From Rhizodiscina lignyota (Eukaryota): a stretch of DNA of 64,000 nt. Shown here in pieces: positions 1 to 64,000 of the stretch. Where the stretch lies: NCBI GenBank assembly GCA_010015805.1, contig ML978133.1, positions 682,001 through 746,000 of the forward strand, given 5' to 3'. The stretch's first letter is position 1, and the number at the start of each line of letters is the position of its first letter. The notes below the pieces were generated by a model. That model worked only from the letters and a program-made list of their open reading frames with translations. It was not told the DNA's origin and made no database searches. The position numbers and the translations under genes were made by a program.

Positions 1-316
1 CTTCCACAGAAGATTCGATGATGGCCTGGTGGGGCTAGTACTATTATGGCATGGCGTATCCGTAATGTTGGTAACTTTTGGTGTGGGCATTTGCGCAAGG
101 GAGATCGCGACACCATCTGAAAACACCAAGCCCATTCAATTTGACCATCACACAAACAACAACCTCTCACGCGACGAGGAAACTCAGGAAGCTGCCTGCC
201 ACGCGATGGTCCATCTTCAACATCAATCGACTCGTCGCGACCAACCCTACCTCCTGTAAAGGCCCCAACAATCACCCCTACCGTCGCAAAAGCGCTGCGG
301 CGCGTCGCTCGTCACG

Positions 317-2330
317 ATGGCCGGGCCAAACCCATACAAGCCAAATCCACCACAGGCGTTCATATCCAGCTATGCGCCGCGCATTCGGACGTTCGCCAAT
401 TCTCTCCTCACGCCCGTCATCCCCCCTCCAACAGCCGTACCGGGCGCGCGAACAACGAAGCGTGGCACAACTGCCATAAATTACGCGGAAGATGGCTACG
501 ACGACGACGATTTCGACGATAGCGAAGGTCCCCGACGGCTCACTGGTCTGCGAACTCGGCCACGAGAGGAGCCAAAAGATGACAAGCAGGGCGGTGGAAA
601 AGAGCTTGGAAAGGAACTCACAGCTCCTGTGGATGTACAAGGCATATGGCGAGATTGGATGGGAAAGCCAAGGCGGAGCCAGTAAGTGTTTTTCCATATG
701 TATTCCAATTCCTTTGCGCTGCGGCCACTCTTGATATATGTCAATGTCTGTGCCACTTCATTTTTACGAGACGATTACGAACATCAGGTTTTGTATTAGA
801 ACCGAACGCCAACTTCAGATCCAAAACGCGTTGCCGCTCGTCCTCATCCCAATCCGCATCGACCTGAACGTTCAGCCATTCCGACCAGACCCTCCCCTTC
901 CGACTCCGAACAACTTTCGCGAATTCGGCATCGATGAGACGCTTCCCGCCTACAAGCAACCAGAACAGACTCCTGAATACCGACTCAAGGATGCATTTCT
1001 GTGGAATCTGCACGAGGCACTCATGACACCAGACCAATTCGCGAAAGTATTTGTGGACGAGATGGACTTCCCGTCAGAAAAGAAAGGCGTCTTGGCTATC
1101 ACAGTCGCCGAACAGATACGTCAACAGCTTCAGGAATACGCAGGCGTTGCCATGCATCCCCTGTTCAGCCCACAGAGCAACGTTACAAATGGCGTTACAA
1201 ATGGCGCCGCGGCTGCCAGCGATGGCAATCCAGTAAAAACTACGCAAGCAACACCAACAGTCCTTTCAAGGGATCAGTCATCCACTCCTGCGCCAGCAAC
1301 GAACGGCGTGCCCTCATTTTTTAGCGGTGCTTTCAAATCTGGCACGCAGACTCCTGCACCTGCCACCCCTGCACCTGCCACTTCCGCACCTCCAGTGGAA
1401 CAAATCACTGCAACGGCGCGACCTCTGCCTGAAGAAGATATCCACAATCCTGATGACACATACCGCTGTGTTGTCAATCTCTCCATCAACCTCCTCAACC
1501 GCCTCTACACCGACAAGTTCGAATGGTCCCTACTCCATCCGCCCGGCTTTGCCGAAGCATTTGCAAAACAGACCTGCGCTGACCTTGGTCTAGCCGGCGA
1601 GTGGGTGCCCGCAATGGCGCACGCCATCTACGAAGCTGTCCTCAAGCTGCGGAAAGAAGCATGCGAGAACGGTGGCATCGTCGGCACTGCAGGCGGCGGC
1701 GTGGGCGGCGAGGTCGACAACGATGCAGCGGAAGGTGCGGAAGCGGGCTGGCGATACGAGCCGGAGCACCTCGGCGACGAGTGGGAGCCCAAGGTCGAGA
1801 TATTGTCGAAAGAGGAGATCGAGAAGCGCGAGGGCGACCGCGAGCGCCAGATTCGCAGACTTCGGCGCGAGACGGCGCGCTTCTCTAGCACGGCGAATAT
1901 TGGTGGTGGTCCGCCGGTGCAGATCCAGAACGAGTATCCGGATGGTGAGCAGCCGATGGGCAGAGGTGAGAGGAGCAAGAAGAAGAGGCGCTTCAGGAGT
2001 CTCAGTCCGCTTGGCAGGGAGACGCCGGATGTAGGCGCGGGATATGGTGGTGGTACGGGCACGCTGGGCGACTGGGAGAGGCAGAATTGGAGGTGTTCTC
2101 ATTGTAAGGTCTGGGGCTTGGCGGTTTGGATGGTGCGGGATGGACCATTGGGACCGAGGGTGAGTCGTTCCTCTTCCACTAATTCAACTTGTTCGGCAAG
2201 CGCTCTGACTGCTCTCGTGCAGACTCTGTGTCAAAACTGTGGATACATCTACGAGCGCGACAAGCAACTACCAGCGTGGAACGAGAACCTGTTCGCGACT
2301 GAGAAGGTCTACTATTCTGCCACGAGGTAG
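317..2330 (+). CDS. SFH1: RSC chromatin-remodelling subunit Sfh1 (SNF5 family) with C-terminal CxxC..CxxC GATA-like finger; introns about 682-799 and 2160-2222
   Basis: N-terminal PQAFISSYAPRIR..RTTKRGTTAINYAED; SNF5 repeats LIPIRIDL / LKDAFLWNLHE / DKFEWSL..FAKQTCADLGL; EIEKREGDRERQIRRLRRET. Intron GTAAGT(682)..TAG(799) joins the two ORFs in frame. Confidence 0.92.
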
Positions 2331-3200
2331 ATGTTCGTTTCGGTGCAGCACGATTTTGGTTGCGTCTTGTTTCTTTTTGGGTTTGAGCATGGGCTAGTAA
2401 CCCTCACAGAGGATCTTGGGGTCTAGCAGGAATACGTCCTGCTATCAGCATTCAGCGTGGCGTTTAATGGTTGGTCTGCAAGTTGTGCAAAAATAGACCT
2501 GTATTGTAACAGTTAGTCAAAAGCCGTGTGCAATGGCATCGTAATGTTCACTCTTTTGCGAGATTCTAATCATAAGGGTTATGCCTTCGTACCCAACTTC
2601 ATGTTATGCTCGAATGAAGGTAGGTAAGCCATACCTTAGTGGGCTTTAGCATACATACGGCGAAAGTTTGGTAGAAGATTATTGGCACGACTTTAGTAGA
2701 CTTCCACGCCTAGTGCGAATTAGGTAGAAGCTATAGCTCCATACGACATACGTATAAGCTATCTGCTGAAGATGTGCCACGCCTACATATGAGATGAGTG
2801 AATCGAGATCCTTAGATCGTTGTCTCGAATCATGTCTCACCCCTTCTCTTAGCTCCGTGGAGACATCTCCAGTACGGGCTACATCTCACCCAGATTGTCT
2901 CCGAGACGTTTTGGACTATGTCTTACAGCTTCTCGACACTGTGGACTGTCTAACAAAACCAACATTCGAAGGATTCGGAGCTTTGTTGCGGGGTCTCCAC
3001 CGGTGACGCAACACGAGGATGGGTGTAGCTCGAAATCCTGCTTCAATTGGAATCCTTCAGTTTTCTATCTAAATTAAATCCCCGAGAACAATTAGTCGTG
3101 TACGAGCTGATACATCTTCGCCGTCTCTTATCGGTGCTCCGTCTCATACATCCGTCTTCTCTCCAGTCGCTAACCGGCTTCATACCTTCATCAATTCATC

Positions 3201-4252
3201 ATGCAGAAACTCCGTTCCGCTCTTAATATGGGGTCCTCCAAAACTCCCACGTTTTCTCCCGCCAATCCTCTTCTCGATGGCTCAACTGATCCCAATCCTC
3301 CCACGTCGCTCCCAAAGATGGCCATCACCCAGGAGCGTGTCGTCGGCCATCCCGCGAATGAGATGCTTGATCGGGCAAGTATTAAGTTCGAGGGCCAAAA
3401 CTCGTTCCGTGTTCTGGATAATGCCTGCGGAACTGGTATCGTGACCGCGTTGCTCAAAGCACGCGCTAGAAGCAGTAGTGCTGGGCAGCTTGACATCGTC
3501 GCCTCGGACATTGACGAAAAGGTGCTGGACCTTTTGCGGAAGCGCATCGAAGAGTGTGGCTGGCAAGGCGTCGAAGTGATGAACTTTGATCAAGCAGTGA
3601 GTCGCTCACTCCTTGCTGAAGTTGTCTGTTGTGTCTGACCTGCCAGCAGTCCATTCCTCTGCCGGACGAATCTTTCACTCATGTCTTTACAAACTTTGGC
3701 ATCTTCTTCTCTCAGCAAGACGATAAGGTTCTCGAAGGTATGAGATCAAGCCTGTGCAGGAGTTGCGCTTCTTACGTAGAGTCTGTGGAAAATGCTGATC
3801 TGTCTTTTACAGGCGTCCACCGCATCTTGAAGCCCGGCGGTGTAGCCGGTTTCACGTCTTGGAAGGCGATAACTTGGTGGCATGTCCCAACTACCGCACT
3901 GAAAGAATATGTACCGGATGCTCCAGCTCTCGGAGATCCAACGACACAGTTTCCATCGCAATGGCACGATGAAAGCTACGCGGTAAAGAAGATGCAGGAC
4001 GCCGGCTTCTCAGACGTTAAATCCGAGGTATACAAGTACAAACTGGATCCCCAATTAGCTCCGGAAGACTTTGCACAGGCCATGGCAATGTTGGCTAAGA
4101 TGGTCGCCATGAGGCGGTGGTCCAAAGACGACTTTGCGAAATACGCACCAAGCATTGACGAAGCAATATTGAATGTCCTGAAGAAAGAGTATCCGCATGG
4201 ACAGTGGGATCAACATATGGAAGCGATCATCACTATTGGGCAAAAATCGTAA
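3201..4252 (+). CDS. Class I SAM-dependent methyltransferase; introns about 3597-3649 and 3738-3812
   Basis: Motif I VLDNACGTG, motif ASDID, LPDESFTHVFTNFG, VHRILKPGG. GT-AG introns join ORFs 3201..3638 and 3629..4252. The start codon is uncertain (several Mets). Confidence 0.85.
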
Positions 4253-4972
4253 GGGTGGAAGGTACATTGCTGCGTAATCATGAATTCTCCTCGTCACATT
4301 TAGAATTTCAATGCGTTCAAACTTCACTCATTAGTGTAGTACCGTAATAAGAGTACCATTGATTATTTATCAGGTTAAATTAAATATGAACGCCTTTTCG
4401 AAGCTCCAAGTCAAGCTTGAGGCGTCTTCCAGTATACTTGTTGTTACTGAATGATCTTCGATAGCGGCACCATCGGTTTCGCTAGTAATAAGCATAATAT
4501 CATTGTCCAGCTTGCCTTAAAATATTCATGATCGTGCCCAGTGGGATTCCCATGCCCATCAACCCCAAACAAAGCCCTGGTACACTCAAACAGCTAGGAG
4601 GTAGATTGCTTGGACTTGCTGCAGCTCCAGCAATGCATCTGGATCGAGAGTAGACAGAAGACCCATGAATGAATATTTTTGAAGATGTATAGAGGTAATG
4701 CCATTTTATAGCGTATCAGTCACTATTACACCCATAAACCTCCGCACAATACTCCCATAAAGTCAACACGTCCAATTTGATGCCTCTGTGAGCGCCCCTT
4801 CTAAATGCGGTTAGGCCATCACCATCTGCACGTGCTTGTGCGGGCCGAGCCGAGATCTGCGCGTCAATGTTATTTTGTCTCCGAACTATAAAAACACCCC
4901 TCCTCCTCCGCGATCAACCCAACTTCTTCCTTTTCAGAGGTCGTGCACTAAACGGAACTTGTCGCCGCGACG

Positions 4973-5920
4973 ATGAGTTCCCCAGGCAGTTCCCCAAGGT
5001 ACTTAACCTCCCAACTTCACGCAGAAGAAAGTCCTATAACAGTAGTTTTACAGCGCGGCGCTTCAAGGCCCTCCGGACCGCTTCACTTCTCTCCCAACCG
5101 AAATCATCAACGAGATCCTCTCCTACCTTATCCACAAGCTCAGTGGCAGACCCGATATCAGCAGCGGAGCAGCCTATCGTAACTACTTGAATCTCTATCA
5201 CGACCGGCTCGGAGATCCGCCTCACCCGTTTCTTCAGCTGGCAAAGACGTGCCGACAACTACGTGCCGTCGTAGATGACTACGCAAGGTCTCTTCTCATA
5301 CAGTACTCGGCGGCTACGAGGTTCATTATTGAGCGCCGTTTCGAGTCCCCGGTCACTCATCGAGGATTGTGGGTAAAGTTCGCAAGGAACAAGTGCATGT
5401 GGTGCGGCAGGAAAACACGAAGGCACGCATTATTCGTGAATATTGCGAACTGCTGCGCGCCGTGCGACAGGAATAAATGGCCAGAAAAGATCGTAAGTTC
5501 TTATCCCCTATAAACCAACATATAAACCACGTTCAGTAATACACAGGCTTGTAACAAAAGAGACAGACCAAAACCTTCGCCTTGAAAACGTACAAGGTCA
5601 CTGAAACAGAGCTGATCCTGCCTGAGCTTCTATATCCAGGTTGCGGTCTCAAGCAGCTCCCTTATGCCATCTACGCCTGCGCTGGCGTGGACACGACTCT
5701 GTTCCTGAAGCACCAAGTCGAGGAGCGAGCTCAGGTTATTTGGGGCGAATGGTACAAGGCAGGCAGGCTGAACAAGAACCGGAAGCCACCTGGTGTCGAT
5801 TCTGGTATCAAGACTGATGCTAGGCGCGAGAAGAGCGAGAAGAGCGAGAAGAGCGAGAAGAGTGAGAAGAATGTGAAAAGGTCTGACGGCTCAGCGGTCG
5901 AGGTGATTGAAATTGACTGA
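4973..5920 (+). CDS. F-box protein with Cys-rich C-terminal region; introns 4999-5053 and 5493-5566
   Basis: Spliced frame reads DRFTSLPTEIINEILSYL (F-box), HPFLQLAKTCRQLR, then CMWC..CCAPCD and TKTFALKTYKV. Both introns restore the frame. Confidence 0.75.
5828..5872 (+). repeat. Coding 9-bp tandem repeat (GAGAAGAGC)n encoding EKS repeats
   Basis: Five adjacent units: gagaagagc x3, gagaagagt, gagaagaat. Confidence 0.9.
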
Positions 5921-6625
5921 ATGAATGACTTCGAGCGTATAGACATGCATATTTGCACAACTGGGGCTGCTGGGGCTTGCATAATCCCCGAATGGATCGG
6001 TAGTCCTCTGTTTATGATAGAAATTCTATGCCTGCCTACCTCCCCAAATGGGTGCCAAAATAGTTGAGTCGTGAGTGCAGCATATCAAGCCGCGGGTATG
6101 TATATCCTCGTTGATTAATATAGGTTATGCACACTGAAGGTGCGTCTTTTCGATAAATGCGCTCCGGTGTACACTAATCGAGCTTTCGGGGATGTTCTCA
6201 CTCGTGCTGAAAAACAAAACTTGGTCGTGCTGCAGCCGTTCAGTTAATCGAGGGTAGCTATTTTGGTACCTGCATGCCTCTGTTGGGGGATTGGGGGAGA
6301 CATAAAAGTTGATCACACATAGAAGTTCACTACAGTCTCTATTACCAATAAAGCGGACAAATTTTACAGTTCTATGATACTGTGAAATACATCCTAAAGA
6401 GAGTAGAACAAGGCTCTCAGAGCTACTATCGGTATCACTATCTTTGAAGTACAAGAACTGCTCGTCTTTAGATGTTATATCTTTCCCGGGGAGCTGTTCC
6501 TACTTAGGGGCGTTACAGCTTAACCGGTAGCCATCAATTTTATCACCCTCGAGGTTGGCACAATATCTTGAATGAACCAGTAGTCCTAAGACTCTTCATG
6601 CTATTAATATTATTTCTATGACCAT

Positions 6626-9600
6626 CTACCTGCCTCCCCTACCATCCTCATCAAAGACGGCCTGAATAATCTCATCCAGCAGCGTGAAGACCAAATGCAC
6701 ATTCAACCTCCTATTATTCAGCACCGCAAGCATCCTCCTGCTCGCCGCGCTCGCATTCGCCCTCCCCACCACGCTGCCAGCCACTTCAGGCACTAAGGTC
6801 GCAAGCGCCAGACTAGCTTCTTTCCTGCTCTTGTCTTTCTCCTGCTGCGTTCTCGGTTTTCCTGCTTCCCTTAGCTTCCCGCCAGGCCACATGATGTCCT
6901 TCACCAGATCCAGATATTTGACTATCGCATCATCCGATAAATGCTGCTTCGCCAAGTCGCGCACCTTGCGCTCCACCGTGCCGCCGAGCAGCTGGTGCAG
7001 GACCACGACGACGGCGCGGCCGCGCAGCCAGTTGGCGTCGCGGTTGAGCTCGAATGCTTCGAGGAACAGGTCGCAGATCGGCTTGACGAAGGGCTCCAAC
7101 TCTTTCGATTCAAAGGCGCGAAGCTCAGCCTCTGCTTCAGCTGCGGCGGTTAGATCCCCAGCGAAGGCACTGTTGGATGTTGCCGCGGAGCCTGTGTGAA
7201 TTGGAGATGTGAGAGAAGCAGGTGCATTATTGAGCTGCGTAGTTGCCGCTGAGATCAAGTTTTGACCAGCCAGCGAGAGCTGATCGAGCACGGGGATGTT
7301 CCCAAGAAATTCTTCCATTCCGTCTGTCACGGAGTTGTAAATACGGGTGACAAAGTCGCGAGTGTCGACCTGAGTGTTGCCGTCCTTTCTAATTGTAGTG
7401 ATCGCTTGCTGAGAAAGGAACGCTCTCAATTCTCGAGATCGGCAGATGGCCGGCACTCGCAGTAGTTCCTGAGGTTCATGTGAGCAGGTGCTCTTTGACT
7501 CTGCTTGTAGATTGATGACTTACTCGCAAATATCGCTCAAGAGCCAACCGCCTCTTTTGCAGAAAGTCCTTCTGCAGCTTCAAGACAACCTGACGACGTG
7601 GAAAGTCCATGTTGCGGACAATCGGATATCGTGCGCGCAATCGCTTATTGAGTTCGTGAAACTCGCTGTAGCGCCTTGCAACAACCCACGCTGCTGCAGG
7701 CATCTGCTCACCAGCTTCTCTGCGTACCTCAACGACATCTACACATTGTCAGTTTCAGAATGGGAAACGGCAGACTCGTACATACACATGGCGAATTCCT
7801 TCCCATCTTCTTCCTGTCCAACCATGATACGTTGAATGGAAATTGACGCGCGCCCGTACAAGCTGTTATCGCTCTCCTGGACGATGTACTGCTGTCTTTG
7901 CAACTCTTTCCGGTTAATTTCTCGTTGCAAGCTCGCTTTGGACTTCCTCAATATCTTAAGTTCCGCGGCATTGTTGGTGAGTTCAGCCTTGTTCGTCAAA
8001 GAGTCGACGATGGATTCCTGGGTGACAAGCTTCTCAATGTCCATTGTCAACGCATCGATTGCCTCAGCGAGACCCAGATCGCCGGGGGCGGCCTCATGAA
8101 TGGCATCTTCGTCCGACTTGTCGTTGACGTCGGAATCATCCCTTTCATCTTCCCAGAGCTTCTCGTTTTCGCCGAAAAGATCATCATCAAAAACACCCCT
8201 TCTTCCGGGCGCTCCGATAAGTCCAAGAGACGCGATTGTCGGCCGCTCTTTGTTTCCGCTCAGTGCGCTTAGTGCTGGTGAATTTGCTCGTGGAAGCTCC
8301 ATAGATCCCGCCATCGAATCGTTGTCATGAGGTGATCGGATGCTCGAATCGGAGAATAGGGAGTTTTTATCGGGCTGCTCGTCCATGATGTCGTTCAGTG
8401 CCGCCTGCATTGCGTCGACGACTTTATGATCATTCTCAAGTGACCTTCGAGGTTGTGTATCGACATCTGAATCAATGCTCTGGGTTGAACGGGCTAAAGG
8501 TTCCGTATCATAATCATCATCGTCAAACAATGGCTTCCGCTGTCCACCGCCATCGTCAAGCGACCGTCTAGGTGGAGATTCAGCTCCAGAGCGTGAGAAG
8601 GACTTAAGGTCTGATGATGAAACTACGGCCCTGCGCAAGTCTGGCTCTTTTGCGGGCTTGAGGCTGCTTGTGGAAAGCCTCGGAAGTCTCGGTGGTCGCT
8701 TTGGCTCTGCAGGTGAGAGCTCTGAACCGTTTGTCTTCGGGGAAGATGGACTGATTGCTGTCGCCGCAGCGGCCGCGGCTTCGTCTGATGCAAGCCACTT
8801 GTAGTAAAGATCTGATTTCTTGAAATTCACAAAATACGGGTCTTGCATCTCTTCATAAGTGGCAGTCTGTGTCTTTAATATAGCTCGTCTCGCTGCATGA
8901 TACTGCTGGATGCTCGCGCTGTTCCCAGCTTCGAGAAAGGAGCGAACAGCTGCCTTTGCTTCCGGAGACGCCTTCACTTCCGGCAAGGACAGGTACGCCT
9001 GGTTTATTGATGCCAGATCCGATCTATCAGACTCGGTCCAGGAGGTGGAGTAGTCCCCAGCATCGTCAGCATCGAGCGGGTTCCTGATGCCGTCGACAAC
9101 GATCCAAAATTGGACGAGACGCATCAAGCCCTGTCGATCCATGTATTCCATGAAACACGACAGTCCGCTCGCGCTATATAACATGTCTCTTAGTGAAGCA
9201 GTCTCCCAATGAGAGGCCGATGCAATGTTCCCGCCTTGTCCGTTCGCAATGCGCTGCGTTTTACGCGAACCTGTGGTAGCCAGGGTCGCAATCTTCTGAT
9301 CAAGCAAGCGCTTTCCTGTTTCTAGACGACGCAGATACAATGCATCCTGACCTTCAATGGCTGATTCTCGCCTCAATTGGGCTGCTACTTCGCTCCGAAA
9401 TCGGCGCGCATCTGAAAGCGCGTTACACCGTCGAACCGATCTGATGAAACGCTCGAACCTGCGTTCGTTGTCGCCGGGTGAAAGTTTTGGAAATCGAATA
9501 TTTGTGCTTGGTTGAGACAAATCCGGAGCATGCTCATCAAGCGCAGCGCGCAGTTTCTTCACCGTCTTTCGTTCCTGCAGCAAGGAACGGCCATATGCTT

Positions 9601-10450
9601 CGATTTGTTGGTTCCAGAAATCAGGATCCGTTAGCATGTCAACTATTGGGTAAAGTACAGCACATGCCACTAGCTCTTTGATCAAGACGTTCACTGCAGC
9701 ACTCTTCGTCATCTGCTCCGGCAAGACCTTTGGCAACAACCTCGTGACAATGCCTCGGAGGTGTTGCTGTTGGATGAGTCTGGTATTGGAGAAGGTCAAG
9801 GACGCGGCTGCGTGCAGGTTCCCTTCACGATATTTCGCAGCAATTGCAAGATTCAATTCCTCCGACTCTGTGACGCTGCGCGAAAGCTTCCTCCCACGCA
9901 CGGCGCGCTCAGCTTCGTCAAAATCATGGAGATGTGTCGTTATGATCGGAATAAATTTTGAGGTGGCAAGCTCCACAATGTCCAATTGCGACACGCGGGC
10001 AATGATGTCCGACAGCACGGCGCGAATGGCTTTGTCAACCTCGTTCTGAAAATACAGCTTCTTGCTGATGTGTCCATGCCAACTTGTGACAAAATCTCTG
10101 ATGACAAAATCCAGCAGGCCATCAGCGCTCTTGGATATCTCTTTTGATTGTGGATAGACGGGAAACTTCTTGTACGCCACTCTCTTCTTCAGCCGATCCC
10201 TTTCCAGCGTCCATGCCTGCGGTTGTGCAAACAGTGTCCCATTACGTCTCTGGTCTTCTCCTCCCCTTCCATGACTGATGCCATTCGATGTGTATAGTAT
10301 AACCCAAGCAATAAGGCCAATTGTGGATGCGACACCTGCGACAAAGGCCCATGGAAGATAGAGGAGTCGTGGAAAGAAGTCGGTGATATATCCCCAGGCA
10401 ATAAATGCGACGGCAGCAGCGATGATCAGCTGTCGGAGTGTGAGTTCCAT
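6626..10450 (-). CDS. MDM1: Mdm1/SNX13-14-like ER-vacuole tether (2 TM, PXA, RGS, PX, PXC); two short introns near 7470-7790
   Basis: Two N-terminal hydrophobic helices; PXA (LLDFVIRDFVTSW); RGS (FMEYMDRQ..LVQFW..FKKSDLY); PX (WVVARRYSEFHELNKRLR..FP..RRLALERYLR); PXC (PICDLFLEAFEL..WLRGRA..LLGGTVER). Confidence 0.92.
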
Positions 10451-11614
10451 AGTACGGGACAGGCCCGCTGGTTGCGCGCGACGCGCATGCTTATCGAGAA
10501 GGTGGTGGTGGTCGCATTGCTGGCAGATTTGTTTAACGATTGAGGTTGGAGTGGGATGTCGATCTGCCGAGCTTATGTAACCCTAACCCTGATATCAGAA
10601 TCGGCATACCTCTTTCCAAACACAAAGAGAAGTGTCTATGTAAACTGCATGTATTGAATTTAAGATCACAGCTTTGCTGGGAGCTATGAGTCGGTGGTGG
10701 TTGAATTCGACGATATCGTTCTTGCATGACGTTGCTCTGGACTGTGGAAAATGCATTCTATTTTTGGTAGGAGCTTAAACCAACCTTCGCATGTGGATCT
10801 TGACGAGATACAGAAATCTTTCAAGAGCATTACACTAGACTTTCTCCATGATTTCTGAGCGTCAATACTATCTACGGGAAAACTTCTACGTGCTCTTTGA
10901 TCTTAGGCCCGGAGGATAAGTTTAAGCATCGTTGGAAGCTCGTCCTGATATTTACTCCACCCTTTACACATATGCTACGATACACGAGAGCGAATAGGCC
11001 CCATTTGCTTCCTTATGATAGTACCACCGCTCTTCAGTCTTCCTGTTCAGTATGGCATCTCAAAGAATACAAGTCTCCAAAAAAAGATTTCTGTTGCCTT
11101 GTGCTGTGTCGCACTGCCACAAATCCTCCAGGAGTGATAGGATAAGTGTCAATAAATACACGAGCATACTCCATCAAGTTCAAACATGAGGCCGGAGAAC
11201 GTGATTTGAATGGCTCTACTTTTTGTACTCCTCATTTGTGTCTTTCTCATCTTCAGGACCAAAATGCTACAACAGCTTCTCCAATTTATTAGGTACGTGG
11301 ATTTGAAGTTACACGGCAAGAAGAAAGACTGTGAACAGCGGACCTTAAACGTATGGATTTCCCGAATGCATGATATGGTTCTACTTCTTTCAGTTCTACA
11401 AGGATGAACAAAAGAATCATGTCACAGTTACACCGTATTATTGATCGTCCAAAGCAATTCAGAGGTGGTATTCTTCAGGCACGGCGGTACATAGCGGGAG
11501 CTATCTCTCGCTAGAAGAGGCTTGGTTTTTCTACCCCTCTATCTGCAACTTCAACCATCAACTTCCCACCACTCACAATGATATCCCTATCAGAATCGCA
11601 CACCTAGACTGATA

Positions 11615-12274
11615 ATGGGCAATCTTTGCAGCAAAGATAGTCCCAAGAAATCCGACAACTTCGCCAGCCCCGGTCGAGTGCTAGGCTCCGCGCCCTCCCG
11701 CCCGGAGAACGCGAAGGCCGCAATCCCCGCCGCAGCGTCTGGAGCTACGCAACCACCTCCACAACAACCTGCAAATGCAGGCTCAGGACGCACACTAGGA
11801 GGAGGAGACGGTGCCGACGATGCAAAAGCAGCAGCAGCGAGGGCTGCGGAGGTGAGTTTCCACAGTCTACGTCACCAGCGCAAGCGGTCTATCCCTTCCA
11901 CTTCCAACACCTCGTCAAACGCCCGGCCGTATCATATTCATACCTACTTCGTCTCCCCCTCGTCTATTTTCCTCCTACCAAATAAACTTGCTCAGAGCCG
12001 CGCACGTCCTATGACGGCCACTGCCTGGCTCTAGCGCTTCCACGCCTATCCGGAGGAAGACAGCAGCAGCAGCAGTAGTTGATTCGAAAATGCCGCAATT
12101 TAGGATCGTCTGAACAAAGGCCGAGGCAGCGCGACGCCGGCCGGAAACAAGCTGCAAGCGCAGCTCGACGCGCAGAAGAAGCAGACGATGAACGACGCCC
12201 TGCGCCAGGGCGCGGCGGAGAATCAGGCCGCCAGGGACGCGGATGCCTCGGCGGAAGCCAGACAGTGGAATTAA
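11615..12274 (+). CDS. Small N-acylated protein, SVIP-like; intron 11852-12102
   Basis: MGNLCS (myristoyl Gly plus palmitoylatable Cys), two GRxLG repeats, AAARAAE. The spliced exon 2 reads DRLNKG..KLQAQLDAQKKQT..EARQWN*. The family label is inferred. Confidence 0.7.
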
Positions 12275-15200
12275 AATGGGTGTTGGATTGTGAATCCCGT
12301 ACGACTGGCTCGGGCTGGCTGGCTTGCAATTCCGTGTTTTATTCATGGAATCATGGCGTGCGTGCAGCATATTTCGGTTGTCGGGTCTTCTGTGTACCCA
12401 TTAGAAGAAGCAAAGCACAAAAGTTTGGGGGCACGTACCGTGGGCAATGCCCAGAATTCCGCGCTGCATTTCCAATCCGGCCGAACCCACGAACCCGTTC
12501 ACTTGGTGAAGATGCATTTCGTCCGTCATGGTTATGGTTAGTAGAGAGCGAGCGTCGAGCGTGGAGACACGGGAACGCATAGGAAGGATCGCGATGCTTG
12601 GTGTCGATAACGCGCGGCTTGCGTGGTGGCTGCTCTCGTCACCGTTGAAGCGTTGGTAACAAAAACGCCGCAGACGCTCGCTCCCGCTGAAGTGGCTTTC
12701 GGAAGCGTTGTGGCAGCACCTCAACCTCCTCGTCGGGCTCAGAAGGATTTCATGCCTTGACGGAAGGACACGCTACCCTGCGAATGATCCCCCATTCTCC
12801 TTTCCTATCTCCCCGAGTCCGTGTGCTCAGTGTATCCAGGGCGAGCAAGGCCAGAGAACAAGGCACAATATCAATGCAAACGGGCACTGTTTTGGAAACG
12901 AGTCGCAATGTCGGTTGTTCACAGTCGTTTCTTCTTCGAACATGACGACTGGCCATGGCAGCCAATGGAACGCTCATTCCGGCAGTTAGCTTTTCTGTGC
13001 TCCCTCCTTGTAAGGCGTGTTTGATACGGCAGAGAAGGGCCAGCGCGTTTCAGGTACCACTTCATCAAAGAGAAGTCTATTGTTGGATACATGTATGCTC
13101 CTTGGCAATCTCGAAGCAATTCCAATTTGTCGCGATGCACAATATCAGACCACATAAGGCACAAAGTAAACAAACCTCAGGCGTCCAAAAACATGCTCAG
13201 GAATACGGAAGCGCTTCTTTCCTTTGATGAGCTTGTTGCAGGTTGGGCTGAATGGTCGGGCGAAGCACGTCACAGCTTGATGTTCCAAATGATTTCCCAT
13301 CTCGCTTGCCTCCCCCAACGCGGCATTGGGCGGTTTATCGAGGGTTCGACGCTGGGGGCGAGAATTTGAGTTTCTGTTCCCGTGAGCTGCAGCCGCCTGC
13401 AACGGCCGCAAAGTGATGTTCACGTGTCAACTTCCTCTTCAGGGGGACCTAAAGCAGAAGGTCCCTTGTTTGCGAGGGGCCAGGTGCAAAAAGCCCTCGC
13501 AAGCCAGGGAGATGGCCAACGGGTGCGGACAGCCGACGGCGGTTCGACAGCCGATGCCTCTGCGCTGCGCGCCCTCGCGAAACCGAAAGCTATCGCGACG
13601 ATTCCGCGAAGTCCGTGAGGGGGGCGCACTGGAATTGATGGCAAAGCTGAGCAAACCAACAGCTGCTAACATCGCAGAGCCGTAATTGGGGCATGTTAAA
13701 GGCAAATGTGAAGTCTGCTCAAGGTGCTGAGTAGCGACATATGGAACACTTACGGCAATCCTCACTCGGGCCGAACGACGGCGATTTGGGGGCGATTGGC
13801 CTGCCGCTGACCTCCTTCGGCGTCTTGCCCAACCGGCCGAGCGACGTGCCAGGAACGCCCAGGACCGCACATGGGGGCCGCTGTCCGACTGCCGCAAGCA
13901 TGCCGCAAGAAGCAAACGCGCAGCAAGAGGATATTCCCGAGCCAATGACTCGCGCCCTCCCGCTGCCAAACGCGGCAACGCATACCGGATATTCCGAATC
14001 AGGGCGTACAGCTCGCGCGAGCGAATGAGCGCGAGGCAAGCATGGGGGCGAGCTCGACTCGAGTCAATTCGGAAAACTTCATTTGGGCCATAGCATTTGG
14101 CGCTATTGTGTAGAGAGCCATGGGCTCCATTTCCAGAGGCACAATGTAACCCAAGAGCGATTCCGAGCATTGCCCGCGGTCGTGTCAAGCCAACAGATTG
14201 CGATATTCTCTCGCGGCACATGAGGAATTGCAGGAGCATCCCTGGGCGCGTGTTCTGTCTAGTCTTGGAGGCTTGGAGCATGCTTGGGAATCTTGAGAAA
14301 GGCCGGCAGTCCAGACTTCGAGAGCTCGAGACCCATGGTCACCGGTGGGCGTGATTCTGCCCTACGAGAGAGTTGCGCCCCTGGCATGGCAGCAGCTGTT
14401 CTGGTCATATGGGCATATCCCTATCGAGCTCCCCGAGGCGGCAGCGAGATGTTCGCGCGATACGTGCTGGATGCGGCAGTCTCCACGAACGAGAGACCGC
14501 ATAACGGACCCCAAAAGCTCCGTCTCCAGATTTGTGGCCAAATTTCAGTTGCGGTGGCTGCGCGAAGGGAAGCTTGCCAACGCTGAAATGATAGTCGGCT
14601 GGGTAAAATCAAAGGGTTGCAAAGCACAGCGAGAGCGAAAAACTGCGCAGCTATAGGCAGTAAAACACGGCGCAGATCACTGGGGTACAAGGTTACTTGG
14701 CCCCGGCCTGCTAGCCTGCAGTCCTAGCAACTGGATGATTGTTGTTCCTCCCCAAACACTGGCAATACAACAGGTGCTTGCGCACAGAGCACGCCAGACA
14801 GAGGCTGGTACTCGGCCTAGGGGCAATAGTATCGTCGATCGATCAGTGCGGTGGTGGTCATAGCCCGACTTCCGCGGTCCTGTTGTTCCTGTACGGAAAG
14901 GGTTAGACCGGATCGAACCTCTTCCAAATACTTGTGCGCCTAGTATGTCGTAGTGCCCGCCCACGCGCATGAAGTGCGAGCCAGTCAATCATTTGATTAG
15001 AAGTCAACGGGGAAGGTTGGCCGAGGCAGAATATGCTGTGTAACGCTCTGGGAATAACAGCCCTACGGAGTACATGAGCTGTGGCATGCGTGCTGATTTG
15101 CAAGCACTATTCAGGAATAGACACGCTCGAAATAATCAGCAAAGGCTCCATCTATCCAGATGGTCGTGATGAATAACGCCCGATTGATGTGCTGTAGGGC

Positions 15201-18200
15201 AGAGCCTAAGGGCCCCTGGCCCCTCTCTAGCATTAATGAGGAAATACAATCCTCACTGCCGTGCAAGACAGCAGGTCGCAGGTCAGAACTTTAACATGCG
15301 CTACTTGGGGAAGGGAGGTCTAACGGCCTGTGGGCGATCGTTGATAGGCACGAGCGTCGACGCAGGGGGTGCGGAATGGCGAAAGCTACAATGCTGTTAG
15401 ACAACGGTCGAGGATATAGTGGCCAAGTCATATAGGGCGGCGGAGGCGGAGAGCGTGGGTGTAGCGGAGGTATGAAGCCGAGCAGTTACAAAGCGTAGAG
15501 GTGTAGGTGATTAAGTTCGTGAAGGATCTGAATGCTTCTATGGAAACGCGCTAGAAGGCGCCACAGAGCTCCTCCTGAGACTTGAAACTCGTCGCAAATG
15601 CAAGCCGGCGCGATTGCGTGCAGAGCTCAGAATCCTGCGAGCAAACGGCCGAGCACAGGATCGGTGTGGCAGCGCGTCAATCAACGGCGGCGGTCGGCGA
15701 GAGCAGCGATCAGGACGCCGAAGACGTTCCGCGGATTGCGTGTGTACGGTAAGTGGATGGGCATGCAAGCCGACAACGGAGCGCATCTTTCCAATTCGTG
15801 GGTTGCGCGAGCCTGGCGCACTCCCCTGCTGGTAAATTCCCGATGATCAGGAACCACTCCTCTGGGCTGGCACTATGCCGCGCTGGGCTGGGAGCGACAG
15901 TGAGCCAGAGGGAGGGGAAGGAGGCTCGAGAGGCACCGGGGAGAAAGTGGCCTTACACGCAGAGCAAGGCATCACAGAGCAGGACCCTGATGCCGGGGTA
16001 GATTGAAACTCCAGCTAAGCGACGTCCAGGGTCCCCTAAGCAGCAATCAGTGTCGCTGCTTTTTCAAGCGCAGCACGGGCGCGACAGGGGGCCGACCACG
16101 TCGGTGGCCGAAAATCGTGCCTCGACTGAGCACCGCACCCATTTGCGGCGGAGAGGCCTCCAGAGTCGCAAGTGAAGGTTGTTCGCAACGTAAGATGCAT
16201 TCCGACGTCGTCCTGACCGTTGGGCCGCCGAAGGGAGGAGCCGCTCCACCCGTTAGCGGGAGAGTCTTTCGAGTTCGGTGGCGTGACAGGGATGTGAGAT
16301 CCATGGCGCCCTTGGAAGATGGTAGGGCTGAGAACCGTTTTCCAGCACCCTCTAGCTTGGGACTAAGGCCTTAGGGAACGCCCCGGTCCCACGTACGGAG
16401 CGTCATCTTTGTAAGGGCTGGGGTCCAAATAAGCTATTTTCAGACAACCATTCCTGTAAGGCTGCGCATCGGACGTGCGCATCGCTTGTAGGACCTGCGT
16501 GCAAGTCACGCATGCTATCTACCTATCCCAATCTGCTCGCTTTACGGGCGTACACTCCATCAGATAAGACAGTGATCTTTTTGGCTTGTTTATTCGCAGT
16601 GGCTTCGGTCTGGACCGATTGACCTTCGCTGCCGGCCCCATTGCTTGACTGCTTGACTGCACGCATCCGTTTGAAGGTATTGTTGCAATTTAGGAACGCG
16701 GCCACCGAGCCGTTTCGGCCCTTCTTGCTTTGATATGCAAAGGCGACTGCTGGAGGTGCCGATTCCATCTACCTTGGGGCAAGCATTGAAAGCTTCTTTT
16801 AGTCAGTGCATGGTTTGCAAGAGACGAAGGGATGTGCATTGTGCACTCGCTTGTTGTTCGGAGGAAATCAATTACTTCCTTCCCTGGGGACGGCGAGTGA
16901 TCTTCGGCATGGTATGCCATTTCATAGCGCACGGTACTCTATTGCGACAAATCTCCCCGGAGTCCTTGCAGGGCAGCAGGAGTGAGCTTTCAGGAACTCT
17001 GCATCAACAGTACACAGACTCCCAAGAACGGGATTGTCTCAGACGATTGGGGTCTCCCTGATTACTATCCAGAGCAGATCGACAGTGGAGCCCATGAAAT
17101 GATGTTGGAACTTTGAAATTTGCTATGCGGCCCTCACTTCATGGTAGCCTTACTACGGGAATGCTGCGGAAATGTACTTCACGGCCCTACACCAACTTCC
17201 CGAGTACTGTCAGGCCTGCTTGATATGGACATGAGCCTATTGGGTAGGGGCCATAGATATGCTGATCGTACGAGGATACGACTCCAAGGTACCATCCAGT
17301 GAACAGGCTGAACGACGGCCTCCCACAAAGGTTCTGACCCCCAGCTTCCCGTCGTCCAGAGCGTAGGGGAGCGAAGGGGCGATATTGAGCCTCTGGGGTT
17401 AAGGTCATAACTGGGGAGACCTTCACGGTCTCAGAAGTGGTTGGTACACACTTACCTGTGCTGCTCGTGCTGAACCACAGGGTTGATCGATAACTGGCAT
17501 AACAGCAGTCTAGAATTATCGAGGCCACGGACTCCAGAGAACGGCAGAGACTGGATTCGATCAATGCTCGCGATCGTATCATAATGTCTAAGCCGTGTGC
17601 AGACGGTAGAGCGGTCGGGCTCTCAATGAAGGCAAGGAACTTCGGTATCGGGACACTCTTCACACCAAGCGGCAATGATAGACGATCCAGTCCGCGGCAG
17701 TTGACAGCCTTGTGCATCGACCTTGCCGAGGATGGTATTGCTTGATATTTGCCAGGACCGTGTTGCTGCCTCAAGCCGAGAGGGAGCAATCTTGCCGTGC
17801 GGCCAGAACTCGGGCTTCCAGGGCCGGTGGTGATATTTTTGCCAGAAAGGGGCACCTCTATTTTCGCCATCATCTTTGTAAGTGTTTGAGGCATGAGCGT
17901 TACTGCTTTAGCGCCTGCCCCTTCTTCAGGATAATTGGAAACGCAACTTTGGAAACACACAAGCGATGGTTGCGATAGCGAAGCAGAGTCAATGCTACGA
18001 AATGCATATAGCACAATCTAAAAATATTGGAACGTTTGAAGTCGTCATGCCTAGGAGATGGTCATGTCGCTGGCCCGAGAAGCCACAGCCACACAGACCG
18101 AGCCGAGTGCACTCGTAGGGCGGTAGGGCGAGCGCGTACGTAGGGAGGCTATTCGGTTAACCGAAGATGTCTTGGGGGCCGATCACTACTCCAAGAGCGC

Positions 18201-21200
18201 CTAATATGGTGCGTTTCAAAGGCAAAAGGTGAGGCATAGTCTTGCAGCTGTCGAATGCATCTGGCCGACCACGACAGGTTCCTGGCGTCGGTTGAAGCCA
18301 TTCGAAGCCCTCTTGTTCATGCCATTTCCTTCCTCTGAACAACGGTAGCTGTTGCTTTGGAGGCAGGTCGGGGAAGTAGGTAGTGTGGAAGGGCTGAGCA
18401 AAGACATTTCGAAACAGGCCGCATGCGGCGTGACCTGCTGCGCATCTCGCAGAAGAGCAGCGGCATTGGTGGCATGCCGTCTGTCGCGTTTTCCCGTTAT
18501 GGAATCTGCAGATTTCCCGACCAGTTTTCTGGCTTGATTGGGCACTTCCCCGGTCCCGTGGAAATCTAATCATACCCGTCAAGCCGTGATGAGAATAAAC
18601 TCAGGACCAAGAATGCGGTCCGGTGGAAATGAGTGCCGCATTGGTGTTCATCTCGCTCGTACCAGAGCAGCCATGCGGCCTTGCGGGAGCCAGCATCCGC
18701 ACAAACAGGTGACGACGTCCCAATGAGTGCGGGAGAGAGGCAGCAGGGGTTTCAGAGCAGATTGACGAGTCGAAAGAGCCGAGTCAGCGAGACTGCCGTT
18801 CCTCGCTCGTGCCCCTGGTTGAATGAGTCGGACGGCCCGAGCGCCATACCTACCTTCTGAGCGGCGTCGATGAGTACCAGAAGTGCAAATCGTAAGTTAG
18901 TGCGGATGGCCGTCCGAGCTTGTGATGCGCCGAATGCGTTTGCCATCTTCGTCGCGTCTTCGGGTAAATGTCGCCATGAAACAAGGCAGGAAATAGGAGC
19001 TTCTGCAGACCAAGAGGCACGCGAGCCTGAAACAGATATTGCTGCTCGCAGGAAATGCGCCACACAGATCGTGTGCAGCGGCTGCGGCTGTCTTGGTTCA
19101 CTGCTCTTGTCCAGCGCTCCTACACGCAAATGGCGGCCGCCTCTCGGTGCTCCCGCTGCGGGAGAGCTTACAGCATGGAGTCGTTCTAGAATCCACGGGA
19201 GAAGCTGGGATGGCGTCGCCGCACACCGACCACACGGGGAGGGACCTAAGTGATTTGAGTGCTGACGACGTTGTTGGCTGCTTTGCGGCTGCAACGCTGG
19301 TGGTTGGTGAAATGGCGTGGGCGAGGGGCAAGCAGGCCTCTTAGCCTGTAGGGCTGAAGGGCGTGCGGGAAGGAAGACAGTGTCAGACGCTTATTGCGAA
19401 TAGCATTTCGTGGCATTTCGCCGCTGCGCGCAATGGTTGGTGCCCGCGACGGCGCAGGGAGCACGGTGGTTGGTGGAGGGAGGTTTGTTTGGGAGGATTG
19501 GAGAGAAGAATGGCAGCAGAGGTATATTTAGAGATTCTGACCAAGCAGCAGGCCGCTGGGATGGGCCTGCCTGCCGACGTAGCGCGGCAGGGGGCCCGAC
19601 GCTGATCCATGGCCTAGCGACGGCCTAACGAGGCGCCCGCCAAACGGCCAGCTCGGATCTTCACCGAGTCGCCAGCAGAGGCAGCACGAGCTGCTTCGTC
19701 GTGACACGCGGAAGCTTGCACTCACCTCCACACACGCCCTCACTCCTCACACGCCAGGCCACGCGTATCGCATCGTCCGTTTTGTCCCGCTTGGACTCTC
19801 CCCTGCCCTCGTCTTTACCGCTCTCTCGCCCGCCCAGCACACCTTATTCCCATGCTACGCCCAGTGAGCGTCGTCGAAAGAGCGGTTAAGAGCAGTGACA
19901 TGAGTACCAGCCCATCCCCTGCCGCTTGTTGCCCAAAACGCTCGAGCCTCTGCTTCTGGCTGCCGATTGAGTATAGCATGGCATGATTTGCGGTAAACGA
20001 AGGGGCATCGCAATGAAAATTGGAAAAGTGTGGAAGCAAGCAGCCCCATCAGGCATACGCGTGCCTACTTTGTCGCCCCATCGAGCTGCTCTCTATGCGC
20101 GTGAATGCAGGTGCAATGAATATGCTACTTGCTTCACGTCGAGCAGCCAGTGCCCCTTCGGCGACGTGCGGATGCCAGGTTGGTGACGATGTCGCGCGTC
20201 GTAGCGGAGGGAACTGAGCAGCGCGGCGTTCAGCGAGTGCCTTGCCCGTCCGAATGTTTGAGCGTATTCTCGCCGTGCTGGCGTGCAGAGGCGTACGAAC
20301 AATTTCGTGCGTTGCTATTTTCTGCATACCAAAGGCGAAAGCGAGGCCCAAGACCCAAGGCTAATCTGCAATTCCGGGCGAGTGAGGTGGTGGATGAGAA
20401 AGCACTCACACGCCCTTCCACGCCTCGGCGATGGGCCGGGAAACACAAGACGGAAACAACCAAGCACGCCGATTGCACGCGGAATTGCATCCTAAGCATT
20501 GTAGTCGAAAGCGAAAGGTGAGCGAGCGAGCGTAGCAGGTTCGTGCCAATTCCAGCACGCGTGTGGATACGACGTCCTTGACCGCCAGCAGAACAGTAAT
20601 TGTCATCACCAGCACACAGCCCTGCCATTCTTGGAGGCACGTTTGGGCGGGCGAGAGGGTGTGGCTGGGCGCGGCTTGACGTAGGCCTGCGTTTAGAAGC
20701 GTGCAGCGAATTTGCAGAGAACGCCAGGAAGAACGGCCCCGGCGCGTGCCCCAAAACGGAACATGGCCTCCTGCAGCCTTGTCGGTGCGGGCATAGCGCG
20801 CTGCCAAATTTACGGGCAGCACAGAATCCTAATCCTGGACACTCGCAGCGCGCCTACAGGGAGCATCCCCGTCGCAGAGCGTTGCTGCTTTTAGTGCGCG
20901 AGTGCAGGGTTGCATCAGACACGACTCCTTGCGAGCCCCAAATCTGGCAGGGCTGCTGCTTAACTCCAACGGTCAACCCAAATGTCCGGAATGCCATGGC
21001 GGTCGCAGGGCCCTGCCTACGCCAGATACCTTTCCCTAGCCCCCCGGGGTCCATGCCACCCCGGGCGACGGCTGGAATAACCAATCCATATGTTCGAGAT
21101 GCCCTGCCGAGTCGTTATGGATCCGACAGAGGGCTGATAAATATGAATGCCACTCCCTCCCCGACACTCTGATATCCCATCTGCAGACGAGCCTCCAAGC

Positions 21201-21296
21201 ACTCATCTATATCTATACCGCACATCTCCCCCATCCTCCATCATCTCTTCACCCCAACTCACCTTCACCAAGACAAGTCACACAACATCCTCTTCA

Positions 21297-22303
21297 ATGT
21301 TAAGACACGCCACCTACCCATATCCCCAGATGGCCCCCACTACCCACAGGTACTCGGGGACCAGCAGTGCCTTCAGCGCATCTGCGAACCCCAACGAGGA
21401 CTGGACGAAGATCTCCGACCTCGCTGAGAGAAGGAGAATACAGAACCGCATTGCCCAGCGCAACTACCGTATGTTCCCCGCATTTCGGACGCTTCGGCCG
21501 AATTGCAGCTAACACGCACTCCAGGCAAGAAGCTCAAGAAGAGACTCGAAGACCTCGAGCGCAGGGCAGCTTCCAACTCGGCATCTCCGGAGCAGCGACC
21601 AGCAGAGCTAGAGCGATCAAAGTCTCAGCATGGCGAGGAATACAGGGCAACGGTGTCTCCGGAGCAGAAGAAGCAAACCACAGAGCAGAGCAGGAGGACC
21701 AACTCAGTATCTCAAGTCAGCCAGCAGCAGCCGCAATACTACACTGCTACGCACGACGACCGGGGCATGTTCAGCCATCAATATACGAGGCAACTCTCAA
21801 CTTCTCCCCCACCATTCTCTTACTCTGGCTATCCCTCGGAGACTGTCACATACGCACCGTACTCGCATTCGTCATACGGCCCAATCTCCAGCGCACCGTC
21901 AGAACTGCCAATGTTCACACCTTACCTGCCGCCTCTCGCCCACTCCAACACCTACCCAGCTGCGCTTCCGAGTGTCATGTACCCGGCAGCAGCAGCAAAG
22001 CAGGAGTTCTACCCAGAGGACGAGATGAGCCCATTCTCAATGTCATACGCCAGCATGGCCGGCATTGACATCCCTCAAGCACAATCATACCACGACAACC
22101 ACAACGCTCAGGTAAGCTTCACTTTCTAGAATGATTTAAATTGCAACATTCTGATTCGTCTTCAGTTGCTAACGCAACCGGCATAGACTCCACCACTCTC
22201 CGAGTCATTTGAGCAATCAACCGCTGGTTCACCACCCGAAACGGCCAACTTTCCGGCGACGCCTGCGTCGATGCCCGGTACACCTCCGCTGCATCTGATG
22301 TAA
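21297..22303 (+). CDS. bZIP transcription factor, ADA-1-like; introns 21469-21524 and 22112-22186
   Basis: SSAFSASANPNEDWTKISDLAERRRIQNRIAQRNYR|KKLKKRLEDLERR basic region and zipper, and a C-terminal MSPFSMSYASMAGID motif. The ada-1 assignment is from memory of the family. Confidence 0.88.
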
Positions 22304-23842
22304 CGGCCGCAGGTACATTCAAATTGTACACCTTCTCCACTTAGCTTTCGCAAAAGCTTTCAGACTTCAGATACCAGCGATTCATGTACGGAGCATTATA
22401 CACCCTTCCAATGCGGTCGCTCCCGCCTGTTGTTTTTGTTTTGCAATGTTCCAATTGTTTTTAACTGTACGACGTCATGCATTCGCTTGATCACAAAGCA
22501 TTAGCGCATCGAGCACTCTGGAATTTCAAGGTGGACTTGAAGCTCTGCGCTTGGCGCATGGGGGGGAACAAACGGCGTTTAGAACCTTTCTGGCATGTTG
22601 CCCGGCGGACTGCGGCAGCGACGCCCTGCAGGGTGGGCATTTGTGATTAGCATTATAGGCCATCTGAACAAACACGTATGCGTTCTAATCTGAACTCCGA
22701 TCTTATTTCCTGATCTAATGCCTGGTGAGAGCTGTTCCCTCCAGCCTTGATGTTTCGTTCTCTCTACTCTGCAGGACGCCCTTTTCATGGGGCCTCGCCA
22801 GCTGCTCTGGGGCGGGCTGCACACCATTGCCGCTTTTCGGGTTAATGCGTTTAGTTCGCAAAACGGCCCAAAGAGGCGGGGACTTTGAGGACACACCTGC
22901 CACGGCGACTTCACTTTAACCGGGGACTTGCGATCAAGCTGAACTGCTGCGACAATAGCCTACCCAACCACGCTCCATGCCTATTTGCTGCTTGCTTTAG
23001 CTAGTGACGGACGATTTACAGCTGGAAAGGCTCCTTGCGCATATTCTCCTTCAGTCCTAAAATGCGCTGTAACCTTCAACTGGGGTGCTTTTCCTAAATT
23101 CCTACGTGATATTTGCTTCTGCAAGGGGAAACGACCTGGTGGCCTTGTTCGGATGTACCGAGGCGCAGGTTCCTACCGTGACTGTACTTGGCCTGAGTAC
23201 CTCTGGCACACATGCGAGATTTGGAAGCTCTTGTGGCGCTCGTCAACATGTCCACCCACCACTCACCACACTTCACGCTTTCCCATCGCCGCGTCACACG
23301 CGGAGTATACGAGCAGCGCATGCGCAAGTGCGGCGGACTCTGGTCGACCGTGGCCGCCGCCACCACCGGGCCTAACGACGAAGTACAAGGGCGGAGAGGA
23401 GTACATGCGGAGAGTGCGAGGAAGTCTTCTTCTCATTGGGATATTGCCTAGCGCAGACCTAAGCCCTACCATCGGCCACTATTCCAAGCACAGATTGGCA
23501 TCGAACGAAATGTTGGAGTCGGCATGAAGGGCGCACTGCATGGCTGGATCGCAGTTATTCCCGCGAACGAGATCGCACGCTTTAATCTCATACGCCGCGC
23601 ATCACGTGGAGTTCTGCTCGTTTGCGGCTAGCGCTCGCTTGAGGCTGGGTTACTCAGCACGACGGCGCAGCTGCAGCTGCAACCACTTCCAACCCAAGAC
23701 GCGCCCTACCTCCCCGTCGGACGCGTTCCAGAACACGTGCAAAGCAACGTCCTTAGAAATCACAAATTCTCTTGCTTCCACCTGCCAAAAGCGAGCGCAC
23801 TTCCAAAGCATCAGTCACAGCCGCTGTGGCTGGAGGCTCCAG

Positions 23843-26298
23843 ATGGCGCCCGCGCGGAAAAGGAGCAGGCTCGAAAAGGCGAAACACTTCCTCAAGGGGG
23901 GCGGTGTGATTCGCGACGATTCTGACGACGAGTTGGGCGATGTCGACCACCCTTGGCAGTGGATCTTCGCAGAAAAGACCGCAAATAGTGGCGACAAGAG
24001 CTTGGACAACAATGCGTCGACATCACGAAAGCGAAAGGCCTCAGCAGCGGGGCAAAATGAGAAGCTCATTGTGGGCGCCCAGATGGGCTCGTTCAAGTGC
24101 AGGATCGGCGATGCGGTTCTCCTGAAAGCGGAGGGAAATGAGGCCTGGGTGGGCCTGATATGCGACCTTTTCGATGGCGAGGACGGCGAGAAGATGGCGA
24201 ATTTCATGTGGTTCTCCACTCCCAAGGAGATACGAAATAAGATTAAGAAAAGGACCGATGTGATGGAGGTGTGTACCCGAAAGCATCGTTTCGTCTTGCC
24301 CACCCATGGAACTAACCGTTGGAACAGAATGAGCTCTATCTCACACCGTCGTGGGACGATAATCCGTTGACAACAGTCAACGGAAAAGCAGCTGTCGTCT
24401 CACCCACAGCATTCGCAAAGCGCCACCCCAGTGGCAGGGTACCGCGTACCTCAAAGGACTTTGGCAAGATATTCGTATGCAGGCGGGGCTGCAACACCCG
24501 CACAGCCACTTATACTGAAGAATTCGTCTGGGAGGACCTCTATGGGGGCGAAACGGATATCCCGGCATTAATTCAACTGGTTAAATCACAGACAAAGGCA
24601 ACCCGAAAGCGCTCCGGGAAGGGTGCCCCGCCTGACAGAGATACCGAAGAATACATAGCGGCTGACGAAGAAGATGACGGCGTGCCGAAGACACCAAAGA
24701 AACGCCGCAGGCTCAACGACGCCGCGACCACGCCGACTCCGCAACGCGCAAAGTTGACGCCAAAGAAGTTTCTCACACCGACGTCGAAGAGGATAGTGAT
24801 CAAGAAACCGCTCGAATTCACTCCCCTCGGAACCCGCATTCTGTCCCCTTCTGTGCTGTCATCCCCTTTCCAGCTCGCTCGGAATCAGCTTCATGTTTCC
24901 GCAGTTCCAGCATCCCTTCCCTGTCGGGAAGATGAATTCTCGGAAGTTTACTCTGTGCTCGAGAAGGCCATCACCGATGGCAGTGGATCGTGCATCTACA
25001 TTGCTGGCACGCCGGGCACCGGCAAGACTGCCACCGTGCGAGAAGTCGTCGCGCAGCTCAATGCGTCGGTGCTGGAGGAGGAGCTTGACGACTTCATCTT
25101 CGTCGAGATCAACGGTATGAAGGTCACTGATCCGCACCAGTCATACTCGCTCTTATGGGAAGCGTTGCGAGGTGATCGAGTCAGTCCCTCGCACGCTCTT
25201 GAGCTGCTTGATCGAGAGTTCTCCGCTCCGAGCCCGCGACGCGTGCCGTGCGTGGTGTTGATGGACGAGCTCGACCAGCTCGTCACCAAGAACCAGAGTG
25301 TCATGTACAACTTCTTCAACTGGCCTGGCTTACGCCATAGCCGGTTGATCGTGCTTGCAGTGGCTAATACTATGGACTTGCCCGAGCGGACGCTGAGCAA
25401 CAAGATTAGTAGCCGTCTCGGTTTGCACAGGATCACGTTTAGAGGGTACACTCACGATCAGCTCATGCAAATCATCCAGTCGCGCCTTGAGAATGTGCCT
25501 GGTAACATTGTGCATCCAGATGCTGTACAGTTTGCGTCGCGCAAGGTTGCCGCCGTGAGTGGTGATGCACGTCGCGCACTTGACATATGTCGTCGAGCGG
25601 TGGAGATTGCGGAGACGGAGGCTCTTGATGCTAATACCAATTCTACTAATGAAGATGATGCCCCACTGCCTGACACGCCCAGCAGGACTGGCCGAGGTTC
25701 CAAAGCATCTAAAGGGACAAACTCCAATGCTGGCGCAGAGTCGACATTGCAGAAGAAGGCGGCACTGGCCCCCAAACCGGGAATTGTTACAATCGCCACC
25801 ATCAAACGTGCCATCGCAGAAGCAACGTCCAGCCCGCTGCAGCAATATCTTCGATCCCTACCCCTTGCTTCGAAACTCTTCCTCGCTGCGTTGCTTGCGC
25901 GAATACGAAGGACAGGCATCGCGGAGGCTGTGCTGGGCGACGTCGCCGACGAAGCCAAGAGACTTGGCACCATGAGCCAACTCAAAGACGTCAAAGACTC
26001 TCTCCTCGTCGAAGAAGCATGGGACAGCCTTGGGGCGAGCAGGACGACGCTGGCAGAACTGAACAGCAGCGCTGTAAATGTCGCCGGCGCTACGAGGGCC
26101 CATGGAGCAGCTGGGGATAAGGTCGCCCGGGTCTTGGGTATGAATTCCGCCGCAGCTGGCCTGCTGGAGGCCGGCCTGATAGGGATGGAGTCACGCCGCG
26201 GGGAGAGGGTGGGCCGTATTCAATTGACCGTAGGCACGGAAGAGGTCTTGCTGGCATTGAGGGACGACGACAGCGTCAAGGGCTTGGGGTTCGCATAG
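23843..26298 (+). CDS. ORC1: Origin recognition complex subunit 1 (BAH + AAA+); intron about 24269-24328
   Basis: BAH domain (IGDAVLL..FMWF..NELYLT); LPCREDEF; Walker A GTPGTGKT; Walker B VLMDELD; VANTMDLPER; SGDARRALDICRRA. Confidence 0.95.
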
Positions 26299-27201
26299 AT
26301 CTTCATGGTGCAATTGACTCGGCATACAGGCTGCACACGGTGGATAATGATAGCAATGCTGAAACTTGAACGATAATTGTGGGTATCGTCTAACAAGACA
26401 AGAAGTGCGAAGGTGGCCACCGCTCGATCGACAGGTCATGTACAGTGTGCGCCTGGTCCGCCTGCAAGGCGGGCAGAGCCACCTCCATGTTTCCAATGTT
26501 TCCAACCAATGCCATTCTCGAATCGCCAGCGAGCCAACGTCGCCGATTATGCACGGGCAGCCGACAATAGGGCCAACGGCTGTCCCCCGGTACGTAAATG
26601 TATCCGAAATCTCAGGTCGCGCAGTTTAAAAGCGGCGAGATGCTTCAATCGACCCATTTTGGGCGCGAAGGATTCCACCTTCGGTGTGGTTGCAGACGAG
26701 CGCGCAAATGGTACACACCACCCCGGAAGCCACCAATACGTCACTTTTGCCGGAAATATCTGGGCCTGATGGAGTTTGAGAGCATTTTAGAATAAACGAG
26801 ATTAGCTCTCGGGCGCAAGCGAGAGTCTTGCTGGATGCCTAAATGGATATATTTGAAATTCTGCTCGGCGATGCTCGAAGTTCGATGAACAAAATCAATG
26901 TTGGTATCTTACAACAGAATATGCATCCTACCAACTCAGTTACCACAGCGCAACTATTTCGTCACGTTTGATCGTCCTCTGTCATTGCATCTCGCGCTTG
27001 ATGTCACCTGAGTGGTCAATTGCTGTAGCCCTACGAGGAAAATATGCGACGCGTTCCAACGGAGACTTTTTTTTTCAGCCCAGAAAATGTTCCCACAGAA
27101 CCCGAACTCATAAGACCGGAACAACTCCACTTCCCTTCCCGCACGCGCTTACCGCGTAGGTAGCGCCGTGCCCAGAGAAAAGTAACGGATCGCGACGTCG
27201 T

Positions 27202-28446
27202 CTAGTACTTCTGTCTACCTATTGTGGGCTTCCAATCGAGCGGGTGGGTGTCTGGGGTAGCTTCGTCGTCTGGTTTCCACACCTGTATGGCCTTGTCCGC
27301 TCCGCCTACTAAAAGCCTAAGGCCCGTTTTGTCAAACGTCGATACCAACGAGCCGTTTTCTGCCTCGAGACTTCCGGGTTGCGCGATGGTATCTTGCATC
27401 TGAAACCTGTGGCCCGTCTTCCAGTCCCAGAATGCCACGGTGCCGTTGTCGCCCCCACTAAACATGACGTTGTCCTCGTTGACGGCGATGGTGTTGATGA
27501 CGGTGTTTTGTCCTTCGAAATTTTGCATGAATGCTCCCTCGGGGCATTTCCACTGCTTAATGACTCCGGTGGAAGCACTAGCGAAAGTGAACTCGGTAGG
27601 GTGGACCGCTAAGGACCGCACGCCGCGCTTGTGGTGCGTCAATGTGACCATGGACTTGCCTGCTGCCAGATCCCAGAGGCGCACGGTATGGTCAAGGGAC
27701 GCGGAAATAACTTGTGGATCTGCTTCCTGGCACTTTACATCCGTCACTGTTTGCTTGTGACCGCTCAAGACGTGAATGTTGCTCCTTGTCCGCATATCCC
27801 AGACTCTTGCTACACCATCACGACCACCCGTCACCAGCACATCGAGCGTCGGATGCAGACTGAGGGTGTAGACACCTGACAGATGGCCGTGGTAATGCCG
27901 TATGACCTTGTTCGTCTCCAAATCCCAGCACTTGACCATCTTATCCTCGCCACACGAGAACAAGTACGGATGTCGTGGCGAAACCGCCAGTCCTCTCACT
28001 GTGGAAATGTGACCGGTCATTGTGACCTTTAAAGCGCCCGATGCGAGATCCCAGATCTTGATTGTCCTGTCGCCCGCACCAGAAGCGAACCATTGATTGT
28101 TCGGTTCCACTGCCAATGCGCGCACCCATCCCAGATGCCCCGATAGCACTCTGAACAACTTCCACGGCGCATGCCACTCTGGCTTCGGTTGCCGTATCGA
28201 CATTTCGTGCTTTCGCAACGTGAGCGCAGTCGATTGCGATGTGGACGAGGTGGATGGGGTTGCGCCGTTTGGAGCTTTTGGGCCTTGGTCTGTCTTGGGC
28301 TTCTTCCGCTTCGCGAGCGCAGTACTTTGTGATTGCTGCATCCGCTTGCCCAGTGCTGGTGGGAGTTCTATGACATCTTGGTATTCGTTTCGTAGGCGAA
28401 CGGAGCGAGATATGTCGTCGGGTTCGGAGAGAGCGATGGGCGCCAT
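27202..28446 (-). CDS. PRP46: Pre-mRNA splicing factor Prp46/PLRG1 (WD40)
   Basis: [24 protein letters not shown] repeats, QPGSLEAE, C-terminal [14 protein letters not shown]; uninterrupted 414-aa ORF. Confidence 0.96.
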
Positions 28447-29920
28447 CTTTGCTCTAGTGGCGCGGTTGCGCGCCAGACAGTCTCTTTTATATCTCAGCTG
28501 AAAAGAGGATCGGCACCAACTGAATGCGCGTATTGGCGGGCAGTATGCTTAATTGTAGCAAATCCAAGCTCGTCCTCGGTACTCTCAAGAGGCAACTGAT
28601 GTTGGGGAGGTGTCGAAGGTGCGAAAAAGGCGCGGGCTTGGTCGACTGAAACACTTGAAATAGGAGCTCGATGCGCCTTGGTGGATGTATATCTCGTGTT
28701 ACGCGTGAAGTTGGAGGTTGTTCATATATGTAGATCTGAAGGCGCTGAAGCTTCTCTTGAAATCGCAACCGTTCGAAATATTTTGCCGAATATTAGCCGC
28801 CGCGCGCACGCGTTCAGCCTCAACTCGGCACGCGACGAAGGTTGTAATGGACTTTCACCCACACTCTTTATTCACAATTTAAGCCTCAAAGACACTTCGA
28901 CCTCGAGCAGACGCAGCGACGGAGAGTGACGAAGAGTAACGAAGAGTAACTCGAAGTTTGAAAGCACCTCTTGACGACGCCACTCATGGCAGCGAAGACA
29001 GTTCTAAATCTTCGCTTAGTTGGCTGTTTCATTGATGTCGCAATGTCTAAAGAAAATGTGCCTCTTCTTAAGCTGTCGTCGAGCTTTGGATGTACTCGAG
29101 GTTGGAGCAAGTTCTGTCTCTACGCTAACCGATCATAATCATCGATGCGCTCAAAGCTGGAGTCTGCTCATATACCACTCACCAACTTGTAAAGTTTGCA
29201 ACCTAGCGTCGCTTGCCTTCTTCTATGGACGCCGCAATTTGGCCCTGAAGCACAGGGCTATGGCCGCTTAGCCTGTTCGACAGACATCGCACGGGCTGTA
29301 AAGGCATGTTATCGTGAAAGTTTCATCCAGTTCGACCAAGTGCGTACCGTTTGTGGAAACTCTCTCTTTTCTTTTATTCCACTTCCTCAACTGGATTCGC
29401 TGTATATGCGGTGGCGTTTCATCTGGTGCTTCGAACATTCGTCGACTCAAGTCGTCAGATACCCCAAGCGTGGCTGTTAATATGGTTCCATTCCACTCCG
29501 CCGGGGTCCAAGCCTGAAGACATCGCAGAAGCCACCGACTTTCGCTCCTTCGCTTAGATTCACTCGTTTACTCTCACTTTCGCGCTTCATTGACTGTATG
29601 GAGACTAGCAATTGGTTTCGGTTAATACGCGCAAGTGGTAGAACGGTCACAATTCTCTTTAAATAGAGTCAAGATTGATTTGAGAGCTAGCTAAATCGCT
29701 AATTGAAAAGCAGCGCCAAATAGGAGATGTGTCATATCGTAAATGTTCCATATATTCCTTAGAGTGGCCGTCGAACCAAACAAGATCGTCTCCCTCTGCC
29801 TTCGTCCGATAGTAACCCCAGCAATAGAGCAACCAACACCTTGAGAGATACCCACAATCTGTTTCCAAACCCACGCCGACAAGGATGAACCAGGATAATT
29901 CTGTCAAACCATAACTCCTA

Positions 29921-30460
29921 TCATGCCACGGCAACCTTCTTGATATTCCGCTCTTCTGACTCCTCACCATCATCCTCGGCTTTTCTCTTCACTCCCGCAT
30001 TGGCTTGCGCTTCTGCGGTCGACGTCGCACCAGCCATCGAGGCTGCCTTTGCTGCTGCTGCAGCGACAGCTTGTCGGCGTCGGATTGCTAAAGCAGTAGG
30101 GAGCGACCCCACGATATTTCTGTCACCGACGATCGTGATTCCGCAGTTCAGCTCGACGTTGATGTTTCTCGGCGTATTGTTCTCGGTAGGTGCCTGTGCT
30201 CTCGCTTGCACTAGTGCAGCAGAGAACATCGCGATGAGGCGTGTGCTGTCGACCAATGAGACGACATTGTTCGAGCCTTGAATTGTTGTTGTGGCGTCGA
30301 TGCGAAACGTTGTTGTTGGTGTGTCCATGTCTGGATCCTCTGATAAGTCGGAGCCTGAGAATGGGGAACTAAAACGAGTGTATGCGGGTGGAGGAGTTGG
30401 CAACGAGGTGATGGGAGTGGGGAGTTCTTGTGTTTGAGCAGAGTTGAGGGTAGAGTCCAT
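29921..30460 (-). CDS. Uncharacterised small protein (about 179 aa from Met at 30460)
   Basis: Protein-like ORF: PPPAY, IDATTTIQGSNNVV, INVELNCGITIVGDRNIVG, Ala run, basic C-terminus (KRKAE..KK, NLS-like). It is preceded by a pyrimidine-rich leader. Confidence 0.65.
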   Translation of the reverse strand: MDSTLNSAQTQELPTPITSLPTPPPAYTRFSSPFSGSDLSEDPDMDTPTTTFRIDATTTIQGSNNVVSLVDSTRLIAMFSAALVQARAQAPTENNTPRNINVELNCGITIVGDRNIVGSLPTALAIRRRQAVAAAAAKAASMAGATSTAEAQANAGVKRKAEDDGEESEERNIKKVAVA

Positions 30461-30810
30461 TTCGTCGTTAATGTGAGGTGCGACTTGTGTGTCTGAAGAC
30501 AGAATGGGGAGGTCCTGGTGTGATGGGTGAATATTTGTAAATAAGGTAAAATGATAATGTCGAGATTGCAAATAGATTTGGAGATATTGTGAGGCGCGAA
30601 CAATTTGTTTGCCAGCAGGGTCGAAGAGGAGCCTTCGAATATTAGACTGATCGTTGATGAAGAGTGGTGAGAGAAAATGGAGCAGGAGATGGAGATAGAT
30701 ATACTTCTTCCTTGAATAGGACACGCAGGCGGCGAAGAGTGGTGAAGTTGTACGAACTCATCTGTCAATAGCAAGCCTTGACAGGGGGCGGGGGAAATCG
30801 CACCATCTTG

Positions 30811-31483
30811 CTATTGTCGACTGCAGGCCTTACGCGGCTAATACAGCGGGCCGTCTTTATTCCTATTGTCAAAGAGCACGGGGACGTTAGTTTCCTATTG
30901 ATTGATGCACCTTTTCCTATTCATGCACGTCGCATTCCCAGCCCAGCCTCCGTGTTTTCCCACCCACCAATGACTCGCACGACTAGGCATCCACTGGAAT
31001 CGTAGTACATGCTTAGCCAGAAATTGGCCCTGTAATCGTGGCTCGATTACAGAGTGGCCCGCTCTGAATCGTTGCACAGGGCGACGTCGTTGCTATTGTT
31101 GTGAAGTTGGATCCTATTGTCGTACCGAAAGGGAATAGCGTGTTTCGCGTGACAATAGGAAGGGCTGCCCAACCACAAGCCACCCATTTTTCATCATATG
31201 CCCGCTCGGTGGCTCCTCTGTCCAAAGCAACTAGCAACAAAAGTTTTTCGCTAATCTCCCCAAGTTTGCGAAGCCTTCTCTCCCGTTTGAATTGCGCTGT
31301 ACACTCGCGGCAGAAGCCCCTTCAATCCCGACTGTCGTGTTGAACAACTTCTGGAACAATGTACACAACTTCTCATTTGAGATTCATTCCACCCAGCATG
31401 TGCATAATATATCATCTCATGAAGTGACTCCGCGATCTACCGACTAATTTGAGCTGATGGCGTACGCTGTCATTCCCTATTGT
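30811..31483. promoter_or_regulatory. Cluster of CTATTGT/ACAATAG (HMG-box-like) sites
   Basis: Exact copies at 30811, 30863, 31093, 31114, 31152 (reverse) and 31477, plus a CTATTG variant at 30895. Confidence 0.55.
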
Positions 31484-32053
31484 CGTTGAGACTTTTACCC
31501 TTTCACATCCTTGCCCGTCGTTTCAGTCCTCTCACGTTCTCCAATCGCGTCCATATCAGCGTTTTTGTCACCTACAGCTACCTGCAGTCCTCTGATATGG
31601 CAAAAAGGCATTATGTTTTCAGTCACGAGCCAGATGGCTTCAGAGTGGCGAAATTGCATTAGACTCGTTTCGTTTTCAACTTCGAGTGTTTCTGAAACGA
31701 CACCCAGCATTTTGGGCTACGGCAACCAAAGACCTCCGGATCTCCCCATTGCCCGAATAGGGTCGAGCTGTTAGAATTTTTGTCTGTTCAACGAACAATT
31801 CAGGTTATGACTAATGGTGTACAGTGGAAACTATGCTACAACTGCAATCAAAATGCAAACAACAGAGTGCAAATTTGACTTCCTGCTAAGTCGCGCAGAG
31901 ACAGTGTCCGGCCGGGTTCTTTTCCACCGAATATCATATCAAGCGCTGAATATACACCCTTCACATGCCGAGGGAGCCTGTCCGCGAGACATCAAAAGGT
32001 TCATAGTTGATATCCATGTAGTAGGATGGTCGTCACCGGAAAACCAGACGTGC

Positions 32054-32747
32054 TTACAAGGCAGCCACGAGAGCAGCGATGCCTAGGCCGAACGCTGCGC
32101 CGTTGGCAACGTTATGGTCTGCAGCGCCAGTGAACTGAGCCGGTGACGAACTGCCCGCCGCTGCCACCGACGATCCCTCTCCAGCTGCGGTAGTAGCGGC
32201 TGCGGAAGATCCTGTGGAACCGGCACCAGAAACAGAAAAAGTAAGAGGAGAAGAGACGCCACCGGTACTGGTTGGAGCTACCGATGCAGCAGCAGAAGAA
32301 GTCTTCACGCCAGCACCGCTACTACTGGTCGCAGATTCGCTAGCGTCGAGGGAGACCGTGATGGGAACGCCGGCAGAGTTGCATTGTGAGGAGACGACTT
32401 GGATAACGGCTACGATGGATTCATTAGCCCCGTGGCCAAATCCATGGCAAGAAGAACGTTGACTTACACTGTTGGTCTGCCTCACTCGGACAATTTTTCT
32501 TGACGCATGGGACGATCTGAGCAGAGAGGCCGGGCTTGCTGCAGTGGCATTTGAAATCGGTCAGGCCAGAGCAGCCATCGCCAGTAAGAGCAGTAACAAA
32601 GCAATTGAGCTAATGAAGAAAATGTCTTCTCAGTCTTTGCGCTGACGCTCTGCAGTAGAGCAGTATACTCACCGAGCAAGATGGAACAGCAGGAAGCTGA
32701 GCGTAGGCCACAGCGGCAAAAGAAAGTGCAATCGTGAGATACTTCAT
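32054..32747 (-). CDS. Secreted GPI-anchored CFEM-domain protein (3 exons)
   Basis: Signal peptide MKYLTIALSFAAVAYAQ; Cys pattern PSCS|LNCF..GCSGLTDFKCHCSK..IVPCVKKNC..C; Ser/Thr/Ala-rich stalk; FTGAA plus hydrophobic GPI tail. Confidence 0.88.
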
Positions 32748-34185
32748 TCTTCGATATTTGTGCTTTGATTAACGAGTGAAAGCCAAGCTTCAGATTGTGG
32801 GTCGAATATTTACAGAACGACGCTGTGGAAATAGAGATTTGCAGTATGCGAACGTACCTGCATTCATATAGCCCTTATATGTTCAAACCTTTCACACATT
32901 CGAAACGGAAATCGCTCAGGGATCCAATGCGGTGGTCGGCTTCACATGTTACGGTTTGCCTACCGTGCATCGAAGTTTCGACGCGGTGACGCCAATTGTT
33001 CATTCTCAGCGAAGCAATGGACGACTCGGAGCAGAGCTACCGCGGCATAGAGGCCTGGCCGCTCCCCGCTCCATTCACTCGGACCAACGTGAAAAGGGAA
33101 GTGGTCGCCGTAAATGAGAAAGGCACTGGTTGCGTTTGACTGCATGCGCCAGGACCGCTCTGCGTACAGAAGATTTAGTCATTAGACTATTGTTCGGCAA
33201 TTATGCTGTGCTATTGGGCACTATGCTTGCAAGTGGCACAAGTTGTGACAGAAGGAAAATGGACGTGATGCGCCTCGGAACGTGCCAGGTCGACCCCGGA
33301 TGCAGTTGATACACTCGAGGCCGATGATGCACTGCGATTGGCTGGGAGCTGTGGTGATGGTGTTTGAGATGCGACCCTTGCCTACCAATTTCGACTTAGA
33401 GCGAGGCACCATCGACGGGAGTCTGGGGAAAGTCGATACGCTAATTCGCCGCCCCTCGCGCTATTATCATTGCAGGCAGTCCTTCACGTGCTTTTTTGTG
33501 AAAAAAACATCGAGTTGCGTGATTGAACTTCTCGCACGCCCTGCGCCAATGACGGTTGCCCGCTGGTGTAGGAACTGATCTGGAAGGTGATAAGAAAAGT
33601 TGCCCACAGCTTTCAGGACACTGTGCAACTATGATGCAAAGCTTCGATAACTAATAAAATATACGAGCTTTTCAATAGTTTGTGTAATGTATAAATTCCG
33701 ATGAATATAGAACTAAGCTTTCAGATATAGTCGTGCCTACATTAGTACCTTAAAGTGCAGCTGCTCGAACTTGGGCGTTACAACTTGCCCGGAGGTCAGC
33801 TATTTTGTCAAATTCGTGCTCATCAAGCTGCTTTCGAACGATACAACAGACTTCTAACTAATGACTAGCTAGCTCCGGATATTTTTTTTTGTCGAGGCAG
33901 ATTCCGACCGAGACGAAAGCAGCTCGAATAGACCGCTGTTCGGAGAGACTCGACGCTGAACTTGATGTATTTTCTGTCAATAAACCACCTAATCGCTACT
34001 TATTCTACGTATATTTCAGTCCATCGTCAGGACAGCCGGGCAGAGGGCTCGCCGCGGTGAATTCATTCTATCTGCTATTGGAGGAAGTCACATTGATGTC
34101 GCGAGATTGAAACAGCACCAGAAGAGACAAAGAAAAACTCAGACGTGAGCAACTACATCTATGCTGCTGCTAGAGCTAAGATTAA

Positions 34186-37100
34186 CTATTCAACTCCAGG
34201 CGCACTCATTACGCCCCTCCCAAACCATTCACTGATTGTTCCAAACTTGTCTCTACTCCTTCCCAAAGCGTCCATGAACAGATCATGTCGATCCGCGCTC
34301 TCGTCCTGGGCCTTCCTGATCGCCTTGACGGTGGCGTTCTGCGGCGCACAAACTGGACACTCGACCGCACCATCACCCTCCCGTGTAATGTCCTCGCCAT
34401 TGCTCGCATTGAGACACCGCTGATGGAACGAGTGTTTGCACATGAAATGCACCGTCGGCAGGTCAAGGCTTTGGCCACACGCCGAGCATCGCGTGGCTTG
34501 AAAGACCGCCGGCTTGGTAATGAGGGTAGAGATCTCGGTGCGCTTGGCGTCCGTGTCGGTCCGGAAGGTTTGGATAAGGCGTCGATTGCTTGAGATCTCT
34601 TGTCTCTCGCGCTCGATGGAATTGCTCAGGTAGGACTTAATCAAGCCCATTGTCGCCACGCCGTTCGTACTCAAGGTTTGAATTACTTGGAGCGGCGCCA
34701 TGAGTCCATCCGCGTCAATTTTCTTCAAAACAGCATCGAGCTCGTCGCCTGCTTCTTCGAGAATCGCGGGGCTGGAAGTGAAGTAGGCCAGTGCTGCTGG
34801 ATACAACTGCGGTTCTTCAGGACCGTATTTTCGGAGTGCTTTGATGGCCCCTGCTGTATCCTTGGCTGCGGTGTACGACCTGAAGATATCAAATCGCAGT
34901 CCCTGTTGCTCGCGAACGAGCGTAGTCCCTGCCCGGAAGTTTTCAAGGGATGAAAGCAATAGCACATTTGACGTGTCTATCGGTATCTGCACAAAGGGAA
35001 TTAGCATTGCACGGTTGTCGGCAAAATGAGGACCCTCACCTTTTGACTACCAATCAGAGCTTTAGCCTTGTTCTCCCACTCTTCTCTGTCCTCGCCCTTC
35101 TTCTCGGTTGCTGTATGCAAATACATTTCAAAAAGAGTAGTGTACAGATCACGCTTGTCCTCTTCTTCAATGTCATCCGACTCGATGCAGGCTTCAAGGA
35201 ATTTGATGAAGTTCTCTGGGTGATCTACAAAGGCTGAGAATGCGGTTCTTGGTTTCGGTATCTCATATTCTGGGGGAGGCTCGTTGTTGGCAGTCTCAAT
35301 CACTTGGGCCTGGCTTAACGTCGTTTTCTGATCCCCTTCACTACCAGGCGTTACGACAGCGCTTGTGCTCATGTACGGCAGCGGAAGGAGGGCGGCAAGG
35401 TTTTGGACTGCCGTGGACGCTATGCCTCTTTCTTGCCCTTGCGTGTTCGGACTCTGGGTGATGACTATGGCATCCTTTTTAGGGCGATACTGTCCGGTGT
35501 AGTAATCGACGAATATTTGCGTAGTATCTGCTGAGCAATGCTCGAGCAATACCGTTGCGTATTTCATGAGATTGTGATATGCCTTTCCACGTTAGTTCTC
35601 ACTTGTGAGGATCGCAAATGTTTAGACTCACGTCGGATGGCCCTAACCGCCAAATGTACGCAAGTGCTTCGGCGTACTTCTTTGAGTCCTCAATCAAAAT
35701 GTCAACGACCAACTCATGCTCGTCGTGCTTCCTCGCGAGATATGCCGCCTGATCATAGTAGCTACCTTGACGGCACATTGATATTGCCGTATCAAGGTCA
35801 AATTTCAGGTCTCCAGGAGACTTGATGAATTCTTCAAGCTTTTGGACATCCTTCAGTTTTGCGTAGCAGTTGAGAAGTAGCGTGGTGTGATCTGATGTGG
35901 CTTTGTGATGATCGTGCAATTCTTCGAGGTAATCGATGAGATTGTGGATTCTTTGGGTGTCCAGGTACTTCCTTATTACTTGTGACGGTTCTGTATTATC
36001 GATTGCCCTCAAATACATCTGCATCGCAGTATCGTAGTCTTGCTTCTGGTACAGAAAATCGCCATATTTGCGATATATGACGTTCTGCTGGGCAATGTTC
36101 AATCCGCTCTTCTTCGCAATATCGATAGCAAGGATGTAGAGGTTTCTTTGGTACAGAGCCTCTAGCTTTTGATGCATAGTCTTCTCTCTGTACCGAAAGA
36201 GTTTGCCGTCGGTTGTCAACAGGAAGAGATCACCCCACTCTTGGAAGACCGCTTGAACGGGTGAGGACAAGGCCTCTTGATGAGCAATGTACTTTGGATC
36301 CGTACTCAGAAGCGTGAAATTAGATGTGCTGAATAGGTCATCGGCTTGGCCGTTGCCAAACGTGCGCATAGTACTGCCTCGACCGATCGCATTAGATTGC
36401 GGAGGCGACGCCACCGCGAGGTAGTTCTTGAATGTGGTGATTAACTTCTTTGGGATCTCATACGGAAAGACTGAGCGACCACCTCGAGAACCATAGTAGT
36501 AAACGGCATCATCTCGAGCAACGACGATGTCGGATGTACTCTTTTCTACGGTCATGCAGTGTACTGCACAACCTGTCTCTTCTATTGGTCTCGGGGGTTG
36601 TCCTTGTCCACGGCCGGAGATGACTAGGGTGAGAATCCGGCCTGTCGTTGCTATGTAGAGTGTCGTCTGATTTCCCTCGCTGAATTCTATGCCAGTGATT
36701 GGTTCTTCAGACTCAAAGACTGTTCGTTGTTTCGTCCCTCGGTCATGGATGAGATCGCCCCTGATGACTTTTACAGCGCCGTTCCCAAAACCCAGTGCAA
36801 TTTGAGATAAGCTATCAAGCGCGGCAAATGCTGTGATTGGAAACTGTTTCTTTCCCGTCTGGACGACTACGGAGCTTAGGCACTGCGGCATGCCGCTTTT
36901 CTTGTCGACCTTATCGAGCGCCCATACTCTGAGGACTGGCTCATTGGAGAGATCTTCTGCAACAGTCACAAGCATAGAGGTCCCTTGGACTTGCTTCATA
37001 TGCGCAATAGACGCGCCCTCATGAGCCTGGAATGATCGAACGACCTTGAATGCATTCGATAGGATCCGTACCACTCCTTCGGCGCTTCCAAGAAAGACAT

Positions 37101-37423
37101 TTTCAGAGCCCGATGCTACGCAGGTAATGCTTCCTTGCTAAAGGGGCATCAGATGAATTCAATATGATCCCTGAAGAGTCATACCTCAAATATCGATGAG
37201 CTCTCATCATCCGGAAGCTTGATCTGCGTAACATCGAAGAAGCGGAACGCTTTCCACTGCCTCACTGTTAGCGCTGGGTCTTTATTACCAACACTTCTGC
37301 GAAGCCATGGAGCTCTCAGAGAAGAACAGGTCGGGGAAATGGGTTTCTGCCATCGACCATGCAAAGTGCATGATGATAACAAGGACTGCAATGTCCATAT
37401 CTACTTACTGAGGTCAACGCCAT
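34186..37423 (-). CDS. VPS11: HOPS/CORVET subunit Vps11 (Pep5); first exon MALTS 37409-37423, several introns
   Basis: MALTS|WKAFRFFDV, IRGDLIHDRG, YGDFLY..EPSQVIRKYLDTQRI, DHTTLLLNCYAKLKD, C-terminal RING CSAC..LDLPTVHFMCKHSFHQRC..CPVC. Confidence 0.95.
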
Positions 37424-38052
37424 CTCACCTAGCCATCTCTCCTGGACACAACGCACAAAAGATAGATAATCTGACTTTCAAGAGTAAGTGCAGCTACACA
37501 TTTCACGACACCATGGCACAGGCGATGTTGTTCAAGGTGCTCGTCAAGGTCGTGCTAGCGCGGGAACACATTTTGGGACTAGCGTGAAGCTCCACGTGAC
37601 GTTAGGCAGCGGCTACACATAGGGCTTAGCGCGTAACAGCGCCTCGCGCCTTCGCCCCCTTCAACTACTTGTTCTTTCTTTCCCTTCCCCTTCCTTCCTT
37701 CCTCCTTCAACATCAACAAGAAACCACGCACCCGTCACAACAACTTCTTGTTCTCTTCGAACGAGCCTCCTTCATCTACTCTCTTGCGACTTCGCGCTCG
37801 ACTCAGTCGCACCGCCTCTCTAATTTCACTTTTGAGGCCCAACACTTCACGCGCGCAGCCTCGCCGTCCACTGCCGCCGTAACGCGAACACAACCTCAGT
37901 TTGCATAACGAAACTCAGCCATCATCCTCCAAGCGCTCTCTTTTGCTCCGAGCATTTGAATTTCGCGACTTCACGGTCCCAAATCTCATTACACGCACTG
38001 TACAATCGCCTCAGAGCCACATTCACTCTTCACCGTCACCTCAACTCACAAA

Positions 38053-39989
38053 ATGTCTTCCTCCAAGCTTGACCAATCCCTTGATACCATCATGGGCGAA
38101 AGCCGCCAGTTCGTGCGCCGCAACAATCGCCGCGTGAGAGGCGGAGCCAAGGCTATCGCAACACCCGTTGGAGGTGTGCATAAGCCAACGAGGGCGGCAA
38201 AGGCCGCGGAGAAGGTCATGGCTCCCACTGGAGGTCCAAGGTCTGGCGAGGGCAAGATCCAAGTCAGCAATCTTGTAAGTCACGCTCAAAGCTCACCGTT
38301 AAAGACGTATCGCTTACTGTTCGTAGCCGATGGATGTGGAAGAGAACCAGATTAAGGTATGTTAAGTGCGAAGCCAGCACATGCCTGGATTCTCCTCGCT
38401 CCTCGCCGTTATTTTACGATCGACGTTCAGTATATTTTGGACTCTTGTTGGGATCGGTATACCTCTGCCCTTCGAACACCGAAGGACCATTACTTGGGCC
38501 GAGGTCGCGTCGTTGCTCTTGCTTGAGATCTTTTCTAGCGGCATGATGCAGAGCATAAGACGACCTACGACGCCTTCATCCTGTGTATGCGCCTTGAAGC
38601 TTGTTGAGCAATAGATACGCCTGGCAAGCGTGCTCCGAGTATGGGCTGCGGATGAACAAGTACAAAGCAGATGGTCGCACGAGCTACTTTAATTTCTGGA
38701 ATGTCTCTCTCCAGTCGGGTGCGAGATAACAGCAGCATATGAATCAGCGAGCGGAGCAGTGATGAAGCAGTTCAGTATTCAATCCTTTGGACCTTCAAAC
38801 GACGTACATCTCACCGCCACCGATTCCTTTTCACTGCCTGTCGGCTTATTGCAACGATCTGCGAATGGCAACGTAGCATCGGCTGCGGAGCATACCCGCC
38901 GTCCCTTTATCGACACGGTCACAAGTTCAACGAGGACATCTTCCATCGACCACTCCAGCAATGCAAGGCTTCAGAACCATGAGGGCACTCGGCAAATATG
39001 CTTGGGACCATGATGGCTGTGTATCCTACCCTCTACGCAGTTCTCAGGTTTGTGGGAGAGAGGAAGATTAAAGAATGTTACCAATCATCTTCACTCTTTA
39101 TTGTGGATAGAGATGGCTCATGATGTGGATGATTTTGGGGGAAACGCGTTGCTGGGCATCGGACCTATTGGATTTCAACTGGACTGGACCTGGATATACT
39201 AACTGACTGCTCCCTCGCTGACCATGTGCTGCTTGTCCGCTGGTAACGTGGCGTGGCGATCATTTTGGCGAGCCGATCCCGCCACTGAGTTCTCTCTACC
39301 GTGTTCGCGATCGATACCCGGCGCTGCTATTCTATATCCGCACGCACCATTTTTGAAGAAGCTAAACGTTTGCCCAAATAGGATTACTTCCATTCCACGA
39401 TTGGCCCAGTCAAGAAGGTTCTCCTCACCTACGGCCCCAACGGTAAGAGCCGTGGCGTGGCTACCGTCATCTTCCACAAGCATGACAGTGCTGTCAAGGC
39501 TGCCAAGGATCTCGATGGTCTCAAGGTCGACAAGCGCCCCATGAAGGTATGCAATATTCAGTTCTCGTCTTTGCGCACCACATTTCTGACAATGAAGTAG
39601 GTCGAGCTCCTCGTCGCCGCCAAGGAGGTCCCCAACCCAGTTCCTGCAAGGAGCCTCGGAGATCGCATCGAGTAAGTTTCCAGAGAGTGCCTTCAAATTT
39701 GATCCGCACTAATCTTATCTTCAGCAAGCCGAAGTCCGCTGCCAAGCCGAAGCCTGCAACCGTTACCAAGCCTACCGGTAAGGGCACTGGTGGTCGTCGT
39801 GGCCGTGGAGGTCGTGGCCGCAACGTTGGTCGCGGCAAGCCGAAGACTGCAGAGGAGCTCGACGCAGAGATGGTCGACTACTTCGGCACCGACGCCAATG
39901 GCACCAACGGCGACGCTGCGATGGGTACGAACGGTGGCGCTGTCCAGCCTGCTGGCAACGCCGATGCTGGCATGGACGAGATCATGTAA
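38053..39989 (+). CDS. YRA1: mRNA export adaptor Yra1/ALYREF; introns 38275-38326, 38357-39381, 39547-39600, 39672-39724
   Basis: N-box KLDQSLDTI; RRM KIQVSNL|PMDV..IK|DYFHSTIGPVKKV..GKSRGVATVIF; RG-rich linker; C-box KPKTAEELDAEMVDYF. Confidence 0.95.
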
Positions 39990-41609
39990 ACGGCCTATCG
40001 TCGCCGTCTGCACAGTCCAAGCTTATCAGGATGAGTTTGCGATAGGAGTTGAAATTGCCCGGGTCTGCGGGAGGATTCCACTTTGTATTAAGAGATTTCG
40101 ATGGGATCACTTGATTTCATGCATGCTTCTGTTTCGGTTCACAGGAAAGGCGTAAGGGGAATGCACAGCCAATACGTGGGAAGTAAGGGGATTCTGCATC
40201 GAAGGGATCAAACATCATGTCGACAGGCACACAAGCTATCTCGAAATGACAATCAAGTACCAATACCATGATGTCCACTTTTGATTGGTACCATTCCTCT
40301 CCTGGAAATCCCCTAGCCCCGTCGCGTCGGATGCGAGCCGCAGCGGCATGTGGCGTTTGTGCGGAAGCTGCCCTCTCGAAAACACCACTCCGCCGATCAC
40401 CCCATCGCTGTGTTCGAGATTTAACGCAAATTGTGGGGTTGAATAGGAATGATAGATAGCTCCGGCCAATACCCACCTATCATGTTCATGCGGAGGACGG
40501 GGAAGTGCTGGAAACACTTTCACAGCAGCTCTGATTCTTAGTACGTTCTCACAATGAAGGCCAGGTTACAGCTCCATCGATAGGCTACTGCAGGCCGCGG
40601 CTAACATCGGCGGAGCGTTGACTTAGTCGCTTTCAGCAAGAGAGCTCCTATAGCACGTGGCTTTTTCTAGTTACTGATCATGCACTTAAAGTAGCTGCCT
40701 TTCGGCCGTTCGACATGAGACTTCGGGGGGATGTTGAGGAACTGCTTTGTAAAGGAGGAAAGCGACAACACGATATCTCCCGAAGGAGTCACCAAATATT
40801 CCCTTGCACAGCATGGATTCTGTTCAATATGCGACGTTCCTCATCCCCGCAAAATGTCAGAATGTCACTGCGGCTTACTCTCCGCACAAGTACTGCATTT
40901 GCTGTTTCTGCTGCTATGCACGGTAGATGGATGAGGTGGATTCCAGCTTTCAGCTGGAACATTCCGATGAGCTTGACTTCTTTTTACTCTCATTATATCA
41001 GCAGTGAGATAGCTGAGGGCGTCAGCTTTGCCAGCCTCGACCGTTTCGGAAACAGGAAACGGAAATGCTTTCGTGCAGGAGGGTTCGATTCCAGAGGTCC
41101 CCTTCGCGCGGAATACTGCCGAGCTGGTATCGCGAAGACCCCGTAAACAGCTCGAGCTCGACCGTCTTGGCGGCGAGTGTAGAGAGGTTTTGGAGATAGG
41201 GACGCACAAGTAGCTCCTGATGCGCCCCTCCATGCCCGCAATGAGCGGGGTAACCTCATCGATGGAGCTTCATGACGCTACAAGATCCATACCACCGAGG
41301 ATGGTGCACCAACCAAAGGAGCGCGCGGTGCTGCCCCCATTCGCCACGGTTGGGGTTTCGGCGGAGGTAGAGAGGTTGGAGCTATTCGAATCTAAGCGCT
41401 GGTGTTCTCGACTTGACGCAATGCAGCGCGGAGCGCTGGAGAATTTTCATCTTCAGGCAGTATAAAGCGTCAAGCCTTGCCCCGCTCGGTAGCTGACGTC
41501 GACTTTATCCCTCTTCACATAATTGTCAGCTGCGACTACCACTCCCTTATTTCAATTCATTGATACCCACCCACATAACCTGATCACATTCCACACCACT
41601 CTGCAAAAA

Positions 41610-43316
41610 ATGACGTCCATAAAGCTCAAGACGCCCACGACTGGCGAGTTTGAGCTCCCAACCGGACTGTAAGTGTTTTTAAGCTTATCGAACTGGTGCG
41701 GTCCTCAGCACTTTAAATTGTGGCGCTCCCGTCGCAAGTGTCGTGTCATATTTTAATCCCGTGGCTTCACGGCCATTCCAACGCGAGATCCGGGCAACTA
41801 TCTGCGCAATTACTAACATCTTTGTCATACAGCTTCATCAACAACGAGTTCCAAAAAGGCGTCGACGGCAAGACATTCGAGGTCATCAACCCCACAGATG
41901 AGAGCGTCATTTGCTCCGTCCACGAGGCCACTGAGAAGGATGTCGATCTCGCAGTCAAGGCCGCCAGGCAAGCCTTCGAGGGCTCATGGCGGAAGGAGTC
42001 ACCCGAGAACCGTGGCAAGCTGTTGAACAAGCTAGCCGTTCTGTTCGAAGAGAACATCGACACTCTCGCCGCGATCGAGTCGCTCGACAACGGCAAGGCC
42101 ATCACCATGGCCAAGGGTGATGTCGGCATGTGCGCCAGCACACTCCGATACTACGGCGGCTGGGCAGACAAGATTGAGGGCAAGGTCGTCGACACTACTC
42201 CCGATACCTTCAACTACATCAAGAAGGAGCCAATTGGTGTCTGCGGTCAGATCATTCCCTGGAACTTCCCACTGCTCATGTGGGCGTGGAAGATTGGCCC
42301 TGCCATCGCCTGTGGTAACTGTGTCGTCCTGAAGACTGCTGAACAGACTCCCCTCTCCGCCCTGTACGCCGCCAAGCTCGTCAAGGAGGCTGGTTTCCCA
42401 CCAGGTGTCGTCAACATCATCTCTGGCTTCGGCAAGGTCGCCGGTGCCGCCATCTCCTCGCACATGGATATCGACAAGGTCGCTTTCACCGGCTCCACCG
42501 TCGTTGGCAGGCAAATCATGAAGGCGGCGGCCGGCTCGAACCTGAAGAAGGTCACCCTCGAGCTGGGCGGCAAGTCCCCCAACATCGTCTTTGAGGACGC
42601 AGACATCGACAACGCTATCTCCTGGGTCAACTTCGGCATCTTCTTCAACCACGGCCAATGCTGCTGCGCTGGTAGCAGAATCTACGTTCAGGAGAGCATC
42701 TACGACAAGTTCGTCCAGCGCTTCAAGGAGCGAGCACAGCAGAACAAGGTCGGCGACCCATTCAAGCAGGACACTTTCCAGGGCCCGCAGGTCTCCCAGA
42801 TACAATTCGACCGCATCATGAGGTAAGACTCTCTTCACCCAAAACAGAAGTAAGATTTCTGACGAGTCATCCAGCTACATCGAGCATGGCAAGCAAGAGG
42901 GCGCACAGGTCGAGATTGGCGGCAACCGCATCGGCGACAAGGGCTTTTTCATTGAGCCCACCATCTTCAGCAACGTCAGCGAGGACATGAAGATCATGCA
43001 GGAGGAGATCTTCGGCCCCGTCTGCTCCATCAGCAAGTTCAAGACCAAGGAGGATGCCATCGCCCTCGGCAATGGCACCACCTACGGCCTCGCCGCCGCC
43101 GTGCACACCTCAAACCTCAACACCGCTATCGAGGTCTCCAACGCCCTCCGCGCTGGTACCGTCTGGGTCAACACATACAACACGCTGCACCACCAGCTGC
43201 CGTTTGGCGGATACAAGGAGAGCGGTATTGGCCGTGAGCTCGGCGAGGCGGCGCTGGATAACTACACGCAGACGAAGACGGTCAACATCCGGTTGGGCGA
43301 TGCGCTGTTCGGTTAA
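41610..43316 (+). CDS. aldA: NAD-dependent aldehyde dehydrogenase; introns 41669-41832 and about 42823-42873
   Basis: [24 protein letters not shown], catalytic [25 protein letters not shown]; strong codon bias; TATAAA at 41461. Confidence 0.95.
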
Positions 43317-44254
43317 GCGACGAGGTTCATGAAGAAAATGAAATTGGAATTAACGAAAAAAGGATGATGTATAACACGCGGTCTAACAGCATTTGGAACT
43401 TCTGGGATGTATATATCGATGCTTCTGATTAGTGAAGACAATGAAAAAGAGCTGCGCGTGAACCGAGAACTTCTAGTGCCACTTCTTCCGTCGTGCTTGC
43501 TGAAATCCATTGACATGTACGGCTGCTCTCTTTCCATGTTGCTCGTATGATGGGCTGAGATTCTGTAGCACCCGGCACTGTTACGAAGGTTAACCAACTC
43601 ACTCCGCTTACCTCCTTCGATCGAGTCCATCCTGTCTATAGAGGTTAGCTAAGTTATCCGATTCACCTTCTTTGGACAGGCCGGGACTACCTGCGGAGGT
43701 TGGGCAATCTGCTCAATATACGTTCGCTGAGAGAGCTCACACTATACGCAGAGCTTCCCTAACTTATTGGTTTTATCTTCTTCTACTGATGTCGCCCTAC
43801 CTGCGGATATTGGCTAAGCCATCAACTTAACTGCCCTCAAAAGAGCTTGCACTGCCTGTAGAGGTCAGGTAAGTCGTTTGCCATATCTTCCTCAAGAGGG
43901 CTCATGTTAGCTACAGAAGCTGGCCACGTTAGTTCCCCCGGCTTCGTCGAGCGATGTCGTATTATGTACGGACGACCCAGTCACCCAAGATCTATAGTAG
44001 ACGGCAGAGAGCTCTGAGCGCCTGTCGATTTTCTCCATGTGGTCCGTGGATTCGATCGAACTGGGAATCGTGGAGCGAAAAGGACACACTTCCTGTGGAG
44101 CGGCGGTATATATACACGGCAAAGGCGCTAGCCAACGCCCTCCGGTCTCGCTTTGGGTTGTCAAAGCACATAAAACGGCAAAAGCTGGTGTCAATTAAAT
44201 CAATACACAAATGGTATGGTCATCAATCATTCGTTCATTTCATCGTGAGCCACG

Positions 44255-46087
44255 CTAATTCCTAACAACATAGCTCTGGCTGTGCCAAAAGTCGCACAGT
44301 GGACTAGCATCCATATCCGGAATCGCCCCTATCATCGTATAATTGACGTCCATGATCGTGAACGAGTCGGACTGATTGTTGATATAAGTCGGCCACAGAG
44401 GCTTTGGCGTGCCGATATAGCTCACGGCATTCGGATCCAGGTGCGTCGTGAAGGAGATGTAGTAGTCCTTCATGATGTTCGCTAATGTGCCGTTTTGACT
44501 GGGCTTTCCGCCTTGTCCGGGGAGATCTGCGAGACGGGAATTAGCGATCAAGGGCATAACCATAGAGGAAGAAGGCACATACCGCCAAAGGAGGTGTTGA
44601 AGAGAAAGTCCTTGTCCGCACCATGCAGCTGCGTCCCGGCGTCGAAAATCATCTTCCACACTGGCACGTAATCCGACGCCGCGGTCGCCATGTAATATGT
44701 CGGGCAGTCAATGATGTAGTCGCCAAAGATACCAGCGCTCTGGAAAAAGCTAGAGTTGTAGTTAGAGGCGGGATAGAGCTCGAACAGGCGTTTGAAGAAA
44801 GATGGGGTGGCGGTGGGGAAGAGCGATTCGAAGCCTGTCACTACGTCTTGCATGGTGGAAATGTTCTTGTCGCGGTAGTTGAAGCCTTCGTAGCCGTCGT
44901 GGTTGGTCATTAGGGGCACCTGTCTCTCGTCAGCGCATGAGATCAGAGATTACTCTTGCGTTCTACTAGCCTTGCTGAAATGTCCTCGCTTGAAGTCGTT
45001 TGATGGTAGATCTTGTATGATAACGCCGTCCACATAAGGACCATAGTAGAAGTCTCCCCATCCGTAGTGGCCTGCAGCGTACCCTGCTGTCAAGCTATTC
45101 TCCTGAGCCTGTGCAAGATCATCCTCTGAGAGACCTCGCAAACAGGTTATATTGGTGCAGCCAGCCGCGTCCAGTAAGTCACGGTATTGTATCTCCACAA
45201 TATCGTCATCATGCAATGACTGCCACCATGGGTACTCTAGATCAGAAGTTAGCCACGCCCACCTGCCAGACAGTCACCGCAGCTTACCAGCGATTGCAGC
45301 CCTAAACGGCGGATTCTGTACACCTCCGTACATTGTCAAATGTAGTGACACGGAGCTGCCTCCCGCAGAGCCTCCAATGATCGTGACTTGGTCGGGATCT
45401 CCTCCGAAGGCAGAAATGTGCCTCTGAATCCATTCCAGCGCTAGTCGCTGGTCCAGAAGGCCAGCATTAGCCGCTCCGTGACGCTTGACCTCCGCGCCTC
45501 CGAGGAACCCATATGCACTCAAGCGGTATTGCATTGTCACGTATATCATGTTGCCTTCAGATGCATTGACGAGCGCGTACCCAGGATAGAACTCAGAGTT
45601 CCCCTGCGCGTACCCGCCGCCGTGTATCTGCACCATTACGGGCAATTTCGAGGACTTTGGATTGGCGGGCGCCTGTACGTCGAGCAGCAGGCAGTCTTCT
45701 TTGCCAATTGGGAGAACGGTGGTATTTGTCAACCGCCATCCCGGGAAGCCGTGTACGCAGATGACACCCTGAGAAGTCGCGTCTACCATCTGTCCCCGAG
45801 AATATGTGCCGCTCTGTTCGACAGCCCGAGGAGCCGCGAAGCGCAGGTCTCCCACTGGCGCCGCCGCATATTTCAGTCCAAACCAGGTAGTCACTCTGAA
45901 TGGAGTTAGCAGATCGCTTCAGACACCCGTCACCCAGGCACGCGCACCCAATGGACGAGTTCAACGCGCCCTTAAAGCGCGCATATCCCAGATCTACCAC
46001 CAGATCACTGCCATAGGGAGCAACAGACGCGCTCAGCGCCAAGACAGAGTGGAAGATGGCGATGCTGCTGAAGAGAAACGCCCACAT
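44255..46087 (-). CDS. Secreted type-B carboxylesterase/lipase (alpha/beta hydrolase), several introns
   Basis: Signal peptide, VVDLGY, GLKYAAAPVGDLRF, EDCL, IHGGGY, QYRL, NAGLLDQ, FGGDP..IGGSAGG nucleophile elbow. Confidence 0.9.
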
Positions 46088-47144
46088 AATGAGACACGAG
46101 AGCGCGAACGAGACCAGAGCAATTGTCCCAGCGGCACTCTGCGGGACTTTAGGACACGCCTGATTTATAACCATCACAGAAACTGATTCAAGAGCAAGAG
46201 AATATCCATTTACCCCGCGCATCTCTGCGGGGGACACGGCAGTGACCTACCTTGAAGCTCTTGCCTACGGAAAAGGCGAGCGCCTCACGATGCCGTGGGG
46301 TTTGCAATTGAAGGCTTCTCTCATGCCTTTGAGCGCGCTCCTCGGTCGGCGGGAGCTGAAACAATTGATGAATTGCACGCGTCATAGCTGTGGATTGAAA
46401 CTCTGGAGCTCCATAAGTTTTTCTCGACAGAACTTGGGACCGACGTCATTCCAGGATGTCAATGCGGATATGGTGATTTGAAAATTTTCTCGAGCTGGCC
46501 CTGCATGAGAAGGTATCGGCTTTCGATCCGTGCAATCGAAGTTCGTGGATCTCGCCAAGGAGAAGAGAGGGGATGAAGTGATTTCAGCCGGCATCTGCGA
46601 GGAGTCGGAGATTATCAGCGACCCGAAAGATGTTTGCCATTCGGCCCTAATGGTGGCATGGGCAGTACGAACGAGGAGTTCTTTAGCACTGATGGCGACG
46701 TGCCGCCTGAGTCCCCAGATGCTCGAAGAATTCGAAGAAAGTAAAGGGATAGAGATTGGGGAGCAGAGTGCCAAGTTTAAAGAGCCTATTCTCCCGCCCG
46801 CTCTAACCGGGGGCGTATCGAGGCGTTAACTCAAAGTAGAAGCCTCCCTGGTATTGGCCCCAGCATTGAATGAAATTCGCTGTATTAATAGGCGAGTGTG
46901 TTCGCACAGAGTGGTTCTAACCGCCCACAGAGCATTCCACTTCGTTCAAGCAGTCCTTTTCTCACTGGATTATGGAATATCGTTTCTTCAACTCGCGGCA
47001 GCAACTCAAAACAATCTGGTATAGAATTGCGTTGACATAGGGATATCTACAAGCCATTACAAAATACACCCTCTGTATTCACAAATGTTTGACTTTCGAA
47101 GCACTCGGGTATTCATATCGATTCTCATTCATGTCTCATCCCAT

Positions 47145-48986
47145 TCACGGCGGACGCTGTTGCTGCTGTTGCTCCAGCGCCTCCCTTTCCGCCTTCATCC
47201 TTTCTTCCCGTTCCCTCTTCGCCGCTTGCGCCGGGGCTCTCGTCTTAAGCTCTCCCGTAACGCCCTGAAGATAGGTCGGCACCTCCACCCCGCTCTTCAA
47301 AAAGAACAGCTTCAGATTCCTTGCTTTGTCTTTCAACTGCACCTGCGTCCTCTCCTTCAGCGCCTCGCTGATGCGGCCCCCAACGCCGTATAAGGCGAGG
47401 ATCTGGCTCCAGTGAGGGCCCTTTACTCGATCGAGCCCATCCATGAGAGCGCGCTCCTCCTCGGGGCTCCAGGGCTTGCGCTGGCTGGCCACCGATACTC
47501 TCCGGCTCGGTGGCGTCGACTTGCTAGTCGAAACTTTGCGAGCATTTTCGTACTGCATCAGCATAGGCGCCTTCTCGCTTCTCGACGTGCTGCTCTCAGA
47601 TCGTTCACGACCGGACGTAGTCCTGGATTTGTTCGAGAGTGACCTCTGTGGGAGCGGCTCTGGCTCCTGGTATATGGGGAACGGCGCAGAGTCTTGTTGT
47701 GGCGTGCTCTGGACAGAGACAGATCCTTGCGGATCAGGGCTGAAGATCATGCCAGAGTAGTCTGAGCTCATTGATGGGGTCGGCATGCTTGGATGGACCA
47801 CCTGTCGAAGGCAGTCGCTCAATACTCTGAGCAGGTCAACCCATTTCCACGTGGAGTAGAGTGGTCGCAGCTGAGGTGAGCTGTATTGCTCTGTCAGCAG
47901 CTGTTGTCGCCTCATGTTGACTTTCAAGGCCAAGTCCTGTTCCACAGGAGACAGTGGTGGGCTTCCGGGCCGCCGGCGTACAAGCTGACTGTGCATGTCT
48001 GCCGGGAAGTACTCGAGAAGCTCAGTCTGCGAAACCGTGCCATTATGCAGCGCTGCTATATACGCCTGCGTCTTCAGCTCTAAGAACAAGCTTGCCACAG
48101 ATTTGGTCAACGCATGTCCTTCTGGAAGGAAGACATCGAGGCATTGCTCGTGTAGCTGAGAGAACGGTATATCTCGTCCGGCAAAGATGATAACTGCAAA
48201 CGTCGCGAGGTTCGCCTTGCGTATTACGACGTTTGCCGAAGGTTCGAGGTTGAGCGATTGCGCATTGAGGAAGATGTGCTCTCGACTGACATAATACCCC
48301 TTCGTCTGGTCGAACAGAGCGACTGAAGTGTAATACGCTTGCCCACCGGGGCTATCCGGCTGGCTGGCCGTCTCGATTACCTCTTGCAAGTTGTTATGCG
48401 CAAGCGTCTCAAGTATTTGCGTAGCAAGTTTCTCGAGCACTGGCAAGCTCTGCTGTTTCAGCTGAAGGGCAGGATCGAACAGCTGCGGATCCCACGGTTC
48501 GGTCTGCGGATTGGGCTCGTTGAGGATGGGCGCATCGTGCATATAGCCTTGATACGAGGTGTTCATCGGATTCTCGAGCGCATTCTCGTAGGAGTGATAG
48601 AGCGGCTGTTGCTGGTGGTGCTGGTGGTGAGGATGCTGCTCCTGCGCAGTCTCGTGCATCAGGTAGTAGGAAGGGTCGGCGGGCGCAGGCTGGCTGTACG
48701 CCGTGTAGCCTCTGGAGTCCTGTCCAGCGAATGCGACAGCTCCATAGGCCGACTCGCCACCGTCATGCTGTGTTGTGAGATAGCTTGTGCGACGTCGCTT
48801 GTGCGGGTGCGAGTGGGCCAGCGAAGCGTCGGCTCGCCCGGCGAAGGAGTCGCTGTTGAGCGCGTGGTCGTGGATGTGGAGCGCTGGCTTCAGTCAGTAA
48901 GGCGACGCTTCAATGACCGCTCTGCACGTCTGGCGGGTGCTCTTTGGGGCGTTGAGGTCGCGATACTTACCGTCGGCGTCCATCAT
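47145..48986 (-). CDS. TBF1: Telomere-repeat-binding factor Tbf1-like (TRF-homology region + C-terminal telobox Myb); intron 48884-48970
   Basis: SLPVLEKLATQIL, IRKANLATF, LFLELKTQAYI, Myb RKPWSPEEERALMDGL..GPHWSQIL..RTQVQLKDKARNLKLFF. Confidence 0.85.
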
Positions 48987-50498
48987 CCTTAGCACTGCTA
49001 AAGGCATGTCAGGGCTGGAATTCTCGGAGAGGGTATGCCGAATTAGCCCTAATAAGGGCTTTCGCTTGCCTGCCTGCCCGCTGCGGAAGGTGAGAAATGC
49101 GGAGAGTGGACAAGCGAGCGGTAGCGCGTGGGTGTGCACAAGCACAAGGCTGAAGCTTGGTGCGATGGAACGAGGCAACGCAACGTTTGGATGCAAGGCA
49201 CCAGAGGAGATGGACGAGAGGGCTGAAGAGGGCAAGCAAGGCCGCCTGCCTGCAGCGCCGTTGTCGATGGACTGGTGGGTGCAGTGGATTTAGGATCGCT
49301 CCGGGAGGGCAGAGATTGAAGGGCCGTGACTGTATTTGATCCGCACCGCGAGTCCGCTTCCCATGCGCTTCAGCTCCCTGCGTGCCAGTGCCTGGTCTTG
49401 TTGGTCTTCAAGAGCGTGCGCCGCTCGAGCTTCTGTCGCGCTCAGATTCGCACATGCGTGCCTACGGTCTCGAGTTGAATGGGGTTACCATGCGACGCGC
49501 AACGACCGGGCTGGGGAAGATATTCCCAGAGCCGTCATTTGCCCTCGGATCCGGCCGTTTTGCCCTCTTTGGCGCTCCAGCGGAACTGATGTTTTGGTCG
49601 CATACAATTCGCAGATGTCTGACACCAATCGCGCGGGCGCCGTTATAATGTCAAAGCGGATCCGCTAGTCAACGGTGCTCAATAATGCGATGCGGGGGAG
49701 CGAGCTGGCTTCCGTAGCGCTCAGACGCGATGCTGTTGAACAGTTCGCGCGTCGAAAATGAGGCCTCGGACTTGCGAGATTCCAAGTTGAAATTCTTGAT
49801 GCTTTCTGGTGCAACATTTCGCACACTTTGATGGGACAAATTCCAGGGCAGCAGCAGCCAGCTCGACATTGTAAAGCACAGGCGCGTGTGCACGGCTCTC
49901 TCCGCTGTCTCAAGGATGGCAGGAGCGGAGCTGGAACCGTCATGCGCTTCATCAGGAAATCCTTGCGCTTGTATGTATATTAAGCATGTTAAGATCTGAT
50001 TGCGTCTCCAACTACTAAAGGTGTGTACTACACGCAATTTGAACTGCTCTGAATTTCTGACCGCTTTTCTTACGGCCGTCTGCGTCTCGAGCGCCATTTC
50101 ACTATGGGATTGCGATAGATGGTGTGAGTAGGATCCATGCGCGTTCGCCGAGTTTCACCATATGCAGCTGTGACAAAGAACACCGCCTGGCTTTTATATG
50201 ACATAGTAGTTTTGACGTCGGTGTGTATGGATACAAATACCTGCTTCAGCCATTTCATAAGCCAAAACTCTCCGGCTGAGTGGAAACCGCTGACGCATAC
50301 CAAACCGCGGCCTTCTAGAAACCCATCCGAGAGATAGCGTGCTTATTCGCGCCAGGACAGTGACAGCGTCAAAACCCAGCAAGATTGACGTAAGACACGA
50401 ACCCCGGAAATCTCAGCCTTGGGAACTGGTCTGGCGAAGCTTGACTTGAGTACGTAGCCCCTGGTAATTCTGCCTCGCGCCAAGATGCAGTTGATGCG

Positions 50499-51698
50499 TC
50501 ACGAAAAGAAGAAAGAATTGCCTTCCGTATCCTTCCTGTTCGCTTTGCTGTAGTCCTTGGTGGGGTCGAACTCTTCCCAGACGCTGGCGGGGAAAATGTG
50601 CTTGTTGCGCTCGTACCATCGCCGGTCGACCACTTTTGTGATCGTCGGATCATCGTCATAGCCTTCAAGCTCCTCTTCAGGAACCCCGACAGCTTTCTCT
50701 TTCTTCACCGGCTTGGCGAGGGGGTTATAGTTTGCCAGATCGACCTCCTCCTCCTGACCCGACTTTGGAGTCGCCGACGATCGCTCCGACGAGAAGTTGA
50801 AGAGGCGACCGCTGTACGACATGCTCTTGTTGATCATAAAGTAGTAGAACTCGTAGTGATGCGGGAGAATGATCTCGTTCCGAACGAGCATCAGATCGTC
50901 GACGCTGACTCGCGCCCACTCCCTCCGGCTCTTATCGCCTCCAACTCCAAGCTCTGCTCCCACCTTCCGCGCCTTGTCCAAGAACAGCCAGATGTAGTCG
51001 CCCTTCTTCACGCGACATCTGCCTCCAGGTACGTTTGTGCCATCGTAGAACACGAACGGGAGGACGATGTCTGTTGCCTTGACCACCTCTTGTGTTGCCA
51101 GAAACTCTTTCCTCAGCTGTTCTCTGGTCTGCGCTTCCTTGAGCAAGGCATTCTTCGTCCTGACCTTCGGCACGAACGCAATCTTCGAATTCGGACCTAA
51201 TCGCCGCTTTGCGGTCGAGGTATCGCTATCCACGTCGGAAGGGTCTGCGGATGGAGTTGCTCGCACGGCTGGGGTATTGCTCCTGGAAGTCGATGCCCCA
51301 GATGGAACATCATCCACCTCTTCGTCGTCATCTACATCAAACGATAGCTTGCCCCTTGCGATAGGCTTGCGCTTCTTCTTCGCGGGTTGAGGCGTCGAGG
51401 CACTGTACTTTGTAAATTAGCGCTGAACTTTGCGAACTGCGCCGCACCCTCTAACTTACCCGTCTGCCGGCGTTGAGACCCCAGAGGCAGGTGTAAGTCG
51501 GCCAGACGTCTGCTCCAAGGCCTCTGCGCGCCGCTTACGGAAATCAGACAGTTGCACGAGACCGACGGTCTGTTCCTTTAAGATGTCTTCGGCTGTCGCA
51601 TTGCGGGAGCTCTGCGATGTGAAGCGCGATGCGCCGACGGAGGCAGGCGTCGAGCTGCGCGACGGTGCAGCAGATGAATTCCCCGAGTTCTTGTCCAT
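50499..51698 (-). CDS. XAP5: XAP5/FAM50 family nuclear protein; intron 51403-51459
   Basis: EQTVGLVQLSDFRKRR, REQLRKEFL, PFVFYDG, VSVDDLMLV..IILPHHYEFY, TKVVDRRWYERNKHIFPASVWEEFDP. Confidence 0.92.
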
Positions 51699-52539
51699 GC
51701 TTGGAGCAAAGGCTATTTCCGTGCCTGTGGTGGTGAGATGCAGCTGGGAATGGTTATTTTAGAAGCAGCTCAAGGCTCCTGGATGGGATTTTCGATGTCT
51801 CATTCGGCAACTGCCGATATCGGCTTAGCCTGCGACAGGGGTAGCTGCAAGCTTGAGGTTGGAGACGACATGCTCAAAGAGCTACCCGCCATTCGCTCTA
51901 TCAGACAGTGTTGGATTGAGCCTGTGTGCGCTCGAATAGCTGTATGAGCCCGTTTTACACATGTGGAAGACACCCCAGAAATTTTCCGAATACCATGTGA
52001 AGTCGGAACGCATATTTCCATGTTCCAAGATCCCAGTTGGGGCTCCAATCCTCTCGCCAAAGAGGAAGGCTCACCTCTCTTGATTCTCCATCTCCCCTTG
52101 AGTCAATCGTTATCACTACGTCTTATTGCATCTCAAGCATGCTGCCACTCGCTGGATAAACGCGAGCAGTCTTTCCCTCGTCCTTGTGACTCTCCCCGCA
52201 AGGTGCACTCGCTTGTCTGCAATTTCTCCGCCCCTCTTCACAACCCCACAGTGGACGATCCTAGCTCGCAGCATCCGTACCTGATCCTTTCGTCATATCC
52301 GACCATTCACCAGGCCCGAAGCAGCAGGCGGACCCAAAAGGCTTGCTGCCCATTGCCGGCGCTGTAAGCTTGTTTACAGGAGCTTCGGACGATTGCAGCG
52401 CGAAAGACCATGGGGCTCCTCTCAACGGCCATCGCGCTATGCTACGCGGTGGCATTGACACTCTCTTATAAGCTGCCTCAGCAGCCATTGAGTCCTGCAA
52501 GCGGGGCCACTGGTAGCAATCAAGCTTCTCCTCTCCACG

Positions 52540-55500
52540 ATGGTCCGTTTCTCTCGCTTCTTCACGCTTGCCGTTTCGTGTGTGTCTTCGTTTGCGGCCA
52601 TTGCTGAGGCCGCTGTAGTTGCAAGAAAGCCTGCCATATCAATTGACCCTACGTCTGATGGGCTGCAAAATATTGTGACATGGGATGAGCACTCAATTTT
52701 TGTGCGCGGCGAGCGCGTGCTCTTCTACAGTGGAGAATTCCACCCATTCAGGTCCGCTTCCTGCTATTGTTGCATGGAATATGAAGAGTGACACTATACA
52801 GATTGCCCGTAGCAACGCTGTATTTGGACGTATTTCAAAAGATACGTGCACTAGGATACACTGGAGTCTCCTTCTATGTTGATTGGGTCAGTCAACGCGA
52901 TCTACCATGACCAGACATCAACATAACGATGCTGATATAATGGCTCCCAAAAGGCACTCCTCGAAGGCAAACCAGGGGAATATCTTGCAGAAGGAGTCTT
53001 TGACCTGAAGCCATTCTTTGATGCTGCAAAGGAGGCTGACATATATTTACTTGCTGTGAGTTAGCTTGACTGGGTAATTTGGCGATGACGAAGGCTAACC
53101 TTTGCACAGCGACCGGGCCCATACGTAAGTCTCTCGGCCATTGGCATCAGAAACCGCTGACTTTCAATTCGAAGATCAATGCAGAAGCCTCCGGTATGCA
53201 AATCGGATCATCCCACGAGAATGAGCTGACAACGGTTTAAGGTGGAGGCTTTCCAGGATGGCTCCAAAGGATCCCCGGCTACCTTCGTTCATCGAATGCG
53301 AGCTTCCTTGAAGCAACACAAAAGTACTGAATCGAGTTCGATTGATCAGATCATGTACTAATGCACATCTAGCTATGTAACGAACACTGGTCACATCATC
53401 GCCGAAGCTCAAATCACGAACGGCGGTCCTGTCATTCTGTTCCAGCCGGAGAACGAATATGCTGGAGGTGATGATGGGGGCTACTTTGCCTATGTTCGAG
53501 ACCAATGGCGCAAGACCGGCATTGTGGTCCCGCTGATAAACAACGACGTCAGTCATTCAGGACGTCAAGCACCAGGCAAGCCAGGTGGTGTAAACATCTA
53601 CGGCCACGATGGATATCCCCTTGGGTTCGATTGCGGACATCCGTTCACTTGGCCGGAAGGTCAGTTGACGGCGTATATGGGCGATTGGCATACGAAACAT
53701 CTTGAGTTCAGCCCCAAGACACCATACAGCATTGTCGAGGTACAGAAAATGCACAACAAAAAGCTCCATTATAGCTTACAATCATTTAGTTTCAAGGCGG
53801 ATCGTTTGATCCTTGGGGTGGACCTGGCTTCGAGCAATGTGCGATTCTGTTGAACATGGAATTTGAGCGCGTCTTCTACAAGGAAGATTTCAGCTTCGGC
53901 GTGACAATTTTCAACATCTACATGGTAAGGCTCCGTGAATATCAATGAGCTGAAATAAGCTAATTGCAAAAGACATATGGTGGCACGAACTGGGGTAATT
54001 TAGGACATCCAGGTAAGTACCTTACGCTGATTGATATTATAATAAGGGTAATTTAAGTGTTTAGGTGGATATACGAGTTACGATTATGCTGCAGTTATTC
54101 GCGAGGATCGCATGGTGGACCGCGAGAAGTACTCAGAAGCCAAGCTCCTCGCCAACATGCTCCAAGCCTCTCCGGCATACATCACAGCGACTCCTGGCAA
54201 TGCCACGAACGGGACACTTGCATCAACTGCAGCAATCACCGTTACTCCCCTCCACGACGAGAAGTCAGGGACGCGATTTTACGTCGTTCGACATGCCGTG
54301 TACAATACATTGGATACGACGGATTACAAGCTTACTGTTGACTCGAGCGTTGGCACGATCACGATCCCACAGCTGCAAGGAAGTCTGTCATTACACGGCC
54401 GCGACTCGAAGATTCATGTTGTCGATTACGATGTCGGCGGCACGAAGCTGCTATACAGCTCGGCCGAGATTTTCACGTGGAAGAAGTATTCATCTTCGAC
54501 CGTCCTTGTTGTGTATGGCGGACCAGGAGAGCTGCATGAAATGGCATTCAAGACGAATAAGAAACCCTCTGTCCTAGAAGGCTCTGGTATCACTTTTGGA
54601 TCGAAGAAGGGAGCCTATATCTTGAACTTTGAGACTAGTACATCGAGACGTATTGTTCAAGTTGGAAGCCTATTCGTCTATGTTCTTGGTAAGAAAACCT
54701 GGAATTTAGTATTTTATTGAGACCGCTAACAGTTTTCAGATCGTAACTCGGCATACAACTACTGGACGCTCAAGATCTCCGATGACTCCTACGCCATCGT
54801 CAAAGCCGGCTATCTGCTGCGAACCGCTTCGCTCTCATACGGTACTTTAGCATTGACTGGAGACTTCAACGCCACTACTGAGGTAGAAGTCATCGGTGCA
54901 CCGTCCTTCTCACGTTTGACGATCAACGGCAAGTCCGTTCAATCTTCATACTCCAAGAAGCACGGATCAACTTCCACCACAGTTCAGTACCAAAAGGCTA
55001 CCCCGAAGTTGCCGAACCTCAGAACGGCAACATGGCACTATATCGACAGTCTGCCAGAGATCCAGTCATCCTATTCCGATGCCGACTGGACGGTCGCCGA
55101 TCACACAAAGACAAACAACACGCACCGGAAGCCAGTACTTACCCCAAAGGTTCTTTTCTCGAGCGACTACGGCTACCACACCGGAAGTCTTATCTATCGC
55201 GGCCACTTTACTGCCAATGGAGAGGAGAAGACGCTCAAGCTCTGGACCCAAGGTGGTTCAGCGTACGGCATGTCTGCATGGCTCGGGGATACGTTTCTGG
55301 GCTCATGGAACGGCGCTGACTACGCCGAGGAATGGAACAGCACATTTACCCTACCGAACAGCATCAAGAAGGGCAAGAAGTACATCTTCACGGTTCTGAT
55401 CGATGTCACAGGTCTCGAGGAGGACTTTACGCCCGCCGAGTAAGTTCCCTTCCCCTTCACACTTCCCTCTGCCAAAATACTGACACCATCCAAGCGAACA

Positions 55501-56119
55501 AATGAAAGAACCCCGCGGCATCCTCGACTACTCTCTGTCTGGCCACCCCAAGTCCGCCATCACCTGGAAACTAACCGGTAACCTCGGCGGCGAATCCTAC
55601 CCCGACAAGACGCGCGGCCCGCTCAACGAAGGCGCTCTCTACGCCGAGCGGCAAGGCTACCACCTCCCCTCCCCACCCATCTCCTCGCCTGGCTGGAAGA
55701 CAGTCTCTGGTGGCCCGCTCAAGGGCATCACCTCCCCCGGTGTCGCCTTCTACACCACCAGCTTCAGCCTCGACATGCCGTCGGGCTACGACATCCCTCT
55801 CTCCTTCACCTTCAACAACGGCAGCGCCACGGACGCGGCAGGGCGCAGTCTCGCGTACCGCGCGATTCTGTACGTGAATGGGTACCAGTTCGGCAAGTAC
55901 GTGCATAATGTCGGCCCGCAGGACACGTACCCTGTGCCTGAGGGGATTCTGAATTACCATGGGGAGAATTGGGTTGCGGTGGCGCTGTGGGCGTTGGAGA
56001 AGGGTGGGGCGAAGTTGACGGGTTTGGACTTGGGCGCTGATGCGGTGATTGTGAGCGCACTGGAGCCGATCACAAATAGTCCGATGCCGGGCTGGGAGAA
56101 GAGAGCTGGGGCGTACTGA
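52540..56119 (+). CDS. lacA: Secreted GH35 beta-galactosidase (LacA/BgaA type), about 11 introns; possible alternative start at 52410
   Basis: [90 protein letters not shown]. Confidence 0.95.
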
Positions 56120-56230
56120 GTGAGGTTGTGAGATGCGATGCGAGAGCAGGGTTATGGCTTGATGTATATACACGTTCTCTTAAGGATAATAAAATCGTTG
56201 GACACGGCTCAAGTTGAAATACCTAAGTAC

Positions 56231-56386
56231 AAGCAGCTCTTGCACTTCCAGGTAATCGATACTACCTCTGAAAGCTTGATTCTACGTCCGTTGGAGGGTA
56301 TATGATTTGGTCGCCCGATAAGCTGTAACGCCGAAGGGAAAGCAGCTCTTGCACTTCAGACCGAGCGATACTATCTGTGAAAGCTC
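56231..56386. repeat. Imperfect direct repeat, about 46-bp units 109 bp apart
   Basis: aagcagctcttgcacttc..cgatacta.ct.tgaaagct at 56231 and 56340. Confidence 0.75.
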
Positions 56387-56746
56387 AATATCGTATTCTG
56401 TGCAGTGTGTTACACGATAGCATACTGGCGACAGCTTCGGACGCTGTATTAGCTACGGAGGGAATATGTGCTGTCTGCGTGAAAGCTGTGGCCAGCGTTT
56501 TCGTCCCCATCGAGCTAAGACGGTGTAGGCTTTGCATATATGTTGGAGTCGATGATGAATGGCCTTGGATATACCTTCTGGAAAGTCATACTGACAAAAC
56601 GAATGAGGTTCATTATACTACAGCTCATGCCAATCGCTGAAATTTCGCGCTATCTGTAGCGCGAAAGCCCACCATTGAACTTGTCGATCGACAAGTCGCG
56701 ACCATTGATCATTAGAAAACACTCTTGGGTATATCTTTCTCTCTAC

Positions 56747-58067
56747 CTAACTCGGCGCCGGTGTTCCCGCCGCACTGCTCGTCCCAGGCGTATCCGCTCC
56801 CCCAGCAATCTTCTTCTTTTTCTTCTTCTTCGCCCTCGGCAGCACTGCTGGCACCACGCCCGCCTCTCGAGGCAGAATGAGCTGCGTCCCGCACGTCAAA
56901 CATTGTCCATCTGCGAGCGGCTCGCAGAAGATGCTCAGGCACACGCTACACACGTAGCCGATGTCAACGACTCGCCGGTGGCAGAAGCATGCCGCACGGA
57001 AGTCGACTGCTGCGTCGGCGGGTGGGACTAAGGAGTGTCGTGCGTATGAGTCGGGGAGGAGTGGGTGCAGGAGGTGTAGGAGTAGGCCTTGAAGGGTGCC
57101 GCTGACTGCCGCGGCGGCTGTGTCGGCAGGCGCTTTGCCGTTTGTCTTCGTGCTGGAGTCTAATGGAGGAGTGTAGTGTGATGGGTCGAGGTATATCCCA
57201 CCGGTGCTGTCGCACGCTTGCTGCAGGAAGACGGTGTCGCCTGCGAGCTTGAGCACGTCGATCGGCACGCGCTGCCGTTGTGCGGCAAAGATGGTGTTCA
57301 TGACTGGGATGTATTGCGCTGCTAGGTCGCCGGACACGCTGAGTATGAGGATGCGGCTTGTGAGCGTCTGGCGTGAGCGAGCGGACGCTGCGTCTTGTCC
57401 GTCGACAGAGGTCATTGGCAGCGCTGCGCTGCTCACTGCGGAGGTGTCTGCGTTGAGGAGGACGGAAGGGTCGCTGGGGGACTTGAGGAGGATCTGCTTG
57501 TTGATGTATGCCAGGGCTGTGGTGAGGGCACCGGCAATCATGGTGGTGGTTCGGGATTTGAGGTCCTCCGGAGTGGTCTTAGAAATGAGATTTGTGAGGT
57601 TTGCGAGCAGTTCTTGCTCGATTATGCGGAAGGGGCGGTACTTGTTCGCATCGTCTTCGTTCGCAATGCGCTCTGCAATTCCATTGCTCATCTCAACATC
57701 GCCGTTGCTCGCAGCCTCGTTTGTGGTGCCTGAGTCTCGCCCTCCAGGCTGTGGTGGCTTCGGCGTGGGATAAAGAAATTGTGCGCATGTTGTGTGACTG
57801 GCAATGACGGCGACTTGGTTCGCATGGTTTATAGCCAGGTGAGCGTTTATGAAGACCAGAAGATTTGCGATGACTTTGGAGAGCGGAAGGGTCGAGGAGA
57901 GAATGGACCAGGCATACGGGTTGGTGTCGAGGATGATGGTTAAGAGGGACGGCGGAGGAGCTTTAAATAATCTAACTTAGCCTGAAGGATACTGCTTAGA
58001 GGAGGAGTGATGTATACATACCTTCAGACGCTGTAATAGTACGGTCTGTACCATCTATTGCGTTCAT
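56747..58067 (-). CDS. TFB4: TFIIH subunit Tfb4/p34; intron about 57961-58021
   Basis: PSLLTIILDTNP, ALTTALAYIN, SRILILSVSGD..QYIPVMN..FLQQACDSTGG, VDFRAACFCH..GYVCSVCLSIFC..CLTC. Confidence 0.94.
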
Positions 58068-58442
58068 CGTGCTCCTGGTCGTGTGCTCATCACTGTTGAT
58101 GAGTGATGGAGTCTTGCAAAGTTTGGTGTGGAATCGCTCGGTAAATGGTAAGAAAGCGTGCTTTTTATCGGAAGTGGCGGAGAATATCGGTCTCTATTAA
58201 GGATGGTAATATAAAAAATGTGTGAAGTTGAAGACGCGCTTTTCGACTCTTAACGCGCCCTGCAGTGACGTTCACGATCCCTGCAAATTTGAGCGCAACC
58301 CCACGGCGAAAGCTTCAAGGCAGCTCCGAGAGAGCTTTAATATTCAAACTCACCACCTCCACCGTCCAATTCCTCTTCGCACTCCCTCTTCTCTCTTCTC
58401 CTCCCCTACATGCTCCTATAGCGATCCCTCACGCGCTCGAAA

Positions 58443-59514
58443 ATGTCCTACTTCTTCACTACACCCGTCGACATCGACATCGTGCTCGAAGACAGCGATG
58501 AGCGCCAAACTGTAGACGTCAAGCTCGAGAAGAACCGCCGCGAGAAGGTCCCTCTGTACAAAGATGGCGAGTCGGTCAAGGGCGCGGTGACAATCCGGCC
58601 AAAGGACGGCAAGAGGCTAGAGCACACTGGCATCAAAGTGCAATTCATCGGCACCATAGGTAGGTCCCTCCCATGTTCCCTCTCCACATCAAACAATTAC
58701 ACATACCCCGAAAGACAAGATCCCCGGCCACCAACACGAAGGCTTCACAGAAATGTTCTTCGACCGCGGCAACCACTACGAGTTCCTCTCCCTCGGCCAG
58801 GAGCTCGCCGCGCCCGGCGACCTGCAGCACCCGCAGACGTTCGAGTTCAACTTCAAGAACGTCGAGAAGCAGTACGAGTCATACAACGGCATCAACGTGC
58901 GCCTGCGCTACTTTGTGCGTGTCACTGTGTCGCGGCGCATGGCGGACGTGACGCGGGAGAAGGACATCTGGGTGTACAGCTACCGAGTCTCGCCCGAGAC
59001 GAACGCGAGCATCAAGATGGACGTTGGTATTGAGGATTGCCTACACATCGAGTTCGAGTACAGCAAGAGCAAGTACCACCTCAAGGATGTGATTGTGGGG
59101 AGGATCTACTTCTTGCTGGTGAGGTTGAAAATCAAGCACATGGAGCTAAGCATCATACGCCGGGAGACGACGGGCGCCGCGCCGAATCAGTACAATGAGA
59201 GTGAGACGCTGGTGCGGTTCGAGGTGAGTTCCTTTTGTTGTATGTGACGATAAATGGGTGGGGACACTGACGGGTATCAGATAATGGATGGCTCGCCGTC
59301 AAGAGGAGAGACGATACCCATCAGACTGTTTCTCGGCGGCTTTGACCTCACCCCTACGTTCCGCGAAGTCAACAAGAAGTTCTCGACAAGGTACTACCTC
59401 AGCCTCGTGCTCATCGACGAAGACGCGCGAAGATATTTCAAGCAGTCGGAGATCGTGCTCTTCCGGCAACCACCAGAGGGCGTGCTCCCCCCATCAGACT
59501 CCAAGTCCGCATAG
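58443..59514 (+). CDS. VPS26: Retromer subunit Vps26; introns about 58660-58750 and 59224-59280
   Basis: KRLEHTGIKVQFIG, VEKQYESYNGINVRLRYF, IKMDVGIEDCLHIEFEY, MDGSPSRGETIPIRLFL. Confidence 0.96.
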
Positions 59515-60973
59515 TCTGTTTCTGCTCTGCAAAGTTCGGCGTGGGTGGCGTTGGTTTTGTGCATAAAGCATGGGTGGTCAAAGGCGCAATGATACCATAT
59601 CTTGAGGATGGGAGAACAATTGCATCCTTGTTAATATACTTCGGATGGGTACGCCGATTATGGCCTTCTGCGCGAATAGAATAAGTTTTCTCGAGCTGAG
59701 TATCCACTTTAAGTACGGATGAGTATGCATCCAGGTTGACTTCCAGACATGATATCACTGGCGCTGAAGAAAGCAATGTTGCACTTATCTTCAAGCTCTC
59801 GACTTTGAATTGCGAAGGCGATTATAGCTTCTACCCAAAAAGAGGATGTTCATCGGAGCTGAGTATTTCCCTGGAACAGAGACAAACGCATTCTCCCAGA
59901 GGATCTCCACAAGGGATATCACTTCCCTGGAAGAAAGGAACATCGCATATACCTAGAAGCTTTCGACAACAGTTCACTTGCTGTGAAGAGCGTGACCCAC
60001 CATATACTGTATACCTTCACTGACAGTGTCGCCTCTCCCAAAGAACAGAAAGTACTAAATATCTATCAATTTTTGAGCAGTCTCTGTTAACGAGCCCTTA
60101 CAATTCGCATCCACCTCACCTTCAAATATTCGGTCATCACTGTTATCTTGGAGTTTCTTCTACAAGTCTCAGGCACGGAGCCTCGCTCGTACTGGACAGG
60201 GCATTGGTACAGGTAGTCCTGGTAGTGGTAGGGTTTTTGCTGGTGCTAAAATTGCAGCGCATATCGACACTGCAATTGGCTCGAGTACTGAAATGCCTGC
60301 ATTTCGGATCCCAAGCCCACTCTCATCGAGTCACTCCTGGGGAAAGACACAGTATGAGCATGGATGTATGAGTCATTAGGTATCTATTCTTTCTACGGAG
60401 TATACACGCCTTTTAGAACCATGAAAAGGATAAGAAGAAAGAAGAATGTAGAACTCCATCTAGCCAGTAAAGCCATCAAACTCTCAGCCGTCATGAGAAA
60501 CCAGCCCTTTTAGGAAACTCAGCATCGTTACACAGGAGACTCTGTGCGCCTGTATGAGGAGCCATGCCGTGTTCGGGTAAAGCAGAAATGTCATGCTCTC
60601 ATTAGGTCGTCGTAAGCAATCTCAGGCCTGTCATTAATTAGAGACCATTAGATAGTCCTCGTTGAACTCCATAGAATGCCGAATGCACACAACTCCATGA
60701 CAAAGGGAAAGGCCGAGATTTGTATCTCGATCATCAGGTGGAGGGGAGAGCTTTTCAGTGGAAGATTTCGGAAGTGCCCGAGCCGCAGATTAATTAATCA
60801 TTAGGAAGGAAGGGTGTCTCGTCGAAGGATAGCTGTAGGTCTGGTATGTATCAGCAACAATCCATTATCTGAGAGGAGGAAACCGACATACCGTCAGAAG
60901 CACCCGAGCAGCAATCAAGCAAGCAGTAGATGACTCTCAACATATGCTTCGGGACTGACTTGAGTAAGGACCA

Positions 60974-63135
60974 TCAATTTTTGCGCTTCTTGAAGCGCAT
61001 TGCGCGGCCGCCTTGTGCGATTGCTCCGCCTCCAGGGCTGCGGGACATGCAGCACACGGGTAGAGGTTCGTTGGCATGCATGGATGCCAGAGCCTAGAGG
61101 TAGAAAATCAGCTATCTACATCCCTTTGACGTGGACCCGGGGCACTTACAAAGGAGTCGGTGTTGTGGGCAAAGTACAAGAATGCGCCTTCGCTCGTCTT
61201 CTTGATAGCAAGCACACCGATTGCTCCGCCGCAGTTGCTGTTCTTTACACTTGGGTGGCCTTTTGCTATTGTTAGATAGATTATTTGTGCAAACGAGGAT
61301 ATCAGCGAAGAAGAATCCAACTCACCCATGAAATCATGCTCAATAAAGCTCCTGAGCACATCGTCATCATGGTCAACAGAGGTGAGGCCACCCAAGCGAT
61401 TGCCAAGGCTGCCAACGCTTCCATCCATGGCATCTGCATTCGACGGGGTATTAAATGCACCCTCACTTTTGACAGAACGATAGAGGCGTTCCGCACACAC
61501 GCCGGCGGCCATGGTTGTGGTCATGTGCTCTCCGGTGCCGCTCGTAACGGCAGCAGTGCATGTCCGATCATCGTCACCTTCGCTAATAGGAATGACAGCG
61601 GCGCCGACGTTGACGAGAGCAGCTGGGCCAATACGACCGCGACGCTTCATTCCAATGCCGCCAGATGAGGCACCGGCAGCGATGTTGCCGTAGACATCAA
61701 TAGCGATCGCGCCGACAGTGTCAATGATCATATCATCGCGATCATTAGACTTGTTGTCTTCGGTGATGGTAGGCACATGAGGTATCGGCGTTCCAGCACT
61801 TGGCGACGGACCCTCTTGCTTCACTGCAGGCGTATCAGGAAGCGGCACGCCGCTCGGCTCGGCTGGCGGAGATGGAGTTATGGATGGTAATTGCAGCGTC
61901 GAGTTTGAGCTCTCCGACTCGCCGCCAGATGAGCCATCATTCCAGCCACGCCCAGCCACAGGACGATGCATCCAGGCTTCAGGAACCTCGTGGTCCACAT
62001 CAGCCATTTCAACTTCTTGGCCCTCGAAAACTTGCTCGAAGCCTGTGGATCCTTCAGTTGCGTCCGAAGACGCGGACTCGGCATCATAAAACTCAGAGAC
62101 TGTCGGCACTTTTTGCGTGCTGTTTACGAAGGGATTCATAGAAGAATCAATTGTCGTCAAAGAGCTTCTGCTAGGAGTTTGAGGAAGTCCCGGAGTAGTG
62201 CACGGCGTGGTACCAGTAGTAGGAGATGATGATCCCGTCTGAAGAGCCGCAGGTGAAGGTGGAGATGAAGGAGAAGGATTTGGCGGCTTGCTCCAAGTAA
62301 TTTCTGACAACTGGCGGGTGTGACTTTCGCGAATCTTTTCCTGTTCCAGATCGCGAGGCAACAGGTTAGGCGTGCGCCTCTTTCTCTTGAAGCCACCTCC
62401 AGTGATTCCAAGCTTCTCAATCCTCTCAATCTTTCTCTTCTCTGCCTTCCTGAGGTCTTCAACCCATCTCTTCCATCTCTCTCGTGCGCCTGGCGACACT
62501 AACGCGTCGTGTGGCAGGATAGGAAGACCCATCTCGTATGCGAAATCCGTTGCACCTTGTCCGACAAGAAGGTTTGGGGCGACGCGCTTTAAGGTGAGAG
62601 GCTCCATACTGTGGTCCAATACCTTGCGAGCTAGGACAATCGGATTTTGGATTTCTGACACTGCGTTACTAAACGGAAATGCTGCGAACTGGTGGAATCG
62701 GAATACTTACGAGCAACAGCACCAACTGCGCCACTTCGACCGAAATGGTCGACAACGACAGCATCACACTCGACGACACCATCCACGGCCAAGTTGCTTC
62801 CGTATCCAGCGTTCGTTATTTCCTTGTCTTCGAGGACTCTGATTGCGATCTCGCAAGCTTCGACGGCAGTGGCACCGCTCTTTAGGAGATACATGGCAGC
62901 CTTGCAGGCACTGTGACTCTGTTAGTCGAGCGCTCGAGCCTTGACATGCTCGGCTGAATTGATGGACGTACTCTTCACAGGCTTTTAAATGAAGGTTCTG
63001 GTTCTGCACGCTATGATAGCCTGCTCCAGCATGGACAAAGATTGCGCGGATGTCGCCCCCTCGCTTCTTGGGCACAAGCGCGTCCGGGGCAGGCGTTTTA
63101 GGGGGTGTCCTGGGTATAGCCATATTGGAGGCCAT
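60974..63135 (-). CDS. Taspase-1-like threonine aspartase / type-2 asparaginase (Ntn hydrolase), about 4 introns
   Basis: IFVHAGAG, LEDKEITNAGYGSNL..ECDA, NPIVLAR, LLVGQGA, autocleavage site DTVGA, ASSGG..GRIGPAA, TSGTGE, AHNTDSF; last exon ALASMH..GGRAMRFKKRKN*. Confidence 0.9.
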
Positions 63136-63767
63136 AGAGGACGAGTGTGGATGTGTAATTCGATTGTGATGATCAGAGTTCCGAGAGTGAAGATGTCTGC
63201 AGATTTTGTGGAATGAAGATTCACTCGGCTGCCCCTTCGAGGAACCTCCAATTCTTCTCCCAGTAACGGGACACCTGAGGTGAGAGCGGCTTGTTTTATC
63301 CGTGGTGAAAGTGGAATGAGGGGAATCTCATATGTCAGTCTAGTCTTGAATCTGCTTTCGCTGAAGCAAAAAACTAGATTGAGTGATGCTTAGCTGGGAG
63401 ATTATATCCAATGTCATCTACTTCGAGACCGTGTGACACGATGCTTGGAGTGAGGAGAGACCACAGGAGGTGCCGGACGTAGGACGATGCAATACTGACG
63501 AGCCCTGGAGCTTGAGAAGGCTTTGGCGCGTAGGCTTCTTTAGAGTAAAAGGTTTACGGCCTGAGGGTTGTTGTAATCTGCGCTTCTGAGGGTTGTGATG
63601 GTGTTGAGAAGACGGGGCAGAAGGCAGAGGCAGGGAAGATTGAAATATCGCCTATAACGAATGATTATGGCTCTCTCAATGAGAGGCAGTGTGTGGCTGG
63701 CAGGAGGATTGAAAGCTGCAGCAGCTTAATGGACGGGATGAAGGGAGAAACTGGAGGCAGAGTTGCG

Positions 63768-64000
63768 TCAAGTGCTCGTTCCAGTTATCTCGAGCTCTTC
63801 ACTCTCCATCGCGACTTCCCCGAGTAGAGACGATAACAGCCCAGTGCCCAAGACCCCGGCCACCCTCGCCATCACGGCAGCCAGCGGGCCCACGGCTTCC
63901 TCAAAGCTCTTGTACAGGCGCACATTTACATATCTATTCACGTAGTCTGCTACAGTAGCGTTGATGCAGCTGAGAAAGCTCGTTACGTGAACGACGGAAG
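63768..64000 (-). other. Open frame running off the window edge (possible 3' end of a gene or upstream ORF)
   Basis: About 77 codons without a stop, ending ..MESEELEITGTST*. No recognisable motif. Confidence 0.2.

Follow-up and report, generated by a model that had tools for sequence, protein, structure and literature searches.

The window, a 64,000-nucleotide stretch of contig ML978133.1 from Rhizodiscina lignyota, carries on its forward strand a gene for a GH35 β-galactosidase with 11 introns in its coding sequence. The initial annotation of this locus proposed that the enzyme has two alternative signal peptides, one of them encoded inside a candidate intron, and that the resulting isoforms might be vacuolar and secreted, respectively. 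All coordinates given there for the two start codons and the candidate intron agreed with the sequence when rechecked. The features of the enzyme gene are as follows (positions in the window):

52540..56119, + strand: coding sequence of a GH35 LacA-type β-galactosidase, form B, 1001 amino acids
52540..52623, + strand: signal peptide B, of the ancestral type (20.7 bits; cleavage uncertain, at about residues 24 to 28)
52752..52801, 52887..52953, 53056..53109, 53125..53174, 53194..53241, and 53324..53372, + strand: introns 1 to 6 of the 11 in the form B coding sequence
53740..53789, 53925..53972, 54013..54064, 54689..54739, and 55440..55494, + strand: introns 7 to 11 of the 11

The gene encodes an ordinary β-galactosidase with a family-type N-terminus

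The protein contains the Pfam domains PF01301, PF10435, PF13363, and PF13364, all above curated cutoffs, and five distinct PDB sequences match it over the full length at E = 0. Its glutamate motifs, QPENEY at position 196 and EFQGG at position 294, align with those of the solved enzymes, and we take the glutamates of ENEY and EFQGG to be the catalytic residues. Spliced protein-to-DNA alignment of two orthologous proteins recovered all 11 downstream introns. Judged by its sequence, the gene is an intact, ordinary GH35 LacA-type β-galactosidase.

Form B, which starts at ATG 52540, is letter-identical to public record P0003 (source label Rhizodiscina lignyota). Because that record may be the annotation of this very gene, it is not independent evidence. 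To place the N-terminus in its family, we scored 118 relatives besides P0003, taken from the best 120 full-length matches; the closest are only about 61 to 62% identical at the protein level. The distance from the start to VTWD has a median of 44 residues in these relatives (n = 118), compared with 45 in form B and 63 in form A, the alternative product described below. Four of the 118 have a distance of at least 55 residues, all through in-frame extensions of the B type, and no A-like N-terminus was found in any of the 118, P0216 from the same order included. Since its start-to-VTWD distance is family typical and none of these relatives is A-like, sequence comparison identifies the start at 52540 as the ancestral N-terminus.

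Signal peptides were scored with our own small n/h/c model, trained on the N-termini of 172 relatives, and not with SignalP. The second signal peptide that had been read from ATG 52540, largely within the candidate intron, was recovered at 20.7 bits, which equals the orthologue/training median. With this median score, in frame and stop-free, signal peptide B does not look decayed. KR or RR stands just before VTWD and the fold in 93 of the 118 relatives and is absent from this gene, where RK is left. The genome also encodes four GH35 paralogues, with one signal peptide each where found; a second, separate upstream signal-peptide ORF was found in none of the four.

An upstream reading frame can be joined to the enzyme

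The upstream ATG at 52410 opens a 65-codon frame that ends at the TGA at 52605 to 52607 and is out of frame with the enzyme. Excision of 52543 to 52618 (76 nt) joins this frame to the enzyme in a stop-free product of 1019 amino acids (form A), which runs through the same 11 downstream introns as form B. On both points the sequence bears out the initial reading. The start contexts are ACC-ATG-G at 52410 and ACG-ATG-G at 52540, with A at −3 and G at +4 in both. The features of this upstream region are:

52020..52300, + strand: CT-rich stretch, possible core promoter or leader (pyrimidine fraction 0.57 to 0.68 in 40-nt bins)
52142..52409, + strand: ATG-free leader; the nearest upstream ATG lies 271 nt before ATG 52410
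52410..52542, + strand: candidate exon A, 44 codons plus 1 nt, coding for a signal peptide and a short pro-region rich in S, G, A, P, and Q
52410..52466, + strand: predicted signal peptide A, 19 amino acids (own model, 14.7 bits)
52467..52472, + strand: TATAAG, 73 nt before ATG 52540, a candidate TATA element for a separate form B promoter
52479..52490, + strand: QQPL, residues 24 to 27 of form A, a QXX-phi motif 5 residues past the predicted cleavage
52501..52506, + strand: match to SYGGRG, CreA type, between TATAAG and ATG 52540
52543..52618, + strand: candidate intron 1, 76 nt, phase 1 in form A, encoding most of signal peptide B
52603..52608, + strand: candidate branch site GCTGAG with its A at 52607; the TGA doubles as the stop of the unspliced A frame

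Only 1.9% of 1,908 noncoding segments of 270 nt were free of ATG, and the ATG-free leader was longer than those of all 17 probable secreted genes (maximum, 249) and all 33 orthologue loci (maximum, 238) with which it was compared. SYGGRG is the CreA-type consensus; the match here is weak because six such matches occur in 870 nt.

The score of signal peptide A (14.7 bits) lies between the 10th and 25th percentiles of the training set and is comparable to those of the genome's own CPY (15.0 bits) and Npc2 (13.9 bits). Under an order-3 Markov null, 312 of 2,062,232 ATG frames reached 14.7 bits (about 1 in 6,600), and 155 of the 2,062,232 did so with a purine at −3. Among 27,941 real ATGs in 800 kb of the genome, 15 had both the score and the purine, where about 2 were expected. 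The codon-model score of exon A was −3.3, a value that ranks at the 7th percentile among 384 coding windows; 56% of 111 stop-free noncoding windows equaled or exceeded it, and it was below those of all 17 probable secreted first exons, which were chosen by eye. The B N-terminus itself scored just 0.4 to 1.2 in this model.

Exon A and the surrounding region (51700 to 52545) are single copy in the genome, which rules out a repeat or duplicate origin of this region. No homologue of exon A was found in the same genome, where this short low-complexity query gave one weak, stop-containing match (E = 0.07). The 5.8-billion set, the 50% representatives, and the ESM Atlas likewise returned none, blanks that carry little weight for short low-complexity queries.

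The candidate intron scores like the genuine introns of the gene

To evaluate the proposed splicing, we derived matrices for the donor, branch, and acceptor from 171 introns (42 to 90 nt) that homology defined in 66 of 80 orthologue loci, leaving out duplicates and introns before residue 25. The candidate scored 18.4 bits, a value that 37 of the 171 reference introns equal or fall below. It outscored 5 of the 11 certain introns of the same gene, as well as 7 of 19 introns from the paralogues, among which one is probably an aligner artifact. The candidate begins with GTCCGT, has GCTGAG at 52603 to 52608, and ends in TAG, as first described, and its donor does resemble that of the next intron (GTCCGC, at 52752). 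The GTCCGT donor occurs in 4 of the 171 reference introns. The branch sequence CTGAG, called weak at the outset, is indeed rare (2 of 171); the 12-nt spacing of its A from the 3′ end is the commonest one (50 of 171). Of 20 GT..AG routes that lead in frame from exon A into the enzyme, this one scored highest. The 19 others were rejected, the best of them (52513 to 52618) reaching 13.6 bits.

How rare such an element is depends on the background chosen. None of 10,142 exonic decoy GT..AG pairs reached 18.4 bits, a figure that exaggerates the rarity; the fairer null is the density in Markov DNA, where 167 of 136,664 pairs did so, or one per 4.8 kb. At that density, intron-like elements of this quality do arise by chance. 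The corresponding count in real DNA was 389 of 137,873 pairs. When the B N-terminus was synonymously recoded, 377 of 20,000 versions reached 18.4 bits, 335 of 20,000 in frame. Control signal-peptide regions gave no intron-like match in either the orthologues (0 of 29) or the same genome (0 of 27), with a best score of 11.8.

With 76 nt and 57% GC, the candidate exceeds all 11 certain introns of the gene in both length and GC content (48 to 67 nt, 29 to 49% GC), although this sequence must also encode a signal peptide; 7 of the 171 reference introns are as long and 6 of 171 as GC rich. The Met-Val-Arg codons and the Kozak G alone give a donor-like ATG/GT. A search of 50000 to 58000 for structured RNA gave no Rfam match, and folding of 52530 to 52630 gave z = 0.52. 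In the spliced alignments, P0111, the only one of the two orthologues with an aligned N-terminus, was matched to the candidate intron as exon, beginning at 52560. Run X1 covers the region as a single contig with no splicing; it may be the source of this DNA itself and so weighs neither for nor against the junction.

The upstream frame is not conserved in distant orthologues

To assess conservation, we used 33 of 80 metagenome loci that were fungal and nonredundant, with a recognizable start and at least 300 nt of upstream sequence; all are distant, with best segments about 42 to 75% identical. The initial annotation had looked to orthologues for conservation of the upstream ORF, and in none of the 33 loci did a distinct signal-peptide ORF lie upstream. 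These loci contain 349 upstream ATGs, of which 348 scored under 12; the remaining one reached 15.4 and is in frame, 9 nt upstream, with the same peptide. An intron-like signal region was likewise absent from the 29 orthologue loci examined for it. Because all of these relatives are distant, the null result rules out a family-wide feature and leaves a lineage-specific one. The XAP5 and Tfb4 neighbors of this gene were shared by none of the 66 orthologue loci searched.

QQPL suggests a possible vacuolar destination for form A

Vps10 recognizes its cargo through a QXX-phi motif, QRPL in yeast CPY (PMC8859911, PMC5264500). The R. lignyota genome encodes Vps10, with two PF15902 domains (G000:C5), and its own CPY and Npc2 carry QXX-phi past the signal peptide; no QXX-phi was found in its two subtilisin-type genes. 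By chance, QXX-phi was present in 19 of the 155 null frames that had 14.7 bits and a purine at −3, and QxPL was present in 2 of 584 null frames at a looser cut. PQQPL-coding sites showed no genome-wide enrichment (69 versus 70 in the control). None of the 68 others lay behind a signal peptide; a suitably spaced Met in the same frame preceded 10 of them, with a best score of 0.1. Among the 118 relatives, Qx[PV]L occurred in just one pre-region, at its far end.

In the solved relative 1TG7, the fold begins at about residue 42 of form B, so QQPL would be exposed. Kex2 prefers KR-type sites. The missing KR site gives modest support, because 25 of the 118 relatives also lack KR or RR. The proposal of a vacuolar and a secreted isoform thus stood in part: QQPL does lie past the predicted cleavage and Vps10 is encoded, but it is the four-residue motif by itself that points to the vacuole as the putative destination of form A.

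Two N-termini or a coincidence

Taken as a whole, the evidence gives partial support to the extra 5′ piece as a second N-terminus, perhaps a vacuolar one; as such a candidate it is better than chance and not conserved. We lean slightly toward exon A being really spliced on, whether both forms exist or form A alone. That an otherwise ordinary secreted GH35 β-galactosidase has acquired, in this lineage, a second N-terminus, with both forms in use, is a reading we hold to be quite possible, just short of evenly balanced. We think it unlikely that the full scheme applies, in which start-site choice and splicing would switch one enzyme between vacuole and secretion by means of a newly recruited Vps10-motif exon and an ancestral signal peptide doubling as an intron.

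Under that scheme, long transcripts would start in or after the CT-rich stretch, near 52200 to 52300, and translation would initiate at ATG 52410. Splicing would remove 52543 to 52618 and with it the ancestral signal peptide, leaving a 1019-amino-acid precursor with QQPL just past the cleavage. Short transcripts would start at about 52475 to 52530, behind the TATAAG at 52467, keep the candidate intron, and initiate at ATG 52540 to give the ancestral 1001-amino-acid secreted form. Vps10 in the late Golgi would bind QQPL and route form A to the vacuole, a step that could go either way even if the rest is granted, and loss of the usual KR site would keep the motif attached long enough for sorting.

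Intron retention on the long transcript would be an unfavorable way to make form B, since the A frame begins in a strong start context, runs across ATG 52540, and terminates with 11 introns still downstream. Messages that stop upstream of introns undergo decay. Decay of mRNA driven by uORFs occurs in fungi (PMC7049704). Since retention by itself serves form B poorly, this form more likely needs its own start site. The claim of two isoforms is partly supported, with a change of route: the anatomy beats chance per gene, whereas retention, one of the two routes first offered, gives way to a required second start site. If a short transcript lost the intron, it would encode only some 20 codons and lead nowhere, which is a cost to the two-form model. 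The public gene model uses ATG 52540, which counts against form A.

Multiplied together, the chance rates per secreted gene of the signal peptide and the in-frame intron come to 2e-6 to 5e-6, and inclusion of QXX-phi lowers the product to 3e-7 to 7e-7; these figures are optimistic, with thresholds set at the observed values and our own models. Chance is nonetheless a serious contender, one that we place somewhat below an even balance. It would make the gene a plain secreted LacA translated from 52540, with 52410 to 52539 as promoter and 5′ leader, marked by TATAAG at 52467 and a CT-rich run ahead of the ATG, and with the upstream frame as a nonfunctional or weakly repressive uORF. The intron signals would derive from the Met-Val-Arg, Ala-Glu, and Val-Val codons. 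The B N-terminus is of the family type (45 versus a median of 44 residues before VTWD) and equals P0003, alignments of orthologous proteins extend into the candidate intron and treat it as exon, and exon A is without conservation, homologue, or coding bias. Intron-like elements of this score also occur once per 4.8 kb of Markov DNA, and with about 250,000 windows scanned, looser thresholds would make about one such coincidence plausible. Against this, chance has to supply four rarities jointly, namely, a scored signal peptide whose ATG stands in a strong Kozak context, an intron in frame whose excision takes out precisely the other signal peptide, QxPL immediately past the cleavage, and a 271-nt ATG-free leader.

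That form A is the sole product we consider improbable. On this account the gene first gained a new 5′ exon, after which its ancestral signal peptide recently became an intron, so that ATG 52540 would be a relic and the public model wrong. The intron score, within the range of the gene's real introns, fits, as does the position of ATG 52410 as the first ATG past a long ATG-free, CT-rich leader, and the high GC content and extra length suit a young, exon-derived intron. Signal peptide B, however, shows no decay (in frame, 20.7 bits, with A at the Kozak −3 position), the spacing between TATAAG and ATG 52540 is a workable one, and the public model uses form B. Least probable is that exon A is the leftover 5′ end of a lost or rearranged secretory or vacuolar gene, now unused or a regulatory uORF: it does resemble a real signal peptide with a pro-region, and the absence of XAP5/Tfb4 synteny from 66 orthologue loci permits a lineage-specific rearrangement, but no parent or second copy was found in the genome at the protein or DNA level, and the in-frame intron would be left unexplained.

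Significance and comparison with known systems

If both forms are used as proposed, the locus would be a compact fork in the secretory pathway, vacuole versus secretion, decided at the RNA level; a case of a signal peptide turning into an intron while still used; and a natural test of QXX-phi/Vps10 sorting in Dothideomycetes. If not, it is an ordinary LacA with a uORF. A literature search that covered few subscription papers found no swap of two complete signal peptides, no intronized fungal signal peptide, and no vacuolar fungal GH35 enzyme. Isoform surveys that score the presence or absence of a signal peptide would miss such a case because both forms carry one.

Alternative N-termini that change protein location are already well known in fungi. 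Splicing of a 5′ intron alters the targeting of yeast PTC7, and yeast SUC2 gives secreted and cytosolic invertase, the short form lacking a signal peptide. Mammalian IL-15 has long and short signal peptides from one gene. IL-15 and SUC2 share with the proposal the principle of one gene, two N-termini, and two destinations, and their exon layouts differ from it. Human GLB1 is a GH35 enzyme in a lytic compartment, with sorting that is not based on Vps10 or QXX-phi.

The closest enzymes, fungal LacA/Bga1 (PDB 4IUG, 1TG7, 5IFP, and 3OG2), have the same four Pfam domains and match over the full length at E = 0, and relatives of this type carry a single signal peptide and a short spacer, as in form B. 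They have one N-terminus, mostly with KR or RR before the fold (93 of 118), whereas this gene is without that site and has a possible second N-terminus spliced on. Yeast CPY and other Vps10 cargoes likewise carry QXX-phi directly after the signal peptide (PMC8859911, PMC5264500); in CPY-type cargoes the motif is fixed in one precursor, whereas here a putative motif would sit in an optional exon.

A study of Cryptococcus and Neurospora describes two AUGs that give differently targeted isoforms, sometimes via alternative start sites (PMC7049704). In those pairs, an in-frame extension supplies or omits a mitochondrial signal, whereas the two AUGs here lie in different frames, each opening a signal peptide of its own. 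In Cladosporium fulvum, with Ecp5 among the cases, splicing lengthens a signal peptide or leads to its gain or loss (PMC11694984), and 5′ intron retention loses a targeting signal in Schizophyllum commune (PMC5034255). The former study also lists, in table S15, two GH35 genes with signal-peptide variation, giving no coordinates, and labels both Race 5 isoforms of CLAFUR5_04709 as secreted (PMC11694984). The C. fulvum and S. commune cases resemble the present one in having a 5′ intron whose removal or retention alters a targeting sequence; they alter one signal, whereas here one complete signal peptide would replace another.

Splicing and N-terminal processing of LacA

The second intron of the beta-galactosidase (LacA) gene (52752-52801, plus strand) had the lowest splice-site matrix score among the 11 certain introns, at 11.1 bits, and its branch site, AGTGAC, is poor. 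Because retention of this intron in the message ends the frame at a stop codon (52789-52791), its sequence marks it as a candidate for leaky or regulated splicing.

A KR or RR pair directly precedes the fold in 93 of 118 full-length relatives but is absent from R. lignyota LacA (52627-52674, residues 30 to 45 of form B, which starts at ATG 52540). The mature N-terminus is therefore probably longer, whether form B or form A (from ATG 52410) is made.

Genomic context and comparison with orthologues

Housekeeping genes surround this secreted glycosidase at 47145-59566:

minus strand, TRF/Myb telomere-binding factor
minus strand, XAP5/FAM50, divergent from LacA, about 700 nt from ATG 52410
minus strand, Tfb4, convergent
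plus strand, Vps26

Four further ATG frames in the window had signal-peptide scores of 12.5 to 20.6 bits in our own model:

30162, plus strand, ATG frame
46087, minus strand, ATG frame
32747, minus strand, ATG frame
38219, minus strand, ATG frame

Locus L248 lies on the minus strand of contig C23 of the R. lignyota genome (G000:C23).

Within the first 600 residues, LacA orthologues (metagenome loci including L014, L015, and L028) carry 0 to 8 introns, and R. lignyota LacA carries 10, the highest number seen among those compared.
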